Notes under the pieces: model-generated
The model's input: only the letters and a program-made list of their open reading frames with translations
Told to the model about the DNA's origin: nothing
Database searches by the model: none
Shown: positions 1 through 64,000 of the stretch, piece by piece
How positions within the stretch are numbered: the stretch's first letter is position 1
Layout of the letters: each line of letters starts with the position of its first letter
Position numbers and translations under genes: made by a program
Source of the DNA: Dimorphilus gyrociliatus
Taxonomy: Eukaryota; Animalia; Annelida
Length of the DNA: 64,000 bases
Assembly (NCBI GenBank): GCA_904063045.1
Contig: CAJFCJ010000006.1
Coordinates: 4,480,408 to 4,544,407 of the forward strand
Direction of reading: 5' to 3'

Positions 1-1327
1 CGAACAGTTGATATGTTTGCTTTTTTCAAGGTAGTAATAAACTAAAAGTAACTTTCACTATTAAATTCATTCATTATTTGTTTAGCCTCTGAGTTGGCAA
101 GTCTGGCTGTCGGTTTATGCGTCGTTAATTCTTGTCTCGTTATGTTTATGGCTTTTTACTATCACGCACAAAGCGTCTTCTAACAATCCATTAAATCGTT
201 TATATAACTGTATATGGTACTGCTATGGTTGTATAACTCAGCAAGGAGCCGTCAGTGAAATAAAGAGTAGTTCTGGAAGATATATTGTTGGTACATGGTG
301 GATTTTTGTCTTGGTTATTGTTGCTACCTACACAGGAAATCTTATTGCGTTCCTTACTACAAATATCCCAAAATTACCTTTTTCAACACTCGAGCAGATG
401 GCGCAACAAAAGGAGTATGCCTACGGGTTACAAGATGGTATTGTCCAAATGATGCTATTTAAAGTAACACATTGTTTGTCATATTGTTTGCGCTATTCAT
501 AAGATTACTTTTTGTATTATTTAGACATCTTCAAATCCAACCTATAAAAGAGTCTGGGAAGGAATATCAAGTCATCGTGATGATGTTTTAGTTAAAGATA
601 CAACCGAAGGCCTCGTCAAGGCAAAAAACGAGAAATACATTTATATTGGCGAGAAGACGAATATAGAAGCAGAAATGGCTTCAGATTGTAATATAACTTT
701 ACTACCTGAAGAGTTTTTCAAGGTTGGTTTTGGATTTGCTCTTCAGGATGGGGATCCTTACGGAGAGGTTTTTAATAAGGAGTTCGTAAAATTTCGTCAT
801 TTTTCAATTAAAAGAGTAGCTTTTTCATAATTAATCTCTTTCTTTTTAGAATTATGAGTATACTTGAAGGTGGACTTATCCAGAGGTGGAAGAAGAAACA
901 CTGGCCTGCTGAACATTGTAAGGCAACTGTAAAAATAGCTCATGTAAATGTTATATCCTTCCGAGATTGTATAGGACAATTTGCTCTCTTAGCGGCAGGA
1001 ATAGGAGTGGCTACATTGATTTTAACAGCTGAATATCTTATACTTCACACTCAGAAACGTCGATTTTTAAAGAAGAAGAAGCGAAGAATTTCAGTTGCAT
1101 CCGTATCTAGAAGAGTTGGCAGTGTCCCACCATTTAAAATACCTCAAGCAGATAGACTAGAGGACGAAACACCTACAATGAATAAACTATCTGTAAATGA
1201 ATCAGACTCTGCAGTATATTCAGTTTCATCCACACCAAATTCATCCTGCGAAAATATAGATGTGATAACTGATGAGGCGAATGTTAACAATAGCAGAAAA
1301 CCTAGCGACACACTGAATGGAAGATGA
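1..1327 (+). CDS. Ionotropic glutamate receptor family protein (variant IR-like), 3' part; 5' end lies outside the window
   Basis: GT-AG exons about 1-30, 87-463, 525-781 and 850-1327 join in frame. They encode M1 (PLSWQVWLSVY), pore loop (YGCITQQG), M3 (ATYTGNLIAFLT, cf. SYTANLAAFLT), S2 lobe (GFGFALQDGDPY, EGGLIQRWKKKHW), M4 and a basic cytoplasmic tail. Confidence 0.9.
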
Positions 1328-1436
1328 CAAAGACAAATAACCCGGATTAATTATAAATTTATTATATTTCAATTTATTTTCTTGTCGGAAAATAATTTAT
1401 TATTCTTGCTAGGTAATAAAAGAACATTGTATTATT

Positions 1437-2979
1437 CTATATTAGGCTTAAACTGTGCACTGTCTCATAATATCCATCACTGTCGGTTGAAAATCGCTTT
1501 GACAACAATATCGAATCAACTTTCAAAGTACCGAACGGATAATCACCAAGTTTCGATAAGATATTACTGCAATTGAACGACTTTCTGGTACTATTAGTAG
1601 ATCGGAATAAGGAATTCATTAGTGTAACGTGCATTTTCACTCGGTCATATTGCTGCTTTATAAAGCGAGTAGAATTTAATCTGAAATATAAGATTCTATA
1701 ATGGTACAATTGAATTTACATCTTAACACTACCTGTCCATTAGAGCTTCAACAACCGCTTTTAATGCGTCACATTCGGTTACTTTAGCGTAAAGAACATC
1801 TACTTCATTCGTATCATCGTTCATTATTTCAAGACCTTCTATACAGGCTTCCATTCCATTTTGATCGGGTTTAGCCCTATTAATTATTTATTAAAATAAG
1901 ATAATAATAAAAAAAGAATGAATGAGAAATGATTAATTCAGTATATATGTAAATATAAATAAAAACCGAAGAAAGTTTGCTCTGAATTCATCGAGTACTT
2001 CCGTCAGTTCATCAATTTCTGTCTTATTTAAAAGTACTAGGACACCCAACGTAATATGCAGTTTATCCGGCGTTTGAAATAGACTTTCATCAATACAGTC
2101 CGACTGTAAATAATACAAGTTAAATATATGGAAACATTAAATAAATAGAGATTATCGTACTGTTCTCTTTGTTTCCAAAACAGAATTTTTAAACTTGTTA
2201 AAACTTGATTTAATATCATTATTCTTCGCAATTGACATTGAAAGAAAATGCGTAAATTGAAGTTTTTGTCTAGCATTATTAAGAATTAACTCTAATCGAG
2301 TTTTTGCTGAAATTACACCTCGTTTTTCAATTCCAGTAATTACTGAAAAGAATGAAGAATTAAATAAAAGACTTAAAGAACAATGAGTTTGTTAGATAAA
2401 TAATAATAATACAATAAGAGAGTTTATAGTGCGTTTGAGAATGTATTTTCTTTAAGAGTATATCTTTAGTATTGACTTTGATAACAAATCCAAGCTACAA
2501 AAGATATAGAGCACTCGTTCGGTACTTAGATTAAATAACTACTTGATAGAAATATAAAAAAAAGAGAATTGAAATCTATTTAATTCTTAAATTATCATTC
2601 TCTAGATTGATATGTCTTTAATTCTGTGTTAAAATAGTTGTTAACCGTGTATTTACTTACTAACTTGTCCATTTTGACCGATAGAGGGTACTGTCACTCG
2701 TGTATTTGTTTCTTTTTCAAGACGCTTTTTAGTTTCCCCCTTTTTACCTATAATAAACTTATAACAATCAATTGGAACATCTAAAGCTGTTTTAAATCCT
2801 TTTTCAGTCTTTTCAATTGTTATTGAATCAGCATCACAACATTCGTCCTCGTACACATTATTTTCTGACCATTTTCCCTGATAATCTTCATCTTCGTTGA
2901 AATTATTTGAAAATCCTGTTGGATTTAGGCGATAACACCTATTTTCAAGACGAATTATCTGAGGTTTTACAACATCCAT
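1437..2979 (-). CDS. ASCC1: Activating signal cointegrator 1 complex subunit 1 (KH domain + 2H phosphoesterase)
   Basis: N-terminus MDVVKPQIIRLENRCYRLNP resembles the ASCC1 N-terminus. KH motif IIGKKGETKKRLEKETNTRVTVP. Two HxT motifs (KLHITL, KMHVTL), GLEIMNDD..VDVLYAKV, and C-terminal LSKRFSTDSDGYY are spread over short-intron exons. Confidence 0.92.
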
Positions 2980-3204
2980 AGAGTAAACTCTCTTTATCGC
3001 TCAACCGATAAACAGTTACGCCCCCTATACGTGTATTTTTCGCTCAATTTGAATGGAAAAAGAGGGAAATTTTTGAAGATTATGAAGAAAGTAAAGAACG
3101 AATGGGAAATATATTTAAAAAGATATAACAAGAACATATTTATCTCTAAGTATAGATGTTTACTTCTCACTAATTTCTAATAGTAACAATCAAATATAAA
3201 AGTT

Positions 3205-5080
3205 TTACATTGAACTTTCTTTTTCTTCAACTGTATAAACAATATTACTTAAGCTTTTGTCAAGGGGTTTAGCACTGTCAGGATCAACATCTTCATCATT
3301 CTGTGTATGAGTCTCCAAATATCTTTTATGCATGTATTCTCCAATGTAATAACCAATTACACCAAGAATAAATATAACTAATTGAATGTAAATTTTGGTC
3401 GAAACGCAAATTAATGTTGTATAAACATATCCAATGACCATGCCAACAGCCTCCCAGAATCTATAAGTTGAAAAGGCTCCTTCAGGATTGTCACTGAACA
3501 TTATTCCGTACATTGCTGCATATATAAATTTTAATTAAAATCGTTATAGATATTATCTTATATATACAGTATATATATATATTCCTAACCATTCATTTGT
3601 GAAATGAAAATTCCATCACCTAAAGACCATAAAGATGGTATTATAAAAAATACTGCTCCCTTTGTAGAATCTGGCACCCACAATAGCAGAAAGGTTATAG
3701 TCGCTAGTCGTACAACGAAACCTAAACGTATTAAAATTCGGGAGACAAAAATTAAATGAGACGTTTAACGATATTGTTGCAGCTACAAACATGCTGTAAA
3801 GACATAAACTCGACCGACTTTTTCCATTATAAAACCACAAACTAGCGAAATAATACACGAAGTCATACCATAAGTCATAAGTGCATATCCCATAACCCCG
3901 CTCCCCAGCGAACAACCTATATACGCTAAAGTCAAGTCTGCCAGAGCAAAGCTTTGACTCATTCCTGAATAAATATTTAGGAACGTCATCGCTAATTGTC
4001 TAGCTCGTATGATTTGTTTAAACGTCACCGCAACACTAGTTTTTATATTGTCTAAAACACTTTTGCCATCGTCTTCAGCTATTTTATTTTCTTTATCAAC
4101 GAAGAATAGTATAAGCAAGCCAGCAAAAAGCGCTTCACAACTGTGAACGGTAACTAACACCATTATCTAGTAAAAAAGGATGATATTTATTTAAAAGGAA
4201 AAGGAAAAGTTAGTTACCTACTCTTCCGTGTGCAGGTCCATCTCCTGCAGCTGTTTCATTCACTGGTGCGGGACAAAAACCAGCACCACAATGAGGCAAG
4301 GGTCCTCGATATGGAGCAGCTGCTGTTGTTGTTTCAAATGGAGTCATTGTTGAATTTAATAAAGTTTCATTGAAGCTCATTGGTATTGTACCAGGAATAG
4401 TCTCAGCAGATGATCCGCCTCCGCCACTATTCATTATCACAGAAGTCAAGAAGCATCCAAACGATGTTCCTGAAACAGAGTATTAAAGAACGATAAGATA
4501 TCTTGTATCAGGATTAGTCGAGTAATTTTACGTCACTTTAATTCCTACCTAATAAAAGGAAACAAAAAAATACTCCAAAAAATAACGATATAACTTCATC
4601 GGCATTTTTTTTTGTGATCATCGAATACCTTAAACCTAGATCAGTAAAATAGGCAGCCTGCGCTGAAAAGACTGGTCCAAAGACCAAACCATTTATTATT
4701 GCAGCCGGTATAACAGTATAATATGCAACATGGTAGTTTGCAATCATCCATGTAGTAAAGCCAAAAAATCCAATTACCATAGTCATTTTACAACCTAAAA
4801 GCTTTATAAACAGAGGTGATAAAGCCAAACATCCTAATATTGATGTAGCAAAACTGACGCCTAATCCAATTGTTCCAACAGTTCCATTTATAGCGCTTTG
4901 AATGATACTTAGTCCAACGTAGCTCGTGAAAAGAAGAAAATAAGCTAGAGTGCAAACTACTGCATTTTTTATGATATTCTTTTTTTCATTCTTATCAAGT
5001 TTAGAGAATGAGTTTTCTTTCAGACCATTTTTAAGATCATTGTTACATTGATCGGTAAAAGTCTCCTCCGCACATGACAT
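3205..5080 (-). CDS. UNC93A: UNC-93-like MFS membrane protein
   Basis: About 4 exons (ORFs 4538-5080, 4210-4449, 3783-4163, 3205-3513) with many TM helices. UNC-93 motifs: FLLFTSYVGLSIIQSAIN, luminal HCGAGFCP, YSGMSQSF, AFSTYRFWEAVG. Confidence 0.88.
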
Positions 5081-6200
5081 CCCGTTAGCGAAAGTAGTTA
5101 AATCAGTGCGTAAAACGGTAAACAGACTTTAAATGACTGTTATTTACCGAGGTATTTTATCTATAAACCGATTAAGGACAGTGATAAGAATAAGAAAAAG
5201 TCCAGTTAAAAAATTAAAGTAGGCTGCTGAATCGCGGGTGATCTCTACTTATTTTGCGTAATATCTTAACTGATAGAAGTAGATTAAAACGGACATTATT
5301 AATATGTCAAGTATAAGATGAAGCGTAAGATAATCTAAGATCGAAGGCAAAATCATTGTAAATTATTAATTTATCAATTAATTTAATATTCTTTGATCCG
5401 TTTTAATTCTTTTTTATTATTACAAATATAGTAGCCAATTAAAATCAATAAAAAAATGTCAATCTTTCAGTGAAAGTTTCTTTTTTTCAAATAATGCGAT
5501 GATAAGAGAATTGAGGGAATGTTGCAGTTCTTCTTTCGTTTCCGGCTGGAGATGATGCATAGGCAGCACGTGTTTTTTTGTTGGGTTTTAAAAATTGATT
5601 TATGTTTTCATTATTTTGCGTTTTCTTTTCGGTATGCGAAAAAGATTTATATATACATATGCTTATACTGAATATATATATATATATATATGCGACTCCC
5701 TTAGCCCAATATTCTTTGGACAGCTGCAAAAGAGGAGAGAAGACGCAACCATATCAATATGTAGGCTAATTTCCAGTAGCCTACAATTCCGATTACGCAA
5801 CAAAATATTGATTAACGTTCTGCATTCATCTTGTATTCAAAAAGCTGCCATAAGAGGCATAGAAGTATATCAATAATTTTTCATTAAGGCTTGATGCTTA
5901 AATTCTGGTTTAATTTGATAAATGAGGAGAAAATATCCAAAACCGTTGTTCCCGCCGCCCCTTTAGCGCTTAACCGTATAACAACTATTACCGACGATAC
6001 ATCTACGCGTAAAATATGCTGGCTTTGTAAAAGAAATACTGTAAAAGTAGTTATATTAAGCGTATTTCAATATTAAAAACCAAGAAAATGTATTTTAAAA
6101 ATTTTCGCAAACTTCTAATGGCTAATATTGTGCAAAGTTTACGAAAGCCCACTGTGATCGGTGCGTATTAATCTCACTAGCCGGACTTTTTGTCTCCGAT

Positions 6201-6240
6201 CGGAAGTGTGTAAAATCACGTGACTTGTTACAGCCAATCA
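6201..6240 (+). promoter_or_regulatory. Promoter module upstream of SAP130: ETS (CGGAAGT), E-box TCACGTGAC, CCAAT box
   Basis: Motifs at 6201-6207, 6216-6224 and 6234-6240 in a GC-richer island just before the first SAP130 exons. Confidence 0.55.
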
Positions 6241-6758
6241 CGACCGCTTGTATGTTATGAGTGGAGCTGTGTGGTATAGTAAGAGAATTCTTTAAAGAAT
6301 CGTTGGAATACGTTTAATATTTTTATTGCGAATGTAAGTATAGGGAAATTGTGTCTCTATAGATTATCATGTGCGTCTATGAATATAATTGACTTTACTG
6401 TTTTTCTAATATCGGCCTTTAAAAGAGGCATTTCTCAGCTGTCTGGTACGAGACAGGTTACATGTTATACGAGCATATTCTTAGTTTATGTTAGCGTTTT
6501 TTTCGTGATAGATTTGCGATAAAGAACAAGAAGGTTTTGTACTATGGAATAGTGATAATAGATTAATTTTTGTTGTTTGCTTTGTGTCGAAATTTAGACG
6601 CGAAGTTTAGCGAGTTCACAGTGCTTCGCTGGGGGAAGCGCGGTGGGAATTCCTTTGACGTCATAGGCGATTCCGCATATTTTTAGACAGGCTATTTTTT
6701 GATATGATTGGTGTTTCCCCGATATAGGTGTGCATATATAGATATGTGTTTCTTTCAG

Positions 6759-9700
6759 GGCAACGCCTGAACATCCAACTCGATCGGACGACGAAGTTAG
6801 AATTCCGTCGAGTAAGACATTATACAACAGAGATGCGGAAAGAGATAAACTCCCCGGGTTTAGTCAACAGCTAAATTTCCAGGTTTCTTATTAAACTTTA
6901 TATTTATGCAATATTTTTCACTGATTTTAATAATTGCATAACAGAAAGGAATACAGAAGCCTATTGCTCCTGCAATCTCCTCCATTTTACCAGCAGGACA
7001 ATTAAACGCTGGAGTTGGTAAAACACTACGTAAGTAATTAAAAATCTGTCATCCTAAAGATTTGTTATTATACAAATCGGATGTTTTCCCGTTTGAAGGA
7101 TTACAAAGTTCTAATTATTCAGTGGAAAGTTCATCATTAACTGGTAATACATTAGCCATTCAAGCTGTAAATACTAATGTTGTAACCACAATTACTCCTC
7201 CTGCTGCTCATACTAATGTTAATTTAGTATCTCCGGGAACAACAATAGCCCATAATTTATCGGTAAGCTATAATACATAATACTATAATAAATAAACTAA
7301 TTTCATAATTAATTTGTAGGTTCCAATGGCTTCTATTATCCGACAACCAACAATTGCAACGCCTCCTGCAGCTCATCAGGGAGCGACCTATGTTCCTCAT
7401 GCGCAAAGTAGACGTAACTAGAAATAAAATTAGAATGATTTTAAATAATTTTTGTTTTTACTCTTTCTTACTAGTTCCCCTTTCAGGAAATACATCACAA
7501 AAAACACTTCGACAACAAACTGCTATAGTTCCAACTGTAACTAAACTACCGGGTCAGTCAGTAACTATTGCAGCTGGAAATGCCTTACACGGGGGGTAAA
7601 TATTAATTAACTGTTGGGTAAAAACAAAAGTTATTTACAATCACTATTTCAATGATTAAGGGGAACAACGGCCACTACTTCAACTAATAATAGTATAGGA
7701 ACTACCAACGTGCATATATCTATACAACAACCAACCAACTTGAAGACGTCGTCCATCCAGAGATTTCCTGCAACAGTGACGACGATAAATGCACCATCCG
7801 TTATTAATAAAAGTATGTACAATTTATTAATTTAAAAAAATTTTTTATTGGATAAAATTCTTAGTTTCTGTATCATCTCATCACATCATAAAAAAAGGAG
7901 TTATTTCAACAAATCCAGTCGGTACGAGTATAACAATTACACCCCCTTCACACCACTCTCAAATGTCAAATCCCAACCAATCTACCATTTCAACAATTAA
8001 TAAGAATGTTAAAGGTAGTAGATATATATATTACTATCTCAAATATAAAACTTCTTAAAATATCTTTCGCAATTACCAGGCTTTTCAGCCATACAAGTTG
8101 GCGTTGCTCAAAATAATCCAACAGCGATAACAACTAACGCATCTCAGGCAAAAGCAATCGGTTTGTCCTTACAATTTTTAAGAATTAAAAATTAAATTTT
8201 TATTAAATCAACAGCTAAGATCACACCCAATAGGCATTCTAATAATGAACATCAAACAAATTTACAACCTGGGTTGACCCAAATAAGATTGTCAGGAGAT
8301 TCTAAACTTGATGGGTAAGAAAAATAACGCTGATGCATTTATTTTTTATTAAACAATTTAAATTTTTTAGACATCCGATAACCTATTCCACGAGCTTTCA
8401 AAATGTAGTTACTTTACCGAACGCTCGCAGTTTTGGTAAATATTATAATCTTACAAATATTTTAGTGAAATGTTAATGAAAAGAAATGCAATTTAAAATT
8501 TCTACAGTAACAACGAACCAACAATTGACTCATCATCCAAATACACTGCAGTCTTCACCGAAACCTAGTATACTTACACGTAAAAGACCAGCACACGATA
8601 GGTTGTTATTTCTTATATATATATTGTAACAAAATCAAGATAATAAGGTTTATATCTGAATAGTCCATCTATGCAATCGGCCAAAAAGAACCTCCTTTCT
8701 TCCAATTTATCAACTACTCATTCGGAAGCAAATAATAATTTAGAGTCGAGGGTCGTCAGCTGCTCGCCCAAAATGCAAACCGCTTCCGCGGCTTATCTGT
8801 AAGTTTGAAGAGCTATTTCTGTTTAAATAACAAGTATTACAAATGTGATCTACTCCAGAGATCCGAATCGAGAAAACAGTCAATCGTCTACTGATACAGC
8901 TACATCAAATGAAAGTACGCCAAGTCAAATTGACTTGCAACGATTAAAAAGGGAGGCAGATGACGGTAATAATTCACCTACGTCAGAGTTATCACCTCGA
9001 AAGAGATCAAGAAAGCAGATATTGTATGAAATTTTGATTTATAAATAATTATTTAATTGCTTCTATTGAAAAGGTTTAATATTCTTAGCAATAGGGGAGA
9101 AATACCTGACCAGTTATCAACAGACGAAGAGTACGATACAATCAATGTGATAAAATTTAATTTACGGATTGAATTAGAAAAGATAAATGCACAAAGATTG
9201 GAGCAGCATCGACTGCATTTAGAACGACGGAAAGAAGAAAATTCAGCAGAAGGTTTGTTGAGTTTGGTGGAAAAAAATTTATTTCTGACATGTTTTCTTA
9301 TAAAAGATATGGAATTGAAAGCTAATTTGATAGAAATCGATGCTGTTTTGGCAAATGCTTACGTAGACGACAAAGTAACAGAAACCTTTGTTAAACAAGT
9401 TAAGGCTTCACTAGAGAAAGGTAGTATTGTGTTTCTCATGTATATGAGGTTAGGTAATATTAGTCTGCTTTCTTGTGTCAGAGAGTGAATTTGTTGATAA
9501 AGATGGATATCGGTGGACAACGGACAAAGAACGTTCAACTGTAAATTTGATGAACTTTTGCCAGTATGAATCAAAGGGCAGAACAAATCATTTTATGCGA
9601 CGAAGTGATGTCAAACCAAAAGATGAGAGACGACCTACAGTAAATGAATTGGCCAGTGCTAAAACTACCAATGTTCGAGCAACTGGTTGGAGATTTTATC

Positions 9701-10111
9701 ATATTGCTTCACAGTTTGAAGATATGGTAATTAGATAACAAATGTTATATCCATATTTCATATATAAAAACTGTTTTTTTCTTGCGACAGTCTGATTGTG
9801 AAAATGATCTTATCCCACGCCTTGCTTTACTGGATAAAAAATTGCTAACGATGCATAACACGGAGAGAAGTAGTGAAGAAGATACGGCTGTGTTAGCTGA
9901 TATTGTAAAAGTTAGTAAATATAAAATTATAAAGGGAAATACTAATTTAGAATGATTATAGGGAAATATGCAGCGGATACGTTTAATTGTTGACCAAATG
10001 AAAGACACTAAAAGTGCTTTGTTAAAAATACGTGATCAACACCATAACAAAGTTCGTGAACTAATTGATAAGAATCATAGTAAAAGGCCAGTAAAGAAGA
10101 AAGATCGGTGA
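6759..10111 (+). CDS. SAP130: Sin3A-associated protein 130 (HDAC complex subunit); start codon not resolved
   Basis: Many small S/T/P-rich exons (KPIAPA), then SPRKRSRKQ, then the SAP130 C-terminal domain (TNHFMRRSDVKPKDERRPTVNELAS..RATGWRFYHIASQF; GNMQRIRLIVDQMKDTKSALLKI). Stop TGA at 10109-10111. Confidence 0.85.
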
Positions 10112-10291
10112 TGAAGATGAAAACGTGTTAAACTGTTTGTTTCGAATAATTCGTATAAATTATATGAAAAGGTGCCATAAACCGGCACAAACTGTGTGAA
10201 TAATGTACAAAAGAAATGTAAATGTTAGATTTCTTTTTCGTTTTTTGTAAAGTAGATTGTAAAGTTGTCGTATAGGAAAAGAATACACGAA

Positions 10292-10386
10292 AAAATGGCG
10301 GGAAAAGAGAAAAACCGGTTAAAACCGTTTAGGTTTCCCATATATGTATGACGTAGTGCATGAATTAGCCGCGTGATCACGTGATC
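10292..10386 (+). promoter_or_regulatory. Likely beta-arrestin promoter: YY1/E2F-like AAAATGGCGGGAAA and palindromic E-box GATCACGTGATC
   Basis: Motifs at 10292-10305 and 10375-10386, between the SAP130 stop and the arrestin ATG at 10624. Confidence 0.5.
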
Positions 10387-10623
10387 TGTTCTGTACAATA
10401 CGAGTGTTTCCTTGATTTTCGGGCGTTTAAGAGAGATCGTAGAGGAACTAAAGCTACCAGCTCCTGTTAGATCAGTCACTTGCTTAGAATATAGCAACGA
10501 AATGCTATATAGTTAACAACCTACGCTAATTGTCGGTAAGATGCGCAACATTTCGTGTACGAATGTTAATGCAGCGTATAAATCAATCGACCGCTCGCAG
10601 ATAAAACACAGAATCAAGAGAGA

Positions 10624-13600
10624 ATGGCGTCAGGACTGAATGGACCGCTCGACGACGATGCTCAGAAGAAGCAGGGAACTAGGTGAGTTTCCAAGAATGC
10701 TGTTCCAAAGCGCATCGTTTATAAAAATCCTTATCTTATCCGCTGATCAATTATGTAGTAGAAAATGAAATCGATAAATCGTTCTATCCGTATTACATTA
10801 GGCGTGTATTTTCATGGATGCAAACGGGATTAAAAATTTGATAATCAGTTGGCTTTGATCAGTCAAACGATGCAGAGAGCGGCAATTCGTAGAGCTTGCT
10901 GTGGAGACAAAGATCTTTATATATCGAAGATATGTAATCAGAGGTAAAAAAACTAGTATAAAACAAGTGAAAGGGGCTTAAACTTTTCCCTTTCAAACGA
11001 CTAAATAGTAGTGAATTTAAATTAAAAGAGGAAAGTGAAAGTTTAAAGCTTGTAACTACGATATACCGCAATGGGCGTGGTCATTTAAGAACTAAATCCG
11101 ATTTAGTCCAGCCCGGCTTATATATACCAATGGTACATGTATATTTGTCAATTGCCTTTAAAAAGCAGAATGAAAGAGGCTGAAAGGTATTCCTTTTCGA
11201 ATAAGTGAGTACGACAGATGGCGTGGAAAGAGAAATTTTACGGGCCGTAATAATTCGGCCTGTACTGTATATATAAATAAATAAATACTCTTTTAAAAGT
11301 GTTAATTGTATATTCTTTTATACGAAGAAGATATTGTTACTCTACTTAATGTATACATTTTAGAGTAACAGTACTCTAGACGGTTTTATTTTCAAGTCAA
11401 TATAATACGGCCAGTTAAAAAAAAAAAGCAACATCAATAATTACGAAATGTTGCCATGACAAAATGTTGGAATACCTGAATATGTTTATGTATCGATAGT
11501 AACAGTTGTTATACATAATAAATAATAGTATGAGTAGAAAAAAGTTGCCGTTCTTGCATCGGTTTTAATGGGAAGAAGAATTCTACTTTTTTAGTATTTT
11601 TTTTCCCTATCATCATTATTTATGTGGGCTGTCGGTAGAGTGCGCCTATTTTCCTGAATTGCAGTAGAGACGCTGTCGTCCGCGTCTTTGTCGGTTGTTC
11701 GCTCTCCTGTCATTTTTCCTAACCGATTTGCTCTCTCTCTCTCCCTTCACTTTCTCTCGTAATTCTCTATCATCTAAGTTACGTCTATTTCTATTCGTCA
11801 TCATCAATTTTTTACTTAAGTGCTGTAAACGAAAAGTAATGGAATAAATGAAAGGGTCTTTAGACGAGGAGGAGGAGGAGGACTCGAGACTGAAGGAAAC
11901 TTGCAAATTTCTGTAATAACATATATGCTATCATTTCTTATTTTATCTTCAATGTGTAACATGATGGTGAAATTAATAAGGAATCTCTTTTGAAAAGAAT
12001 TTTTCGTATTTACTTATAAATGTATATATAAACTATATAAAATATGTATAAACGTAAAGAATGCATTTATCTTACTATAAAATAATCATTGAGTATGAAA
12101 AATTTCGACTGTTTCTTTCATGTTTTCTATCTGCGGTATACCTTATATATAACTTGTTTAATTTTTACATATTCTTCTACTTTCTTTAATGCTCCTTTCC
12201 TTCTAACAGAGTTTTCAAGAAAAGCAGTCCAAATGCAAAGGTTAGTTGTTTTTTTTTCTCCTCCTGCTCAAGGCCAACTTCATCAAATAAATGACGCGGT
12301 TGCTTTTGTATTACTTTTTTCGTCCTTAGGGCTTTATTCGTTATTTTTTTATTGCATTTCTCCCTCAACAGATTACCGTCTATCTGGGAAAGCGGGATTT
12401 CATCGACTACCTTGATCATATCGATCCTATAGGTAAGTTAAATCGTCTCTCTTTTTCAATTATCCTAACGTTTTTATGATATGATTTTTCCTTCTCTTCT
12501 TCTATTTGCATTCGAAACATTTCCGTTTTTACTTATCCCAGATTCTGGCTCCCCTGTAAGATTTTTTCAATATCTCTTATTTAATTGTTTGCTTTAAACA
12601 CATATAGATGGCGTCGTTTTGGTTGATCCGGATTATTTGAAGGAAAGAAAAGTTTTCGCCCATGTTCTTGCAGCTTTTCGATACGGACGTGAAGATCTCG
12701 ACGTACTGGGTCTGACATTCCGTAAAGATTTATTCCTCGCCTCGACTCAAGTTTATCCGCCTTTGAAGGAGAATGAAAAGCCCCTTACGCGACTCCAAGA
12801 AAGGCTTATTAAGAAATTGGGCACGAACGCTTACCCCTTCTACTTTGAATTACCGAAGGTGTGCCCGGCAAGCGTTACTCTTCAGCCAGCACCTGGCGAC
12901 ACTGGTAAACCCTGCGGCGTTGACTACGAATTGAAGACGTATGTCGCCGATAGTATTGACGAGAAGCCCCATAAGCGAAACTCGGTGAGGTTAGCCATCC
13001 GAAAATTGACATATGCTCCCGAGGAGCCTGCACCTCAGCCGAGTGCCGAAGCTACAAAGGATTTCATGATGAGTCCAGGACACTTAAGACTTGAAGCGTC
13101 TTTGGATAAAGAGAAATATTATCACGGTGAATCAATATCAGTGAATGTTTTGGTGGATAACAACACTAGCAAGACAGTAAAGAAGATTAAAATTTCCGGT
13201 ACGTACTTAAGTAAATGGGAAAAAAAGAAAAGAACTTATCAACTCCCTTTACTCTTTCAATTTACGAGTAAAAAATGCATAGTAAAAGAATTTTAAAACA
13301 GTCACACAAAGAGCTTTCATAATGATGTTTGCCGAAACCGTGTACAACACGGTTGTGTACGACTGTACAACCACGTAAGTGTCCTAGCTGCAGGCACAAA
13401 AGGAATATTTCTCATTGTTTTTATCACAGTAGATACATGAATGGAGAATATATATATATAGTTTGCTTTTTGTGCACCTAACTAAAATTTTCCGCCACAT
13501 TTTTTCCAGTTCGCCAGTATGCTGATATTTGCCTGTTTTCGACTGCTCAGTATAAATGCACTGTTGCCGAATTGGAGAGCGAGTAAGTACGGCCAAAAAA

Positions 13601-13682
13601 AAAAAAAACTGCTTGTGCTATAGTTTTTAACCTCTATCTATCTTTGCCCCTCCCTGCCTTCTGCCCCCCTCCCTCTCTCTCT

Positions 13683-13725
<43 letters not shown>

Positions 13726-15152
13726 ATTCCCCTCCTTTTTTATTTTATTTTACAAAAGCACTGTTTTTTTAATAATTAGTCAATTTTAAAGTTTTTTCCC
13801 ACACACCCCTTCTGGTGTTTGTTTGTATGTAAATTCTATTTTTATATTCTTTAATAATCTTTTTTCTTCTTTTTATCTTTTTTCTTCTTTTTGCTTATAT
13901 TCTTTTTATTAATATTATTTTTTTTCTTTTTTTGGGTTTAATGATCTATTACTCTATTAGTTTGATCTCAAATTACTTGTTTGTTTTGTTCTCTTTTCCT
14001 AACTTCCGATATTCTAACCGTACATTCTTAACTAAAACAGGGACGGATTTCCGATTCACCCCAGTCAGACGGGCTTCTGTAAAGTCTATTCTCTGACGCC
14101 GTTACTTAGCAACAATCGCGACAAACGAGGCTTAGCGCTCGACGGCAAACTCAAACACGAAGATACTAATTTGGCGTCTAGTACGATGTAAGTGCCTTGA
14201 TTTTATCTACTTTCTCCTTTATTCTCTCTTTCTTATTCCTTCTATCTTTCTATTTATCTTTCTATCTATCAATATTTAATGCATTTATTTATATTTTTTA
14301 AAAAGTTCTTTAATTTAATTATACTTTAAACGTTGTTTCCTTTGGACCTCCCAAAACACATAAAATATCAAAATAATTCCATAAAACGTACCAATCGTCG
14401 TAATTAGAGGGTAAGCATATTTTAGTGTTCCAACGTTTACTATTTTCGCTTTTTCCATCCTTCGCAATAAATAAACTGCAAAAACAAAAAACAAATTGAA
14501 ATACCATTAATGTTTTGTTGCATGATATACGTGTGAGAATGTTTGCGCAGGCATTTAACGCCACCGTCCTCCACCTCTTCATCATCCTCATCAACTTCAA
14601 ATCACAATCACCGGCGAAAAGGCAAGCACAAAAATCACGGCAGGTAACCCTGCCCGACGTTGCGTGCGCGTCGATTTTCTGCATTTAATGCACTCTTTAT
14701 ATTTTTTTCCCTTCAGCGTACTGGATCCAAGTTCCAAAGAGAACCTCGGTATTGTTGTGCAATATAAAGTAAAAGTTCGGCTAATACTCGGATTTGCTTC
14801 TGGTGATTTGTCGGTCGAGTTACCATTTACGCTGACACACCCGAAACCTGTTGAATCGCCTCCTCCAAGCAGGCCTGAAAGTGAAGTTCCACCAGTTCAG
14901 CAGCAACAGAATAAGCAACCAGCGGAGGCTGCAGTCGATACAAATTTGATTCAACTCGATACCAAGTATGTTTTGGTTTCTGTTTTGTCATTATTAACTC
15001 TATTTATTGATTTGTTCCTTCTCTAACTATTCTTCATTTAATTCTCTAGTGGCGGCGAAGGATACTACGCGAATCAGGATGATGATTTCATATTCGAAGA
15101 TTTCGCTAGACTTCGACTCAAAGGACACGATGGAGACGAGGCTGAAGCCTAA
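10624..15152 (+). CDS. ARRB1: Beta-arrestin (non-visual arrestin, ARRB1/2 co-orthologue, kurtz-type)
   Basis: Exons 10624-10682 (MASG..QGTR), 12210-12240 ([10 protein letters not shown]), 12372-12432 ([12 protein letters not shown]), 12608-13198, 13510-13582 ([13 protein letters not shown]), 14041-14187 ([18 protein letters not shown]), about 14717-14965 (clathrin box LIQLD), 15050-15152 (AP-2 motif [11 protein letters not shown]). Confidence 0.97.
11170..11186 (+). CDS. Candidate alternative first coding exon of beta-arrestin (MKEAER)
   Basis: ATG AAA GAG GCT GAA AG|gtattc is a phase-2 donor like exon 1a, so it would splice in frame to VFKKSSPN. Confidence 0.45.
13302..13374 (+). CDS. Beta-arrestin mutually exclusive exon A ([25 protein letters not shown])
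   Basis: acag|...|gtaagt, 73 nt, phase 1 to 2. Same length and phase as exon B, with aligned V-x-Q-x-A-x-I-x-x-F-x4-Y-x3-V pattern. Confidence 0.8.
13510..13582 (+). CDS. Beta-arrestin mutually exclusive exon B, canonical ([25 protein letters not shown])
   Basis: ttccag|...|gtaagt, 73 nt, near-identical to the vertebrate beta-arrestin 235-259 region. Confidence 0.95.
13687..13723. repeat. (CT)n microsatellite in arrestin intron
   Basis: Direct sequence inspection. Confidence 0.95.
14551..14643 (+). CDS. Candidate in-frame cassette exon of beta-arrestin (Ser-rich + basic)
   Basis: gcgcag|...cag|gtaacc, 93 nt, phase 2-2, open frame [32 protein letters not shown]-richer than the flanking intron. 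Confidence 0.55.
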
Positions 15153-16138
15153 CAGAAGATAATGGGAAAAGAAGAGATAAAAGAAAAAGACATCATATTT
15201 TTCTCGCACGTGCGTTTATTTCTCTACGCCAACGTATGATAATCGATAAAAGAAATACCAATATGATATTTATGTATATATATATATATATCTATATATA
15301 TATAATATATAGAAGTATAAATATACATAAATATATACTCATCTGATTACGTATATGTTTATACTTATTTATATGCTTTACAAATATACATATATATATG
15401 TATATATATATATATATGTATAGTCCTATATATTTATATATATGCATATCTACACACACGTTTATATGTATAAAACAGTTTACTTTATTATTATGGCTTT
15501 AAACAAAAAAAAAACTTGGCTTGTTCATGCAGTTTTTTTCTTTTAAAAAAACAAAAAAAACAAAAAAAACAAACAGCTAAAAATCTTATATATAGAGATA
15601 GGAAGCGAAAATGAAAATTGTATGTATCTAAATGTATAAGTATAAGAATATAAAAGGATGTAAAAGCGTAAGACGACTAACCTGCTAGTCATTTTTTTGT
15701 GTATTGTATTTTATTATTTTGTTTTTGTTAAAAAAAAATGAAGAAGAGAGAAATGATAAAATATTATTTTCATTTTTTTTTGTTATTATTACGATTGCTA
15801 TCATTTTTTCTCTCTTTTCTATACAATTTGCCTGTAAAACGCATATAAGTCAATATATATATATATATATATATATATTTATTTATATTTATCCTATATA
15901 TTTCTTTTTTCTTATCTCTTTTTTTCTTTTTTTTTTTCGTACTCACTTTGCATGCAGCAAAAAGAATTGAATTAGTGCAATGATTCTTTGCTTTGCGTTT
16001 GAAACATATTAAGAAATATATTTTTGCGCTGATTTGTTCTTTCAATATAATTATTTATTATAACATACTTTTTCAACCATCTTTACGATTATTTATTTAT
16101 TATTATATAGATATTATTCTTCTTCAATTGTTAATGTT

Positions 16139-17809
16139 TTAATAACCTATTTGACCTCTTTTCGGCATACTTTTAGCTATTCTGTCGCGTTGTTCTCGAA
16201 TTATATCATCTGAATCTGAAACGTGATTTACGGATAGAGCTGATAGGGTTGTCGACGGTGTAGGTGGTATACGCTCTTCTATTATGTTAAGGCGGACAAG
16301 AAGACTATTCGAATCTCCAATCAAATGAAAAGGAGCTTCTGATGTTAGCGCGAATGGAGTTTCATATTTTCGTTTAGTCTGAGAATATTCAATATTTTTT
16401 GGTTTATGGAGCACAGATTTTTCCCATTTCTTCTCCTTTTCTTCCTTCATTAGTTCGTCTTTCAACTTATCAACGTCCACACCCAATTTCTCTGCCTTCT
16501 CTCTGATCGATGCAACATAAGCAGGAGTGCGGAGAAGATCGCGCAATCTCGGTAATTTAGTATATTCATCGCGAGGATAATCGTCGGCTAAATCCGTTAA
16601 ATAATCTTTTGGTTTGATGTGCGTAGATGGATTCCACGAATTAGGATTATAGAAACCAGTTCTTCCAAGTTCACAGCCATCTTCTAAGTTTCCCTCTTCT
16701 AGGGGTTGATTTTCAACAGATGGTTGATTACGCTCGTATAAGCCCGTATCGCTACTATCTGTCACAACCGATCGACCGCTTTGTCTACTCGATAGGTTTG
16801 GACGTTTTACGGAAGGAGGCCTTTCCTTCCGTTGTTGTTTTAGAATTCTACTATTTGGCTTTGAAACTTTTCCGGTTTTTGAATTTAAACGGTCTTTATG
16901 AGCGAACGGGTCATAAGGACTTTGTTGATTCTCTGCAGCAGTTTGTTGTTTTTTTACATTTTGTTCGTCAGATTTTTTAATCTCTTTCTTTTTTAAGCCT
17001 TGGCTCTCGAAGAGTAGCTTCTCTTCAATCTCAATCTCTCTTAATACTTCAGCCATTTTTAACTTTTGTAGATATTGTAATTCCTTAGCTTGAAATTCCT
17101 TCTTTTGATGCCAAACTTCCATAGCTAGTGTTCTAGCGCACTGCCTATGCCCCCAAAGCTTTGCCAAATCCATTGGCGTGTGGCCCCTATTGTCTCGTTC
17201 ATCTACATTCGCCATACATTCTATTAACGCCTTCAGGCACTGAACATGTCCTTCACTAGCCGCCTGATGAGCCGGTGTTAATCCATCATCATTTTTCCTG
17301 TTGTTGTCAATTTATTCACAGTTTCGTGAATGGAATATATTATAAACTTAATAAGTCTTACACAGAATGATCAGCACCCTTCGTAAGCAAATAGGTCAAA
17401 CAATTGTACGCTCTCTTCCCAGTTTGATTACTGATGCATAAATGTACAGGACGCCATCCTGTTGTTGAAGGCAAATTGACATCCGTGTTTTGCTTTTCAA
17501 TCAAAAATTTAAGACATTCTAAGCGTCCGTGAATGGCAGACAAGTGAATTGGAGCGAAACCCTGTGATAATCAATTAAGAAAACAATTTTTTATAACATA
17601 TTTTTAATAAGCTAAAGTCCTTTTCGACTAACATTTTTATCGTAATTAATTTCACCACCATTCAGGCGCAGCGACTGCTTAAGCCACTCTACATCGCCGA
17701 TAGCGGCGGCCATAAACTCATCCTCGGCCCTCGATGAGTCTTTCGATCTAATTAAACGCCTTTTCTTATCTAATGATGAATTTTGTCGACTACTCTTATT
17801 TTTATCCAT
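16139..17809 (-). CDS. ANKRD53: Ankyrin repeat domain-containing protein 53-like
   Basis: Exons 17809-17633, 17561-17362 and 17297-16139. Ankyrin repeats (GFAPIHLSAIHGRLECLKFL; GLTPAHQAASEGHVQCLKAL; GHTPMDLAKLWGHRQCARTL..VW) match the ANKRD53 pattern. Confidence 0.8.
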
Positions 17810-17923
17810 AGTTCTTTACTCGTTTCCATATAAACGCGCGTAAAATTCTTTCAAATTAAAAACTGGTAGAACATTTGGCGCGAGACTGTTGTCACCATAT
17901 CAACTGCTATAAACAACTGCAAA
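17810..17923. promoter_or_regulatory. 114-bp bidirectional promoter (ANKRD53/ANKRD42) with an RFX X-box-like motif GTCACCATATCAAC
   Basis: Divergent ATGs at 17809 (-) and 17924 (+). The motif at 17891-17904 is one mismatch from GTYNCYATRGNAAC. Confidence 0.6.
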
Positions 17924-21109
<3,186 letters not shown>

Positions 21110-21900
21110 ATATTTTACATCGAAATATTTCATAATATAAAATATTATGAGATTATTATACATTTATACATATCATGCATATTAATAAGGTAATATTTCA
21201 TAAATAAAAGCTCAGTCTAGAGATTTATTACACATTGTGTAGTATAAGTACTATGAAGGGGAATCTTGATAATATTCACTACGTATTGAAAGATTTACAA
21301 ATACAATTTAGGATGTTTTGTAAACATCTATCTTTTAAATTTTCTCTATTCTCTACATCTATATTTTTAATTAATTTGATTTTAGCCTTGGTTTACTTTT
21401 CCTTTTAGATTTCATACTTCTCTTACGAATTTTTGTCTTTTTTCTTCTTTTTTTCTTATGTCAATCCTATTTTAAACGGATATTAAAAAATCTTAGTTCC
21501 TTCGTTTTTGTCTTTTCATTCATCTATAGCTTAATTTCCCCGACATCTGTCGCCGACGAAGGAAATTATAGGCCTAAGTCGTCTATATATATATATATAT
21601 ATAAAGTCGCAGAATATTAAAGCAGAAGTTAGATAAAAAAATGTCGTAAATTAATAAAGATTAAAAGCCAAGTTTCTTTTGTTTATATGCTGTTTAAACC
21701 GCAATATACTGTTCTCCACTATATATATATATACTGCAACATCTACTCTCTATTCCAGACTTCTTTTGCAAATTCAATAAATTGACATCACTTATAAGGA
21801 AATATATCATGGAGATGGGAACGTTCGATTAATAACAAACAATTTAACTAACAAATATCTATTGAGAGAAAGCAGTAAAGAGAAAGCAGGAAAGATATAT

Positions 21901-21902
<2 letters not shown>

Positions 21903-21973
<71 letters not shown>
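21903..21973. repeat. Compound (AT)n(AG)n microsatellite
   Basis: Direct inspection. Confidence 0.95.
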
Positions 21974-21977
<4 letters not shown>

Positions 21978-22211
21978 AGGAAGAATATTTTATATTTGTT
22001 AAATACAAAATTAATCATGGGGCGCGTTTTGTTTTTTCATAGGGAAACGAATATATCATTTACGTTAATTTCCTTCTATCTAACTAATATGCTATCTTTC
22101 AATTATTATTCTTTTTTTTATTTATTCTTAGGCACCCATTAAAACACTATTTTTTATAGTTTTTTTGTTGTTTGTTTATGACAAAAGACAGTAGAAAAAA
22201 ATTCTTGTGAA

Positions 22212-22225
22212 GACGCCATCTATAG
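22212..22225 (-). promoter_or_regulatory. CTCF-like motif (CTATAGATGGCGTC on minus strand)
   Basis: Matches the core AG(A/G)(G/T)GGC(A/G); lies in intergenic DNA. Confidence 0.35.
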
Positions 22226-22324
22226 TTTAACCTTTAAACTAATAATTGAGGCCAGAACTGTAATCAAGTGATATGGCCTAGAGCATTTGTCAAACATTTA
22301 ATTAATATCGGAAACATCAATATA

Positions 22325-22325
<1 letters not shown>

Positions 22326-22372
<47 letters not shown>

Positions 22373-22391
22373 AGAGAGAGAGAGAGAGAGA
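22326..22391. repeat. Compound (TA)n(AG)n microsatellite
   Basis: Direct inspection. Further (TA)n tracts near 22547-22586 and 43662-43712; (AG)n tracts near 29563-29593, 33183-33228 and 46853-46885. Confidence 0.95.
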
Positions 22392-22544
22392 TAAACATTT
22401 GAAATTATCTTTATTAAATAAACGTCCTTTTCTCTTTCCTCTCTCTCACTCACTCATTCTCTGTCTCTGTGTCCCTCTATCTATCTATCTATCTATCTCT
22501 TTCTCTTTTTCTTCCTATTCATTTATCTTACAAAATAATAACTT

Positions 22545-22590
<46 letters not shown>

Positions 22591-24110
22591 TGCTTATTAT
22601 TATTTAAATACTTCATAAAAGAAGGAAAAATAAATAATAACAACAGCAACAGCAACAAAAGTGTTTCCGAAAGAGCGGAAATACAAGATTTCCGGTATTT
22701 GGAGAAAAAAAAACTTGGCTCTATTGACAAAAATAACTGCTTAGCAAATCCTCTTGATGCTTCTCGGCACCTAAATAATTTTGTAACTGTTTGTCTAAGC
22801 TTATTTGTCTTTCAAGAGAGAAAAGGACGTGGGAGAGGAGTGAGAAGGGAGAAGAAGAAGAAGAAGAAAAGCACAAAATAACATTAAATCCTTCTATCTT
22901 TTCTTATATATACAGTATACATTGTATAATTTTGGTGTTTTCTGCTTGTATAGTCATTGTAATTTAATATGAAAAATGGTGTTATATATTGAAATTACTT
23001 CAAGAAGCTTTTGAAAGTATTTTACACACCTTTGTTAGACTGTTCTTATAATCTATCATACATACAGTATATATTTATAGATTGAGTAGAATCACCTTCT
23101 AATTTGTAGTCTAAATTTGTCATATATATAATGATTACTTGCTAAACTTATAGGTCATCAGATAATTATGAACAAATAATGTTATGTGGACGATAATATG
23201 GCCTTAGGAAAGATCATCCAGGAACTTGGTTTACATTAGTTATGTATTGTTATATAAGCAAGGTACAGCCATTGTCTATGAACAATAGATGCGTATTATA
23301 CGTATATATCTTTTTAAAAGTCACTTTTTAGTTCGTAAAGAGAGGGAGAAATAGAAAGAAAAATCTTGCGCAAGTACAAAGTTCTCTTCTTATAATATGT
23401 ATAAGAAAAAAGGTTTTATTGAAATTACGCTTCCAATACTCATTTAAGATAATAATATTAGTGAAGAGAAAAGAAAAATCGATTGTTTATGATTCGAGAT
23501 TCTTTTCTGTCTTTCTTTTTGGTTAATAAATTGAATTTACAAAGGAAGAATAAGAATGAAGTGAGATAGAATGAGATAGGTAGATAGATAATTATATTCG
23601 CTTTGGTAAGGCATTGTTTCGTACGAAATAACTGAGGGAGGTTATGAGTGCTAATAATTCGCTACACACCAGATGGAGCTATTTGAGACCCATTTCCGTT
23701 GTTAGCACGTGCTAATTAGGGTATTGTTACGCTAGACCTAAGTTGAATAACTTAACCTTACGATATGAGGTAAAGTTATTTTAGAAAGTTTAAACTAACT
23801 TGCTTTCAACTAGTTTACGCTTTAACAGTTTTTCTTATTCAAATAATTAATGTAGTCGGCAAGTGTTGCTTATTAACCCAAATTATCTATTCCACCACTC
23901 GAGCGATATTAAGTTAGACGGCTGATGAAGAAAATTTTATGAACTTCTCTCAAACAGATAATTTTGTTTCTTTTTAGCGAAATTGATATCAAGAGGAAAA
24001 TTAGAGGAAGAGGAAGAGGAAGGGGGACGTTTCTGTACAAAGACCTTGCGGCTAACCATGAAAATCGGCCGGGTGGTGCTACCAGTCACCGCGAGTGTTC
24101 GCAGCCAAAA

Positions 24111-24814
24111 ATGCAAAATGATTTTGAAGGCGTTTCTAAACGAATGAATGACTTGAAAGTGAACGAGAACAGTAATCGTTTCTATTCAGCTTTGTTTTTT
24201 CGTTTAATAAGGCTTCTTACTGACTTTCAGATAACGAATCGAAAAATGCTGAAAGACCTGGTATGAAATTCAAAGCCTTGGCTTCCTACAAAAGGAACCT
24301 GGGCTCACCCATTGGAGATGAAATTAATCTCCAAGGTAATATCTTGTACACTTTCGTGAGCAAGCATCCTAATTGTGAAGGATGGTGGAAAGTTACGAAC
24401 GAGGAGGGAGCATGTGGCTATGTGCCAGGTAATAGGCTTACTCCCTATAAAAAACCTACAACACTTCCTTGGCTTGAGAATAAACGAGAAGAGCAGGCAA
24501 ACGAAACGCCTTTCTTCGGAGCGCTACCCCCAAAAGGTTAGGCTAACTATCTTTCTTCGCTTGAGAGTTTTTTTTTTTATTTCTTTGCCGAAACTTCCTA
24601 ATGTATTTTGTGACGCTATTTCTCAACAGCCACACCTTACGTGCCTACTTACAATCATAAGGGGCTAACTGAGTTGGCCGCAAACAAGGGACCCGAGACG
24701 TACTATTGTGAAATATGTGATAAGCAATTAAACGGGCCTCGACCTTTCACTGCTCATCTAGCAAGTAGAGGTCATAAAGAAGAAGTTGAATTACGGGCAA
24801 TCTACGGAAACTAA
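24111..24814 (+). CDS. Small SH3 domain + C-terminal matrin/U1-type C2H2 zinc finger protein
   Basis: Exons 24111-24171, 24231-24536 and 24630-24814 join in frame. SH3: ALASY..DEINL..GWWKV..GYVPGNRL. Zinc finger: YCEICDKQLNGPRPFTAHLASRGH. Confidence 0.85.
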
Positions 24815-25356
24815 GAAATTTATTTTCTGCCAATAGGTTGTTAATAATTTATGGCCGCTTAATACAGCTCTAATGTTTTGGTGCATATCTATTATAACTA
24901 GTTTCTGTTTATACTATGACAAACAAGTCTATAGCGTATTGAATTGTGTTCCTCGGTTTTCCTCGCTTTAGCTTTTATCGATTTTTTCTTTCTTACTCAT
25001 GCAGTCTACCACTTATTTCAGATTTTCTTGTTTGCCATGATTCTTTAAATAAGGCATATTACCTCCGCCTTGACAAATACTTCCTTTATTACAATTTAAT
25101 GGTAGGAACATTGTGCATACGAAGTCCTTGTAATTTCTTTTTGAGAGAGCATGACAAAACCACAAATATCTATTATTAAGAGTGTAAAACGACCTAGTAA
25201 CGTCGCAACTGACAAGTGCGAATATATAATAAAAAGCAAAAATTAAAGCTAAAAATATCTCTTTTAATTGGATTTACCGCCTAATACGTTCTGTTATCGA
25301 TGACTCGAAGTCCGTTCCAATTATAAGGACACTGCTTTAAGACTTTGGAGTTCAAC

Positions 25357-25995
25357 ATGGCAAGAAATTTCGAAAATTATTACCGATTCCCTAGTATCTT
25401 TAGTGCCATTTTGGTACCTATTGGTATGGCACTTACGACGGTTAGTCAACTGTTAAGATGGGTAGCTTGATTACATTATGTCTTTTCAATAGGTGGTTGC
25501 CTTTGCTCCAGAACTACTAAGAGTTGAAATACTAGGACCACTGGGTATCTTTCTTAGTAATTTGGAAAAAAGCAACTCTACACTGATGACAATAACGTAA
25601 GTTTTTGGATAAGGGATAAATTTGATTTTCATGTATTGTCATTAATAAAATATAAGCTATAATGACAATGCATATTTATATTAAATTTCTATATGTATAC
25701 ATAAAATGTGTAATTATTTGTATACTGATTATTGAACAGAGCTGTTAGTGCATGGTCTATGCATGTTTTCGAAGCTATATACGCTTATCATCTATGCAAG
25801 TAAGTGTTAAAAAAAAACACCAAGAAAAGCAAAGATAACGATATTTTTAATTTGGATTTTATTTTCTTTTTAAACAGATCGTTGAAAATAAAGAAAAATT
25901 TAAGAATAATTTGGTCTTTTCAAACGTTTATCTACGGTATTTTCTCCCTAATCTATCTCCTAAAGAAGACAAAGGAGAATAAAAAATCAAATTAA
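25357..25995 (+). CDS. TMEM254: Transmembrane protein 254 (DUF4499)
   Basis: Four short exons give MARNFENYYRFP..VVAFAPELLRVEILGPLG..AWSMHVFEAIYAYHLCK..WSFQTFIYGIFSL, matching TMEM254 motifs (LGPLG, HxxEA, WFLQTFFFG). Confidence 0.85.
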
Positions 25996-26586
25996 ATTAT
26001 CAGAGGTAAAGTGTTTATTTACAATTTTAGAAATCCGATTTTTTGGGCAATTGTTAGCAGTTTCTGTACAATGAACGATAAAAATATAATTTCGCAGTTA
26101 TAACTTTCTTCTTCTTTTTTTTTTTAAACAAACAATCAATTAGCGACAGAAATTAGACAAGAAAATATCTCTTTAATAGCAATTAAGGAAAGAGAGAGGA
26201 GAGGGGGGCAGGGCAAAGAAAAAAAAACTAAAAAACATAAAATATGAGAGACAAAAATAAAATCTGCAGAAAGAGGAATAAAATAAAAATTACTGAAAAA
26301 AAAACAAAATATTAAACGTAAACGCGTACATACACAATTAATATACATACACACCATGACAAATTACTTAAGAAAATGAAAGAAAAGAGGAGAGGATAAG
26401 AATAGTAATAATAATAATGATAATAGAAAAAAAAAGTTCATTTTCAAAGAGTCGAAAAACAGGTTAGTTTTTTTTTTTTGATGACTAGAAATGAAACAAG
26501 AAACAATCATTTCTTTTACAATAAAAAAAAAGAACTAGAAAACTACGTTACACATAGGTTACAGATTAGTTTAGTTAATTTTTGCT

Positions 26587-26729
26587 TTAGACTGTTGTTT
26601 CACGAAACACTTTCACTACTGAATTACCGTTTTGGCGTACGTGAATTAGTTTTGTACTGTCACATTCGGAGATTTTTATTTGACGGTCAGGAACTGAAAC
26701 GCCAACTCTTGCTCCTGATTCGACTTTCA
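26587..26729 (-). CDS. Candidate alternative terminal exon of INPP5A ending in a class I PDZ ligand (VFRETTV)
   Basis: Strong acceptor (ttttattcctcttttag|), phase 1, open 47 codons to TAA; compatible with the phase-1 donor at 27768. Confidence 0.6.
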
Positions 26730-27040
26730 CTAAAAGAGGAATAAAAGAAAACAAATAGAATTATTGATAGGAAAAAAAAGCTGTGAATAAATAATAAAAG
26801 AATAAAAAAAAAAGATTGAGAAAATCAAACAATCAAGGTTAATATGATAATAACAAATATAAAATATAGGAAAATTGTGTATCAGCAGATATTAGTCAAT
26901 TAAATGAAGGTAGGATATAAGAAATTTGCTAGTATGCAAGTTTGTAAGCAAAAAATCAATTAGGAAGCAAAAAGAATCAGCGGTAAAATTATAAAGCAAT
27001 TTATAGCCGTGTTGATTAAAGTGCTTTTTATCATGAGATG

Positions 27041-29559
27041 TCAGCGACGTTGGTTCACCTTATCGTCAGTTTTGGAAACAAATTCTTCGCACAACCTAAC
27101 ATGATCGTGATCCAATTCCTTAACAGTGCTCTCTTCTGCCTGGAAGCGCAACTCATTTTTTTCTACCTGCTCCTGAAGAATTACACTTGGTTTGATTGCC
27201 TCCTCTTTTACTTCTGATTCCTCTTCATCTTCGGAGTCAGGCTCCGTATCGCTTCTATGGTCGTACTTTTTTAATAAGCTCAAAACATTATTGCACCTCA
27301 TAACTGTTCTAACTGCCTTAGAGAAGCTTGATTCTCTAATCAGCTTCCTATCACTAGATTGAGAAGCCGTGGGAATGGGAACAGGGGCATTTGGAGAAAC
27401 GATTTGCTCGTCAGTCGACGGCCGTCTGATCGTGTCAAAATATTCCCCTCGAAGCTGCTCTTGATGCTCAAAAACAGCGTAGTCGTGTATGCTAACTTGA
27501 TTGAAGTCACCCGTTACTGTAACAGTCTCACCGTTGATCGACAGTTTCTTTTTCAGGCCTTCCTTCTCTACAACTTTATCCATAACGCCTGTCGATACTG
27601 TTTACGATATGGGTTCGAGACATGCATAAAAAATTTCATACAGAACACTCAATATATTGGTTTTTTTCTTTAAAAAAATTTGGATTGATTAAATATATAC
27701 ACAGTGTATAAACAGTGTATATAGCGTAAACACATAAATCTATAAAAGATGAATAAAATTACATTACCTGCACCAGTCGCTCGCAGTTTAAACAAAAGGA
27801 AGACGGGTTTATGGTCACCCATACAGGTATCAGCACCAATGAGATCATAAATAAGGGGGAATGTTGAATCATAATCCATAAGATTCTTTGCCATTTTTGT
27901 GTACATGATTCGATCGCACCAGGCGGGAACTCTTGACTTCATGAACGACATTCCATCATTTATATTTTCCATATAAGGGTAAGATGGAGAAAAGTTTATC
28001 GGAAACTCTTCAAGTCTGTCATACTCTCTGGCTTCTTTATCGAAGTCTCTCATCTACAAATTAATTTATTTTTTACGGCGTAAAGAGAAATTTTGCCATC
28101 TAAAGCCGTTTATTAATAAAACAAACCCATTGTCCGTGATTGTATAGAAATACATCGTGATGATTGTAATGTTCAAAACCCTTCTTTTCTATTGTTAAAA
28201 CGATCTGAAAAGTTACACATAAATATATCTTAACACACATATATTGCATAAATATCTACGTCGTATAGGGTTATATGTTTGTATATACCAATAATTACAT
28301 TATGCAATTTATTTATACATTAGGTTTATACTGAATATATGATATACATAATATGAATAAACATATCTATTATATAACAATATGCTGAGCGAAGCAAATA
28401 GGTTTATTGTTTTATCGTATCTTTGAAATTTATCTTCAATACTAATATGTGCGAAACGAATTAAATATCAAAAGGTTATCTACCTCCCCCTTTGTAGGAT
28501 CTGAAGTCGACAGGTAATCGATTTTTGTCACTTCATCCCGCTTACTTCTTACTTCTCTGGATTTCGTCTCGCCCGTTATTGACTGTTGATAAACAAAATG
28601 TGTTTAACAACAACTTAGTCATACACCGATAATCACAGTATTTTGTCGATATAATATTCATTTATTACCAACCTTTATTAAGTAGTGAGTGTCCAAACGG
28701 AAATTAAAATCCCCAAAGATAAACATTGGCGCTTTTTGATGTTCATCCTCCTCGAACCGGTCGAGCGTATGTTGTAAGGCCCTTTTTCTATTTTTAGCGT
28801 AGATCGACGGACTCTGCAATTAAATGAACCGCAATTCGACGACGTCAACGAGTGCAACGAACCGACGTACAGCTTCCATAGCAGTGATATTGTTAGCATC
28901 GTGGAAGAGATGAATATTCACGAGGTCGTAGACCCTGTAAGGTTAATGAAGAAAAAAAAGACCATTAATTAAATGTAAGTAACAGAATTCCCTGTTTAAA
29001 GAAGAAACGAAAAACAAAACTAGTTGTTCTATAGTTAAAGACAACGAGAGGTAGAATATAGATTTTTACTTTTTAATTATTGAGAAATAGAGCGGAATAC
29101 TTACACTTTGTTGTTCACTCTCCAGCGTGTTCTCATAAAGCCTTTTCGCGACCATTTGCACTGGAAATGGATAATTAAATGCGTTTTTTTTTCTAAAATA
29201 TAAATCATATTCAATTGATTGTATACATACGTCTGGGAAGTAGTTTTGGGGAAATTTCGCTTTCTCCTTCGTGGTGTATTTTTCTATATTACCTGAGAGT
29301 ATCTCGTGGTCATTCGCACCAATTGCAGTGAAATTGTAAGCTATAATTTTCGAGTAGGCGTTGCATGTGAGAATGAGAGAATGACGAAAAAAAATATTCA
29401 TTTTAATTACAATAGGATTTCGGCATATTATTGAATATTATTTTAGTTGCATACTTGCAAAGTCGTAAATGTCGATATTAACAACATCTTTATGTACAAA
29501 ATAGAGATTTCCTAGAGCCTGTATAAAGATAAATAAAGAATAGAGATAGATAGATGGAA

Positions 29560-29600
<41 letters not shown>

Positions 29601-30933
29601 AGATAGGATAAGATTAAAAAATGAAGAAGTATTTAAGTAATGAAAAACATTTATACAAACAGTAAATTTATCTGGAGCAGAACAATCTTCGTCTAGAAAT
29701 AATCTTGATTTGTCGTAATTTAACTCCATCATTTTATTAAGTATTTTCCTATTTAGAGATATATGTAATGTATTATTAGAATATTATCTTTGCTAGAGGA
29801 GTATACAAGAAAAACAAAATATATAATGCAATACGAACTTTGCCCAATTATCCACGTATTTGATAGTTTTGACATAATCCTTCCCTCCGACTTCTTGGCA
29901 GTGAATTGCCACAAAATGAGCTCCGATATCACGTATTTTCTAAATAATAAGAGAAAAAAGTGTACAGCAAACGTTCAATAAAAGTCTTTTCGTGTCTCTC
30001 TTTTTGTTTCGAGTGTGATTAATGAGACAGAAATATCATTTTATTGCATACTACGTAAAGTATCTCCAATTCTATGTAACCATAGAGACGAGTTTATATT
30101 TACGGAGACCAATAAAGATAAAATTTCTGTTATGTACCTCCCTTTAGCAGGTAATAAAAATGTTATAAATATGTGATGAATCTAATCAGCGTTTCTTTCC
30201 TTCAGTGCATTAATCGTCAATTAGAAAAGTTAAGTGATGCAATATAATTTATTTAAGTTAACCGATCGAAGAAATATAAAAGTATAATAAATATGAAAAT
30301 AGAAAAAAAAAATGCTCACTCCGATAAAACATTCGATCCACTTATCCATCATTGTCGGTTTACTGTTGTCGGCCTGCGAAGAATACAAAATGAGGGGAAT
30401 TAGTACAGTATAAGGAAGTAGCAATAATTTACACATATAAATTCTATTCGGACACTTTCTAATCTGTGGCTAATCTCTGGAGACAAATAAACGCGTTTGA
30501 TGACAACGTATGTCACGTTAAAAGATAATAGGATCGATGTAGGAATCCGACTATACATTAAGTCATATTCGGAGAGATCAGATCTATTACCTTATGAGGG
30601 GATGGACCTTTTTTTGCCCATATAATCTTCTTAAAAAGGCGTGGTTTATCACATTATAGGCTTAAGGGCATATTAAAACCATTTAACGAATATCGTCCAA
30701 GAAAAAAAAATATTGGGTCAAAAATAAAAACACGTAATAGCGGATATTAGAAATTTCGAACAGCTTATCACTACCAATAATACGAGATTACAATTGATTT
30801 TCTATAAAATTATAACAAAAAAATGGCCTGACAAACTAACCGAATCCGATTCTTGCACTTCGAATATTGAGCCTATGTTGGTCGTTATAAATAAGACTTT
30901 CATATCGTTTTCTTTTTCCTCTCTCTCTGTCAT
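27041..30933 (-). CDS. INPP5A: Type I inositol 1,4,5-trisphosphate 5-phosphatase with long C-terminal tail
   Basis: About 12 exons: VLFITTNIGSIFE, HFVAIHCQEVGGK, ALGNLYFVH, KFPQNYFPDCKWSRKGFMRTRW, DLVNIHLFHDANN, FIFGDFNFRLD, FSPSYPY, SRVPAWCDRI, MGDHKPVFL. Final exon 27597-27041. Confidence 0.93.
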
Positions 30934-32132
30934 GATGAAGTATTGTGTAATATTAAGTTTCAAAACCAATGTATTCCGGATTCTTCGTATCAACTCATAT
31001 TTCTAACGAAAAAATACCATTGTGATCGTCCACAATCATCTCTCGAACTACAGGTTCGATACTAGATTTGCATATTGACGTCATTGCTTTTAGACTGGTA
31101 ACGAGTTCCATTTAATATAAACAATTTTTAAGAATATTTTTCAACGCCTATTCACAATTCAATTAAATTTCAACTAGAATATGTAAAATGTGGTTGAATA
31201 AAACTTGTTCGAAATTGTCTGGTTCAATGTTCGTTTCCAAAAATATGGCGGACAATTCGAATAAAGAAGAAAACGAAAACATCAAACACATTTCTCTAGA
31301 ATAGCACATATGTTAATAAATAGGACGAATATAATTAGAATACTAATAAGGTCAACAAATACAAGGAGAATGATATAGAAAGTAAAACAATTATCAGTCA
31401 TACAAACAATTATTTCTATTCAAAAAAGAATATGAAGAAGAAAAAGATAAGATGAAACAAAACACGTTAAAGAAAAGAGAGGAGAAAAGTATTGCTCAAT
31501 GTAAATAATTACTCAATTTTATTTGTTATAGAAATTCCTATTAAGATTAGATACTATTGATTTAGGAGTTATTGAGTAGAGAAGAAAAGTCACAGAGCGT
31601 GCTATTCCAAGAATTATAAAACTTTTATTCATAGTACACACGATACTATTTCTAAGCTATAAATACTCTACGAGTGCATATATTTGATGCAAAACGTTGC
31701 TCAATTCATTTTTTTTATATAAAAAGGATATTTTCATCCGAGAACAAAGAAAAATATGTAAAAATACACCTGTATATATATTTGCAGATATATGTCTTTA
31801 AACGATTTATACATATATAAGTGGTAATGACAAATAATCGTATTTGCTTTAGTAAGGATACACTCTATTTGTTCGTTTGAAAGAGAGCCACCACCCTTCT
31901 CATTTGCGATAGATGATCTTTTTTCATCCGTCTATCATGAAGGTTTCAATTGTGTTTAAATATTACCTTTTCAATGCCAAAGTCGAATTTAAAATTTAAT
32001 ACAAAAGTACAATCACCTTCAGAGAATGAAACGATTTTTCTTTCTATGTCAATAATGTATCTGTTTTATATACTTATATATATATATAGTTCTTTTCCCT
32101 CCATCCACCTCCTCCTATCTAAAAACTTTTAA

Positions 32133-32147
32133 CCGCTAGATGGTGTT
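32133..32147 (+). promoter_or_regulatory. CTCF-like motif CCGCTAGATGGTGTT
   Basis: Close to the CCGCYAGRKGGYRC consensus. Confidence 0.4.
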
Positions 32148-33179
32148 CATTTCAACTATTCTTACTAAAGAATAAATAGAGAAGTATACATAATTAAAGA
32201 AGAAAACATAATGTTTTATCTAGTTGACTGCGTACGTTAATAGTTTAATAGATATTTTAATTATTTATTATCTATGTATCAATGATTTACGATTGTTCAA
32301 GAAAGTCAATACAATCTTTAAACAGAGCTTTACAACTCATAAAATATAAAGTATTGTTTTATTAATATAGTTCATATTTATATTATGCATATAATAAAAA
32401 AGAAACCTTTTTTTAACTGTTTAATAAATTAATCTATTAGTGTACGGCGTCAACCGTGTATTTATACAATGTATTAGTTGTTAGAAAAAAAAAAGACATA
32501 GAAAAAAGATTACTTGATAAATTTACTTTCCTCATATAACAGTATCTCATTTATTATTAGACGACGAATATACGACTATATACAAGTTAAAGGTAATAAC
32601 TTATCAATTATATGATGTGTGTTTGTAGTATGAACATTTTTGTTCCTAAGTTAGCAAGTTAATTTTCTTTCAACTTCATATAAAAAAAGGTATGATGAAA
32701 AATATATTGTATTACACTAATAACGAATTTTTATAGAATGTTTTTGATATTAAAAGCAATCTTTTTCTGTGTTAATAATGATGACGTAGCCGTGACGTCA
32801 TCTTAAAATATAAATATTAAAGAAAGTGAATAATTGTAATACGATAGTTAATATTAACTTTTAAAAACACCACGTACAGTTTTTGTTTGTACAAGTTAAA
32901 AAATGGGCGCGGTGGGGTGGGGAGGGGTATTGGAAGAGAGAGTGAGAGAGTGAGAGTAGTGGTATGGATTGATTTATATATTAAACAAAAACAAATAGAC
33001 ACATATGTAAGCATTATATTTACAAAGAAAAAAGAAGAACAAAAAAACAATATGATAATTAAGGAAAAAATTTCTTCTTAACGTAGTATTCTATAATAAT
33101 TTTTATAACGATTTGTGCTCTTTTCCAATGTAATATCCATCCAATAGCATAGCACTGTACATTAACTAAATAGGATTAC

Positions 33180-33220
<41 letters not shown>

Positions 33221-33297
33221 AGAGAGAGAAAAAAAACAATAAGAAAGTTTCATGTAGATAATTTAATCTATTTTGATCGTATTACAAAAATATTTAC

Positions 33298-33570
33298 CTG
33301 GTGAATTTCACTTAAATGTTTTGTTAAAATTGCTTCGATATTCTGTATATCATTAGCTATAAAAAATGTTAAAATTTTAGCGGCTTCTTTTGTCGCTTCA
33401 TCTCGACAATTATCTTGATCTTTTTGAATTTTAAAGCATAATTCTTCGTACCGTTTAACCTTTCTAATTATCTTATTGTAATATTCTAAAGATAGATTTT
33501 CAGCTTGAGATAATTCCTTTAAAAATTGATTTTCTTCTTCGTATATAATTTTATATTTGGAGCATAATTC
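33298..33570 (-). CDS. Orphan 273-nt exon of an uncharacterised helical protein; further weak exons possible down to about 31560
   Basis: tttatcag|...cag|gtaaat, phase 0-0, 91 open codons (ELCSKYKIIYEEENQFLKELSQAENLSLEYYNKIIRKVKRYEELCFKIQ..). The rest of the gene was not assembled. Confidence 0.4.
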
Positions 33571-33879
33571 CTGATAAATTTTATTGATTGAAATGATCAA
33601 TGTATTAATCATATTCATTTGTCAAATCCAGAAATTGGTTAGAAATGATAATAAAGTAGTTTTAGGGTTGTTATTACACTATTTCCTCCTTCTCCTTAAA
33701 ATAGTATGCATAAAAAATCAGTATAAAACACTTAATACAATGGATTGTACTCAATATGTGTATTCTTCAATATAATATACCGTCTTAATTAATTGCAGTA
33801 GTAGCTAATTTGAATATTCAAAACATCATAAATAAATTTGAAATCCATTGTAGTGAATTTAAAAAAAAATTACCGTACC

Positions 33880-35205
33880 ATGCTTCAAACGTGTTCCAAT
33901 CTTGGGTCGAGACTGAAAAATCTCTGTCAATGTCGGTCTGAAGCTAACGATAGCGGTAATAAATACAAAAATATAAGATCGTTATGAAATTGTTTCAGTG
34001 TTTACAAATCCACTTTTTTTTTAATTTGTATATCCGTATTTATTTTATGTAAATATATATAAATAGATATGATATAGGGTCAACGTCGATTCATCAACAG
34101 AGAAGGAGATCTATTGCGGCTGAACATTACGATCCGGAAAAGGATGACGATGGTCCAGCCGTTATCCATCCCAAATCGAAAGAGCAGGAGGAACGTCTTA
34201 GATCAACGCTAAAAAACTGCTTTTATTTTCGTCATTTGGATAGTGATCAGCTAAAATTATTAATAGGCGCAATGTTCGAAAAGAAGGTAGAGAAGACTAA
34301 TGAACTTATCATTAAACAAGGAGATTACGGAGATTATATGTACGTTGTTGAGGAAGGCAAATTTGAAGCGTTACTATTAAAGAACGAAAAAGGTAAAAAT
34401 GGCAAAGCCGAATATGTTAGGACTGTACCGCCAAAAGTTTACGATAACGAAGGCTTCTTCGGGGAACTTGCTCTAATGTATAATACAGTTAGGGCTGCTT
34501 GCATAATTTCAAGATCTCCTGGAAAATTATGGGTTCTAGATAGGCAAACGTTCCGTAGAACAATAATTAAATCAACTCACGAAAAGTTGAAACAATACGA
34601 GGAATTTTTACAAAAAGTTCCACTGTTTAATGAACTAACAAATTACGAAAGAAATAATATTGCATACGCCCTACAAACTATAGAATTTAAAGACAAAGAT
34701 ATCATTTTAAAGCAAGGAGAACCTGGAGATTCAATGTATTTTGTCGAGAAAGGATTGGTAAAATGCACCATAAAGGTAAGAGGGAATGGGGAGGAAGGGA
34801 GGGGTGGGGATATTGCCAAGAGTCCATTATACCGTTCCGCTAATAAAGGAATATTTTAATAGGATAAAATCGAAGGAGAGAAAGAAGTAAGTAAAATCGG
34901 ACCCGGAGGATATTTTGGAGGTAAGATAAAATATACTTCAATTTGCATTATAATTCGACTAAGAACTTTTACTTTTTTAATGCATTACATACTTATATTA
35001 CAAAGAACTAGCTCTCCTTTCTGAAAAGCCTAGAGCAGCTAGTGTTTACGCTACAGGCGATACCAAAGTTGCCAAATTATCCCGAAAGGATTTCGATCGA
35101 CTCTTAGGAAATTGTCAAGATATTTTAAAGAGAAATGCAGAAGCATACGAAAAACAATTACGAAAAGTTTTCGGTTCATCGAAAGATATTGAATCAATTC
35201 TTTAA
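33880..35205 (+). CDS. cAMP-dependent protein kinase regulatory subunit, type II-like, no visible D/D domain
   Basis: Inhibitor site RRRSIAAE; linker VIHPKS; CNB-A FFGELALMYNTVRAACI; CNB-B YFGELALLSEKPRAASV. Exons about 33880-33955 (tentative), about 34078-34775, 34863-34920, 35006-35205. Confidence 0.9.
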
Positions 35206-36166
35206 AGTGACAGAGAAGGATGATAGGAAGAAGATGACGATGATTATGATGATGATGAAGGCGGCAAAGAACTATTCAATTTATTAATATTTAGTTTTTA
35301 CATAAATATGTATGTATGTAGATTTGTATGTATGTAATCGTGTGAGTGTTTGTAATGAACGTTAGTTGACTCTTTCTTTTCCTTTCCTATCTATCTAGAA
35401 AACAAATATACAAGTACAAATAAGGATATTTATCTATCTATCTATCTATCTAATCTATCTTATACAACTACAATATATATATATAATATATATATATATA
35501 GATCTTTTGCTGATATCCTTTTCATTTTATTCACTCATATTTTTCTACACTTGTCATTATAAATCATTTAGAAACACCAAATGAACAAGAGGCACAAAGA
35601 GTTCTCTATATATTCTTTCAATTTATCCTTATTATAAATCTAATTAATTGTAGAAGTTCTTTTCTATCAGAAATATTCATTTTTCGAAAAAGAATGTTCT
35701 CAATATGCATATTGTTATAAAACAAGAAAGGGACAGTGGAGAAATGAAGAGAATAATAGTAATATTATAGAATTACAACATCTAGATAGATAGAGAAATC
35801 CTGGAGTTAAGCTACTTTATACATGTACTCTTTTATGGAAAGTCTTCGTCTTTCCCCTTCAGCACATTGCCTTGTATGCTCTATAGCTTCTTTAACTCCT
35901 TACTTTTATCCAATTTTACACTTATTAGCATATAGCCTGGAACCTTGTCATGTAGAAAAATTGTCTTTTTCTTTCAAATATAATCAAAAATATTATCCAA
36001 TTTTATTAAATTATATTAGAAGGAAAGAACTTGATATGTTTATTCAATAGAAATTACTAGTTATTAGATAAACATACGAATATGTCATAATTTCATAAAA
36101 ATTAATTAGAAAAATGTTCTATTGTAAATTTAGCCTATTACTTCCGCCGGGTTCGGTATCCAGGCA

Positions 36167-39100
36167 ATGAAAATGGCGGAATATAGAAAGAATCTTAATT
36201 TAAAAGATAATGATTTAGAACGTGTACTAAGTGGACATGTTCGAAATATACCAAAACAACAATCATCCGTTATAAGAATATTTCTAAGTTCAACGTTTAC
36301 TGGTAATTCTAAACTTTAAATAGTTTTTAAACCGTTTGTTTACTGTTGCTAATGTCGCGCGAACATTTTACTTTTTCATTTTCTTCTTTTTTTTCCTATG
36401 TTTAATAATGAGTTTATTGCAAAGAAAAGTTAAATTAAATTTAATTAACCAGATATGCAAGAGGAGAGAAATGTCTTAATGAGAGAAGCTTTTCCACTTA
36501 TAAGGAAATTTTGCATTAGCAAAGGTTTAGATTTTCAAGTTGTCGATATGAGATGGGGAGTAAGGGAAGAAGCCCAAATTGATCATAAAACTACCGAATT
36601 ATGTTTAAATGAAGTAGAAAATTGCAGAAATTTATCAGTTGGACCTTGTTTTGTGGTAAAATAATTCTCTTTTATATAATTTATTTATGGAAATAGTCAA
36701 TCTTTGAAAAGTTTCCCTTTTCAATAGGCTCTTTTAGGCGATAAATACGGCAATCGACCTTTTCCCAACAAAATCAATAAAGATGAAATGGATTTATTAA
36801 AACGTTGCGCTAGAATGGAGGCACGCAATACGAAGTTGTTAGACGAGTGGTTTGAATTGGATGAAAATGCAGTACCAAAAGAATACGTTCTGAAACCAAT
36901 CACATCCATTATTCCTGATTACAACAATATAGATCAACCCGAATTAATGAAAGCGGCGAATGATGAATGGATGGCCGTTTGTGATATAATAACAAGTTTA
37001 TTAAGACATTCAGCAAACTACGCTTACGCTACTGGAAAACTAAATGCTGAAAAGAAACAAAAATATTTTTGCTCTGGTAAGAAATCAAATTCACTTTGAT
37101 GGTCTATGTCTTAATCCGAGCCTGTAGTGATTTCCTTCTTTACGAAGGCGTAACATCTTTTTCATTTTTCTCATTCCCTTCTTCTTCTTCCACTTTTTTC
37201 TATCATCGCAATCTTCCATATCTTCGGGGCATTTACATTTCCACATTTTAGATTTTCTATGTTTCATTTCACTTTCAACGCATTCGGATTTTCCAGGACA
37301 ATCTTTTTCTTTCAAAACAATTCCTCCTTTTTCTATTTTGCAAATGATTGGATGGTAATTCTCATCATCAACATCTGAACAAACTGAAAATCTGATTTCA
37401 GCTGGAGGGGTGCAAACGTAGGGTTCTGGGCACTCCTTAATTACTTTCCTGTAGCCCCTTCCTGAATATTCAATCTTACAAATGCTTTTATTCTTCTGTA
37501 AAAGATTCTGGTTGCGACCCCATTTTTTACTTTTACCGTAAAATCTTGATCTTTCAAAATCTTCGTCCTCATTTTTAATACAATGCCAATTTGTTGAATT
37601 TTTTGGTAAGCATTCCATACCTTCGTCACAGTCATCTTCTTCAACTATTTCGCCAAATTCTTCCAGTTTGCACACTTTATCAGTTGTTTTATTTGCTCCT
37701 TTACAAAAGTATTTTACTTCGGGCGGAGGTAGACAGTCGTGACTGTAAGGACATCTTCTTGTATCGTTAACGGTACCATTTTGAAGTATCACTTTGCAAA
37801 CTCGACGTAAATTCTTCCTATTATGACGTTCTTTTCGAGCCCTAAGTCTCATTTTCATTTGACATTCTTCATCTTCGCTATCTTCGCATTGACATCGCCA
37901 TTTTTCAGCTCTGGGATCTTTTTTATATCTTTCTACGCATTCACTTTCTACGGGGCATTCTGAACTTCGTACAACGTCACCAAATACTTCAATTCTGCAT
38001 AGTTGAGTGATATTTCGGCTGCAAAAGAACAGCTTTACATCTGTTGGCGGTAGGCACACCTCATTTTCTTCACATTCTTTCAGCTCTAATTCCGTTCCGT
38101 TTCTATAGACAATCTTGCATAGGTTGGTAATCTTATGTCTATGAGTTTCCCCAATGCAAAAGCTAGTAAAAAGAGCTAGAAGGACGCTGAAGACGTTCAT
38201 GCTCTCGAATCTTGACGATCACTGTGAAGAAACCCATATTCAAATCCCTATTTATAGCACTTTTCAATAATGGACCAACGCTGATGAGAAATGGAAAACC
38301 CATGAATCATTCAATGGGTCAACTATCGGTCATTTCTTTGTTCAAACAAAGATGCCAAATAGACCAAGCGATGAATAATCCTCAAATAGACACACAATGT
38401 TACATAACTTGCACATGAATGGCATTTAAAAAGGATTTATAGTTCAAAAATAAATAAAAGATAATATTTTCATATTTTACTTTCAGTAACTGAAAACGAA
38501 ATAATACAAGGAATTCTGAAAAACGTTGACGATTCAGACAATAATTGCCTATGTTTTTATAGAACGCTTGAAGATGTTAATATAGATGATCCTTTAGCAC
38601 GTTAGCCCTCATTTCATTTTTTATATTCATGCATGCACTTTTAACAAAGAAACTCTCTTCTTTTATAAGGTCGATTCATTGATGTAGAAGGTGGACAAGT
38701 TGACGTTGACGCCCAAAGTCTATTGCATGATTTAAAAAAATTAACTTTACCCAGCGTCTTTAAATCAAAAAATATTTTTAAATATAACATAAAATGGACA
38801 AAACATGGAGTTGATCCTAGCTACGTCGAACACTCTGAATATTTAGAGCAATTCTGTAAAGATTTTGCAGAAAGTGTTATAGGGCTAATTCGGAGAAAAT
38901 TAGATTCTGATGAGAGATTTAAAACAAATGCTATGATTGCTAAATCTCTTTACTCGGAAATAGTTCATCATTCTACTTTCTGTTTTAAAAAAATTGTCTC
39001 GTTCTATGGTAGAGAAGATTTGTTGAGAGAGGTACAAGACAAATTACAGACGATAAAACCGAATCCCCATTTTAATCAAAACTCTGTTGAGGAGACGAAA

Positions 39101-42100
39101 GAAAAGGATGGAGGAATTTCTGAGGATAGTACTGCTAGTGCAAGTGATGAGGATGATGATGAGACACAAGGGGGCGACGAAAAAGAAAAGATAAATGAAA
39201 CAAAATATGAACACTTGAAAGAAGTTGTTATTGAAAAAGAACACAGCGATTTGCCCCTAGATCACAGTTTGCAGCAAGAATTACTGTACGAGCATGTAAA
39301 TGAATATAGAAAACCGTTAATTCTGCATGGAATTTCCGGTAGCGGTAAGACCGCTTTGATGGCTAAAATTTGCGATATGGGTGAGAAATGGTTTGGGGGT
39401 AAAGTAGTACGCATAATCAGGTTTCTTGGTACTAGTCCCCAGAGCTATAATATTAAAGAAGCACTAATAAACGTTATTCAACAAATATGGTTTAACTATA
39501 GCGTAAATCCTCCATCTGATCTGGACTTGAGTGCAGATTTTTCATACTTGATATTATATTTTGAAGCACTCCTCCATAGAATCGATACGTCCAATAGACC
39601 TCTACTGATTATACTTGACTCAATTGATCAATTAAATTCTGACAATTATGCTCACTCTTTGCAATGGTTGCCTCGATTCATGCCACCTACAGTTTTTATG
39701 ATAATATCATTTATCTCCGATTTTAAAGATTGCCTTGAAATTGCTAAAAGTAGGATAGGAGAAGACGATAGGTGTGTATTAGCTAGGAAATACTTTAATA
39801 ATTGAATAAATATTAAAACATAATCATTTAACCATTCTAAATGAATAACAGATTCGTTGAGATAACTAATTTACCAAAAGATTCAGCTCAAATTATCCTA
39901 GATTCGTGGTTTAAAGTATTTATCTTTAGAAACATTCAAATCTCTTATTTAATTATATTTATTGCTATTGTTACTAGGCGGTTGGAAGGACTGTAACACC
40001 TGAACAAGAGTTATATGTTATTGGATGGTATAAGCAATGCGAACAACCTTTATATTTGAAATTAGCTTTTGAACAAGCTGTCAAATGGTCCTCTTTCACT
40101 CCTAGAGAAGATTGGCGTATTGAAAAGAGTGTTGAATTAAGTATAGAAAGGCTTTTCCGTAATTTAGAAAAAACTCATGGAGAGATTCTTGTCTCTAAGG
40201 CATTAGGTTAAAAAGATAAATGTGTTTGTATATTCAAATAGGCCTTATTATATTCATTTTACAGGATACTTAACCGTTGCACGTAGTGGACTTGCCGACG
40301 CTGAATTGGAAGATATTTTAAGCTGTGATGACGATGTACTTCAAGATTTATATATTCACCATTTACCACCCGATCCTAAGGTTATTATTTAAATAGAATG
40401 TATAGTATTATTTAAAAAAGAGGGAGAATATATCGACTACTACGTAGATATATAAATTTATATATATACATATATGTTTACACACGTATATCTTTCTTTG
40501 TCTTGTTTTGCTTTTTTATTATTGTCTTTTTAATGTTTTTAATAACGTTTTTATAACAATCTTTTGTTTTTTTTTAAAAACACGTCACTATTATTTTCAG
40601 ATGCTAAACTATGTGCACGAATGTTATTATGGCTTTTATGCACTTTACCACTATTTTCTTTGATAAGCTTTTATTTCGTTCTATTTACATTTGGTAAGAT
40701 ACTGATTAAGTTTCAGATAGTATTATACAAGTGTTTTATTAGGTTGTTCGTCTTCCCCCTCTCCTATGGAAGAGAATTCGCCACTCATTAGGAGAATACC
40801 TTGTTGAAAGACGGGCTAATGGAAAGGATGTAGTCTTCTGGTATCATAGAACTTTCCAGGAAACCGCTCAGAAAAGGTAAAGTTTTCTAGTAAGGAAAAA
40901 TAAACATTCTTTTTATCACCCTTATTTACATCCAGGTACGCTTGTGAAGAAAAATTAAGATCTCTCCATTCATCCATTGCCGATTACTTCGAAGGGAAAT
41001 GGGCAAATTGTATCAAGCCTATCGAATTCTTTAAGAAAAAGATCGCAACTTTTTCAGATTGTAGTCGACAATCGCCTGAGCAGCCTATAATGCTCGCTGA
41101 AGGGATATATAATCTACGAAAATTACAAGAATTACCTTTTAATCTTATACACGCACTTCGATTCGATGCATTCGTTAGAGATATTTGCTCCAATTTTAAA
41201 TGGTTATACTCTAAGATAAGGGCAACGTCCATAGACGAAGTTATGTTTGATCTCGATTTGGCTTTGAATGTTATACGAGAATTTCAATTAATGACAGTCA
41301 ATATGGAAACAGATTCATTAAGTGCAAGTAGCTTGATAGAATTTGGCCAAGGCTTTATTAAGTCAAAAACTGCGGTTGAAGACTGCGAACACGAGGTTAG
41401 GAGTTTGAAGAATGCTTTCACTTTGAACCGAGATGTGATTAGGAAAGATGTTAATCATTTAGCGATTGCCGTAAGTTTCTTTTTACTGTCTCAAATATAT
41501 CCATCAGTATTGGTCGTATACCTCTTATTTTCATACTACTACTAGTAGTAATAGAATATTCTGATTAACAGCTTTTAGGGCAGTTCGTCGACGTTCCACC
41601 TCCTTCAAGGTGTTTAGCAGCATTGAAAGAACAGGCTGCAGAATGGGTTGAAAGAGTTAGAATTCCACTTATGCTACCAATTACACAATGCCTTCTTGCT
41701 CCTGGTTTCAATTTATTAATGAATATAGATTCTACAATTTTCTATATGGGAGGTAAATGATATTTGTACAATTCAAAAGCATATTCTTTATAATAATTAT
41801 TATGAATATATTGCAATTAGACCCTAAAAGTAATGAAAGCAAGCTGGTTGTATCAAGCGATCATCGATCATTATATGTTTGCGAAAGAACTCATTCTAAA
41901 GGGGATATAATTAAGATATTCCATTTGGAACAATTAGGAAATGTTGTATCCCTTCCGCAACTCACGAAGACTGTAAAATCAATAGATTTAAGAGGAAAAG
42001 ATGATCAATTTATAAACATTACGGCTTATGACCGACGAGACGAATATGATCCTATCGTCTCAACCTTAATAATTGACCAAAGAACGCAGGATGAGATTCT

Positions 42101-43666
42101 GCCGCCATCTGGCGCCAAACGACTGTTTTATTCAAAAACGGGTCGATGCTCCATAGTTCCCGGGATTTTTAGTACGTGTACATTCAAATATATACATATA
42201 TATATATATATAAATTTTATAGATATATACAGTAAAAATGTATATATATATATTTAATAATAATATTTCCTTAAGCAGAATATGAATATATGATATTTAA
42301 TATTTCCTGCTAAACAAACAGATGGCAAACCGGAGAATGAAACGCAAACATTTATCGGTTCTTTGATTGATCATGAAAACAATGCAAACCAGTCAGGTAT
42401 TCCCATATCAATAAAAAAGGCAGATTATTTTAAAATCATACGAGGCGTCGAATTTTGTTTTGATGATTCCTATTTTATAATAACAAGTGCGAATGCCCAT
42501 GGTGTATGGATGATTTATAAGGGAAAGCCTAGGTTTGTATTAATCTTTCTTATCTTCTTTATATTGCAATTTGCGTGGCAATGCAATAAGAAAATAATAT
42601 AAAATAAAGAGGTAAAATGATCTTCCAGTATATTTATTCTTTGAAATACCACACCGAAATAGATATCAACACCTATGGAAGGATGTAGACGATGCCGAAA
42701 ATGCTTTTACTGGATTTGAGAATTCGAAGGGCGATTTGGCTGTTTTAAGTCAAAGTCAGGCTATAACTTCGAATGGTTACTTTCTAAGTTCTGGTTTCAA
42801 ATATGATGACGAAGGAAAATTGTATGTTAGAAATATTAAAACCGGCGAATTAGTTTGGATACTAAATGGTGGAGACTATGATTTAAACTTTGTAAGCCTC
42901 GACCCAACTGAGAGATTAGTTGCTGTGGCATCATCGGCCTCTTTTGTGACGTCGAACAAAGTACCGAAAGCTGTCTCGATTTTTAATTTGGAAAGTGGGA
43001 AATTACATACGACTATTAAAGAACGAACGCCATGTTCTCTATTGGAATTTTTCGAAACATCGTATATCGTAACCTGCAAATTATACAATGGTCATGTACT
43101 TCAATTCTGGTACATAGGCGATGTAAATGATCCATGTCCGGACCCTCAAGTTATGTTTGAAATAACGTCGCATGATGGCACCGTTATCTTCTTCAATGCT
43201 CTAGAGGATAAGGGTCTAATCATAACCGCTAGCTTAGATAATACCATCAAACTATGGGATTATAAAAAGTGAGAATTCAATTATTGATGATCGTCAATCA
43301 TATTTCGTTTGCTTTATTTTATTGTCATTACCATTATTACCATTTCTATTTTTATGCACCTAATAGAATTCTCACCGAAATTCGAAACAAAGTGGAAGAT
43401 TATATGCAAGAAGATCGTAGAGCAGAAATAAAACTGCAAAAAATGGAGATGCTGCAGCGACCTTTGAAATTCCAAGAAGGGGCTATGGATGTATGCGGTG
43501 TTGCGATTAATGGGTTCGTGATTATTTCCATCTTCCAACCTTCTAGCCATTCATATTCAATAATATATATATATATATATATAGATATATATACCATTAT
43601 TACGCCTTATATTCCGTGCGAAAATATTTATTCTTTATATTAGACGTCTTGACAATTTTTATATAT

Positions 43667-43714
<48 letters not shown>

Positions 43715-45102
43715 CTGTATATCTGGTGTATATACTAATAGTTATATATATGTTTGCTGTTTTCCCTATAATAGGCTTAATGGAACTGCAGTGGTCGTGA
43801 CTCTAGATCAATTAATAATCTGTTATAACTTGAATGACGGAACAGAAAGATACTTTGTTAAACTCGACTACCGTGTGAACAGTTTAGCCATTACAAAAGA
43901 TGGAAAGTATATTATTACAGCAGGAGAGAAGAGCTGCGTATACGATGCGAACAGCGGTTAGTTTTAATGCTCTATATCTTTGAGATGTTCACTAGGCCTA
44001 AAGCCCTTTTGACCTTAATCCTCTCAATCTTACTCCAACTTTTTGTCAGGTAAATTACGACATATACTGGAAGAATGTAAGAACGTAAATTACGTAGTAG
44101 AATCAAACGGAATAGCTATAATATCTAAAGGCGGTATGGAGGGGATAGGACATATATATTCCGTGGAGGATGGAAAGTACATAAGAAAGCAGGACACTTT
44201 GTATGGTTTTAATTTTGCAGCAATTACCTCGGACGGAAAATACGTTAGTTAATTAATTTAATATATTATTATAATTTAAGGTAAAAGATCCATTAACAAA
44301 ATCTGATTTTACAAAACTTTCTCAGGGCGGAACAACTATATTTGATTTTCCTATGATTTTTCCCACGGAGAATGAAGATAATAGTGGATTTCAAATGCCG
44401 GATACGATGATGGCTTCGTGCTCTTGCCTTAAGTTTAGTCCCGACGATAAAATGTTGATATCAGCCAGCACGGATGGAACAGTTCGGGTAAGAAAAAAAA
44501 AAATAAAAATAAATAAAGAAAAAAAAAACGTAATATTCTCTTACAAATGGAATATAGGACTATTTATATTTGTACAGGTTCTGGAGTGTCCGTCGAGCAA
44601 ATATCGCTTCCAAATGCGTCACAATTCCTCCGTCACCAATATAGCGTTTGCCGAAAAAGAGAAGCATATATTAACAACTTCCTTCCGTAATATACTTGTA
44701 TGGTGCTCAAAAACAGGCAGCCTAATTTACGCCTTAAAACGCCATACGAATTTTATACATAAGATATTCTTCTCCTGCTCTGGAAGATTTCTGATAACTT
44801 GTTCAATCGATAAAAGAATAATCTTATGGGATTACGAACGTAAATGTTCTATCGCTGATTTTCACGCTCACGGCGCTGTTAAACATATGGATGTTGATCC
44901 TAATCTCGATTACATAATATATACACCAACAAACATCAGTTACATGGCTCTAATAAAACCCAATAATATGCTGAAGAATATAATCAAATGCGGAGAAAGC
45001 AATGCGATACCAACACCTGTTCAGCAAGCACAGGCTGTTGCCTTAGCCTTTTCCAGTTCGAGTGTCGCTTTGAAAACGTCAAAAGCGTGTTGCATACTTT
45101 AA
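36167..45102 (+). CDS. NACHT and WD repeat-containing protein (NWD1/NWD2-like; DUF4062 + NACHT STAND NTPase + WD40), C-terminal CaaX
   Basis: N-terminal RIFLSSTFT|DMQEERNVLM..FQVVDMRWGV (DUF4062-type). Walker A GISGSGKT, Walker B LLIILDSIDQL, winged-helix region (GLADAELEDILSCDDDVL), several WD40 repeats (SLDNTIKLWD, SIDKRIILWD). Ends SKACCIL*. Confidence 0.9.
37091..38200 (-). CDS. Intronless secreted cysteine-rich repeat protein (369 aa), nested antisense in the NWD-like intron
   Basis: Single ORF with signal peptide MNVFSVLLALFTSFCIG, 28 Cys in six related modules, 7 N-glycosylation sequons and a basic tail. Lies inside host intron 37077-38486. Confidence 0.88.
   Translation of the reverse strand: MNVFSVLLALFTSFCIGETHRHKITNLCKIVYRNGTELELKECEENEVCLPPTDVKLFFCSRNITQLCRIEVFGDVVRSSECPVESECVERYKKDPRAEKWRCQCEDSEDEECQMKMRLRARKERHNRKNLRRVCKVILQNGTVNDTRRCPYSHDCLPPPEVKYFCKGANKTTDKVCKLEEFGEIVEEDDCDEGMECLPKNSTNWHCIKNEDEDFERSRFYGKSKKWGRNQNLLQKNKSICKIEYSGRGYRKVIKECPEPYVCTPPAEIRFSVCSDVDDENYHPIICKIEKGGIVLKEKDCPGKSECVESEMKHRKSKMWKCKCPEDMEDCDDRKKWKKKKGMRKMKKMLRLRKEGNHYRLGLRHRPSK
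38250..38256 (-). promoter_or_regulatory. TATA box (TATAAAT) of the nested secreted-protein gene
   Basis: gcTATAAATaggg on the minus strand, about 50 nt upstream of the ATG at 38200. Confidence 0.6.
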
Positions 45103-45533
45103 GTGATTTGTTTTTTTTTTCAATATACGCAAGTAAGAAAGAAAGAAGAAAAAAAACAACTAAATAGTAAATATATATAATATATATATATAAATAGACA
45201 AGGAAAATTTTTTGCCAATATTTTTAATGATTTATTACGAAATGGTTGCTAAATAAATTGGGTAAACGATTCAGATTGATTTTTAGATAGGTATATAAAG
45301 AAATACTATGACGATTCATCTGAAGAATATTATAAATTTTAGGATTTCAAACAATAAATGTTATGATACGAATGATTAATTTATTTATAGGGGAATCGGT
45401 AGAGAGAGGAACAATGAATAAATGAATGAATGGATGGATAAATGAAAAAAGATTGAATGAATGAAAGAGAGATTTAAAATATGATAGAAATAAAAAATCA
45501 TATTATTTACCCTATTATTTTGAGATAAGAGGT

Positions 45534-47613
45534 TTAGCTACTTGTTTTAGTCCATTTAGCTGTCGTTATCGGGTGAAAGAGTACCAATGTCGTGGCGATA
45601 ATAGCGATTAGGCATATAAAGAAAAAGAGTCTATCAAATACTTCCGCTAATCTCTTCCAATCTTTTGAATAATCCGGAGTTTTTTCTCCTCCTTCTTTCG
45701 ATAACTTCCTATCAAAATTTGCAACGCTTTTCTTTCTCGATGGAACAGAGAGGACAAACGGCAAACTTTGGGCTACGGACGGTCTATTGTCTCTTTGATG
45801 GTCGGATGAGGAACTTGCATAGCTACTTCTAACAGAATGAGATCCTTTCCGACTATCCTGGCTCGGCGGCAATTTACAGAAAGAGCACATGCAGAATAAA
45901 CGAGCTAGAAAGACGAAGAAAAGTTTCTTTGCCCACTTTGGAACAGGTCTTTCACCAGCGTGGTGTAGATTTAGAACAAACACAGTGGAGACCATTGCCA
46001 ACGTTGTGATGGCCATGGTAGAGGTTAGATAAATACCCAATAAAGGCACGTGATCTGATGTTCTGGGTATCGTATCGGCAACATTTAAAAGAAAAAGACG
46101 AAAAGATAGTAAAGCAGCTACACCAATGTGAACCTTTTGAGCTGGAGTACAGAAAAATACGCTGAGCAGGACGCACGAGGTTAGTATTCCTGGGAGAATA
46201 ACATTCATTATATAGAAGGCACTTTTCCTTTGCAGATGAACTGAGAATCGTATAAAAGAGAAGCGTTCATTCGGACTATTTTTAAAGCTAAATTCGTGTC
46301 TTTTCGCCTATATTTGAAAGCATTGAAGAGATAAGTAAAAAAAGAGACAGAGAGAGAGAGAGAGAAAGAGAGAAAGGGAAATTCCTACCTCTGTCCAAGA
46401 AATATTCCATTCGCCATTATCTTCGAAGCTTTCTACAATAATAGATTCTCTATCAGAAGTAAAATTCATCTTATTTGTAGGATAAGTCCAAGCTCCGAAT
46501 CGCAGGTTACTAAAAGGGAAGGATGGAAAAGAGAAATTATATTAGGAAACCTAATTAGTCAGTAATCTTTTCTTGATCTTTTAATCCTACTACATCGTAC
46601 TACATACCAATTTTGTTCGTCAAATGGATAATATGTGATGTCTATTCCGCACATAGTTTTGAACACTCCCCCAGGTTCCCATCGAACCGAACCGTCCGGA
46701 TGAATTGTCGCGTAAAATTGACTAAAGTCGCCAATGATTGCGTCAGCCCTAAATAAAGCCGGGGAAAAAAAGAGACAGAAATAAGATAAAGAAAGAAATT
46801 GAAAAGACAAACGTATTGCGGACGAAAAAAAGTAAAAAAGAGATTAATATAGAGAGAGAGGGAGAGAGAGAGAGAGAGAGAGAGAAAGAAAGAAAAAAAA
46901 GATAGATGTGCTAGAGATATATTGAATTAATTAAATATCTTTCCGGTTGCAAACATTAAGGAAAGATGACGGTATCGTCTAATTTTACCTACCCATTAAT
47001 AACTGCAAATTCTGGTGTCCAAACTGTACTACCGCTTACTACCAATTCATCTAGCATGGTCAGGTTCCTATCCCATCTTAATCTTTCATCTATCCACTGA
47101 AATATTAACATACCGGTCGTAGTTAACACTTGATTTCTCACATTCAATTCTTGGATTTGCATAAGAGAGAATTTCATTTGAACCACCACTGTATCCGAAC
47201 TATTAAGTACGGGTCTGGCGCTAGGATTATAATCCTGAAATAATTGTTTCAGTAGTTTTTCTTCCTCTGAAGTTCTTTTATACTTGGAAGAAACTTCTAA
47301 ATTAATGAAGATAATAAAAATATTCAGTACCATATAGTTAAAAGGGAAGGTCTATAAAGAAGGTAAAATAACGCGGAGAAAGGGACTATCCTATATGCTA
47401 ATCTAAATCATTGATCAGTCACCAGCACGCATATATGTAATTCACATATGTTTTCCCGGTGTAAAAAAAATTGATTGGCATAAAATACAAGCAAATAAAG
47501 TGAAGTCCGAATGTAGAGCTTACTCCTCTTTCTTTCTTTCTTTTTTACATCTTGAAATATAATATGCGAAGGTAATAGGATAGGAAAAACTTGTAGAAGT
47601 GAGATAGATAGAG

Positions 47614-47644
<31 letters not shown>

Positions 47645-47771
47645 GCGTTGTTTATAGAAGGAGGAGAGAGGGGAGGGGAAATGAAATAATACATATATAT
47701 AGTAAAAAAATGAACAAGCCAATATGGAATAGAATAGATAGATATATAGATTTGGTGGGGAATAGAACCAT
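45534..47771 (-). CDS. Divergent Cys-loop ligand-gated ion channel subunit (nAChR-like, non-alpha); start tentative
   Basis: EEKLLKQLFQDYNPSARPV, WIDERLRW, WTPEFAVIN, Cys-loop CGIDITYYPFDEQNC, FGAWTY, M1-M3 (FYIMNVILP, QKVHIGVAALLS, VPLLGIY), M4 (WKRLAEVFDRLFF). No vicinal CC in loop C. The signal-peptide exon at 47771 is tentative. Confidence 0.88.
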
Positions 47772-49468
47772 TTTAGCTGGTTAGAATAAGAAGAAAAAAA
47801 TAAAGTAGGCTTCTGAAGGCTAATATATAAAGATTGCCAATGAAGCATAAGAGGAAAGAAAATATGTACATTTTATACGAAAGTAAAGAATTATTACAAA
47901 CCAGATTTACATCGAAACGCCGCCAACATTAAGAAAGAGAATAGTACAACTATAAGCATTTCTCCTCTCTTTTTAATCCTCGCTGGGCTTTTTCACTTTT
48001 CCTGTATATAAAATGTGTTGTATAGAGGCGCCGATTGCAAGCATTTGATAGACGGCAACATAGAGCAGCAACTGTGCTGCTGTAGGCTGATTAGGCGTAG
48101 TGGGTTTGTGTACGACCGATTGTTTTTACTTTATATTACCGTTAGCTATAAAATATACTATTTACCGTAAATATAATAAATTGTAGATTGAAATAATCGA
48201 AGTGCCATAGACGATACAAGCGTTCTAAGATTTCTTTGCCTCGTAGCAATCGATTTATAGACATATATTTATATATAATATCTAACGACATAATAGAGCG
48301 GTCTCAAACATAAAATCCCTCCCCACACCAACCCCCTTCTTTCCCCATTGATTAAGTCCCTATTTATTCCATTCAATCATAAATGAAAGGGTATAATAAC
48401 TAAATCAATAAATAAGATTTAATAGACAAATACATAATAAAAACAAATACTTCTCTAAAAAATAAAACTGTATGCAGAGTGTAAAATGAGAAGAAGAAGA
48501 AGAAGAATAAGAATAAGAACATGTATAAGCTTTCATAAACAAGGTTTAGAGTCTTATTTATGTATATTCATACCCTACACATCTGTACTACTGATCGTTT
48601 ATAATTCCAACTGCAAATTGAATAGCCACCATACTTTTATTGAGATATGTTGGATAATTTACTGAAAATTCTATATAATTTCCGCATAATTTCATTGTTT
48701 AACTAAAAAAAAGAAAAGAAAACCCTGCACTTTTACCTTTTCTTTTTTTATCTATAAATTATGTATAATATAGTTTGTCCTTGGTTAATGGGTTTGTTCT
48801 ATTATGTATTAATACAATAGAATATAGAAATTTGTTGTAAAACAATATATAAATGTAAGAAAAAACACAAAAAGAAAATAAAGTTTAACTAGAGGAATAG
48901 AGAAAGATTGAAGAGAAAAACTTACACTGAGGGGAGAAAATTTATTGTTTATCCACAGACTTTAGCGGCTCGGAAAAGATTAAGCCAACGCACATTCTCC
49001 GTAGCCGATAAAGCGCTACGGACGGGTGCAACCGATAAAAATTAATTTCGTGACTAATTCATTACTAGGAGGCGAGACTTAAATTGTTGGAAAGGGAGGA
49101 GTGAAAATGGGAGAAGGCTTCCTTAGACTGTTAATTTGAAAAATAAGTTGTTTTTTATTAGCTTCATTTTAATTGCTTCCCCAATTTTGAAGAATCAAGC
49201 CATCTTACAGTATTACGTAGGTTGTACTCTTTATTTCTTTTTCTATTTCTCTCTTTTCTCTCTGTTCTCCCTCGTTCTCTATTTATAGAGACTTTATCAA
49301 TTTTAAGTTGCTCTGTCTACTTTCTAACGAATTGTTTATGCTTCAATCGTGTTTAAAGAAGCAAAATTCTTGCGGATAGGTGGGAAATGATGAAAGCTCT
49401 CGGTTAAAAATACTACTGGGAACTAAGATCATCAATTAGTGAAATGGTTGAAAGTGTTCACGTAACAC

Positions 49469-49484
49469 CCAACAGATGGCGCCA
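49469..49484 (+). promoter_or_regulatory. CTCF-like motif CCAACAGATGGCGCCA
   Basis: Near-consensus CCASYAGRKGGCRC, about 250 bp upstream of FAM43. Confidence 0.5.
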
Positions 49485-49637
49485 AGAGTTATATTGATCG
49501 AACTGTGGTAGGTGTAGCGCGTACCTTAATATAAAACGCATGTACGGGCTCGTTCATAGTGTAGAGTTTATAAAGTGGTGTTATTAAGAAAAAACAGAAG
49601 TATTTGAGGAAGATCCCCCTTGTCGATCATCGATAAA

Positions 49638-49669
49638 GTGCCAATCGATTGGCACGTGATCACGTGACT
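49638..49669. promoter_or_regulatory. Overlapping palindromes: inverted CCAAT pair + double CACGTG E-box
   Basis: GTGCCAATCGATTGGCAC (18-bp perfect palindrome, 49638-49655) overlaps CACGTGATCACGTG (14-bp perfect palindrome, 49653-49666). Confidence 0.65.
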
Positions 49670-49734
49670 AAGTAAATAAATTTTCAGGTGTGCAATACGA
49701 CCGACTCATTTTGGATCAGATCGTCATCGCACAA

Positions 49735-50616
49735 ATGATTATGTCTATGCTTATACGCCGTCTAACTTCTCGGAAGAAGAAAATGTTCATCATCAACGAA
49801 AAAGATATAGAAGTGAAAGGACGTTATTTGGGGAATGTACAAACATCATTGACGAAAGGGGATGGTTGTGTCGATAAACCTGCTGATACGCTATGGAAAA
49901 ATTACGTCCAAAACTCTCAAACCGCTGGCTTAGAAATGACTCTATCAGTAACCTCTTCGGGCTTAAAGGCACGGACGAAGGAACAAGGATTAACTGAATA
50001 TAGAAGCTATAGGATTTCCTATTGTATTGCCCATCCGGATTACCCTAGGTTATTCATTTGGGTCTATAGACACGATGGGAAAAAAATGAAAGTCGATTTA
50101 AGGTGTCACGCCTTTTTATGTAAAACTGAAACTCAAGCTAAAGCTGTTGCAGTGGGCCTTCATGCCAAAGTGCAGTCAGCTTTGAAAGAGTTCAAGAGGG
50201 AGAAAACAAGAAAACAGAATGCTCGCAAAGCGGGAACTTCATTAGCTAGAACAAAATTCTTGCATACTGGACAAAATTTTAAACCCTCCGTCGAACAAAC
50301 AATGTGCGCACCTAAACAAAATCCAATAATAGAAGAAGAAGAAGAAGAAGAAGAAGAGCAGCAGCAGCAAGAACAAGCAGAACAGGGAGAAATTGAAGAA
50401 ATACAAAACGAAGATGACGAAGACAACATCCTAGTCAATCCTATATTTGAGCTGGAAGTAGGAAATGATCTGATTGCACTGCAAAATGACGAAGCTGTTC
50501 GAAGGTTTATGGAAGAAGGAGAAGATAGTTCTGAATCGGGGTTTAGTGAAGCTCAAACAGACTCTTCCTCTAATAATTCAACAGACTCAACTAAAGATAC
50601 ACATACTGTCTCGTAA
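49735..50616 (+). CDS. FAM43A: FAM43-family PTB/PID domain protein with acidic tail, single coding exon
   Basis: YLGNVQTSLTKGDGCVD, RISYCIA, FIWVYRHDGKKMKVDLRCHA, ALKEFKREK match the FAM43A/B PID domain. Confidence 0.88.
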   Translation: MIMSMLIRRLTSRKKKMFIINEKDIEVKGRYLGNVQTSLTKGDGCVDKPADTLWKNYVQNSQTAGLEMTLSVTSSGLKARTKEQGLTEYRSYRISYCIAHPDYPRLFIWVYRHDGKKMKVDLRCHAFLCKTETQAKAVAVGLHAKVQSALKEFKREKTRKQNARKAGTSLARTKFLHTGQNFKPSVEQTMCAPKQNPIIEEEEEEEEEQQQQEQAEQGEIEEIQNEDDEDNILVNPIFELEVGNDLIALQNDEAVRRFMEEGEDSSESGFSEAQTDSSSNNSTDSTKDTHTVS

Positions 50617-51626
50617 AACTTTTATCTGATATAATTAACAGATTAATTTATTACCAGAAATATTCGTTAATGTTTACTATCAATTCTTTAGTTTTTTGCT
50701 ATCTTTCTACGAAAGATGAGTAATTTATATATTCCTTATGACACTTGTTATCTCTTGATCAACTGACAAAACTTTTTTATTTTTAAAATTTGTGATCTAG
50801 TCGGACAGAAATTCAAGCAAATAAACTTATAAAGTTAACACGTTTTTGCGACATATTTTTTTATGCCAATACTATTTTGGCATTCCTGATCTATTTATAA
50901 GTACAAAAATAAAATATGCCTTTTCACGGTTGATTTTCAAATACTATTACTACTGGTTTAACGTTGTAAAAATTTCAACTGTTTCGAGTTTGAATAAATA
51001 GAAGAATCGAACCAAAATCCTTTTGTATATATTTCTCTAGTTAAGCCTATATTTGATCTAAAAGTTTACCTGTTACTAATTGTTCTGTTTTAGTATTTAT
51101 CAGCCTTGAAAGACGACGATAAGCCTTCATATAATACTTACGTTTATGGGACTTTATTATATTTATTTTTTTTTCGCACGTTTCATATTTCTATCTAGTA
51201 AATTGATATTTAAGGAATACACTGAATGTTTTTGTTAGGTAAAAAAAAGCTGGACAATAGTAAAAAATAAATATGGAATTATTTGCTGTAATCGTCACAA
51301 ATGGCTTTTAGGCCACCACGCCTCAATTTTTTATACAGTTAACATTAAAACATATTAGAGCATATTGCCCGCGATCAATCAGCAGTATGTCAAACTTGAA
51401 ACCTTCAATTAATAATAAATATAGAGTAGGAAATTTTTTAAAGAGGACAGAGTCAATAAATTTTTAAATATTTGGTGCAAAATTCTGTAATTAAGCCAAT
51501 TTAAAACTAAGCTAAGAGGTTAAGCGACTGTTTTATAAACTGATAAAATAATATTTATGGGGGATTTTAAAATTCGCTTCAGACTGATAGAAATCGTGAT
51601 GCTGCCATCTATCCGACAAGAAATAT

Positions 51627-52280
51627 TCAGTCATCGGAAAGGGTGTAACCTCTATAGCCCGAATGAAAAGTAAACTCATCCAAATCGTCAATATTTGGCT
51701 CGTGAAAGGTGTAGGTGTTATTATCCTGTGTAGAAAGGCATTCTTCCGTACTATTAAGAGATTTTTCTCTTTGATAGTTTTCTTTGATTACATTACTTAT
51801 TTCTTCATTTTTCACTTCCAATAAACGAATTACACGATCTTCTGGAGCTTTTTCTTGAAGCTTTTCGCAGCTTTCATCCATTTCTTCTGTATCGCTTATA
51901 TCAAACTCGAACGGTCGACTCTTAACCACAGATTCAGTTGACGCCACAATAACGCAATCATCCGAATTATTTCTTTGATTAGTTCGTTTGGTATTAGAAT
52001 CATTTCGGATGAAAGATGTTATTTTCGCTTGCTTTCGTCGTATTTTTGAAATAGGTGAAGTTTGGGTAAGGTGAATATTTGTTTTAAATCTTAACGTTTT
52101 TAATTGTTTGTTGAATTTCAAAACCTATTCAAAAACATTTTTAAATATTAATATAATGGAAATTTTTTTCAACGGTAATTAGTTTACTTTCTTTTCTTTT
52201 GCACTTAGCCATTTATCACAATCAGTGGAACTGTGACTAGAGTGTTGTTTTGACATTTCGACAATAAGAGGCAAAAATTT
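51627..52280 (-). CDS. 3' exons of an uncharacterised gene (disordered acidic tail, PIP-box-like QAKITSFI)
   Basis: Exon 52280-52188 (phase 0) joins the terminal exon (about 52124-51627) in frame. Upstream exons toward about 53700 were not reliably assembled. Confidence 0.45.
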
Positions 52281-54144
52281 CTTAAATATCACAAAGCGTT
52301 TTTAATTTTTATCAGTAGAAAAGCGAAAAATTCCCAAAATTTCCAAGCTAATGTAATTTCTTCTGTAAATAAAGAAATAGAGAGTTTCTTATCATTTATT
52401 TCGTCTTATCGAAAGTGCATTGTTCTCTTTTTGTATAAAGTAATAATAGCATCGAAAGATAAGTAAGAAATTTATTGTACATTTTATTTGAAATTATGCA
52501 CTGAATGCCATTATAAAGATTAAGTCATTAGTAATAGTATTTCAGAAGATTTGCTCAAAATCTTCACGAAACTCGATAAATTATTTTTTACAAAAGAATT
52601 AAACTTCCCAAAGATTGTGTAAGCTTATTTTAGGCTTAATCTTTTATCATATTTCTACCATTATATATATTGGAATTTCAGAATTAAGAACGAGCTTTAG
52701 AGAATTAGTAACTAAATTATTAGAGATATTTTTTGAAAAGGATTAAATAATTTCAATTATAAAAACCATTTCCCTCTCCTTTAATGGTTTAAAAGAGTTT
52801 ATAAAGAAGCTACTCAAATGTTTCTCGTTATAATTTAACAAAAAAAGAACATTTCTACAGTTGTAAATAAGAACCTTTTACCTTTTATCGCTCGAAAATA
52901 ATCATCAACGATTCCGGAATAAATAAATAATAAGGGGAATTCTTTCGAGAGAGATCTCAAATATCAATCGAAATATTATTCAAATAATTGATAAAAAAGA
53001 CTGTTTTAAGAAATCTTATAATAATTAATTTATATATCTTTAATAGAAAAAACATTTACGAAGTTGCGCCTTCTTCGGAATAACTTTTGCGAAGTACGGT
53101 ATCCACATATAATAAACCATAGACAGGAATAAAAATATATTAACGATCAACCAATCAGAATCAGACTAAGTTAGAGAGCAAAGAGATTTTTTTCAAATTA
53201 GGAATATTTATTATACACTGTTTTGTAGGCTATAAGTAACATTCAATATGTATGTGCTTACATAAAACAATAGAACAGTATTCATGTGAAATTTTAGAAC
53301 AAGGCTTACGTATTTCACGTACAAACATATATAAAGATATATACAGTCTATATAGAATATACTGTAAATAGGTATCCTAAGAATATATTGTATCTGATAC
53401 ACAAGCCATCAGAGAACAATATCAGTTTCATCGTTGACTGTTTATTAAGGAATATTAAAAGCATTCCGTTAGAACTCAATAATTGGTGCTGCGTCGGAAT
53501 CCTTTAAAAATTAACGAGTACTAAACCACTTGGTAAACGTATTACATAGTACTGTACAAAATGATTTCATACTTATTATACACAACAGACTTGCAATAAC
53601 TGTAACGAGGAATTCATTGTACTCGGATATTATACTTTTTCTGTTTTTCCCTTTTGTTTCAAGTACAAATTGGACTGTTACATGAAAAGTGTTCTGGATT
53701 TGAAAGTTTTCAATTTATAAGTGAAGTACATTCACTCAAAGAAAACGGGTGAAAAATACCAACTAATAATTGTGTCTAAGCACGTTTTATTGAAAAAAAA
53801 AGACCACTGTACACACAATAAGCTATTAAATACATAGGCATCTAAAATTAAATACATGGAACATTGCCTGATGTACTTAAAAGCTACTTAAAACAAAGTT
53901 TAAGAAGTTTTATAAAATACGCAAGGAACGTTAAATGGAACTTTATATGCACAAACATATATTACATAGAGAGGTATACATATAGGTTGACACACCTAAA
54001 ACTCTTATTCCAGAGAAATGTTTTTTTTTTAGTCTAGTTACGGCACAATACATATAATTTAGACTTCTGATTGGTCATCTTATTGTAAGAAACGAATAGA
54101 GATCAAGTACATATTTACGGCTACATGGAAAACGTTTAGTTCAT

Positions 54145-54946
54145 CTATTCGTCGTCATCATCATCATCTTCGTCATCTTCTTCGCCATCATCATCATCTT
54201 CGTCACCATTTTCTTCCTCAGTTTTTGCTTTCTTTGCTGATGGACCTCCGCTAGTCCCCTAGAACAAAATAATATAAGCTAATGCGTTCACTCCAAATAA
54301 AAATTCTTACCTTGTTGTAAATAGACATAGCTTCATTGTATTTCTTTTTCTCTTCTTCGGCTTTTTTCTCGTAAGGTTTCTTTTCTCCCTCGTTCATATC
54401 TTGCCAAGCAGCTCCAGCGGCCTTGATCAAATCCTTATGTTCCGAATATTTCTCTTTGTTCTCGCTTCTAAAATCAGCCAAAAATAAAAAGTAGGCAGAA
54501 CATGGTCTCTTTGGCTTGTTTGGATCCTTCGAAGGTGTCTTACGTCCTTTGTAGTTAGCCATCTGGAAAAAAATTGAAAAGTTAAGCAAAGTTTATGAAG
54601 ATATTTCTTTTAGGAACTTACTTCACTGTCGTATCTGGTCTTGTCAACTTTAGCTTTTTCTTCGAAAGGTTTCTTAGCCGAAGGCGTCAGGTTCCTCCAT
54701 TCTTCCGAAACTTGTTTTGTAAAGTCAGCAACACGAGTGATAGGTGTTCCGGCCTTAGCTAATTCTTCTCTTTTGTGCTATTCAGAAAAAAAAAAAAAAA
54801 TTTTTTTTTAAAAATTTTCATTATATTTCTCTAAATTATTTAAGTTACCTGAGCGAAGTAAAAGTAAGCAGACGTAGGACGTTTGGGTTTGTTTGGATCC
54901 TTCTCCGCTGCTCTTCTACCTCCTTTCGCACCACCTTTAGGACGAC
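54145..54946 (-). CDS. HMGB2: High mobility group B protein (two HMG boxes + acidic tail); first coding codons not located
   Basis: Box A KDPNKPKRPTSAYFYFAQ..WRNLTPSAKKPFEEKA; box B KDPNKPKRPCSAYFLFLADFR..WQDMNEGEKKPYEKKA; tail EEENGDEDDDGEEDDEDDDDDE*. Assignment to HMGB2 rather than HMGB1 is nominal. Confidence 0.93.
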
Positions 54947-55628
54947 CTGAGGGAAAATTTCTTTTAAAATCGCAAAGGAAAAAAAGAGCGCGAAAAGAAC
55001 AGAACGAACTGCGAAGGACATTCAAAAAAAAAAAATTTTAATTAATTATGCAAATTAAAATTTTTTAATTACAAATCATGTAATCAATAATTATATTAAG
55101 ATTCGCCCAAAAAAATTATAAATAAAACGGTCCCTTAACCGAAAAAACGGTATGAAAAAGTTCAGCGCTGTATATATAATGTATGTCGCCTTCTACGTTT
55201 ATCATAGCTTTATACAAGTACTGTAGCTTATATACGTTATTCTATACAGTATTCAGTATATTCATTACAAACTGTAAAAAGTCGGGAAACGCTACGAATC
55301 GGAAAATAAGTCAGAGGAACCCTGCAATACGTTAAAATATAAAGGTTTATGGTATAAAATGTGCGTTTTGTAATGGCGTCGCGTCGAAAAACAGCAAAAT
55401 GGCCGAACGGCTTCTTCAGTATAGCTTACACAGTCGCCTAGTCTTTTCTTTAATAAAACTAAAGCGGTCAGAAAAATGCTATAACCGAACAGACTAAAGC
55501 ATTTTTGGGACATTCAAGCATTAGAACCATACAATAATGACCATTTGCACTCAACAGATTCTATTCTATAACCGTCTTTTTCGACATACTGGTCGAAAAT
55601 TTTGCCGGCCGACAGGGGAGAACGCGCT

Positions 55629-55641
55629 CAAGATGGCGGCC
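55629..55641. promoter_or_regulatory. YY1 consensus CAAGATGGCGGCC, probable HMGB promoter region
   Basis: Exact YY1 core in a GC-richer island about 0.7 kb upstream of the HMGB coding exons. Confidence 0.55.
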
Positions 55642-57710
55642 GTTAACATTTTATAATGAAATCTATAGCGCAGTACATTCCTATAGAAATAAATTTTGCC
55701 GAAAAACGCATTTATACTCATCCTTTCCACGTTTTGAGACTACTTACCCATAATAATCGTTAAAGATGACTTTTCTAATGTGGAAAAACGGGGGAAAAGC
55801 TTGTTTCAGTTGCTTACGAAGACGAAGCACTAACGCGTTTGAGGAGCCCGCGATTCCGTTCACACTAAGATGATTCGAATTCAAATTTTACGGTGTCTCG
55901 AATTTGACATTTACTTTACCGGCCAAATATCTTATAAAGTTGTATCAACTAAAATAAATATTTTATATGAAACAATTGATAATTTGATATTTTATCATAT
56001 AACTTTACTTAAAGAGCAAAATCTGCAACAAATTTATAGGATTCTTTCCCACTGGGGAGCGATAATTGGAGTTTGTTTATATGATTTTCCGTTAATTGTA
56101 GTAGTTTTTATAGTAAGGAGAAAGTACTAGTAGTATGAAGCGTATTTCTTTGTAAATATATAGATGAGAATAATATTGAATATTCAAATTCTATTTATAA
56201 GGAAAGAATCATTGTTTTTACATTTAATATAATATATTATACTTGTTATATAAGATATACTTTCTAAAAAAGTCTATCCTACCACATATTCTATTCTTCT
56301 ATGTGGAAAAGTTTCTTAATAGAAAAACATCTTATTCAGTGAATGAATATATAATCCTTATTATCAAAGTACCAAATTGAAACAATGAAATGAAAGGGAT
56401 TATAATATGTATAAGGATACATATATACATATAGATATATATGTATATTTACGTAAACTGCGACAGTTCGAAATTAGATACCGAGAAAAAACAAATGAAT
56501 ACAATATTATGGCTTTGATTTTTTTTCTGTTTGTAGTGAAATATTTGGAAATTGAGTAGTTTCAGTAAATTAGTATAGTATACAATATTTTTCAAAAGGA
56601 GCAGAAAACCCTAAGGGATTTTTTTCCATATATATAAATGAATAAAGCCTCCCCACCTCCCTCAATAATAACGACTTTGAATAATCGAGAATCACGTAAT
56701 TTTCTATTCCAGTTTCCTTAACCTTTTTAGAAGTTATGCAGTCAATTGATCTACAAAGTAGCATCTGATAATGATTTGTGTACAATAGAAGAATAAGTGT
56801 ACCTCCATACAAAATGAAAATATTAAATAAAGAACCCTAGCTAGAACGAAAAAGACTCTAAGTAAGGAATGATTATTCCAATTCTCATGGAAAAGGTATA
56901 AAGATTTGAAATGTGTTCATTTTCATCACTAAACCAACTTTATCCTTTTCGCAACTAAATTACGAATTGTGTTAAATGACTAAGACAGCTGACACATTTT
57001 CAAGTCGCTGATTAGATAGAACGTAATGAAACGGTTTTTTAAAAAAAAAGACTATACTGTTACATATTTATCATTACGCACTCTAAAATATGATCTATTC
57101 TTTTAAAGCGACTGATTAGTTAGATTGTTAATGAAATTTCGACAGGTTATCGACATCGGATTGCAATACTAAGCTACGTCTCTAATCCAAGCTTAAAAGT
57201 ACTTAAATGTTTTATTACAAGCGTCCTTCATCAAACAAATACACGTATATGTTGGTAACCGTTTACTTGTATAATGACCTATGTGTGCTGTAATTTCTCT
57301 TATTTCATCACTTTTACTCAAGTCAAACTAAAGGAAATCTACGGATACGACTAATCAGGAAACTAATCGTAATTTGACTCTTTAGAATTTTCCTAAAAAT
57401 GTAGTTCTTTCTCAGGAAATTTCTCGAATAGGTTATAACATCTTCCCTTAATGAAATGTCATTTGCAATGACCTCTAAATTATTACACGGTTAAAGACAT
57501 ATAATGAATATTTTGGCTAGTTATATTTAAAAAAAAATTTTGAAGTTCTCTAATTAATTCTATAAATGTGTGTACTTTTGAGTAAAAGGTGCAAACAGTC
57601 AGCGATAGACAGGGAGGGTAGGGTAGGAGCGAGGGAGGAAGGGGAGGGGGGGTGAAAAGGCTAAGGGAATGAAGGGGGTAAGGGAAAAGGATATAAACAC
57701 TTAAAGCATT

Positions 57711-57724
57711 TCTAGAGGGCGCCA
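57711..57724 (+). promoter_or_regulatory. CTCF-like motif TCTAGAGGGCGCCA
   Basis: Matches CTAGAGGGCGC core; lies in a gene-free stretch. Confidence 0.45.
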
Positions 57725-59811
57725 TGTATAAATCAATTTAAAATAAAACCGTTACAGCGTCGAAACCAACAGTATTAAATATTTCATATATACGATCTAA
57801 TATTGATCAGATTGATACATAGCTTAATATATTAAAAAAAAGGTTTTACATAAAAATTTAACCCCTCCACGCACCCTCCCTCTACCCTCTCTTCTAAATA
57901 ACATGCGCATATATATATATATAAATAAGCGTGTATGCATTTATAATTTAATAATAATAATCTATTAATTTCCCCCCAAGTTTTGAGTCGACCATAAGGA
58001 TTAAAAGTAAGGATGGGCAAAAATTAGTAATAAATTAATATTTACTATTTATAAGAAGTATATATTCTATTTATTCCTAACATAACCGGTTCTCACCCGT
58101 CTTCAACTTCCTCTTCTTCCTTTTATCATATGCCCTTAAAGTCTTCAATCTTTATCCTTTAATGTCAAAAAAAAAAAACTTACTCCATTATTTTAAAAAA
58201 AATTTATATTAGGCCAAAAAAATAATAACTTAATAACTACCGTCATAAGTACTCGGCATGGGTACTCTTGTACTTTCACAATACTGTTTACATTTGGTAT
58301 TATACATTTATATAATCTAACAGCTCTATTTTTATTCCATTTCTATTATTAAGGAAGGACAATAAAATTTCGTAACTAATGTCAGCCTATAATTAACTTG
58401 TTCTAATGAGTGTATAAATAAAAATGAAAGAATTAGTAAAATAATTGTAGGTAATTATTGCTTTTGTAAATAATGATATAAGAGAAGGAAAAAGGTAGAA
58501 AAAAAGAGACGCTTCTTCAATACATTAATATTAAAAAATATAAGTTCTTTGTGTGGCTGCATAAAATATTAAAATAAAATCCAGATAGGAAAGAAGGATA
58601 GGGGAGTGTTGGAGGGAGCGGTGAGAAGTGATTGGATAGAGAAGGTAGAGTAGACGAAACAGAAAAATATTCAACTACACATTTATTAATATTTATATTT
58701 TTCTGTCTAACTAAATAGCTAATTAGTTACTTTAGAGGAAAGAAATATTTGTTAAGAGGTTATAGTATTCAATTACGGCTTAAAGCGACACAATGTATTG
58801 TTGAGAATAAGGTTAAGATAACGGATTTTGAAAGAGGAATATAATGAGTAAAGTTATAACGTTATATATTGATAAAAATGAGTGATAGCGTATGTCTTGA
58901 ATCGTATTAGAATGAAAATATGTAGGCCTATATAAGATGCATTACTCCTTTATTTTTTACATTATTAACACTTTTATTTTAAAGTATAGTGTTAAATTCC
59001 TTAGTACATGCAGCGACATCTTGTAAATAAAAAGAAAATAAGTTTATTTCATTGGTAAATTCTTCGCCTTTATCTATATATATCTATCTCCGTTCCACCA
59101 TAGTTTATTCTCACCTCCTACCCTACCCTTCTATGTCACTTTTTTTTGGGTTAAAGCTAAAGACGTAACTTTATCTATAATTCACATAAAAAATTATTTA
59201 TAAACCCTTACTACCGCTCCCATTCAACATATTTATTCCTGTCTTCCTCTTCTTTTCAGCCTGCCCACAGCCCTTCCTTTTTTTCTTTATTTTTACTAAG
59301 TAGTTGTTGAATATGTATTATGATAGGTTATAAAAATTTTAAGTAAAGTTGTTTTTTTTTACTTAACAGTAACAGATATATTATAAGTTTCCGTGGGAGT
59401 TTGCTCTGGAATACACATCATTTACAACCTCTTAAACAAAGCGTATCAAATGCTAGTAACTATAACTTTTTATAGAAGTTTTACGACTATTAAATAACAA
59501 TTTCCAGTCATCTGTCTCTTTTTTATTTCTCGCCTCAGTTAGATAGCAGGCAGATGTCGCTGTAAATATTTATTGCAGTTGGATGGCGCTTTGAACGATA
59601 AGTAAAAATTATTTGAATAGAGAGTACGCTATACTAAATATATATATGTGTGCGAATTTTCTGTGATATTGGCTTAATTGGCCTCCTTCGACCTTAACGA
59701 CAATCGTAAACAAGGCGGTCGTAGCCTAGTCAATCAATACATTAAAGCCGGTTGGAGCGTTTCAAGAAAGTTTTAAGAATTTAAAAAAAGTTGAAAAGAA
59801 GATGGAAGAAA

Positions 59812-62324
59812 ATGTCTCGGCCCTATAGCGCCGTACAAGCAACTGGACAACGTTCCACTTACAGCATTAGACGCACAGAGTCCAATCCCCAACTGTATGA
59901 AGAGAGAAAACCTCTAAAAGTTCTCAATTTAGGAATTCAATTCACACCTCCGCTCTCAAATGGAGTACGACCGCACGGAGGTCACCGAGGGACAAGAGGC
60001 TCTCCGCCTAGCCGATATTCTGTAAATAAAGATTCCGACTATCATCATCGTTTAAAACTAATGAAGGAAGCTGAACGCGTTTCACCGCCAAGCCCGCCAC
60101 CATCAACTCCAGCTCGTCCGTCCACTAGTCCAGCCTGGGCCTTAAGAGTTGTTAGGGAGCATAGTAAAGCAGCTGAATCTCCTTTATTTACAAAAGGACT
60201 ATTATCGCCAAAAGCTACTGATACGCAACCTGTTAAACAAACAAGGGGATTTTCTCCATCGACAAAACGACAATATTATAGACCGAATACCGCTCACGAA
60301 TATCTCCCAGCAAGCGGCAATGGTAATAAAGAAAACGACCATCTTGGAAGACCAACAAGAACAACGTAAGTTTTCTTACAGATATAAGTTTAAAAAAAGA
60401 TAACAATAGTTTTAAGGATAATCAATACTAATTCCCTGCTTATTATTCTTTTACGAAAAGATTGATCCCGTCTGCATGATTGCTTATTGAGAAATTATAT
60501 CGAATATTTCATACTTTATATATAGCCGTATATACCTAGTAAATCTAGTATATGTTTATACATATAGTATATCTACCAACTTAATATATATATATGGTAA
60601 ATATTATGTATATTTATATCACAGTAACTTCGTCTCAGTATAAATCGATGACACCTTTTCCTAAGCTTATTTATTTACGTGATTACGCCAAGTCGACAGC
60701 GACTTTATTAAATAAAACAGAATGACGATTTGTCCCTCTTTATCCTTTTATTTAATATATTCTAGGTTACTTAGAGCAGAACAAAGATGCAATTCGGCAC
60801 CTATAAATGCCTACAGATATCGAAGAGAAATAATGAAACGTTTGTATAGTTAAAGTTTTCAATTATTCAGAAAGAATTCTATCGTTCATTGCTTATAGAA
60901 TTGCAACCAGACAACAAGAGTTCGGCGACTAGGCCTATAAAAGGAAATTGCACACCGTAAATATAACCATACATATTTCATTTTGTTCCTTCCTACTTCC
61001 TTTTAAGCAATTTTTACTTTTCAACTAACTGTTTTTTTCTATTTGTTTACCTTTTTATTTACATTAGCACCTTCGACACCTCGGATGGCGAAAGCATGCA
61101 TGCATTCCTTATTGGTGCAAGATATAACAGGGCTCATTTTGTCGACTTTAAAAGTTTCTCTCATCATGGCGTTTATATGCCAAGAGATAATCCACAGAGT
61201 TGTTTCGTCCATAGACCAAAGTCTGCTGTTTCCCTTAGAACGGAGAAACGGTCGGAAGCCCCACCGTCAAGTCCTTGTGGTATAAACACTACGTAGTTTT
61301 TCAACCCTTTTGTATTCTTTAAATATATCTGTTATTTTAGAAATCAGTACATCCAACTCGCAATATTCCTCACCGCCTACTCCTTCACCGCCATCACCTA
61401 TTCCTCTTCATCGGGAAAATGGTATATCACCTCCCCCTTCTACGCCCCGTTTCGATGAGGATCAAAAGGTAAAAAACTTTAACCCAACGGTTGAAAAGCT
61501 ATCAAGGTCAGAAAGTGCCCCCGCCAAGAGTCCTGAGCCATTAGATAATCTCATTGTTATGAACAAGGGATTGAACGTGATAGGTAAGGCGTATATAAAT
61601 TCATAAGAAGTATTTATTACTTTATTATAGAAACTATTTTATTTATTTATTAGGTCGGCCTTTTAAGGGAACAACTGCTACGAACATTTCCATACCAGGT
61701 TCTCAGCCTTTTTTAGAGGAGACTGCCGTGCCAGAAATTACCACCAGCGTTAGACAAAACGTTCATTTGGCACGGCAATCAAGCAAGACCGAATCACCTA
61801 GATTAAAGAATATCGAGTTAGATGCTTTACAAGTAGTCGGCATCAGTAAATCACCAATCAACGTCCCGACCACCGCGGAGTATATTGAACTAGAGACTAA
61901 TACAGTCAGAACTCAAAATCGATTGGACAATAATCCCTCTAAGTCTAAATCTGAAAACGTCTTGTTTTTTGTCACTGAAACAACGGACGAAAATGCTGAA
62001 AAGGACAAATCTACTTTAGCTATAGAAGGAGTTGTTGTTCAATCTAGGCCTAAAAGACAGACAATGGGGTTGACGCACTCTTCTCTTGATAGGAAAGAGG
62101 ATGAAAAAATTGAACCAGTTAGTAGAGAACGAAAAGAAAAACAAGAAAACGATGGAATAGGCGAACAGACGCAAAATGGATTAGATACATTAACAAAGGA
62201 TCAAGTAACATTCGTAAAAGAAGATACCCCTTCAGTTCACGAACAAACAGAATCGATTGGCGACGAAACAGAGGCGGATGTGATAAGTGTACGAATCTCT
62301 CATAAAGACAATTCAACCTTTTAA
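59812..62324 (+). CDS. Uncharacterised Ser/Pro/Arg-rich multi-exon protein
   Basis: Exons about 59812-60365, 60767-60838, 60899-60956, 61068-61290 and later exons to 62324; the first four join in frame. Repeated RPxS/TA motifs (RPYSA, RPSTS, RPNTA, RPKSA). No recognisable folded domain. Confidence 0.7.
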
Positions 62325-63875
62325 AATTTTTACTTATCTCACTGTCTCTCAGTCTATCTATTTGTCTGTTTAGCTGTCTGTCTCTCTGTTTCTCTCGCTC
62401 TCTCTGAAAAATGGACGCATCTCCCATAAACTTTGCTAAACTTTGGGTGCTGTGATAAAATAAGATTATATTTTGTTATCTAAGGTGAAAGAATTCTCCT
62501 CTTACCTTCATTTATATAAAATAAAATAGAGAAAATGAAAATTTAATAGACGTATTATTGTCTAACTTGTCTTTATTATTTATAGCTTTATCTTCTTATT
62601 TAATCATTAGTAAGATGTTTACATAAGAAAAGAGAAAGGAGCGGTTCAAGAATCATTAAAAAGTTTTAGTAACGCCACCTATAGACTTGTACTTATATCT
62701 GACTACATTTATATATTATATATATATATACTTTATGCAAGTGGTGGGAAGGGTTTATTCATTGCTTTATAGGCTACACAAATTTTTTTCTTAAAAAAAA
62801 AAGAGAGAATTTCGTAAAGATTCTCTCTGTCTTTCTTTCTTTCTACTCTTTCAGAGTAAACAGTTACATTAAGTATGTATTCCCTAAATCTTAACTAATA
62901 ATACTTGTTATTATTCCCTCATTTTTTTTAACATTTTCACTTTTATATCTAATATTTACATGGAGAGGGAAAACAATTCCATTGATTGAAATAAAGAGTT
63001 TTACATATAGATTTTCTATACGATGTAAATTATTATCATTTTTTGATGTTACCGACACAAAAACAGTGTAGCTTCTCTTAATTCTAAATACTTAGTAATT
63101 CTCATTTTTTTAATAGTATGAAAAAAAAATGTTCTTTTTTAGAACAGTTTGATAAATTACGTTGTTCTATTATCAATTAACGTATTCTTCTCTCTCTTTC
63201 TTTTTTACTGTAGAATATCACTGAAAAGAATCAATATTATATTAATTAATGTTTTCTTTTTTTTTTTATATACGGCAGCTAATTACTCTTAGGGATTGAT
63301 AACCAATAATTCGTTTGACTTTTTATGACCTTTACCATAATTTATCTTAATAGAATTTAAGGATTTTTCTCCTGAAAATAATTGGCATTTATTTTAAATA
63401 TTATATAATACTCCAAGAAGGAATAAATCATGTTTTTTTTTATCTATACAAATATATCTTCTAAAATAATGACCAACAGACAGAAATTTTAATCTTGAAT
63501 ATCTCTCCTTTGTTATCTTAAGTATTTATACAACTATAACAAGTTTACCTTGTTATTACAGTGGGGTTTTTTTTAAGTACGTACAAAAGCTAATATCCCA
63601 TTAGGATTAACAGTTATGGTAATAGAGTTATTTTAGAATAAAGGCGCTCTTCCATAATAGTGTATATCGAGCAATATTCCAAATAGCGCAGTAGTGTCCA
63701 TAATTTTGGTAATCTGTTTTTTATCTGTTTTGCCTATTATCGAGGTCATTGCAAGATACGAGAATATTGTACATTTTATTCAACTCACATATACTACCCA
63801 TATCCTCCCAATAATCTTGTGATTAATATATTCTATCAGTTGTCGTTAAGGAATTTTACCTATCTGAGCGATAAA

Positions 63876-63986
63876 ATGCAATCTGAAGAAAAGAAATACA
63901 TACTAAGTTTGGATATAGGAACAACGAATATACGTGCTCATGTTTATAACAAGGATGCCAGAGTTATTGGACAAGATCAGGACAAG
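63876..63986 (+). CDS. GK5: FGGY-family kinase, glycerol kinase 5-like, first exon (continues beyond the window)
   Basis: MQSEEKKYILSLDIGTTNIRAHVYNKDARVIGQDQDK|gttatc: FGGY phosphate-1 motif LDIGTT plus the GK5-type IRxHVY. Confidence 0.75.
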
Positions 63987-64000
63987 GTTATCACCTAACC

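Follow-up and report, generated by a model that had tools for sequence, protein, structure and literature searches.

Two tandem 73-nt exons, very probably used one at a time, alter the phosphoinositide-site and C-loop segment of beta-arrestin in the annelid Dimorphilus gyrociliatus

The beta-arrestin gene of the annelid Dimorphilus gyrociliatus contains two neighbouring exons of equal length, exon A and exon B, which are very probably tandem copies spliced in a mutually exclusive manner, with two arrestin proteins as the result. The window, i.e. the whole stretch of 64,000 nucleotides that was analysed, holds a single beta-arrestin gene. The mRNAs containing either A or B each encode an arrestin of 437 residues, and the two proteins differ at 18 of the 25 residues between positions 235 and 259. 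Compared in register, the exons share 7 of 25 residues and 29 of 73 bases. A single arrestin gene is thus enough for an animal to diversify the protein.

The exons and the introns around the pair are listed in Table 1. The deposited protein DgyrCDS5340 (P0160) comprises an Arrestin_N (PF00339) and an Arrestin_C domain (PF02752), and its best match in the PDB is beta-arrestin-1 (E = 9e-152, nearly full length). In its C-terminal tail, the putative clathrin-box and adaptor-binding region, LIQLD and one further motif align with LIELD and DDDIVFEDFARQRLKG of beta-arrestin-1. P0160 includes exon A and not exon B. In contigs of RNA runs X1 and X15 the loose end before position 12208 is identical to positions 10651-10680 of the window, which belong to exon 1. 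The deposited Dimorphilus arrestin is a hybrid in which a wrong N-terminus is combined with the alternative exon, and the record does not include the canonical isoform.

Table 1. Exons of the Dimorphilus beta-arrestin gene and introns flanking the exon pair (window coordinates)
Feature	Position	Strand	Remarks
Exon 1, true start codon	10624..10682	+	ATG at 10624, donor GTGAGT at 10683; absent from deposited P0160
Exon 2	12210..12240	+	joint 12238/40 to 12370/72 in X1, X15
Exon 3	12372..12432	+	joints in X1, X2, X15; AG/GTAAGT ends; tblastn of P0160
Exon 4, constitutive, 591 nt	12608..13198	+	RNA contigs, tblastn of P0160
Intron before exon A, 103 nt	13199..13301	+	acceptor region purine-rich, weak; no YTRAC branch-site match
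Exon 5a (exon A), alternative copy, 73 nt	13302..13374	+	RNA joints, P0160, profile rank
Intron between A and B, 135 nt	13375..13509	+	CTAAC at 13478
Exon 5b (exon B), canonical copy, 73 nt	13510..13582	+	RNA joints; homology
Intron after exon B, 458 nt	13583..14040	+	(CT)27 tract at 13669-13723; T-rich tracts
Exon 6, common downstream exon	14041..14187	+	loose ends of A and B contigs = 14042-14070
Exon 7, LIQLD clathrin-box-like motif	14717..14965	+	boundaries from deposited P0160 and splice consensus
Exon 8, stop codon	15050..15152	+	boundaries from deposited P0160 and splice consensus

Exon 4 ends with KKIKIS (K232-S234) and the first base of codon 235, followed by GTACGT; its counterpart in Paralvinella, Elysia and Batillaria is split into six exons. 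Exons A and B are both entered after one codon base and left after two (phase 1 to phase 2), and each provides 25 residues. All splice sites at the exon A/B locus are GT-AG, the acceptors reading ...aaaacAG for A and ...ttttccAG for B, with the donor GTAAGT in both cases. The arrangement proposed in a preliminary description of this DNA, two 73-nt exons of the same phase with AG/GTAAGT ends and 135 nt apart, is thus borne out by the sequence. The peptide of exon B is 88-96% identical to the canonical exon of other loci.

Transcription was followed in assembled Logan contigs rather than raw reads, obtained from metatranscriptomes of mixed samples, with low depths (2.5-9) in runs X1, X2 and X9. 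The joint from 13198 to 13302, which brings in exon A, occurs in contigs of X1, X2 and X9, and the joint from 13198 to 13510, which brings in exon B, in contigs of X2, X9 and X15; run X1 also has an exon B-holding contig with the same run-on letters as the A form. A and B contigs both continue into 29 letters identical to positions 14042-14070, and it is on these that the junction of A with 14041 rests. The word depth of A vs B was 6.5 vs 9.0 in X1, 5.6 vs 5.5 in X2 and 4.6 vs 2.5 in X9. Only the B form was assembled in the deepest run, X15 (depth about 1500), so that some conditions may have little or no exon A. No joint from A to B was found in the contigs of the four runs, in which rare variants are dropped and a rare form with both exons is possible. 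Because each exon is 73 nt long, the use of both or of neither shifts the frame, and in translation an early stop follows within 4 or 18 codons. The preliminary description had considered that exon A might be unused in RNA, or present only together with B. Neither holds: three runs use A at depths similar to those of B, and A is joined straight to 13198 and then followed by the letters of 14042-14070.

Exon A has the properties of a genuine exon. Against a profile made of 17 homologous exon peptides from other species and exon B, it ranked second among the 31,276 stop-free 25-mers of the whole window in six frames, with only B above it. Its G+C content is 0.44, vs 0.45-0.49 in the other exons and 0.27-0.33 in the flanking introns. 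A chance open reading frame is ruled out by the profile ranking, the exon-like G+C content and the RNA joints. V235, Q237, I241 and V253 are invariant across the canonical and 5' alternative (alt1-type) exons that were compared; exon A retains all four, together with F244 and Y249, and its changes fall at surface positions. Its earlier description as a diverged homologue of B with seven residues in register is hence confirmed. The exon A peptide alone found no match in the PDB. The AlphaFold2 model of P0160, i.e. of the exon A form, retains the two strands and the loop, with a pLDDT of 72-77 over the segment.

By alignment to the full-length chains 8go8_A and 1jsy_A, the swapped segment corresponds to residues 235-259 of beta-arrestin-1, from which we infer that the piece exchanged consists of strand beta15, the C loop and strand beta16. 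In mammalian beta-arrestin-1 the PIP2/IP6 site is formed by K232, R236 and K250, of which R236 and K250 lie within this piece (PMC10030194, PMC10686989), and the beta15-C loop-beta16 hairpin relays PIP2 binding to the interdomain interface (PMC10686989). Exon B carries R236, Y238, D240, C242 and K250; exon A has T236, R238, F240, M242, M243, E246 and N250. The alignment to beta-arrestin-1 confirmed the substitutions R236T, Y238R, D240F, K250N and C251T listed earlier for exon A, and at the sequence level the swap does alter both the C loop and the phosphoinositide site (K232/R236/K250), as had been stated. Judged by its residues, the site is complete in isoform B (K232, R236, K250) but not in isoform A, which has T236 and N250. 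From the alternating side-chain geometry of a beta-strand, R238 of exon A should face the same side as residue 236, and it may partly replace R236 as a basic contact in isoform A.

In mammals the engineered 3Q mutant (K232Q/R236Q/K250Q) is poorly recruited to receptors with transient arrestin binding, and the internalisation of such receptors is impaired (PMC10030194). Of the three basic residues replaced in this mutant, isoform A likewise lacks two (R236T, K250N). Unlike the mutant, isoform A keeps K232, which is encoded in the constitutive exon, and gains R238 while losing the acidic D240, so that the swap does not simply lower the net charge of the patch; 16 more residues differ, those of the C loop included. 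The resemblance to an engineered phosphoinositide-binding-defective mutant noted in the preliminary description stands for the loss of R236 and K250, but exon A is no simple copy of 3Q, since it gains R238. Much current work on beta-arrestin asks how receptor complexes are stabilised or released by membrane PIP2 and depends on the engineered triple mutant. Here, precisely this hairpin has evolved in alternative versions that several phyla have retained, which offers naturally selected variants that can be directly expressed and compared. A visual-arrestin-like nature of the alternative exon found no support, as a nemertean alternative peptide has beta-arrestin-2 as its best PDB match and squid visual arrestin scores no better than beta-arrestin-1.

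The exon pair is not an invention of Dimorphilus, as it is also present in other annelids, a nemertean and a brachiopod. Tandem 73-nt exons with AG/GT ends, of the same phase and at the same place, were found in Paralvinella, Capitella, Lineus and Lingula, with the divergent exon 5' of the canonical one in all four; Capitella and Lineus have a third copy, which is not present in Dimorphilus. RefSeq isoforms swap exactly the 25 residues after KKIKIS in Tubulanus polymorphus (X1/X2), Lineus longissimus (three variants), Lingula anatina (X2/X3) and the chiton Liolophura sinensis (X1/X2), which adds annotated cases in a second nemertean and in a chiton, and cDNA clones of Terebratalia and of four chitons show the same swap. 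These isoforms of the relatives are automatic predictions or unannotated clones. As in Dimorphilus, the alternative exon precedes the canonical one wherever the locus is readable, and it always lacks R236. The absence of conservation in related species, which had been named as an argument against the pair, consequently does not hold: other annelids, a nemertean and a brachiopod have at this place a further exon that matches in length and phase, and one is annotated in a chiton. No second exon was found in the gastropod loci of Elysia and Batillaria, and no alternative segment among about 100 gastropod, bivalve and cephalopod proteins. A protein search restricted to the region matched only two nemerteans; the method needs shared exact words.

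R236 is missing from every alternative exon examined and is kept without exception in the canonical exon of several hundred sequences. K250 is kept in the alternative exons of some lineages and not of others, and derived states at positions 238, 242, 246 and 248 are common to the alternative exons of several phyla. In other species the alternative exons are identical to their own canonical exon at 11-19 of 25 residues, and the two classes of exon cannot be told apart by plain identity. Among the alternative exons seen, A has diverged furthest (D240F, E246); it has just 6-11 of 25 residues in common with those of other phyla and, with R238, F240 and E246 instead of their K/R246, is far more diverged than these. 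The shared derived residues and the conserved exon order favour, without proving it, a single origin of the pair over repeated duplication. Dimorphilus has retained the cassette although six exons of its relatives are fused into one in this gene.

Isoform B would act as a canonical PIP2-dependent beta-arrestin, and isoform A would have a weakened or re-shaped lipid site, since it is without R236, K250 and D240 and carries R238, together with a different C loop. Owing to the altered lipid site and C loop, the two isoforms could plausibly differ in the stability of their receptor and membrane complexes. On a wider scale, the cassette might tentatively be regarded as an ancient switch of the arrestin lipid sensor, older than the split between annelids, nemerteans, brachiopods and molluscs, in which the canonical form is PIP2-dependent and the alternative form, having lost R236 in all lineages examined, engages receptors or membranes without dependence on PIP2 or follows another lipid code. 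If so, an animal with one gene would obtain by splicing the division of labour which vertebrates and insects obtained by gene duplication.

It is also conceivable, if rather doubtful, that exon A is spliced and translated and the two isoforms are biochemically equivalent, the pair being kept for use in particular cells or stages or drifting neutrally. In its favour, A and B do not differ in their fold-core residues, the arginine at 238 may make up for the missing one at 236, the ratio of A to B varies by run from about 0.7-1.8 to B only, and K250 is kept in the alternative exons of some phyla only, so that no single state of the lipid site is conserved. Equivalence is difficult to reconcile, however, with the universal loss of R236 from alternative exons, given its invariance in canonical sequences, and with the derived states which several phyla have in common at four positions; the canonical exon has moreover hardly changed across bilaterians, an argument for the importance of changes at this place. 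We consider it improbable that exon A is a decaying duplicate, included through splicing noise and giving an unstable or inactive protein, with B as the only functional copy. Such decay would agree with the extreme divergence of A and its failure to match the PDB by itself, the moderate model confidence at the segment, the weak acceptor and the B-only contig of the deepest run. It accords poorly with an abundance about equal to that of B in three runs from two studies, and with an open frame of exact length and phase, exon-like G+C content and the consensus donor GTAAGT. What A has kept coincides precisely with the positions that do not vary among canonical and alt1-type exons. One would expect an exon without use to vanish from a gene in which six exons of the relatives have been fused into one, in a genome that the Dimorphilus genome paper reportedly found to be compacted.

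That the RNA containing A comes from a second, near-identical arrestin gene or from another strain, and not from alternative splicing, is very improbable. The contigs do derive from mixed environmental samples, and the bubble contigs of X2 and X9 are short (132 nt). Yet both exons lie in one intron-exon series with proper splice sites, a contig of run X1 joins A to exons 2-4 with zero differences from the window over 1018 nt and four exons, A and B contigs with identical flanks occur in the same run, and RefSeq gives the same swap as isoforms of a single gene in four other species. The perfect match of the X1 contig points to the same species, and selection is indicated by the strain in X2, whose 7 differences in exon 4 are all synonymous when read against the frame of the window.

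Under alternative splicing of one gene, A and B seem to be kept exclusive by nothing but the reading frame, a recognised substitute for a dedicated exclusion mechanism in mutually exclusive exons. The frameshifted combinations, with both exons or neither, would be removed by nonsense-mediated decay, so that only the A and B mRNAs would remain. Steric exclusion is unlikely because, within the intron of 135 nt, the branch-site match of exon B (CTAAC) sits about 105 nt from the donor of A and 32 nt before B. No convincing docking-selector RNA pairing was found at the locus. T-rich tracts in the intron after B are complementary to the A-runs at 13214-13240 and 13593-13608, and these two runs, both against 13914-13936, are the only candidate competing pairings, of low complexity and without comparative support. 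Neither Rbfox nor Nova motifs were found in the three introns. Exon A probably needs activation, because its weak acceptor has no pyrimidine tract and no branch-site match, and this requirement would permit regulated use of the exon. The hairpin that the preliminary description had noticed in exon A, and proposed to affect exon choice, exists as an 8-bp stem with a 3-nt loop (13336..13354, + strand) in the minimum-energy fold; a role in exon choice is unsupported, as exon A folds no better than its shuffles (z = -0.55; z = -1.7 for the 402-nt region).

In its architecture the pair resembles exons 37a/37b of CaV2.2 and the mutually exclusive exons of insect myosin heavy chain, Drosophila 14-3-3 zeta and Dscam1. 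As in these cases, adjacent homologous exons of equal length and phase provide one copy per mRNA, a defined structural element is swapped with the fold undisturbed, and a length that is not a multiple of three puts the wrong combinations out of frame. In contrast to them, the gene is an arrestin gene, and neither a convincing docking-selector pairing nor a steric block was found in Dimorphilus. A literature search gave no description of mutually exclusive exons in an arrestin, nor any publication pointing out the isoform swap predicted in RefSeq. The novelty claimed in the preliminary description thus holds for the literature searched, but the swap is visible in the automatic RefSeq isoform predictions for other phyla. 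Among the known vertebrate variants, isoforms 1A/1B of beta-arrestin-1 and p44 of arrestin-1 arise by insertion of a C-domain cassette or by an alternative C-terminal exon. They share with Dimorphilus the production of more than one arrestin from one gene by splicing; they are not mutually exclusive pairs, however, and leave beta15, the C loop and beta16 untouched. 'Isoform 1B' is present among the PDB matches of P0160.

The beta-arrestin gene of Dimorphilus gyrociliatus contains a real, expressed and conserved pair of mutually exclusive exons. As proposed in the preliminary description, exon A (the alternative copy) and exon B (the canonical copy) are tandem 73-nt exons with AG/GTAAGT ends and the same phase, each being entered after the first base of a codon and left after the second. 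Translation bore out that only one of them can be used per coding mRNA: the frame stays open into the downstream exon via either copy, inclusion of A and B together leads to a stop four codons into B, and skipping of both leads to a stop 18 codons into the downstream exon. A position profile of 17 homologous exon peptides (canonical and alternative copies of other species, plus exon B) was run against the 31,276 stop-free 25-residue windows in the six frames of the whole 64-kb window. Exon A ranked second, outscored by exon B only. Its G+C content is 0.44, compared with 0.45-0.49 for the neighbouring exons and 0.27-0.33 for the three flanking introns.

The gene is spliced into A-only and B-only mRNAs. 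Contigs of three metatranscriptome runs from two studies (X1, X2 and X9) and of a fourth, very deep run (X15) were placed on positions 12100-13600; a (CT)27 repeat at 13669-13723 lies beyond. All sampled exon A words were present in X1, X2 and X9. The joint from position 13198 to exon A was found in X1, X2 and X9 and that to exon B in X2, X9 and X15, with exon B on a separate contig in X1. Past their donors, all A and B contigs share the same 28-29 letters, identical to window positions 14042-14070, and no A-to-B joint occurs in the contigs of the four runs. In these assemblies, made from mixed samples at low depth, word depth for A versus B was 6.5 versus 9.0 in X1, 5.6 versus 5.5 in X2 and 4.6 versus 2.5 in X9. 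Only the B form was assembled in X15 (depth about 1500), so that A is rare or absent in this run, where minor variants can drop out of contigs. A 1018-nt contig of X1 comprising exons 2, 3, 4 and A shows zero differences from the window, and the seven differences of the X2 population in exon 4 are all synonymous.

With a full-length annelid arrestin as protein query, the deposited D. gyrociliatus protein DgyrCDS5340 (P0160, CAD5116454.1) was retrieved. It matches the large exon at 100% identity and carries exon A instead of B; the canonical exon-B isoform is missing from the deposited record. The N-terminus of P0160 is wrong, its first 22 residues being intron read in the wrong frame. The RNA contigs reveal the real 5' exons, including the first coding exon with its ATG at 10624, and the gene as corrected comprises eight coding exons, encoding 437 residues with either A or B. 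In X15, a second contig (1290 nt at depth 29) has exon 2 preceded by different upstream letters, which match 11883-11912 exactly; this suggests an alternative first exon or a promoter without the ATG exon. In Paralvinella, Elysia and Batillaria (L001, L002, L003) the sequence of the large Dimorphilus exon is divided among six exons; five introns have therefore been lost in the Dimorphilus arrestin, with the alternative cassette kept. The arrestin gene is flanked upstream (86-1324) by what looks like an ionotropic glutamate receptor fragment and downstream (18051-19790) by an apparent ankyrin-repeat protein.

Exons of the D. gyrociliatus arrestin gene (window positions) and cassette copies at related arrestin loci (L001, Paralvinella; L005, Capitella; L006, Lineus; L007, Lingula)
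Feature	Position	Length	Remarks
Coding exon 1	10624-10682		holds ATG
Coding exon 2	12210-12240	31 nt	RNA contigs
Coding exon 3	12372-12432		RNA contigs
Coding exon 4	12608-13198	591 nt	upstream of cassette; followed by GTACGT
Coding exon 5, A	13302-13374	73 nt	AG before, GTAAGT after; 25-residue segment
Coding exon 5, B	13510-13582	73 nt	AG before, GTAAGT after; 25-residue segment
Coding exon 6	14041-14187		downstream of cassette
Coding exon 7	14717-14965		deposited model and splice consensus
Coding exon 8	15050-15152		deposited model and splice consensus
Paralvinella palmiformis second exon	L001 19263-19335	73 nt	AG/GTAAG ends; about 1 kb 5' of canonical
P. palmiformis canonical exon	L001 20282-20354		
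Capitella teleta alternative exon	L005 4852-4924		
C. teleta canonical exon	L005 5109-5181		
C. teleta third copy	L005 5313-5379	67 nt if GTACGT donor used	3' of canonical; unannotated
Lineus longissimus alternative exon	L006 33834	73 nt	
L. longissimus canonical exon	L006 35653	73 nt	
L. longissimus second alternative exon	L006 37294-37366	73 nt	3' of canonical; annotated as isoform X4
Lingula anatina two copies	L007 11853, 12983 (73 nt each)		

Tandem copies were found at the arrestin loci of Paralvinella, Capitella, Lineus and Lingula, and in Tubulanus, Lineus, Lingula and the chiton Liolophura the RefSeq isoforms of each species are distinguished by exactly this 25-residue segment. Arrestins known from cDNA in Terebratalia and four chitons also have the alternative form. 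Two gastropod loci contained the canonical exon only, and about 100 gastropod, bivalve and cephalopod proteins were all canonical. The Dimorphilus intron 13583-14040 showed no remnant of a third copy. Many lophotrochozoan isoforms (P0156, P0237, P0249, P0373, P0148, P0121) have 1-5 extra residues, such as SSNR, RQSER, LSKR or R, between the segment and EGFPI. This insert, seen in none of the Dimorphilus contigs, appears from the protein sequences to be a second small alternative splice event directly after the cassette.

By score, exon A is closer to the alternative class than to the canonical one. Like the alternative exons of other species it is the 5' copy; it shares an I-M-M-F core with those of nemerteans, brachiopods and flatworms, and F-A...T-V-V with that of Capitella. 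Plain identity leaves single versus repeated origin unsettled; a single ancient origin is favoured because the order is conserved and derived residues at 238, 242, 246 and 248 are common between phyla. In flatworm and some spiralian arrestins (P0066, P0039, P0120, P0104) the sole form retrieved has the alternative-type V-I-Q-x-A-[DE]-I-M-L-[FY]; the alternative class may reach beyond Lophotrochozoa, or may have replaced the canonical exon in these arrestins.

In agreement with the claim of novelty made initially, searches of the open-access literature turned up no arrestin reported to have a mutually exclusive exon, and a cephalopod arrestin paper does not mention the swap. RefSeq's automatic isoform predictions do show it, so that the raw fact is in databases but has apparently gone unremarked. 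The mechanism is well known, and the pair is a new instance of it at a functionally prominent place in beta-arrestin.

When aligned with full-length chains of beta-arrestin-1, the segment falls at residues 235-259 (beta-arrestin-1 numbering). K232, R236 and K250 form the C-domain PIP2 site, and the K232Q/R236Q/K250Q mutant (3Q) is PIP-binding deficient (PMC10030194). Strands beta15 and beta16 carry these residues and are joined by the C loop (F244) into a hairpin, along which the effect of PIP2 binding is proposed to spread (PMC10686989). The swap alters both site and loop, as anticipated. Across bilaterians the canonical exon hardly varies. The alternative exons examined all carry a non-basic residue in place of R236, one of V, I, H and R in place of Y/F238, and one of V, I, M and Q in place of C242. 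In most of them position 246 has become K or R, and K250 has been lost in part of the lineages and persists in the rest. Exon A itself reads T236, R238, F240, M242, M243, E246 and N250. It retains V235, Q237, I241 and V253, invariant in the compared canonical and 5' alternative exons, as well as F244 and Y249. The suggested resemblance to the PIP-defective mutant holds in part: like 3Q, exon A lacks R236 and K250, but it has R238, and K232 is encoded by a constitutive exon. By the general geometry of a beta-strand, residues 236 and 238 are expected to point to one side. R238 may thus keep a basic residue close to the site, and exon A is not simply a natural 3Q mutant. In the AlphaFold2 model of P0160 both strands and the loop are kept, with pLDDT of 72-77 there and more than 90 beside. 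We infer, on good grounds, that the swap would have a functional consequence.

As to how a single exon is chosen, all splice sites are GT-AG, and a steric block can be rejected because the A-B intron is 135 nt long with CTAAC 32 nt ahead of B. The exon A hairpin, initially thought able to affect exon choice, was not significant when the exon was folded. The sole long-range complementarity is that of A-runs with T-runs: those at 13214-13240 (before exon A) and 13593-13608 (just after B) are both complementary to the T-rich stretch 13914-13936 in the downstream intron. The (CT)27 tract lies 87 nt downstream of B. These low-complexity tracts might serve as sites for pyrimidine-tract-binding proteins or for RNA pairing. 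The simplest explanation is that exclusivity is frame-based, the wrong combinations carrying early stops and presumably being degraded. The acceptor of exon A is purine-rich and has no branch-site match, which would fit an exon requiring an activator.

Follow-up and report, generated by a model that had tools for sequence, protein, structure and literature searches.

In the annelid Dimorphilus gyrociliatus, an intronless antisense gene nested in a NACHT/WD gene encodes a lineage-restricted cysteine-repeat protein

Results

The nested gene and its host

In the 64-kb window (the whole stretch of DNA that was analyzed) from the annelid Dimorphilus gyrociliatus, the forward strand carries a NACHT/WD gene that is NWD1-like, identified from NACHT and WD40 domains in exon-by-exon searches; host exons were joined to check that a single open frame continues across the intron of interest. 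That intron (37077..38486, plus strand) lies between host exons at 36727..37076 (seen in an RNA contig and in the orthologous runs L005 and L006) and 38487..38600 (seen in an RNA contig), and it is nearly filled by a second gene. A spliced RNA contig omits exactly 1410 nt with GT..AG ends, joining 37076 to 38487, and so confirms the intron that the first-pass annotation had placed at these positions from the sequence. The same annotation described the remaining host introns as short, which also holds: the six others seen in RNA contigs measure 58 to 150 nt.

The nested coding sequence (37091..38200, minus strand) lies entirely within this splice-confirmed intron on the opposite strand, with only 14 nt separating its stop codon from the end of the upstream host exon. 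It is complete and intronless: an uninterrupted frame of 369 codons plus stop, beginning with ATG, which ranks third in length among the open frames of the window and would be expected by chance ~2e-8 times per window at ~0.076 stops per codon. Orthologues were recovered from Logan runs of two other species (runs L005 and L006; proteins P0002 and P0003), and all three-species comparisons below consist of these two plus D. gyrociliatus. Both are likewise intronless, in line with the initial reading of the frame as a single uninterrupted minus-strand gene, with 58% and 54% identity and protein lengths of 361 and about 365 aa. In L005 and L006, a host exon (66 to 71% amino acid identity) adjoins the nested stop codon on the opposite strand, and in L006 the NACHT domain is found on the other side of the nested gene. 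In both of these species the gene sits within the corresponding intron of the NACHT/WD host, and the nested position has been retained since before the divergence of the three related species.

Opposite-strand nested intronic genes are common in animal genomes, and the Dimorphilus gene resembles them in lying within one host intron, in having its own promoter and opposite orientation, and in occupying an intron far longer than its neighbors. Unlike typical nested genes, it almost fills the intron, and its putative 3′ untranslated region (UTR) enters a host coding exon, an arrangement that is conserved in all three species.

Promoter and 3′ end

The TATA box assigned to the nested gene in the first pass, TATAAATA (38249..38256, minus strand, read from 38256 to 38249), is located 56 nt upstream of the ATG, and its TATAAA core is invariant in the three-species alignment from which all promoter elements described here were read. 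An initiator-like CACAGT (38221..38226, minus strand), of which ACAGT is invariant in three species, follows the start of the TATA box at a distance of ~31 nt and is the probable transcription start. Upstream of the TATA box, conserved blocks (38281..38332, minus strand) comprise a direct repeat of two TGACC half-sites whose spacer varies (38332-38316) and, after the repeat, a nearly invariant stretch of ~29 nt that begins TGATTCATGG at 38309. The arrangement TGACC-N6-TGACC occurs once in the window (versus 0.01 occurrences expected), and the direct repeat recurs at the corresponding site of both L005 and L006. The TATAAA and ACAGT motifs, the TGACC repeat, and the ~29-nt block belong to a compact promoter of <300 nt and are conserved despite the saturation of synonymous sites.

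At the other end, the first AATAAA past the nested stop codon (36997..37002, minus strand) lies antisense within the coding exon of the host, which implies that ~75 to 105 nt of the nested 3′ UTR would overlap that exon. This AATAAA is invariant in three species, at bases that are also constrained by Leu-Leu codons of the host.

Coding status and expression

The nested antisense, intronless open reading frame (ORF) is a genuine protein-coding gene under purifying selection. Among the three orthologues, dN/dS is 0.08 to 0.13, with dN of 0.18 to 0.31 and saturated dS values of 1.7 to 3.8, and all 28 cysteines of the mature protein are invariant. Gene status, as originally proposed, is upheld because of the orthologues, the purifying selection, the conserved promoter, and the (strandless) RNA contigs.

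The RNA evidence consists of unstranded contigs from two studies: run X2, from a library of the same species that yielded spliced contigs, and run X1, an independent metatranscriptome. In X2, a 1469-nt contig extends across the intron at a depth of 23.5, compared with 52 to 97 for host exons and 2 to 5 for the nearby background; because this contig is unstranded and spans the whole intron, part of its depth could come from retained host intron. In X1, contigs occur only inside the nested coding sequence (37604-38197), at depths of 6.7 to 8.2 versus 2.1 for the host, and differ from the window sequence by three synonymous changes and one nonsynonymous change. From these contigs the nested gene is probably expressed. 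One might argue that the ORF is instead a chance or decaying frame, with no gene of its own and with RNA derived from retained host intron, given that the X2 contig covers the entire intron (including 260 nt upstream of the presumed start) and that the reads over the ORF are unstranded. We consider this extremely improbable, and it is strongly disfavored by several results: a dN/dS of ~0.1 and invariant cysteines across three species, together with the conserved core promoter, contradict a chance or decaying frame, as the minute chance expectation for an ORF of this length contradicts a chance origin, and the restriction of X1 coverage to the coding sequence, at a level above that of the host, contradicts intron retention.

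Architecture of the product

The encoded protein (all coordinates on the minus strand) starts with a signal peptide at about residues 1 to 19 (38144..38200), recognized by hydropathy, and continues through three pairs of cysteine-rich modules, each pair consisting of an A and a B subtype. Module A1 (residues 28 to 60; 38021..38119; 4 Cys) and module B1 (residues 68 to 113; 37862..37999; 6 Cys) are followed by basic linker 1 (37799..37861; net charge +9), module A2 (residues 135 to 166; 37703..37798; 4 Cys), and module B2 (residues 177 to 207; 37580..37672; 4 Cys), which is without the extra C-x-C...C pair. Linker 2 (37481..37579; net charge +4), with a conserved [KR]K-W-G motif, leads into module A3 (residues 241 to 274; 37379..37480; 4 Cys), module B3 (residues 287 to 331; 37208..37342; 6 Cys), and a polybasic C-terminal tail (37094..37207; net charge +15). 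All modules were delimited by unit alignment, with further support from cysteines that are invariant across the orthologues and, for A1 and B1, from an AlphaFold2 (AF2) unit model; the charges of the linkers, module B2, and the tail come from charge counts, and both linkers and the tail were also compared among orthologues.

The ORF has 29 cysteines, one of which, at residue 15, falls within the signal peptide, leaving 28 in the mature protein; the initial count of 28 cysteines in three A+B pairs is therefore correct for the mature protein. Their spacing, C-x13-15-C-x5-C-x9-15-C, recurs six times, to which B1 and B3 add x-C-x6-7-C. A and B are two subtypes of one 4-Cys module (the four cysteines align with P = 0.0012 in a global hhalign comparison), and in an alignment of 12 units the extra cysteine pair of the B modules is gained and lost as a pair. 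The data show, or at the least strongly imply, a product built of six copies of a ~33- to 46-residue, 4-Cys, all-beta module in alternating A and B subtypes, with an extra predicted disulfide in two of the B copies. To the same degree of support, the modules are mostly acidic (net −6 in B1 and −8 in B2) and are joined by short polybasic linkers, and the polybasic tail is conserved: 18 of its 38 residues are K or R, and it carries the conserved motifs R-K-M-[KR]-K-M-L and K-E-G-x-x-[YF]-R-x-G. The charge counts agree with the basic linkers and highly basic tail noted in the first pass.

The protein is very probably secreted, judging the signal peptide from hydropathy. The N terminus holds the sole strongly hydrophobic 11-residue stretch (Kyte-Doolittle score of 2.6, versus ≤1.3 elsewhere), and in each of the three orthologues the maximum for an 11-residue window (2.2 to 2.6) falls at residues 6 to 16; Kyte-Doolittle scans of the three proteins detected no second hydrophobic segment. 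The N-terminal segment stays hydrophobic in all three although its sequence diverges, so the signal peptide recognized in the first pass is conserved in character. Moreover, four N-x-S/T sequons (alignment columns 35, 64, 142, and 202) are kept in all three orthologues. It is because of this conserved hydrophobic N terminus, the four conserved sequons, and the even, invariant set of mature cysteines that we read the product as secreted, and entry into the secretory pathway and N-glycosylation are strongly implied.

The module family

Protein and unit-profile searches of the worm's own genome recovered two loci and no further paralogues: the nested gene and a single diverged copy 370 kb away, at 4888.8 to 4890.1 kb of the same contig. 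The linkers of this paralogue are >100 residues long, charged, and of low complexity, with a block-polyampholyte character. A single intron, conserved and placed 5′ just after the first codons, interrupts the paralogue, whereas the nested gene is intronless. Of the two origins suggested in the first pass, retroposition and de novo birth, the first is allowed by this intron, so that the nested gene may be a retrocopy; remnants of a poly(A) tract or of flanking repeats are not expected to last over this divergence.

The profile search that the first-pass annotation had suggested, run exhaustively over 1.84 billion representative proteins, returned only three clusters at E ≤ 0.001, all belonging to this module family. 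Sequence searches of Pfam, NCBIfam, and PDB with the whole protein and each of the 12 units produced no meaningful match. In the Pfam scan of the same queries at E ≤ 10, no family reached its gathering score; the families covered include EGF, Kunitz, Kazal, WAP, TIL, antistasin, VWC, Sushi, PTN/MK, TSP1, and Lustrin_cystein, in keeping with the early impression that the spacing is foreign to the first seven of these. The top subthreshold Pfam matches are PspAA (21 bits against a cutoff of 27) and EGF (E = 0.023, in 1 of 12 units); a JAG1-like EGF2 match (E = 0.038) is seen in one unit, and Lustrin_cystein is touched in 2 of 12 units at E ≥ 0.59.

Structure prediction and Foldseek comparison, also suggested in the first pass, give a confident fold for one A+B unit and no significant neighbor in PDB. 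The AF2 model of unit 1 (pLDDT 83.6) is all-beta, with eight strands and two beta-hairpins per module, whereas the full-length AF2 model, from a 5-row alignment, has a pLDDT of 49 and is too poor for use. Foldseek searches of PDB with the unit 1 model found nothing at E ≤ 0.001, and re-alignment of the best Foldseek rows yielded no Z of ≥2. The best Z in a VIA-wide fold search with the unit model is 3.7 (values of 7 to 8 being typical of unmatched models, per the tool's note). The ESM Atlas model of the nested protein has a pLDDT of 0.48, and the atlas structure search gave a TM score of ≤0.39. The best score of the ESM Atlas look-alike search, 0.76 for DUF4789, is a value that shuffled proteins also reach; the arthropod DUF4789 (PF16033)/GD_N (PF16030) was accordingly rejected as a candidate, its TM score being 0.39 and hmmscan giving no match at E ≤ 10.

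The A/B modules form a new lineage-restricted cysteine-repeat family which, as far as the searches reach (that is, within the sensitivity of HMMER and the data sequenced to date), is confined to D. gyrociliatus and a small number of species related to it. All relatives of the module stem from a few related runs, and no Pfam, PDB sequence, or significant structural match was found, so the earlier description of the module as lineage-specific survives the tests put to it. Sequenced genomes of dinophilids and other interstitial annelids are few.

Discussion

Could the module be a known small disulfide domain (EGF-like, three-finger/Argos-like, or IGFBP-N-like) that is old and has diverged beyond recognition? 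The isolated subthreshold matches to EGF and JAG1-like EGF2 are of the kind expected in that case, as is the joint gain and loss of the extra cysteine pair, which would correspond to the EGF C5-C6 disulfide, and the top structural row is Argos (3c9a; Z of 3.7 and rmsd of 1.6 Å over 40 residues), with IGFBP (2dsp) and CART at Z of 2.0 to 2.5. EGF-like domains (PF00008) also resemble B1 and B3 in having six cysteines, the elements C-x5-C ... C-x-C-x6-7-C, and a beta-hairpin core, and the Dimorphilus modules are likewise extracellular and in tandem. But the EGF-like spacing is C-x(2-7)-C-x(4-5)-C-x(5-12)-C-x-C-x(8-13)-C, a pattern that B1 and B3 (C-x13-C-x5-C-x13-14-C-x-C-x6-7-C) fail: the first cysteine loop, at 13 to 15 residues, is about twice as long as that of EGF, and A1 to A3 and B2 contain only four cysteines each. 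No EGF chain is present among the VIA-wide rows (Z ≥ 2) or the Foldseek rows, which is weak negative evidence, since small domains give low Z-scores. Argos and the three-finger (Ly6/uPAR-like) domains would share with the modules disulfide-pinned beta-hairpin "fingers" and secretion, and in those domains the fingers bind ligands. The Argos match, however, is at noise level, with 12% identity and 40 of 91 residues aligned, the CC...CN cysteine signature of three-finger domains is absent from the modules, and snake three-finger toxins appear in Foldseek at E of 4 to 6 only. Because no Pfam family is common to the units at a meaningful E-value, every match is below the gathering score, Foldseek and re-alignment leave nothing significant, and the best Z is far below that typical even of unmatched models, we regard descent from such a domain as improbable.

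We slightly favor, over all else, a genuine, expressed gene with a TATA/initiator promoter and long-kept nesting, whose product would be an extracellular, nonenzymatic binding or scaffold (matrix) protein. The rigid disulfide modules would serve as spacers or recognition surfaces, and the basic linkers and tail may bind microbial surfaces or polyanions such as the sulfated glycans found in mucus, in the egg capsule, or in an adhesive secretion. Electrostatic self-assembly is a further possibility, with these basic segments pairing with acidic modules of the same protein. Mucus, adhesive, cocoon, antimicrobial, and toxin functions, put forward in the first pass, are candidate roles. This polyanion-binding or matrix role is suggested by composition, and the much larger block-polyampholyte linkers of the paralogue point to the same charge-based role. 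The analogy behind the proposed mechanism is with midkine and pleiotrophin (PF01091 and PF05196), small all-beta disulfide domains whose Lys/Arg-rich tails bind heparin-like glycans: the Dimorphilus protein shares the all-beta modules and basic tail but has no match to these families at E ≤ 10, a different number and spacing of cysteines, and six modules rather than two. A broader comparison is with taxonomically restricted secreted cysteine-rich repeat proteins, among them the adhesive or cement proteins of flatworms and annelids, which have Lys/Arg-rich regions, and proteins of egg capsules or mucus. The nested protein is similar to these in its signal peptide, tandem disulfide modules, N-glycosylation, charged linkers, and narrow range but differs in that the searches above found no sequence or fold relation and in that its family is not an expanded one, with only two genes per genome.

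Two other functions deserve weighing, and both appear doubtful. The first-pass annotation suggested that the protein might be cut at dibasic sites into two-module peptides; in a fuller form of this reading, proprotein convertases would cut the linkers and release three such peptides, to act as toxin, antimicrobial peptide, or hormone-like ligand. The A+B pair is indeed the repeat unit, linkers 1 and 2 of D. gyrociliatus hold several RK, RR, and KK pairs, and all three orthologues retain the [KR]K-W-G motif of linker 2. Yet linker 1 of P0002 is without any dibasic pair, and the pairs of P0003 lie at other positions, leaving [KR]K in linker 2 as the only conserved site; convertases cut poorly at KK and RK, there is no conserved R-x-[KR]-R furin motif, and the >100-residue, charged, low-complexity linkers of the paralogue are unlike spacer peptides, all of which leaves the cleavage proposal poorly supported. 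Comparably doubtful is a secreted cationic antimicrobial or microbe-binding effector, perhaps coregulated with its NLR-like NACHT/WD host. A net charge of +15, mostly in the tail and linkers, and the location within a NACHT/WD gene would suit this role, and according to the genome paper the expanded families of D. gyrociliatus are mostly immune related (PMC7854359). Against it stand strong purifying selection and a single copy plus one paralogue, versus the rapid turnover typical of immune effectors; also, vertebrate NWD1 is not established as an immune sensor. An amphipathic helix of the antimicrobial type in the basic tail was rejected, as its hydrophobic moment does not exceed that of shuffled sequences (P = 0.33, 0.64, and 0.11).

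A bolder version of the binding or scaffold reading, which taken as a whole we think rather unlikely, would have the A/B module originate among dinophilid annelids as a double-hairpin domain, rich in disulfides and new to description. Together with its polyampholyte paralogue, the nested gene would then supply a secreted material of these interstitial worms (mucus, adhesive, or egg capsule) in which acidic modules and basic linkers assemble by pairing of charges, with expression driven by the conserved nuclear-receptor-type direct repeat in the host intron and coupled to that of the host through the obligate 3′ overlap.

Secreted orphan proteins rich in cysteine are common, as are nested genes, and current understanding is not overturned by this locus. 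What it adds is a well-supported, taxonomically restricted secreted family that is under purifying selection and has an unclassified disulfide module, in a genome that is a model for genome compaction. Being small and intronless, with a compact conserved promoter and one paralogue, the nested gene is an easy object of study, suited to in situ hybridization, knockdown, and recombinant expression. The conserved arrangement further offers a clean natural system in which to study possible interference of nested antisense genes with their hosts, a question that is raised here by an intron filled almost to its ends and by a 3′ UTR that would run antisense into a host coding exon.

A conserved gene nested within a host intron

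The minus-strand open reading frame (ORF) at 37091-38200 (369 codons, ATG start) lies inside an intron of a plus-strand host gene whose ORFs carry NACHT and WD40 domains. Both this ORF and the 1410-nt intron (37077-38486) occur where the first-pass annotation had placed them, the intron being matched exactly by spliced contigs of X2, a same-species RNA run. These contigs delimit host introns of 150, 72, 1410, 69, 80, 62, and 58 nt, each bounded by GT..AG, and a single frame of the joined host exons stays open across the 1410-nt intron. The assembly searched here comprises 77.9 Mb in 349 contigs; in the published D. gyrociliatus assembly (~350 scaffolds), the median intron length is 66 bp (PMC7854359). 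Among the open frames of the window, the nested ORF ranks third in length, and an open frame this long is expected by chance about 2e-8 times per window (~0.076 stops per codon at 35% G+C). Just upstream of the host gene, a plus-strand ORF at 34236-34859 displays F-G-E-L-A-L-type motifs, which we take to be typical of cyclic-nucleotide-binding domains, like that of the PKA regulatory subunit.

A word-based protein search retrieved two orthologues, P0002 (361 aa, 58% identity) and P0003 (54% identity; called at 405 aa), from Logan assemblies of sequencing runs of other species. Both ORFs are uninterrupted and reside on genomic contigs, and their stop codons abut an opposite-strand ORF that shares 66 to 71% identity with the host exon whose end is at 37076; at L006, one of the two orthologous loci, a NACHT ORF flanks the nested-gene orthologue on its opposite side. 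The nesting is therefore older than the divergence of the three species. Among the three orthologues, all 28 mature cysteines are invariant, as are four N-x-S/T sequons at identical alignment columns. Nei-Gojobori estimates (dS of 1.7 to 3.8, saturated; dN of 0.18 to 0.31; dN/dS of 0.08 to 0.13) and codon-position identities (50 to 57% at third positions, versus 70 to 86% at first and second positions) indicate, at the level of sequence comparison, that the protein is under strong purifying selection. The nested gene is real.

The 405-aa call for P0003 begins at an upstream in-frame ATG, such that its first 40 codons (L006 5001-5120) cross the conserved promoter blocks and TATA box; a stop codon interrupts the window counterpart of this stretch. 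This call is almost certainly over-extended, the true start most likely being Met41.

Transcription, promoter, and 3′ end

A 1,469-nt X2 contig (37047-38515) spans the whole intron at a depth of 23.5, compared with 52 to 97 for host exons and 2 to 5 for neighbouring non-exonic sequence. In X1, an independent run ~99% identical to the window, nested-gene contigs fall within the coding sequence only (37604-38197; depth 6.7 to 8.2), and a spliced host contig has a depth of 2.1; of the four differences from the window, three are synonymous and one replaces Asp with Gly. Because the RNA contigs carry no strand information, we infer minus-strand transcription, instead of observing it, from the promoter, the conservation of the coding sequence, and the X1 pattern. 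X1 is a 2024 metatranscriptome labelled "coral metagenome"; since transcripts of both the nested gene (37604-38197) and the host (39855-40148) match at ~99%, a Dimorphilus-like worm probably lived in the coral sample or aquarium.

The element TATAAATA (38256-38249, minus) lies 56 nt upstream of the nested ATG. Across the 285 nt separating this ATG from the host 3′ splice site, several minus-strand elements are conserved in the three species despite saturated synonymous sites: TATAAA, an ACAGT ~31 nt downstream of the TATA start (the canonical TATA-initiator distance), and a nearly invariant block of ~29 nt starting TGATTCATGG. TGACC half-sites also form a direct repeat (38316-38332, minus; L005 698-713; L006 4991-5006) that occupies the equivalent position at the orthologous loci, with half-sites conserved in all three species and 5 nt between hexamers, the spacer sequence differing in each; the 64-kb window contains a single occurrence, versus 0.01 expected. 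TGACC is the reverse complement of xGGTCA (both halves read AGGTCA in one species), and the repeat resembles a DR5-type nuclear-receptor response element. Farther upstream, ~150 nt from the TATA box, GTTATGTAAC (38399-38408, minus; TTTACGTAAC in the two other species) is conserved and fits the PAR-bZIP/E4BP4 "D-box" consensus RTTAYGTAAY.

The first AATAAA past the nested stop (37002-36997, minus) is invariant in the three species, its bases also being constrained by host Leu-Leu codons. Because this signal lies within the host coding exon and just 14 nt separate the nested stop from that exon, the nested 3′ UTR would be antisense to roughly 75 to 105 nt of host coding sequence (36997-37076 region), which could let the two genes interfere with each other or their transcripts form double-stranded RNA. 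At both orthologous loci, the open frames of the nested gene and the host exon share 4 nt.

A repeated four-cysteine module

The ORF encodes 29 cysteines, one of which (residue 15) falls within the hydrophobic N terminus, leaving the 28 previously counted in the mature part. The spacing C-x13-15-C-x5-C-x9-15-C recurs six times, as three units that each pair an A with a B module. Twelve such units, comprising three per orthologue and those of a paralogue, align readily, with eight Cys, one Trp, one Lys, and one Pro nearly invariant. The A and B profiles align globally over all four cysteines (P = 0.0012); therefore, by profile comparison, the protein is six copies of one four-cysteine module, with subtypes A and B alternating. 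B1 and B3, the outer two of the B modules, carry an additional x-C-x6-7-C, and because these extra cysteines are gained or absent together, a mutual disulfide is suggested.

From the 12-row alignment, AlphaFold2 yields a confident model of unit 1 (mean pLDDT, 83.6; pTM, 0.54) with eight beta-strands, or two hairpins per module; the full-length model was poor (pLDDT, 49) and was left out of the analysis. Sequence searches of Pfam, NCBIfam, and PDB with the whole protein and every unit returned nothing at or near threshold, and Foldseek matched the unit model to no PDB entry at an E value of ≤0.001, with no realigned row at a Z of ≥2. The best VIA-wide row, Argos (3c9a), has a Z of 3.7 over 40 aligned residues, below the Z of 7 to 8 that, according to the tool's documentation, unmatched models typically reach, and the best TM in an atlas structure search is 0.39. 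The predicted unit appears to have no recognisable structural neighbour, which does not prove a new fold, low scores being expected of a small, elongated two-module model.

Family members and origin

An exhaustive HMMER search of 1.84 billion cluster representatives with the unit profile matched three proteins at an E value of ≤0.001, all from the family itself: the orthologue cluster, P0004 (the orthologue of the paralogue), and the short, degenerate P0005, from the same runs as P0003. The earlier proposal of a lineage-restricted, unclassified cysteine-repeat family survives the sequence and fold searches run. P0005 (L010 3001-3435; also L011, L012, and L013) is a third family member of 144 aa, whose A module is partial and whose B module lacks some cysteines; it occurs in the species of P0003 and in one further run (SRR31984834), and the D. 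gyrociliatus genome yielded no counterpart.

That genome contains one other family locus, a paralogue 370 kb away on the same contig (plus strand; L002 ~1414-2793; G000:C6 ~4888.8-4890.1 kb), in which a TATA box and then ATGAAAAAG precede a short intron and an ORF of 428 codons. Modules A, B, and A come first, then a charged linker of >100 residues and a last B, followed by Pro/Glu/Lys-rich repeats (tandem Pro-Glu-Arg-Pro-Glu-Gly-Asp-Lys); the linker, with 103 residues between cysteines, comprises a poly-Glu block and then an Arg/Gly/Lys-rich block, and the cysteine count is odd (21). The intron directly follows the first codons and is conserved in another species (L009). Because all three nested-gene orthologues are intronless and the paralogue retains this one 5′ intron, the nested gene is possibly a retrocopy; intron loss after a local DNA duplication is likewise possible.

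Possible function

Charge is segregated along the nested protein, with acidic modules (A1, −3; B1, −6; B2, −8) and basic linkers (linker 1, +9; linker 2, +4) and 38-residue tail (+15). Cleavage into peptides at dibasic sites, as first suggested, now looks weak: linker 1 of one orthologue contains no dibasic pair, and the sole conserved motif, [KR]K-W-G in linker 2, makes a poor convertase site. Hydrophobic moments give no support to an amphipathic, antimicrobial-type tail helix.

Nested genes are commonplace, as are secreted, lineage-restricted cysteine-rich proteins, and functional proposals for the nested protein are guesses. What is shown or strongly implied is a secretory-pathway glycoprotein of rigid disulfide modules and conserved polybasic segments. 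Such a product would act as a non-enzymatic extracellular binder or scaffold, contacting polyanions or its own acidic modules through the basic linkers and tail; the block-polyampholyte linkers of the paralogue, judged by their composition, suggest the same kind of electrostatic assembly.
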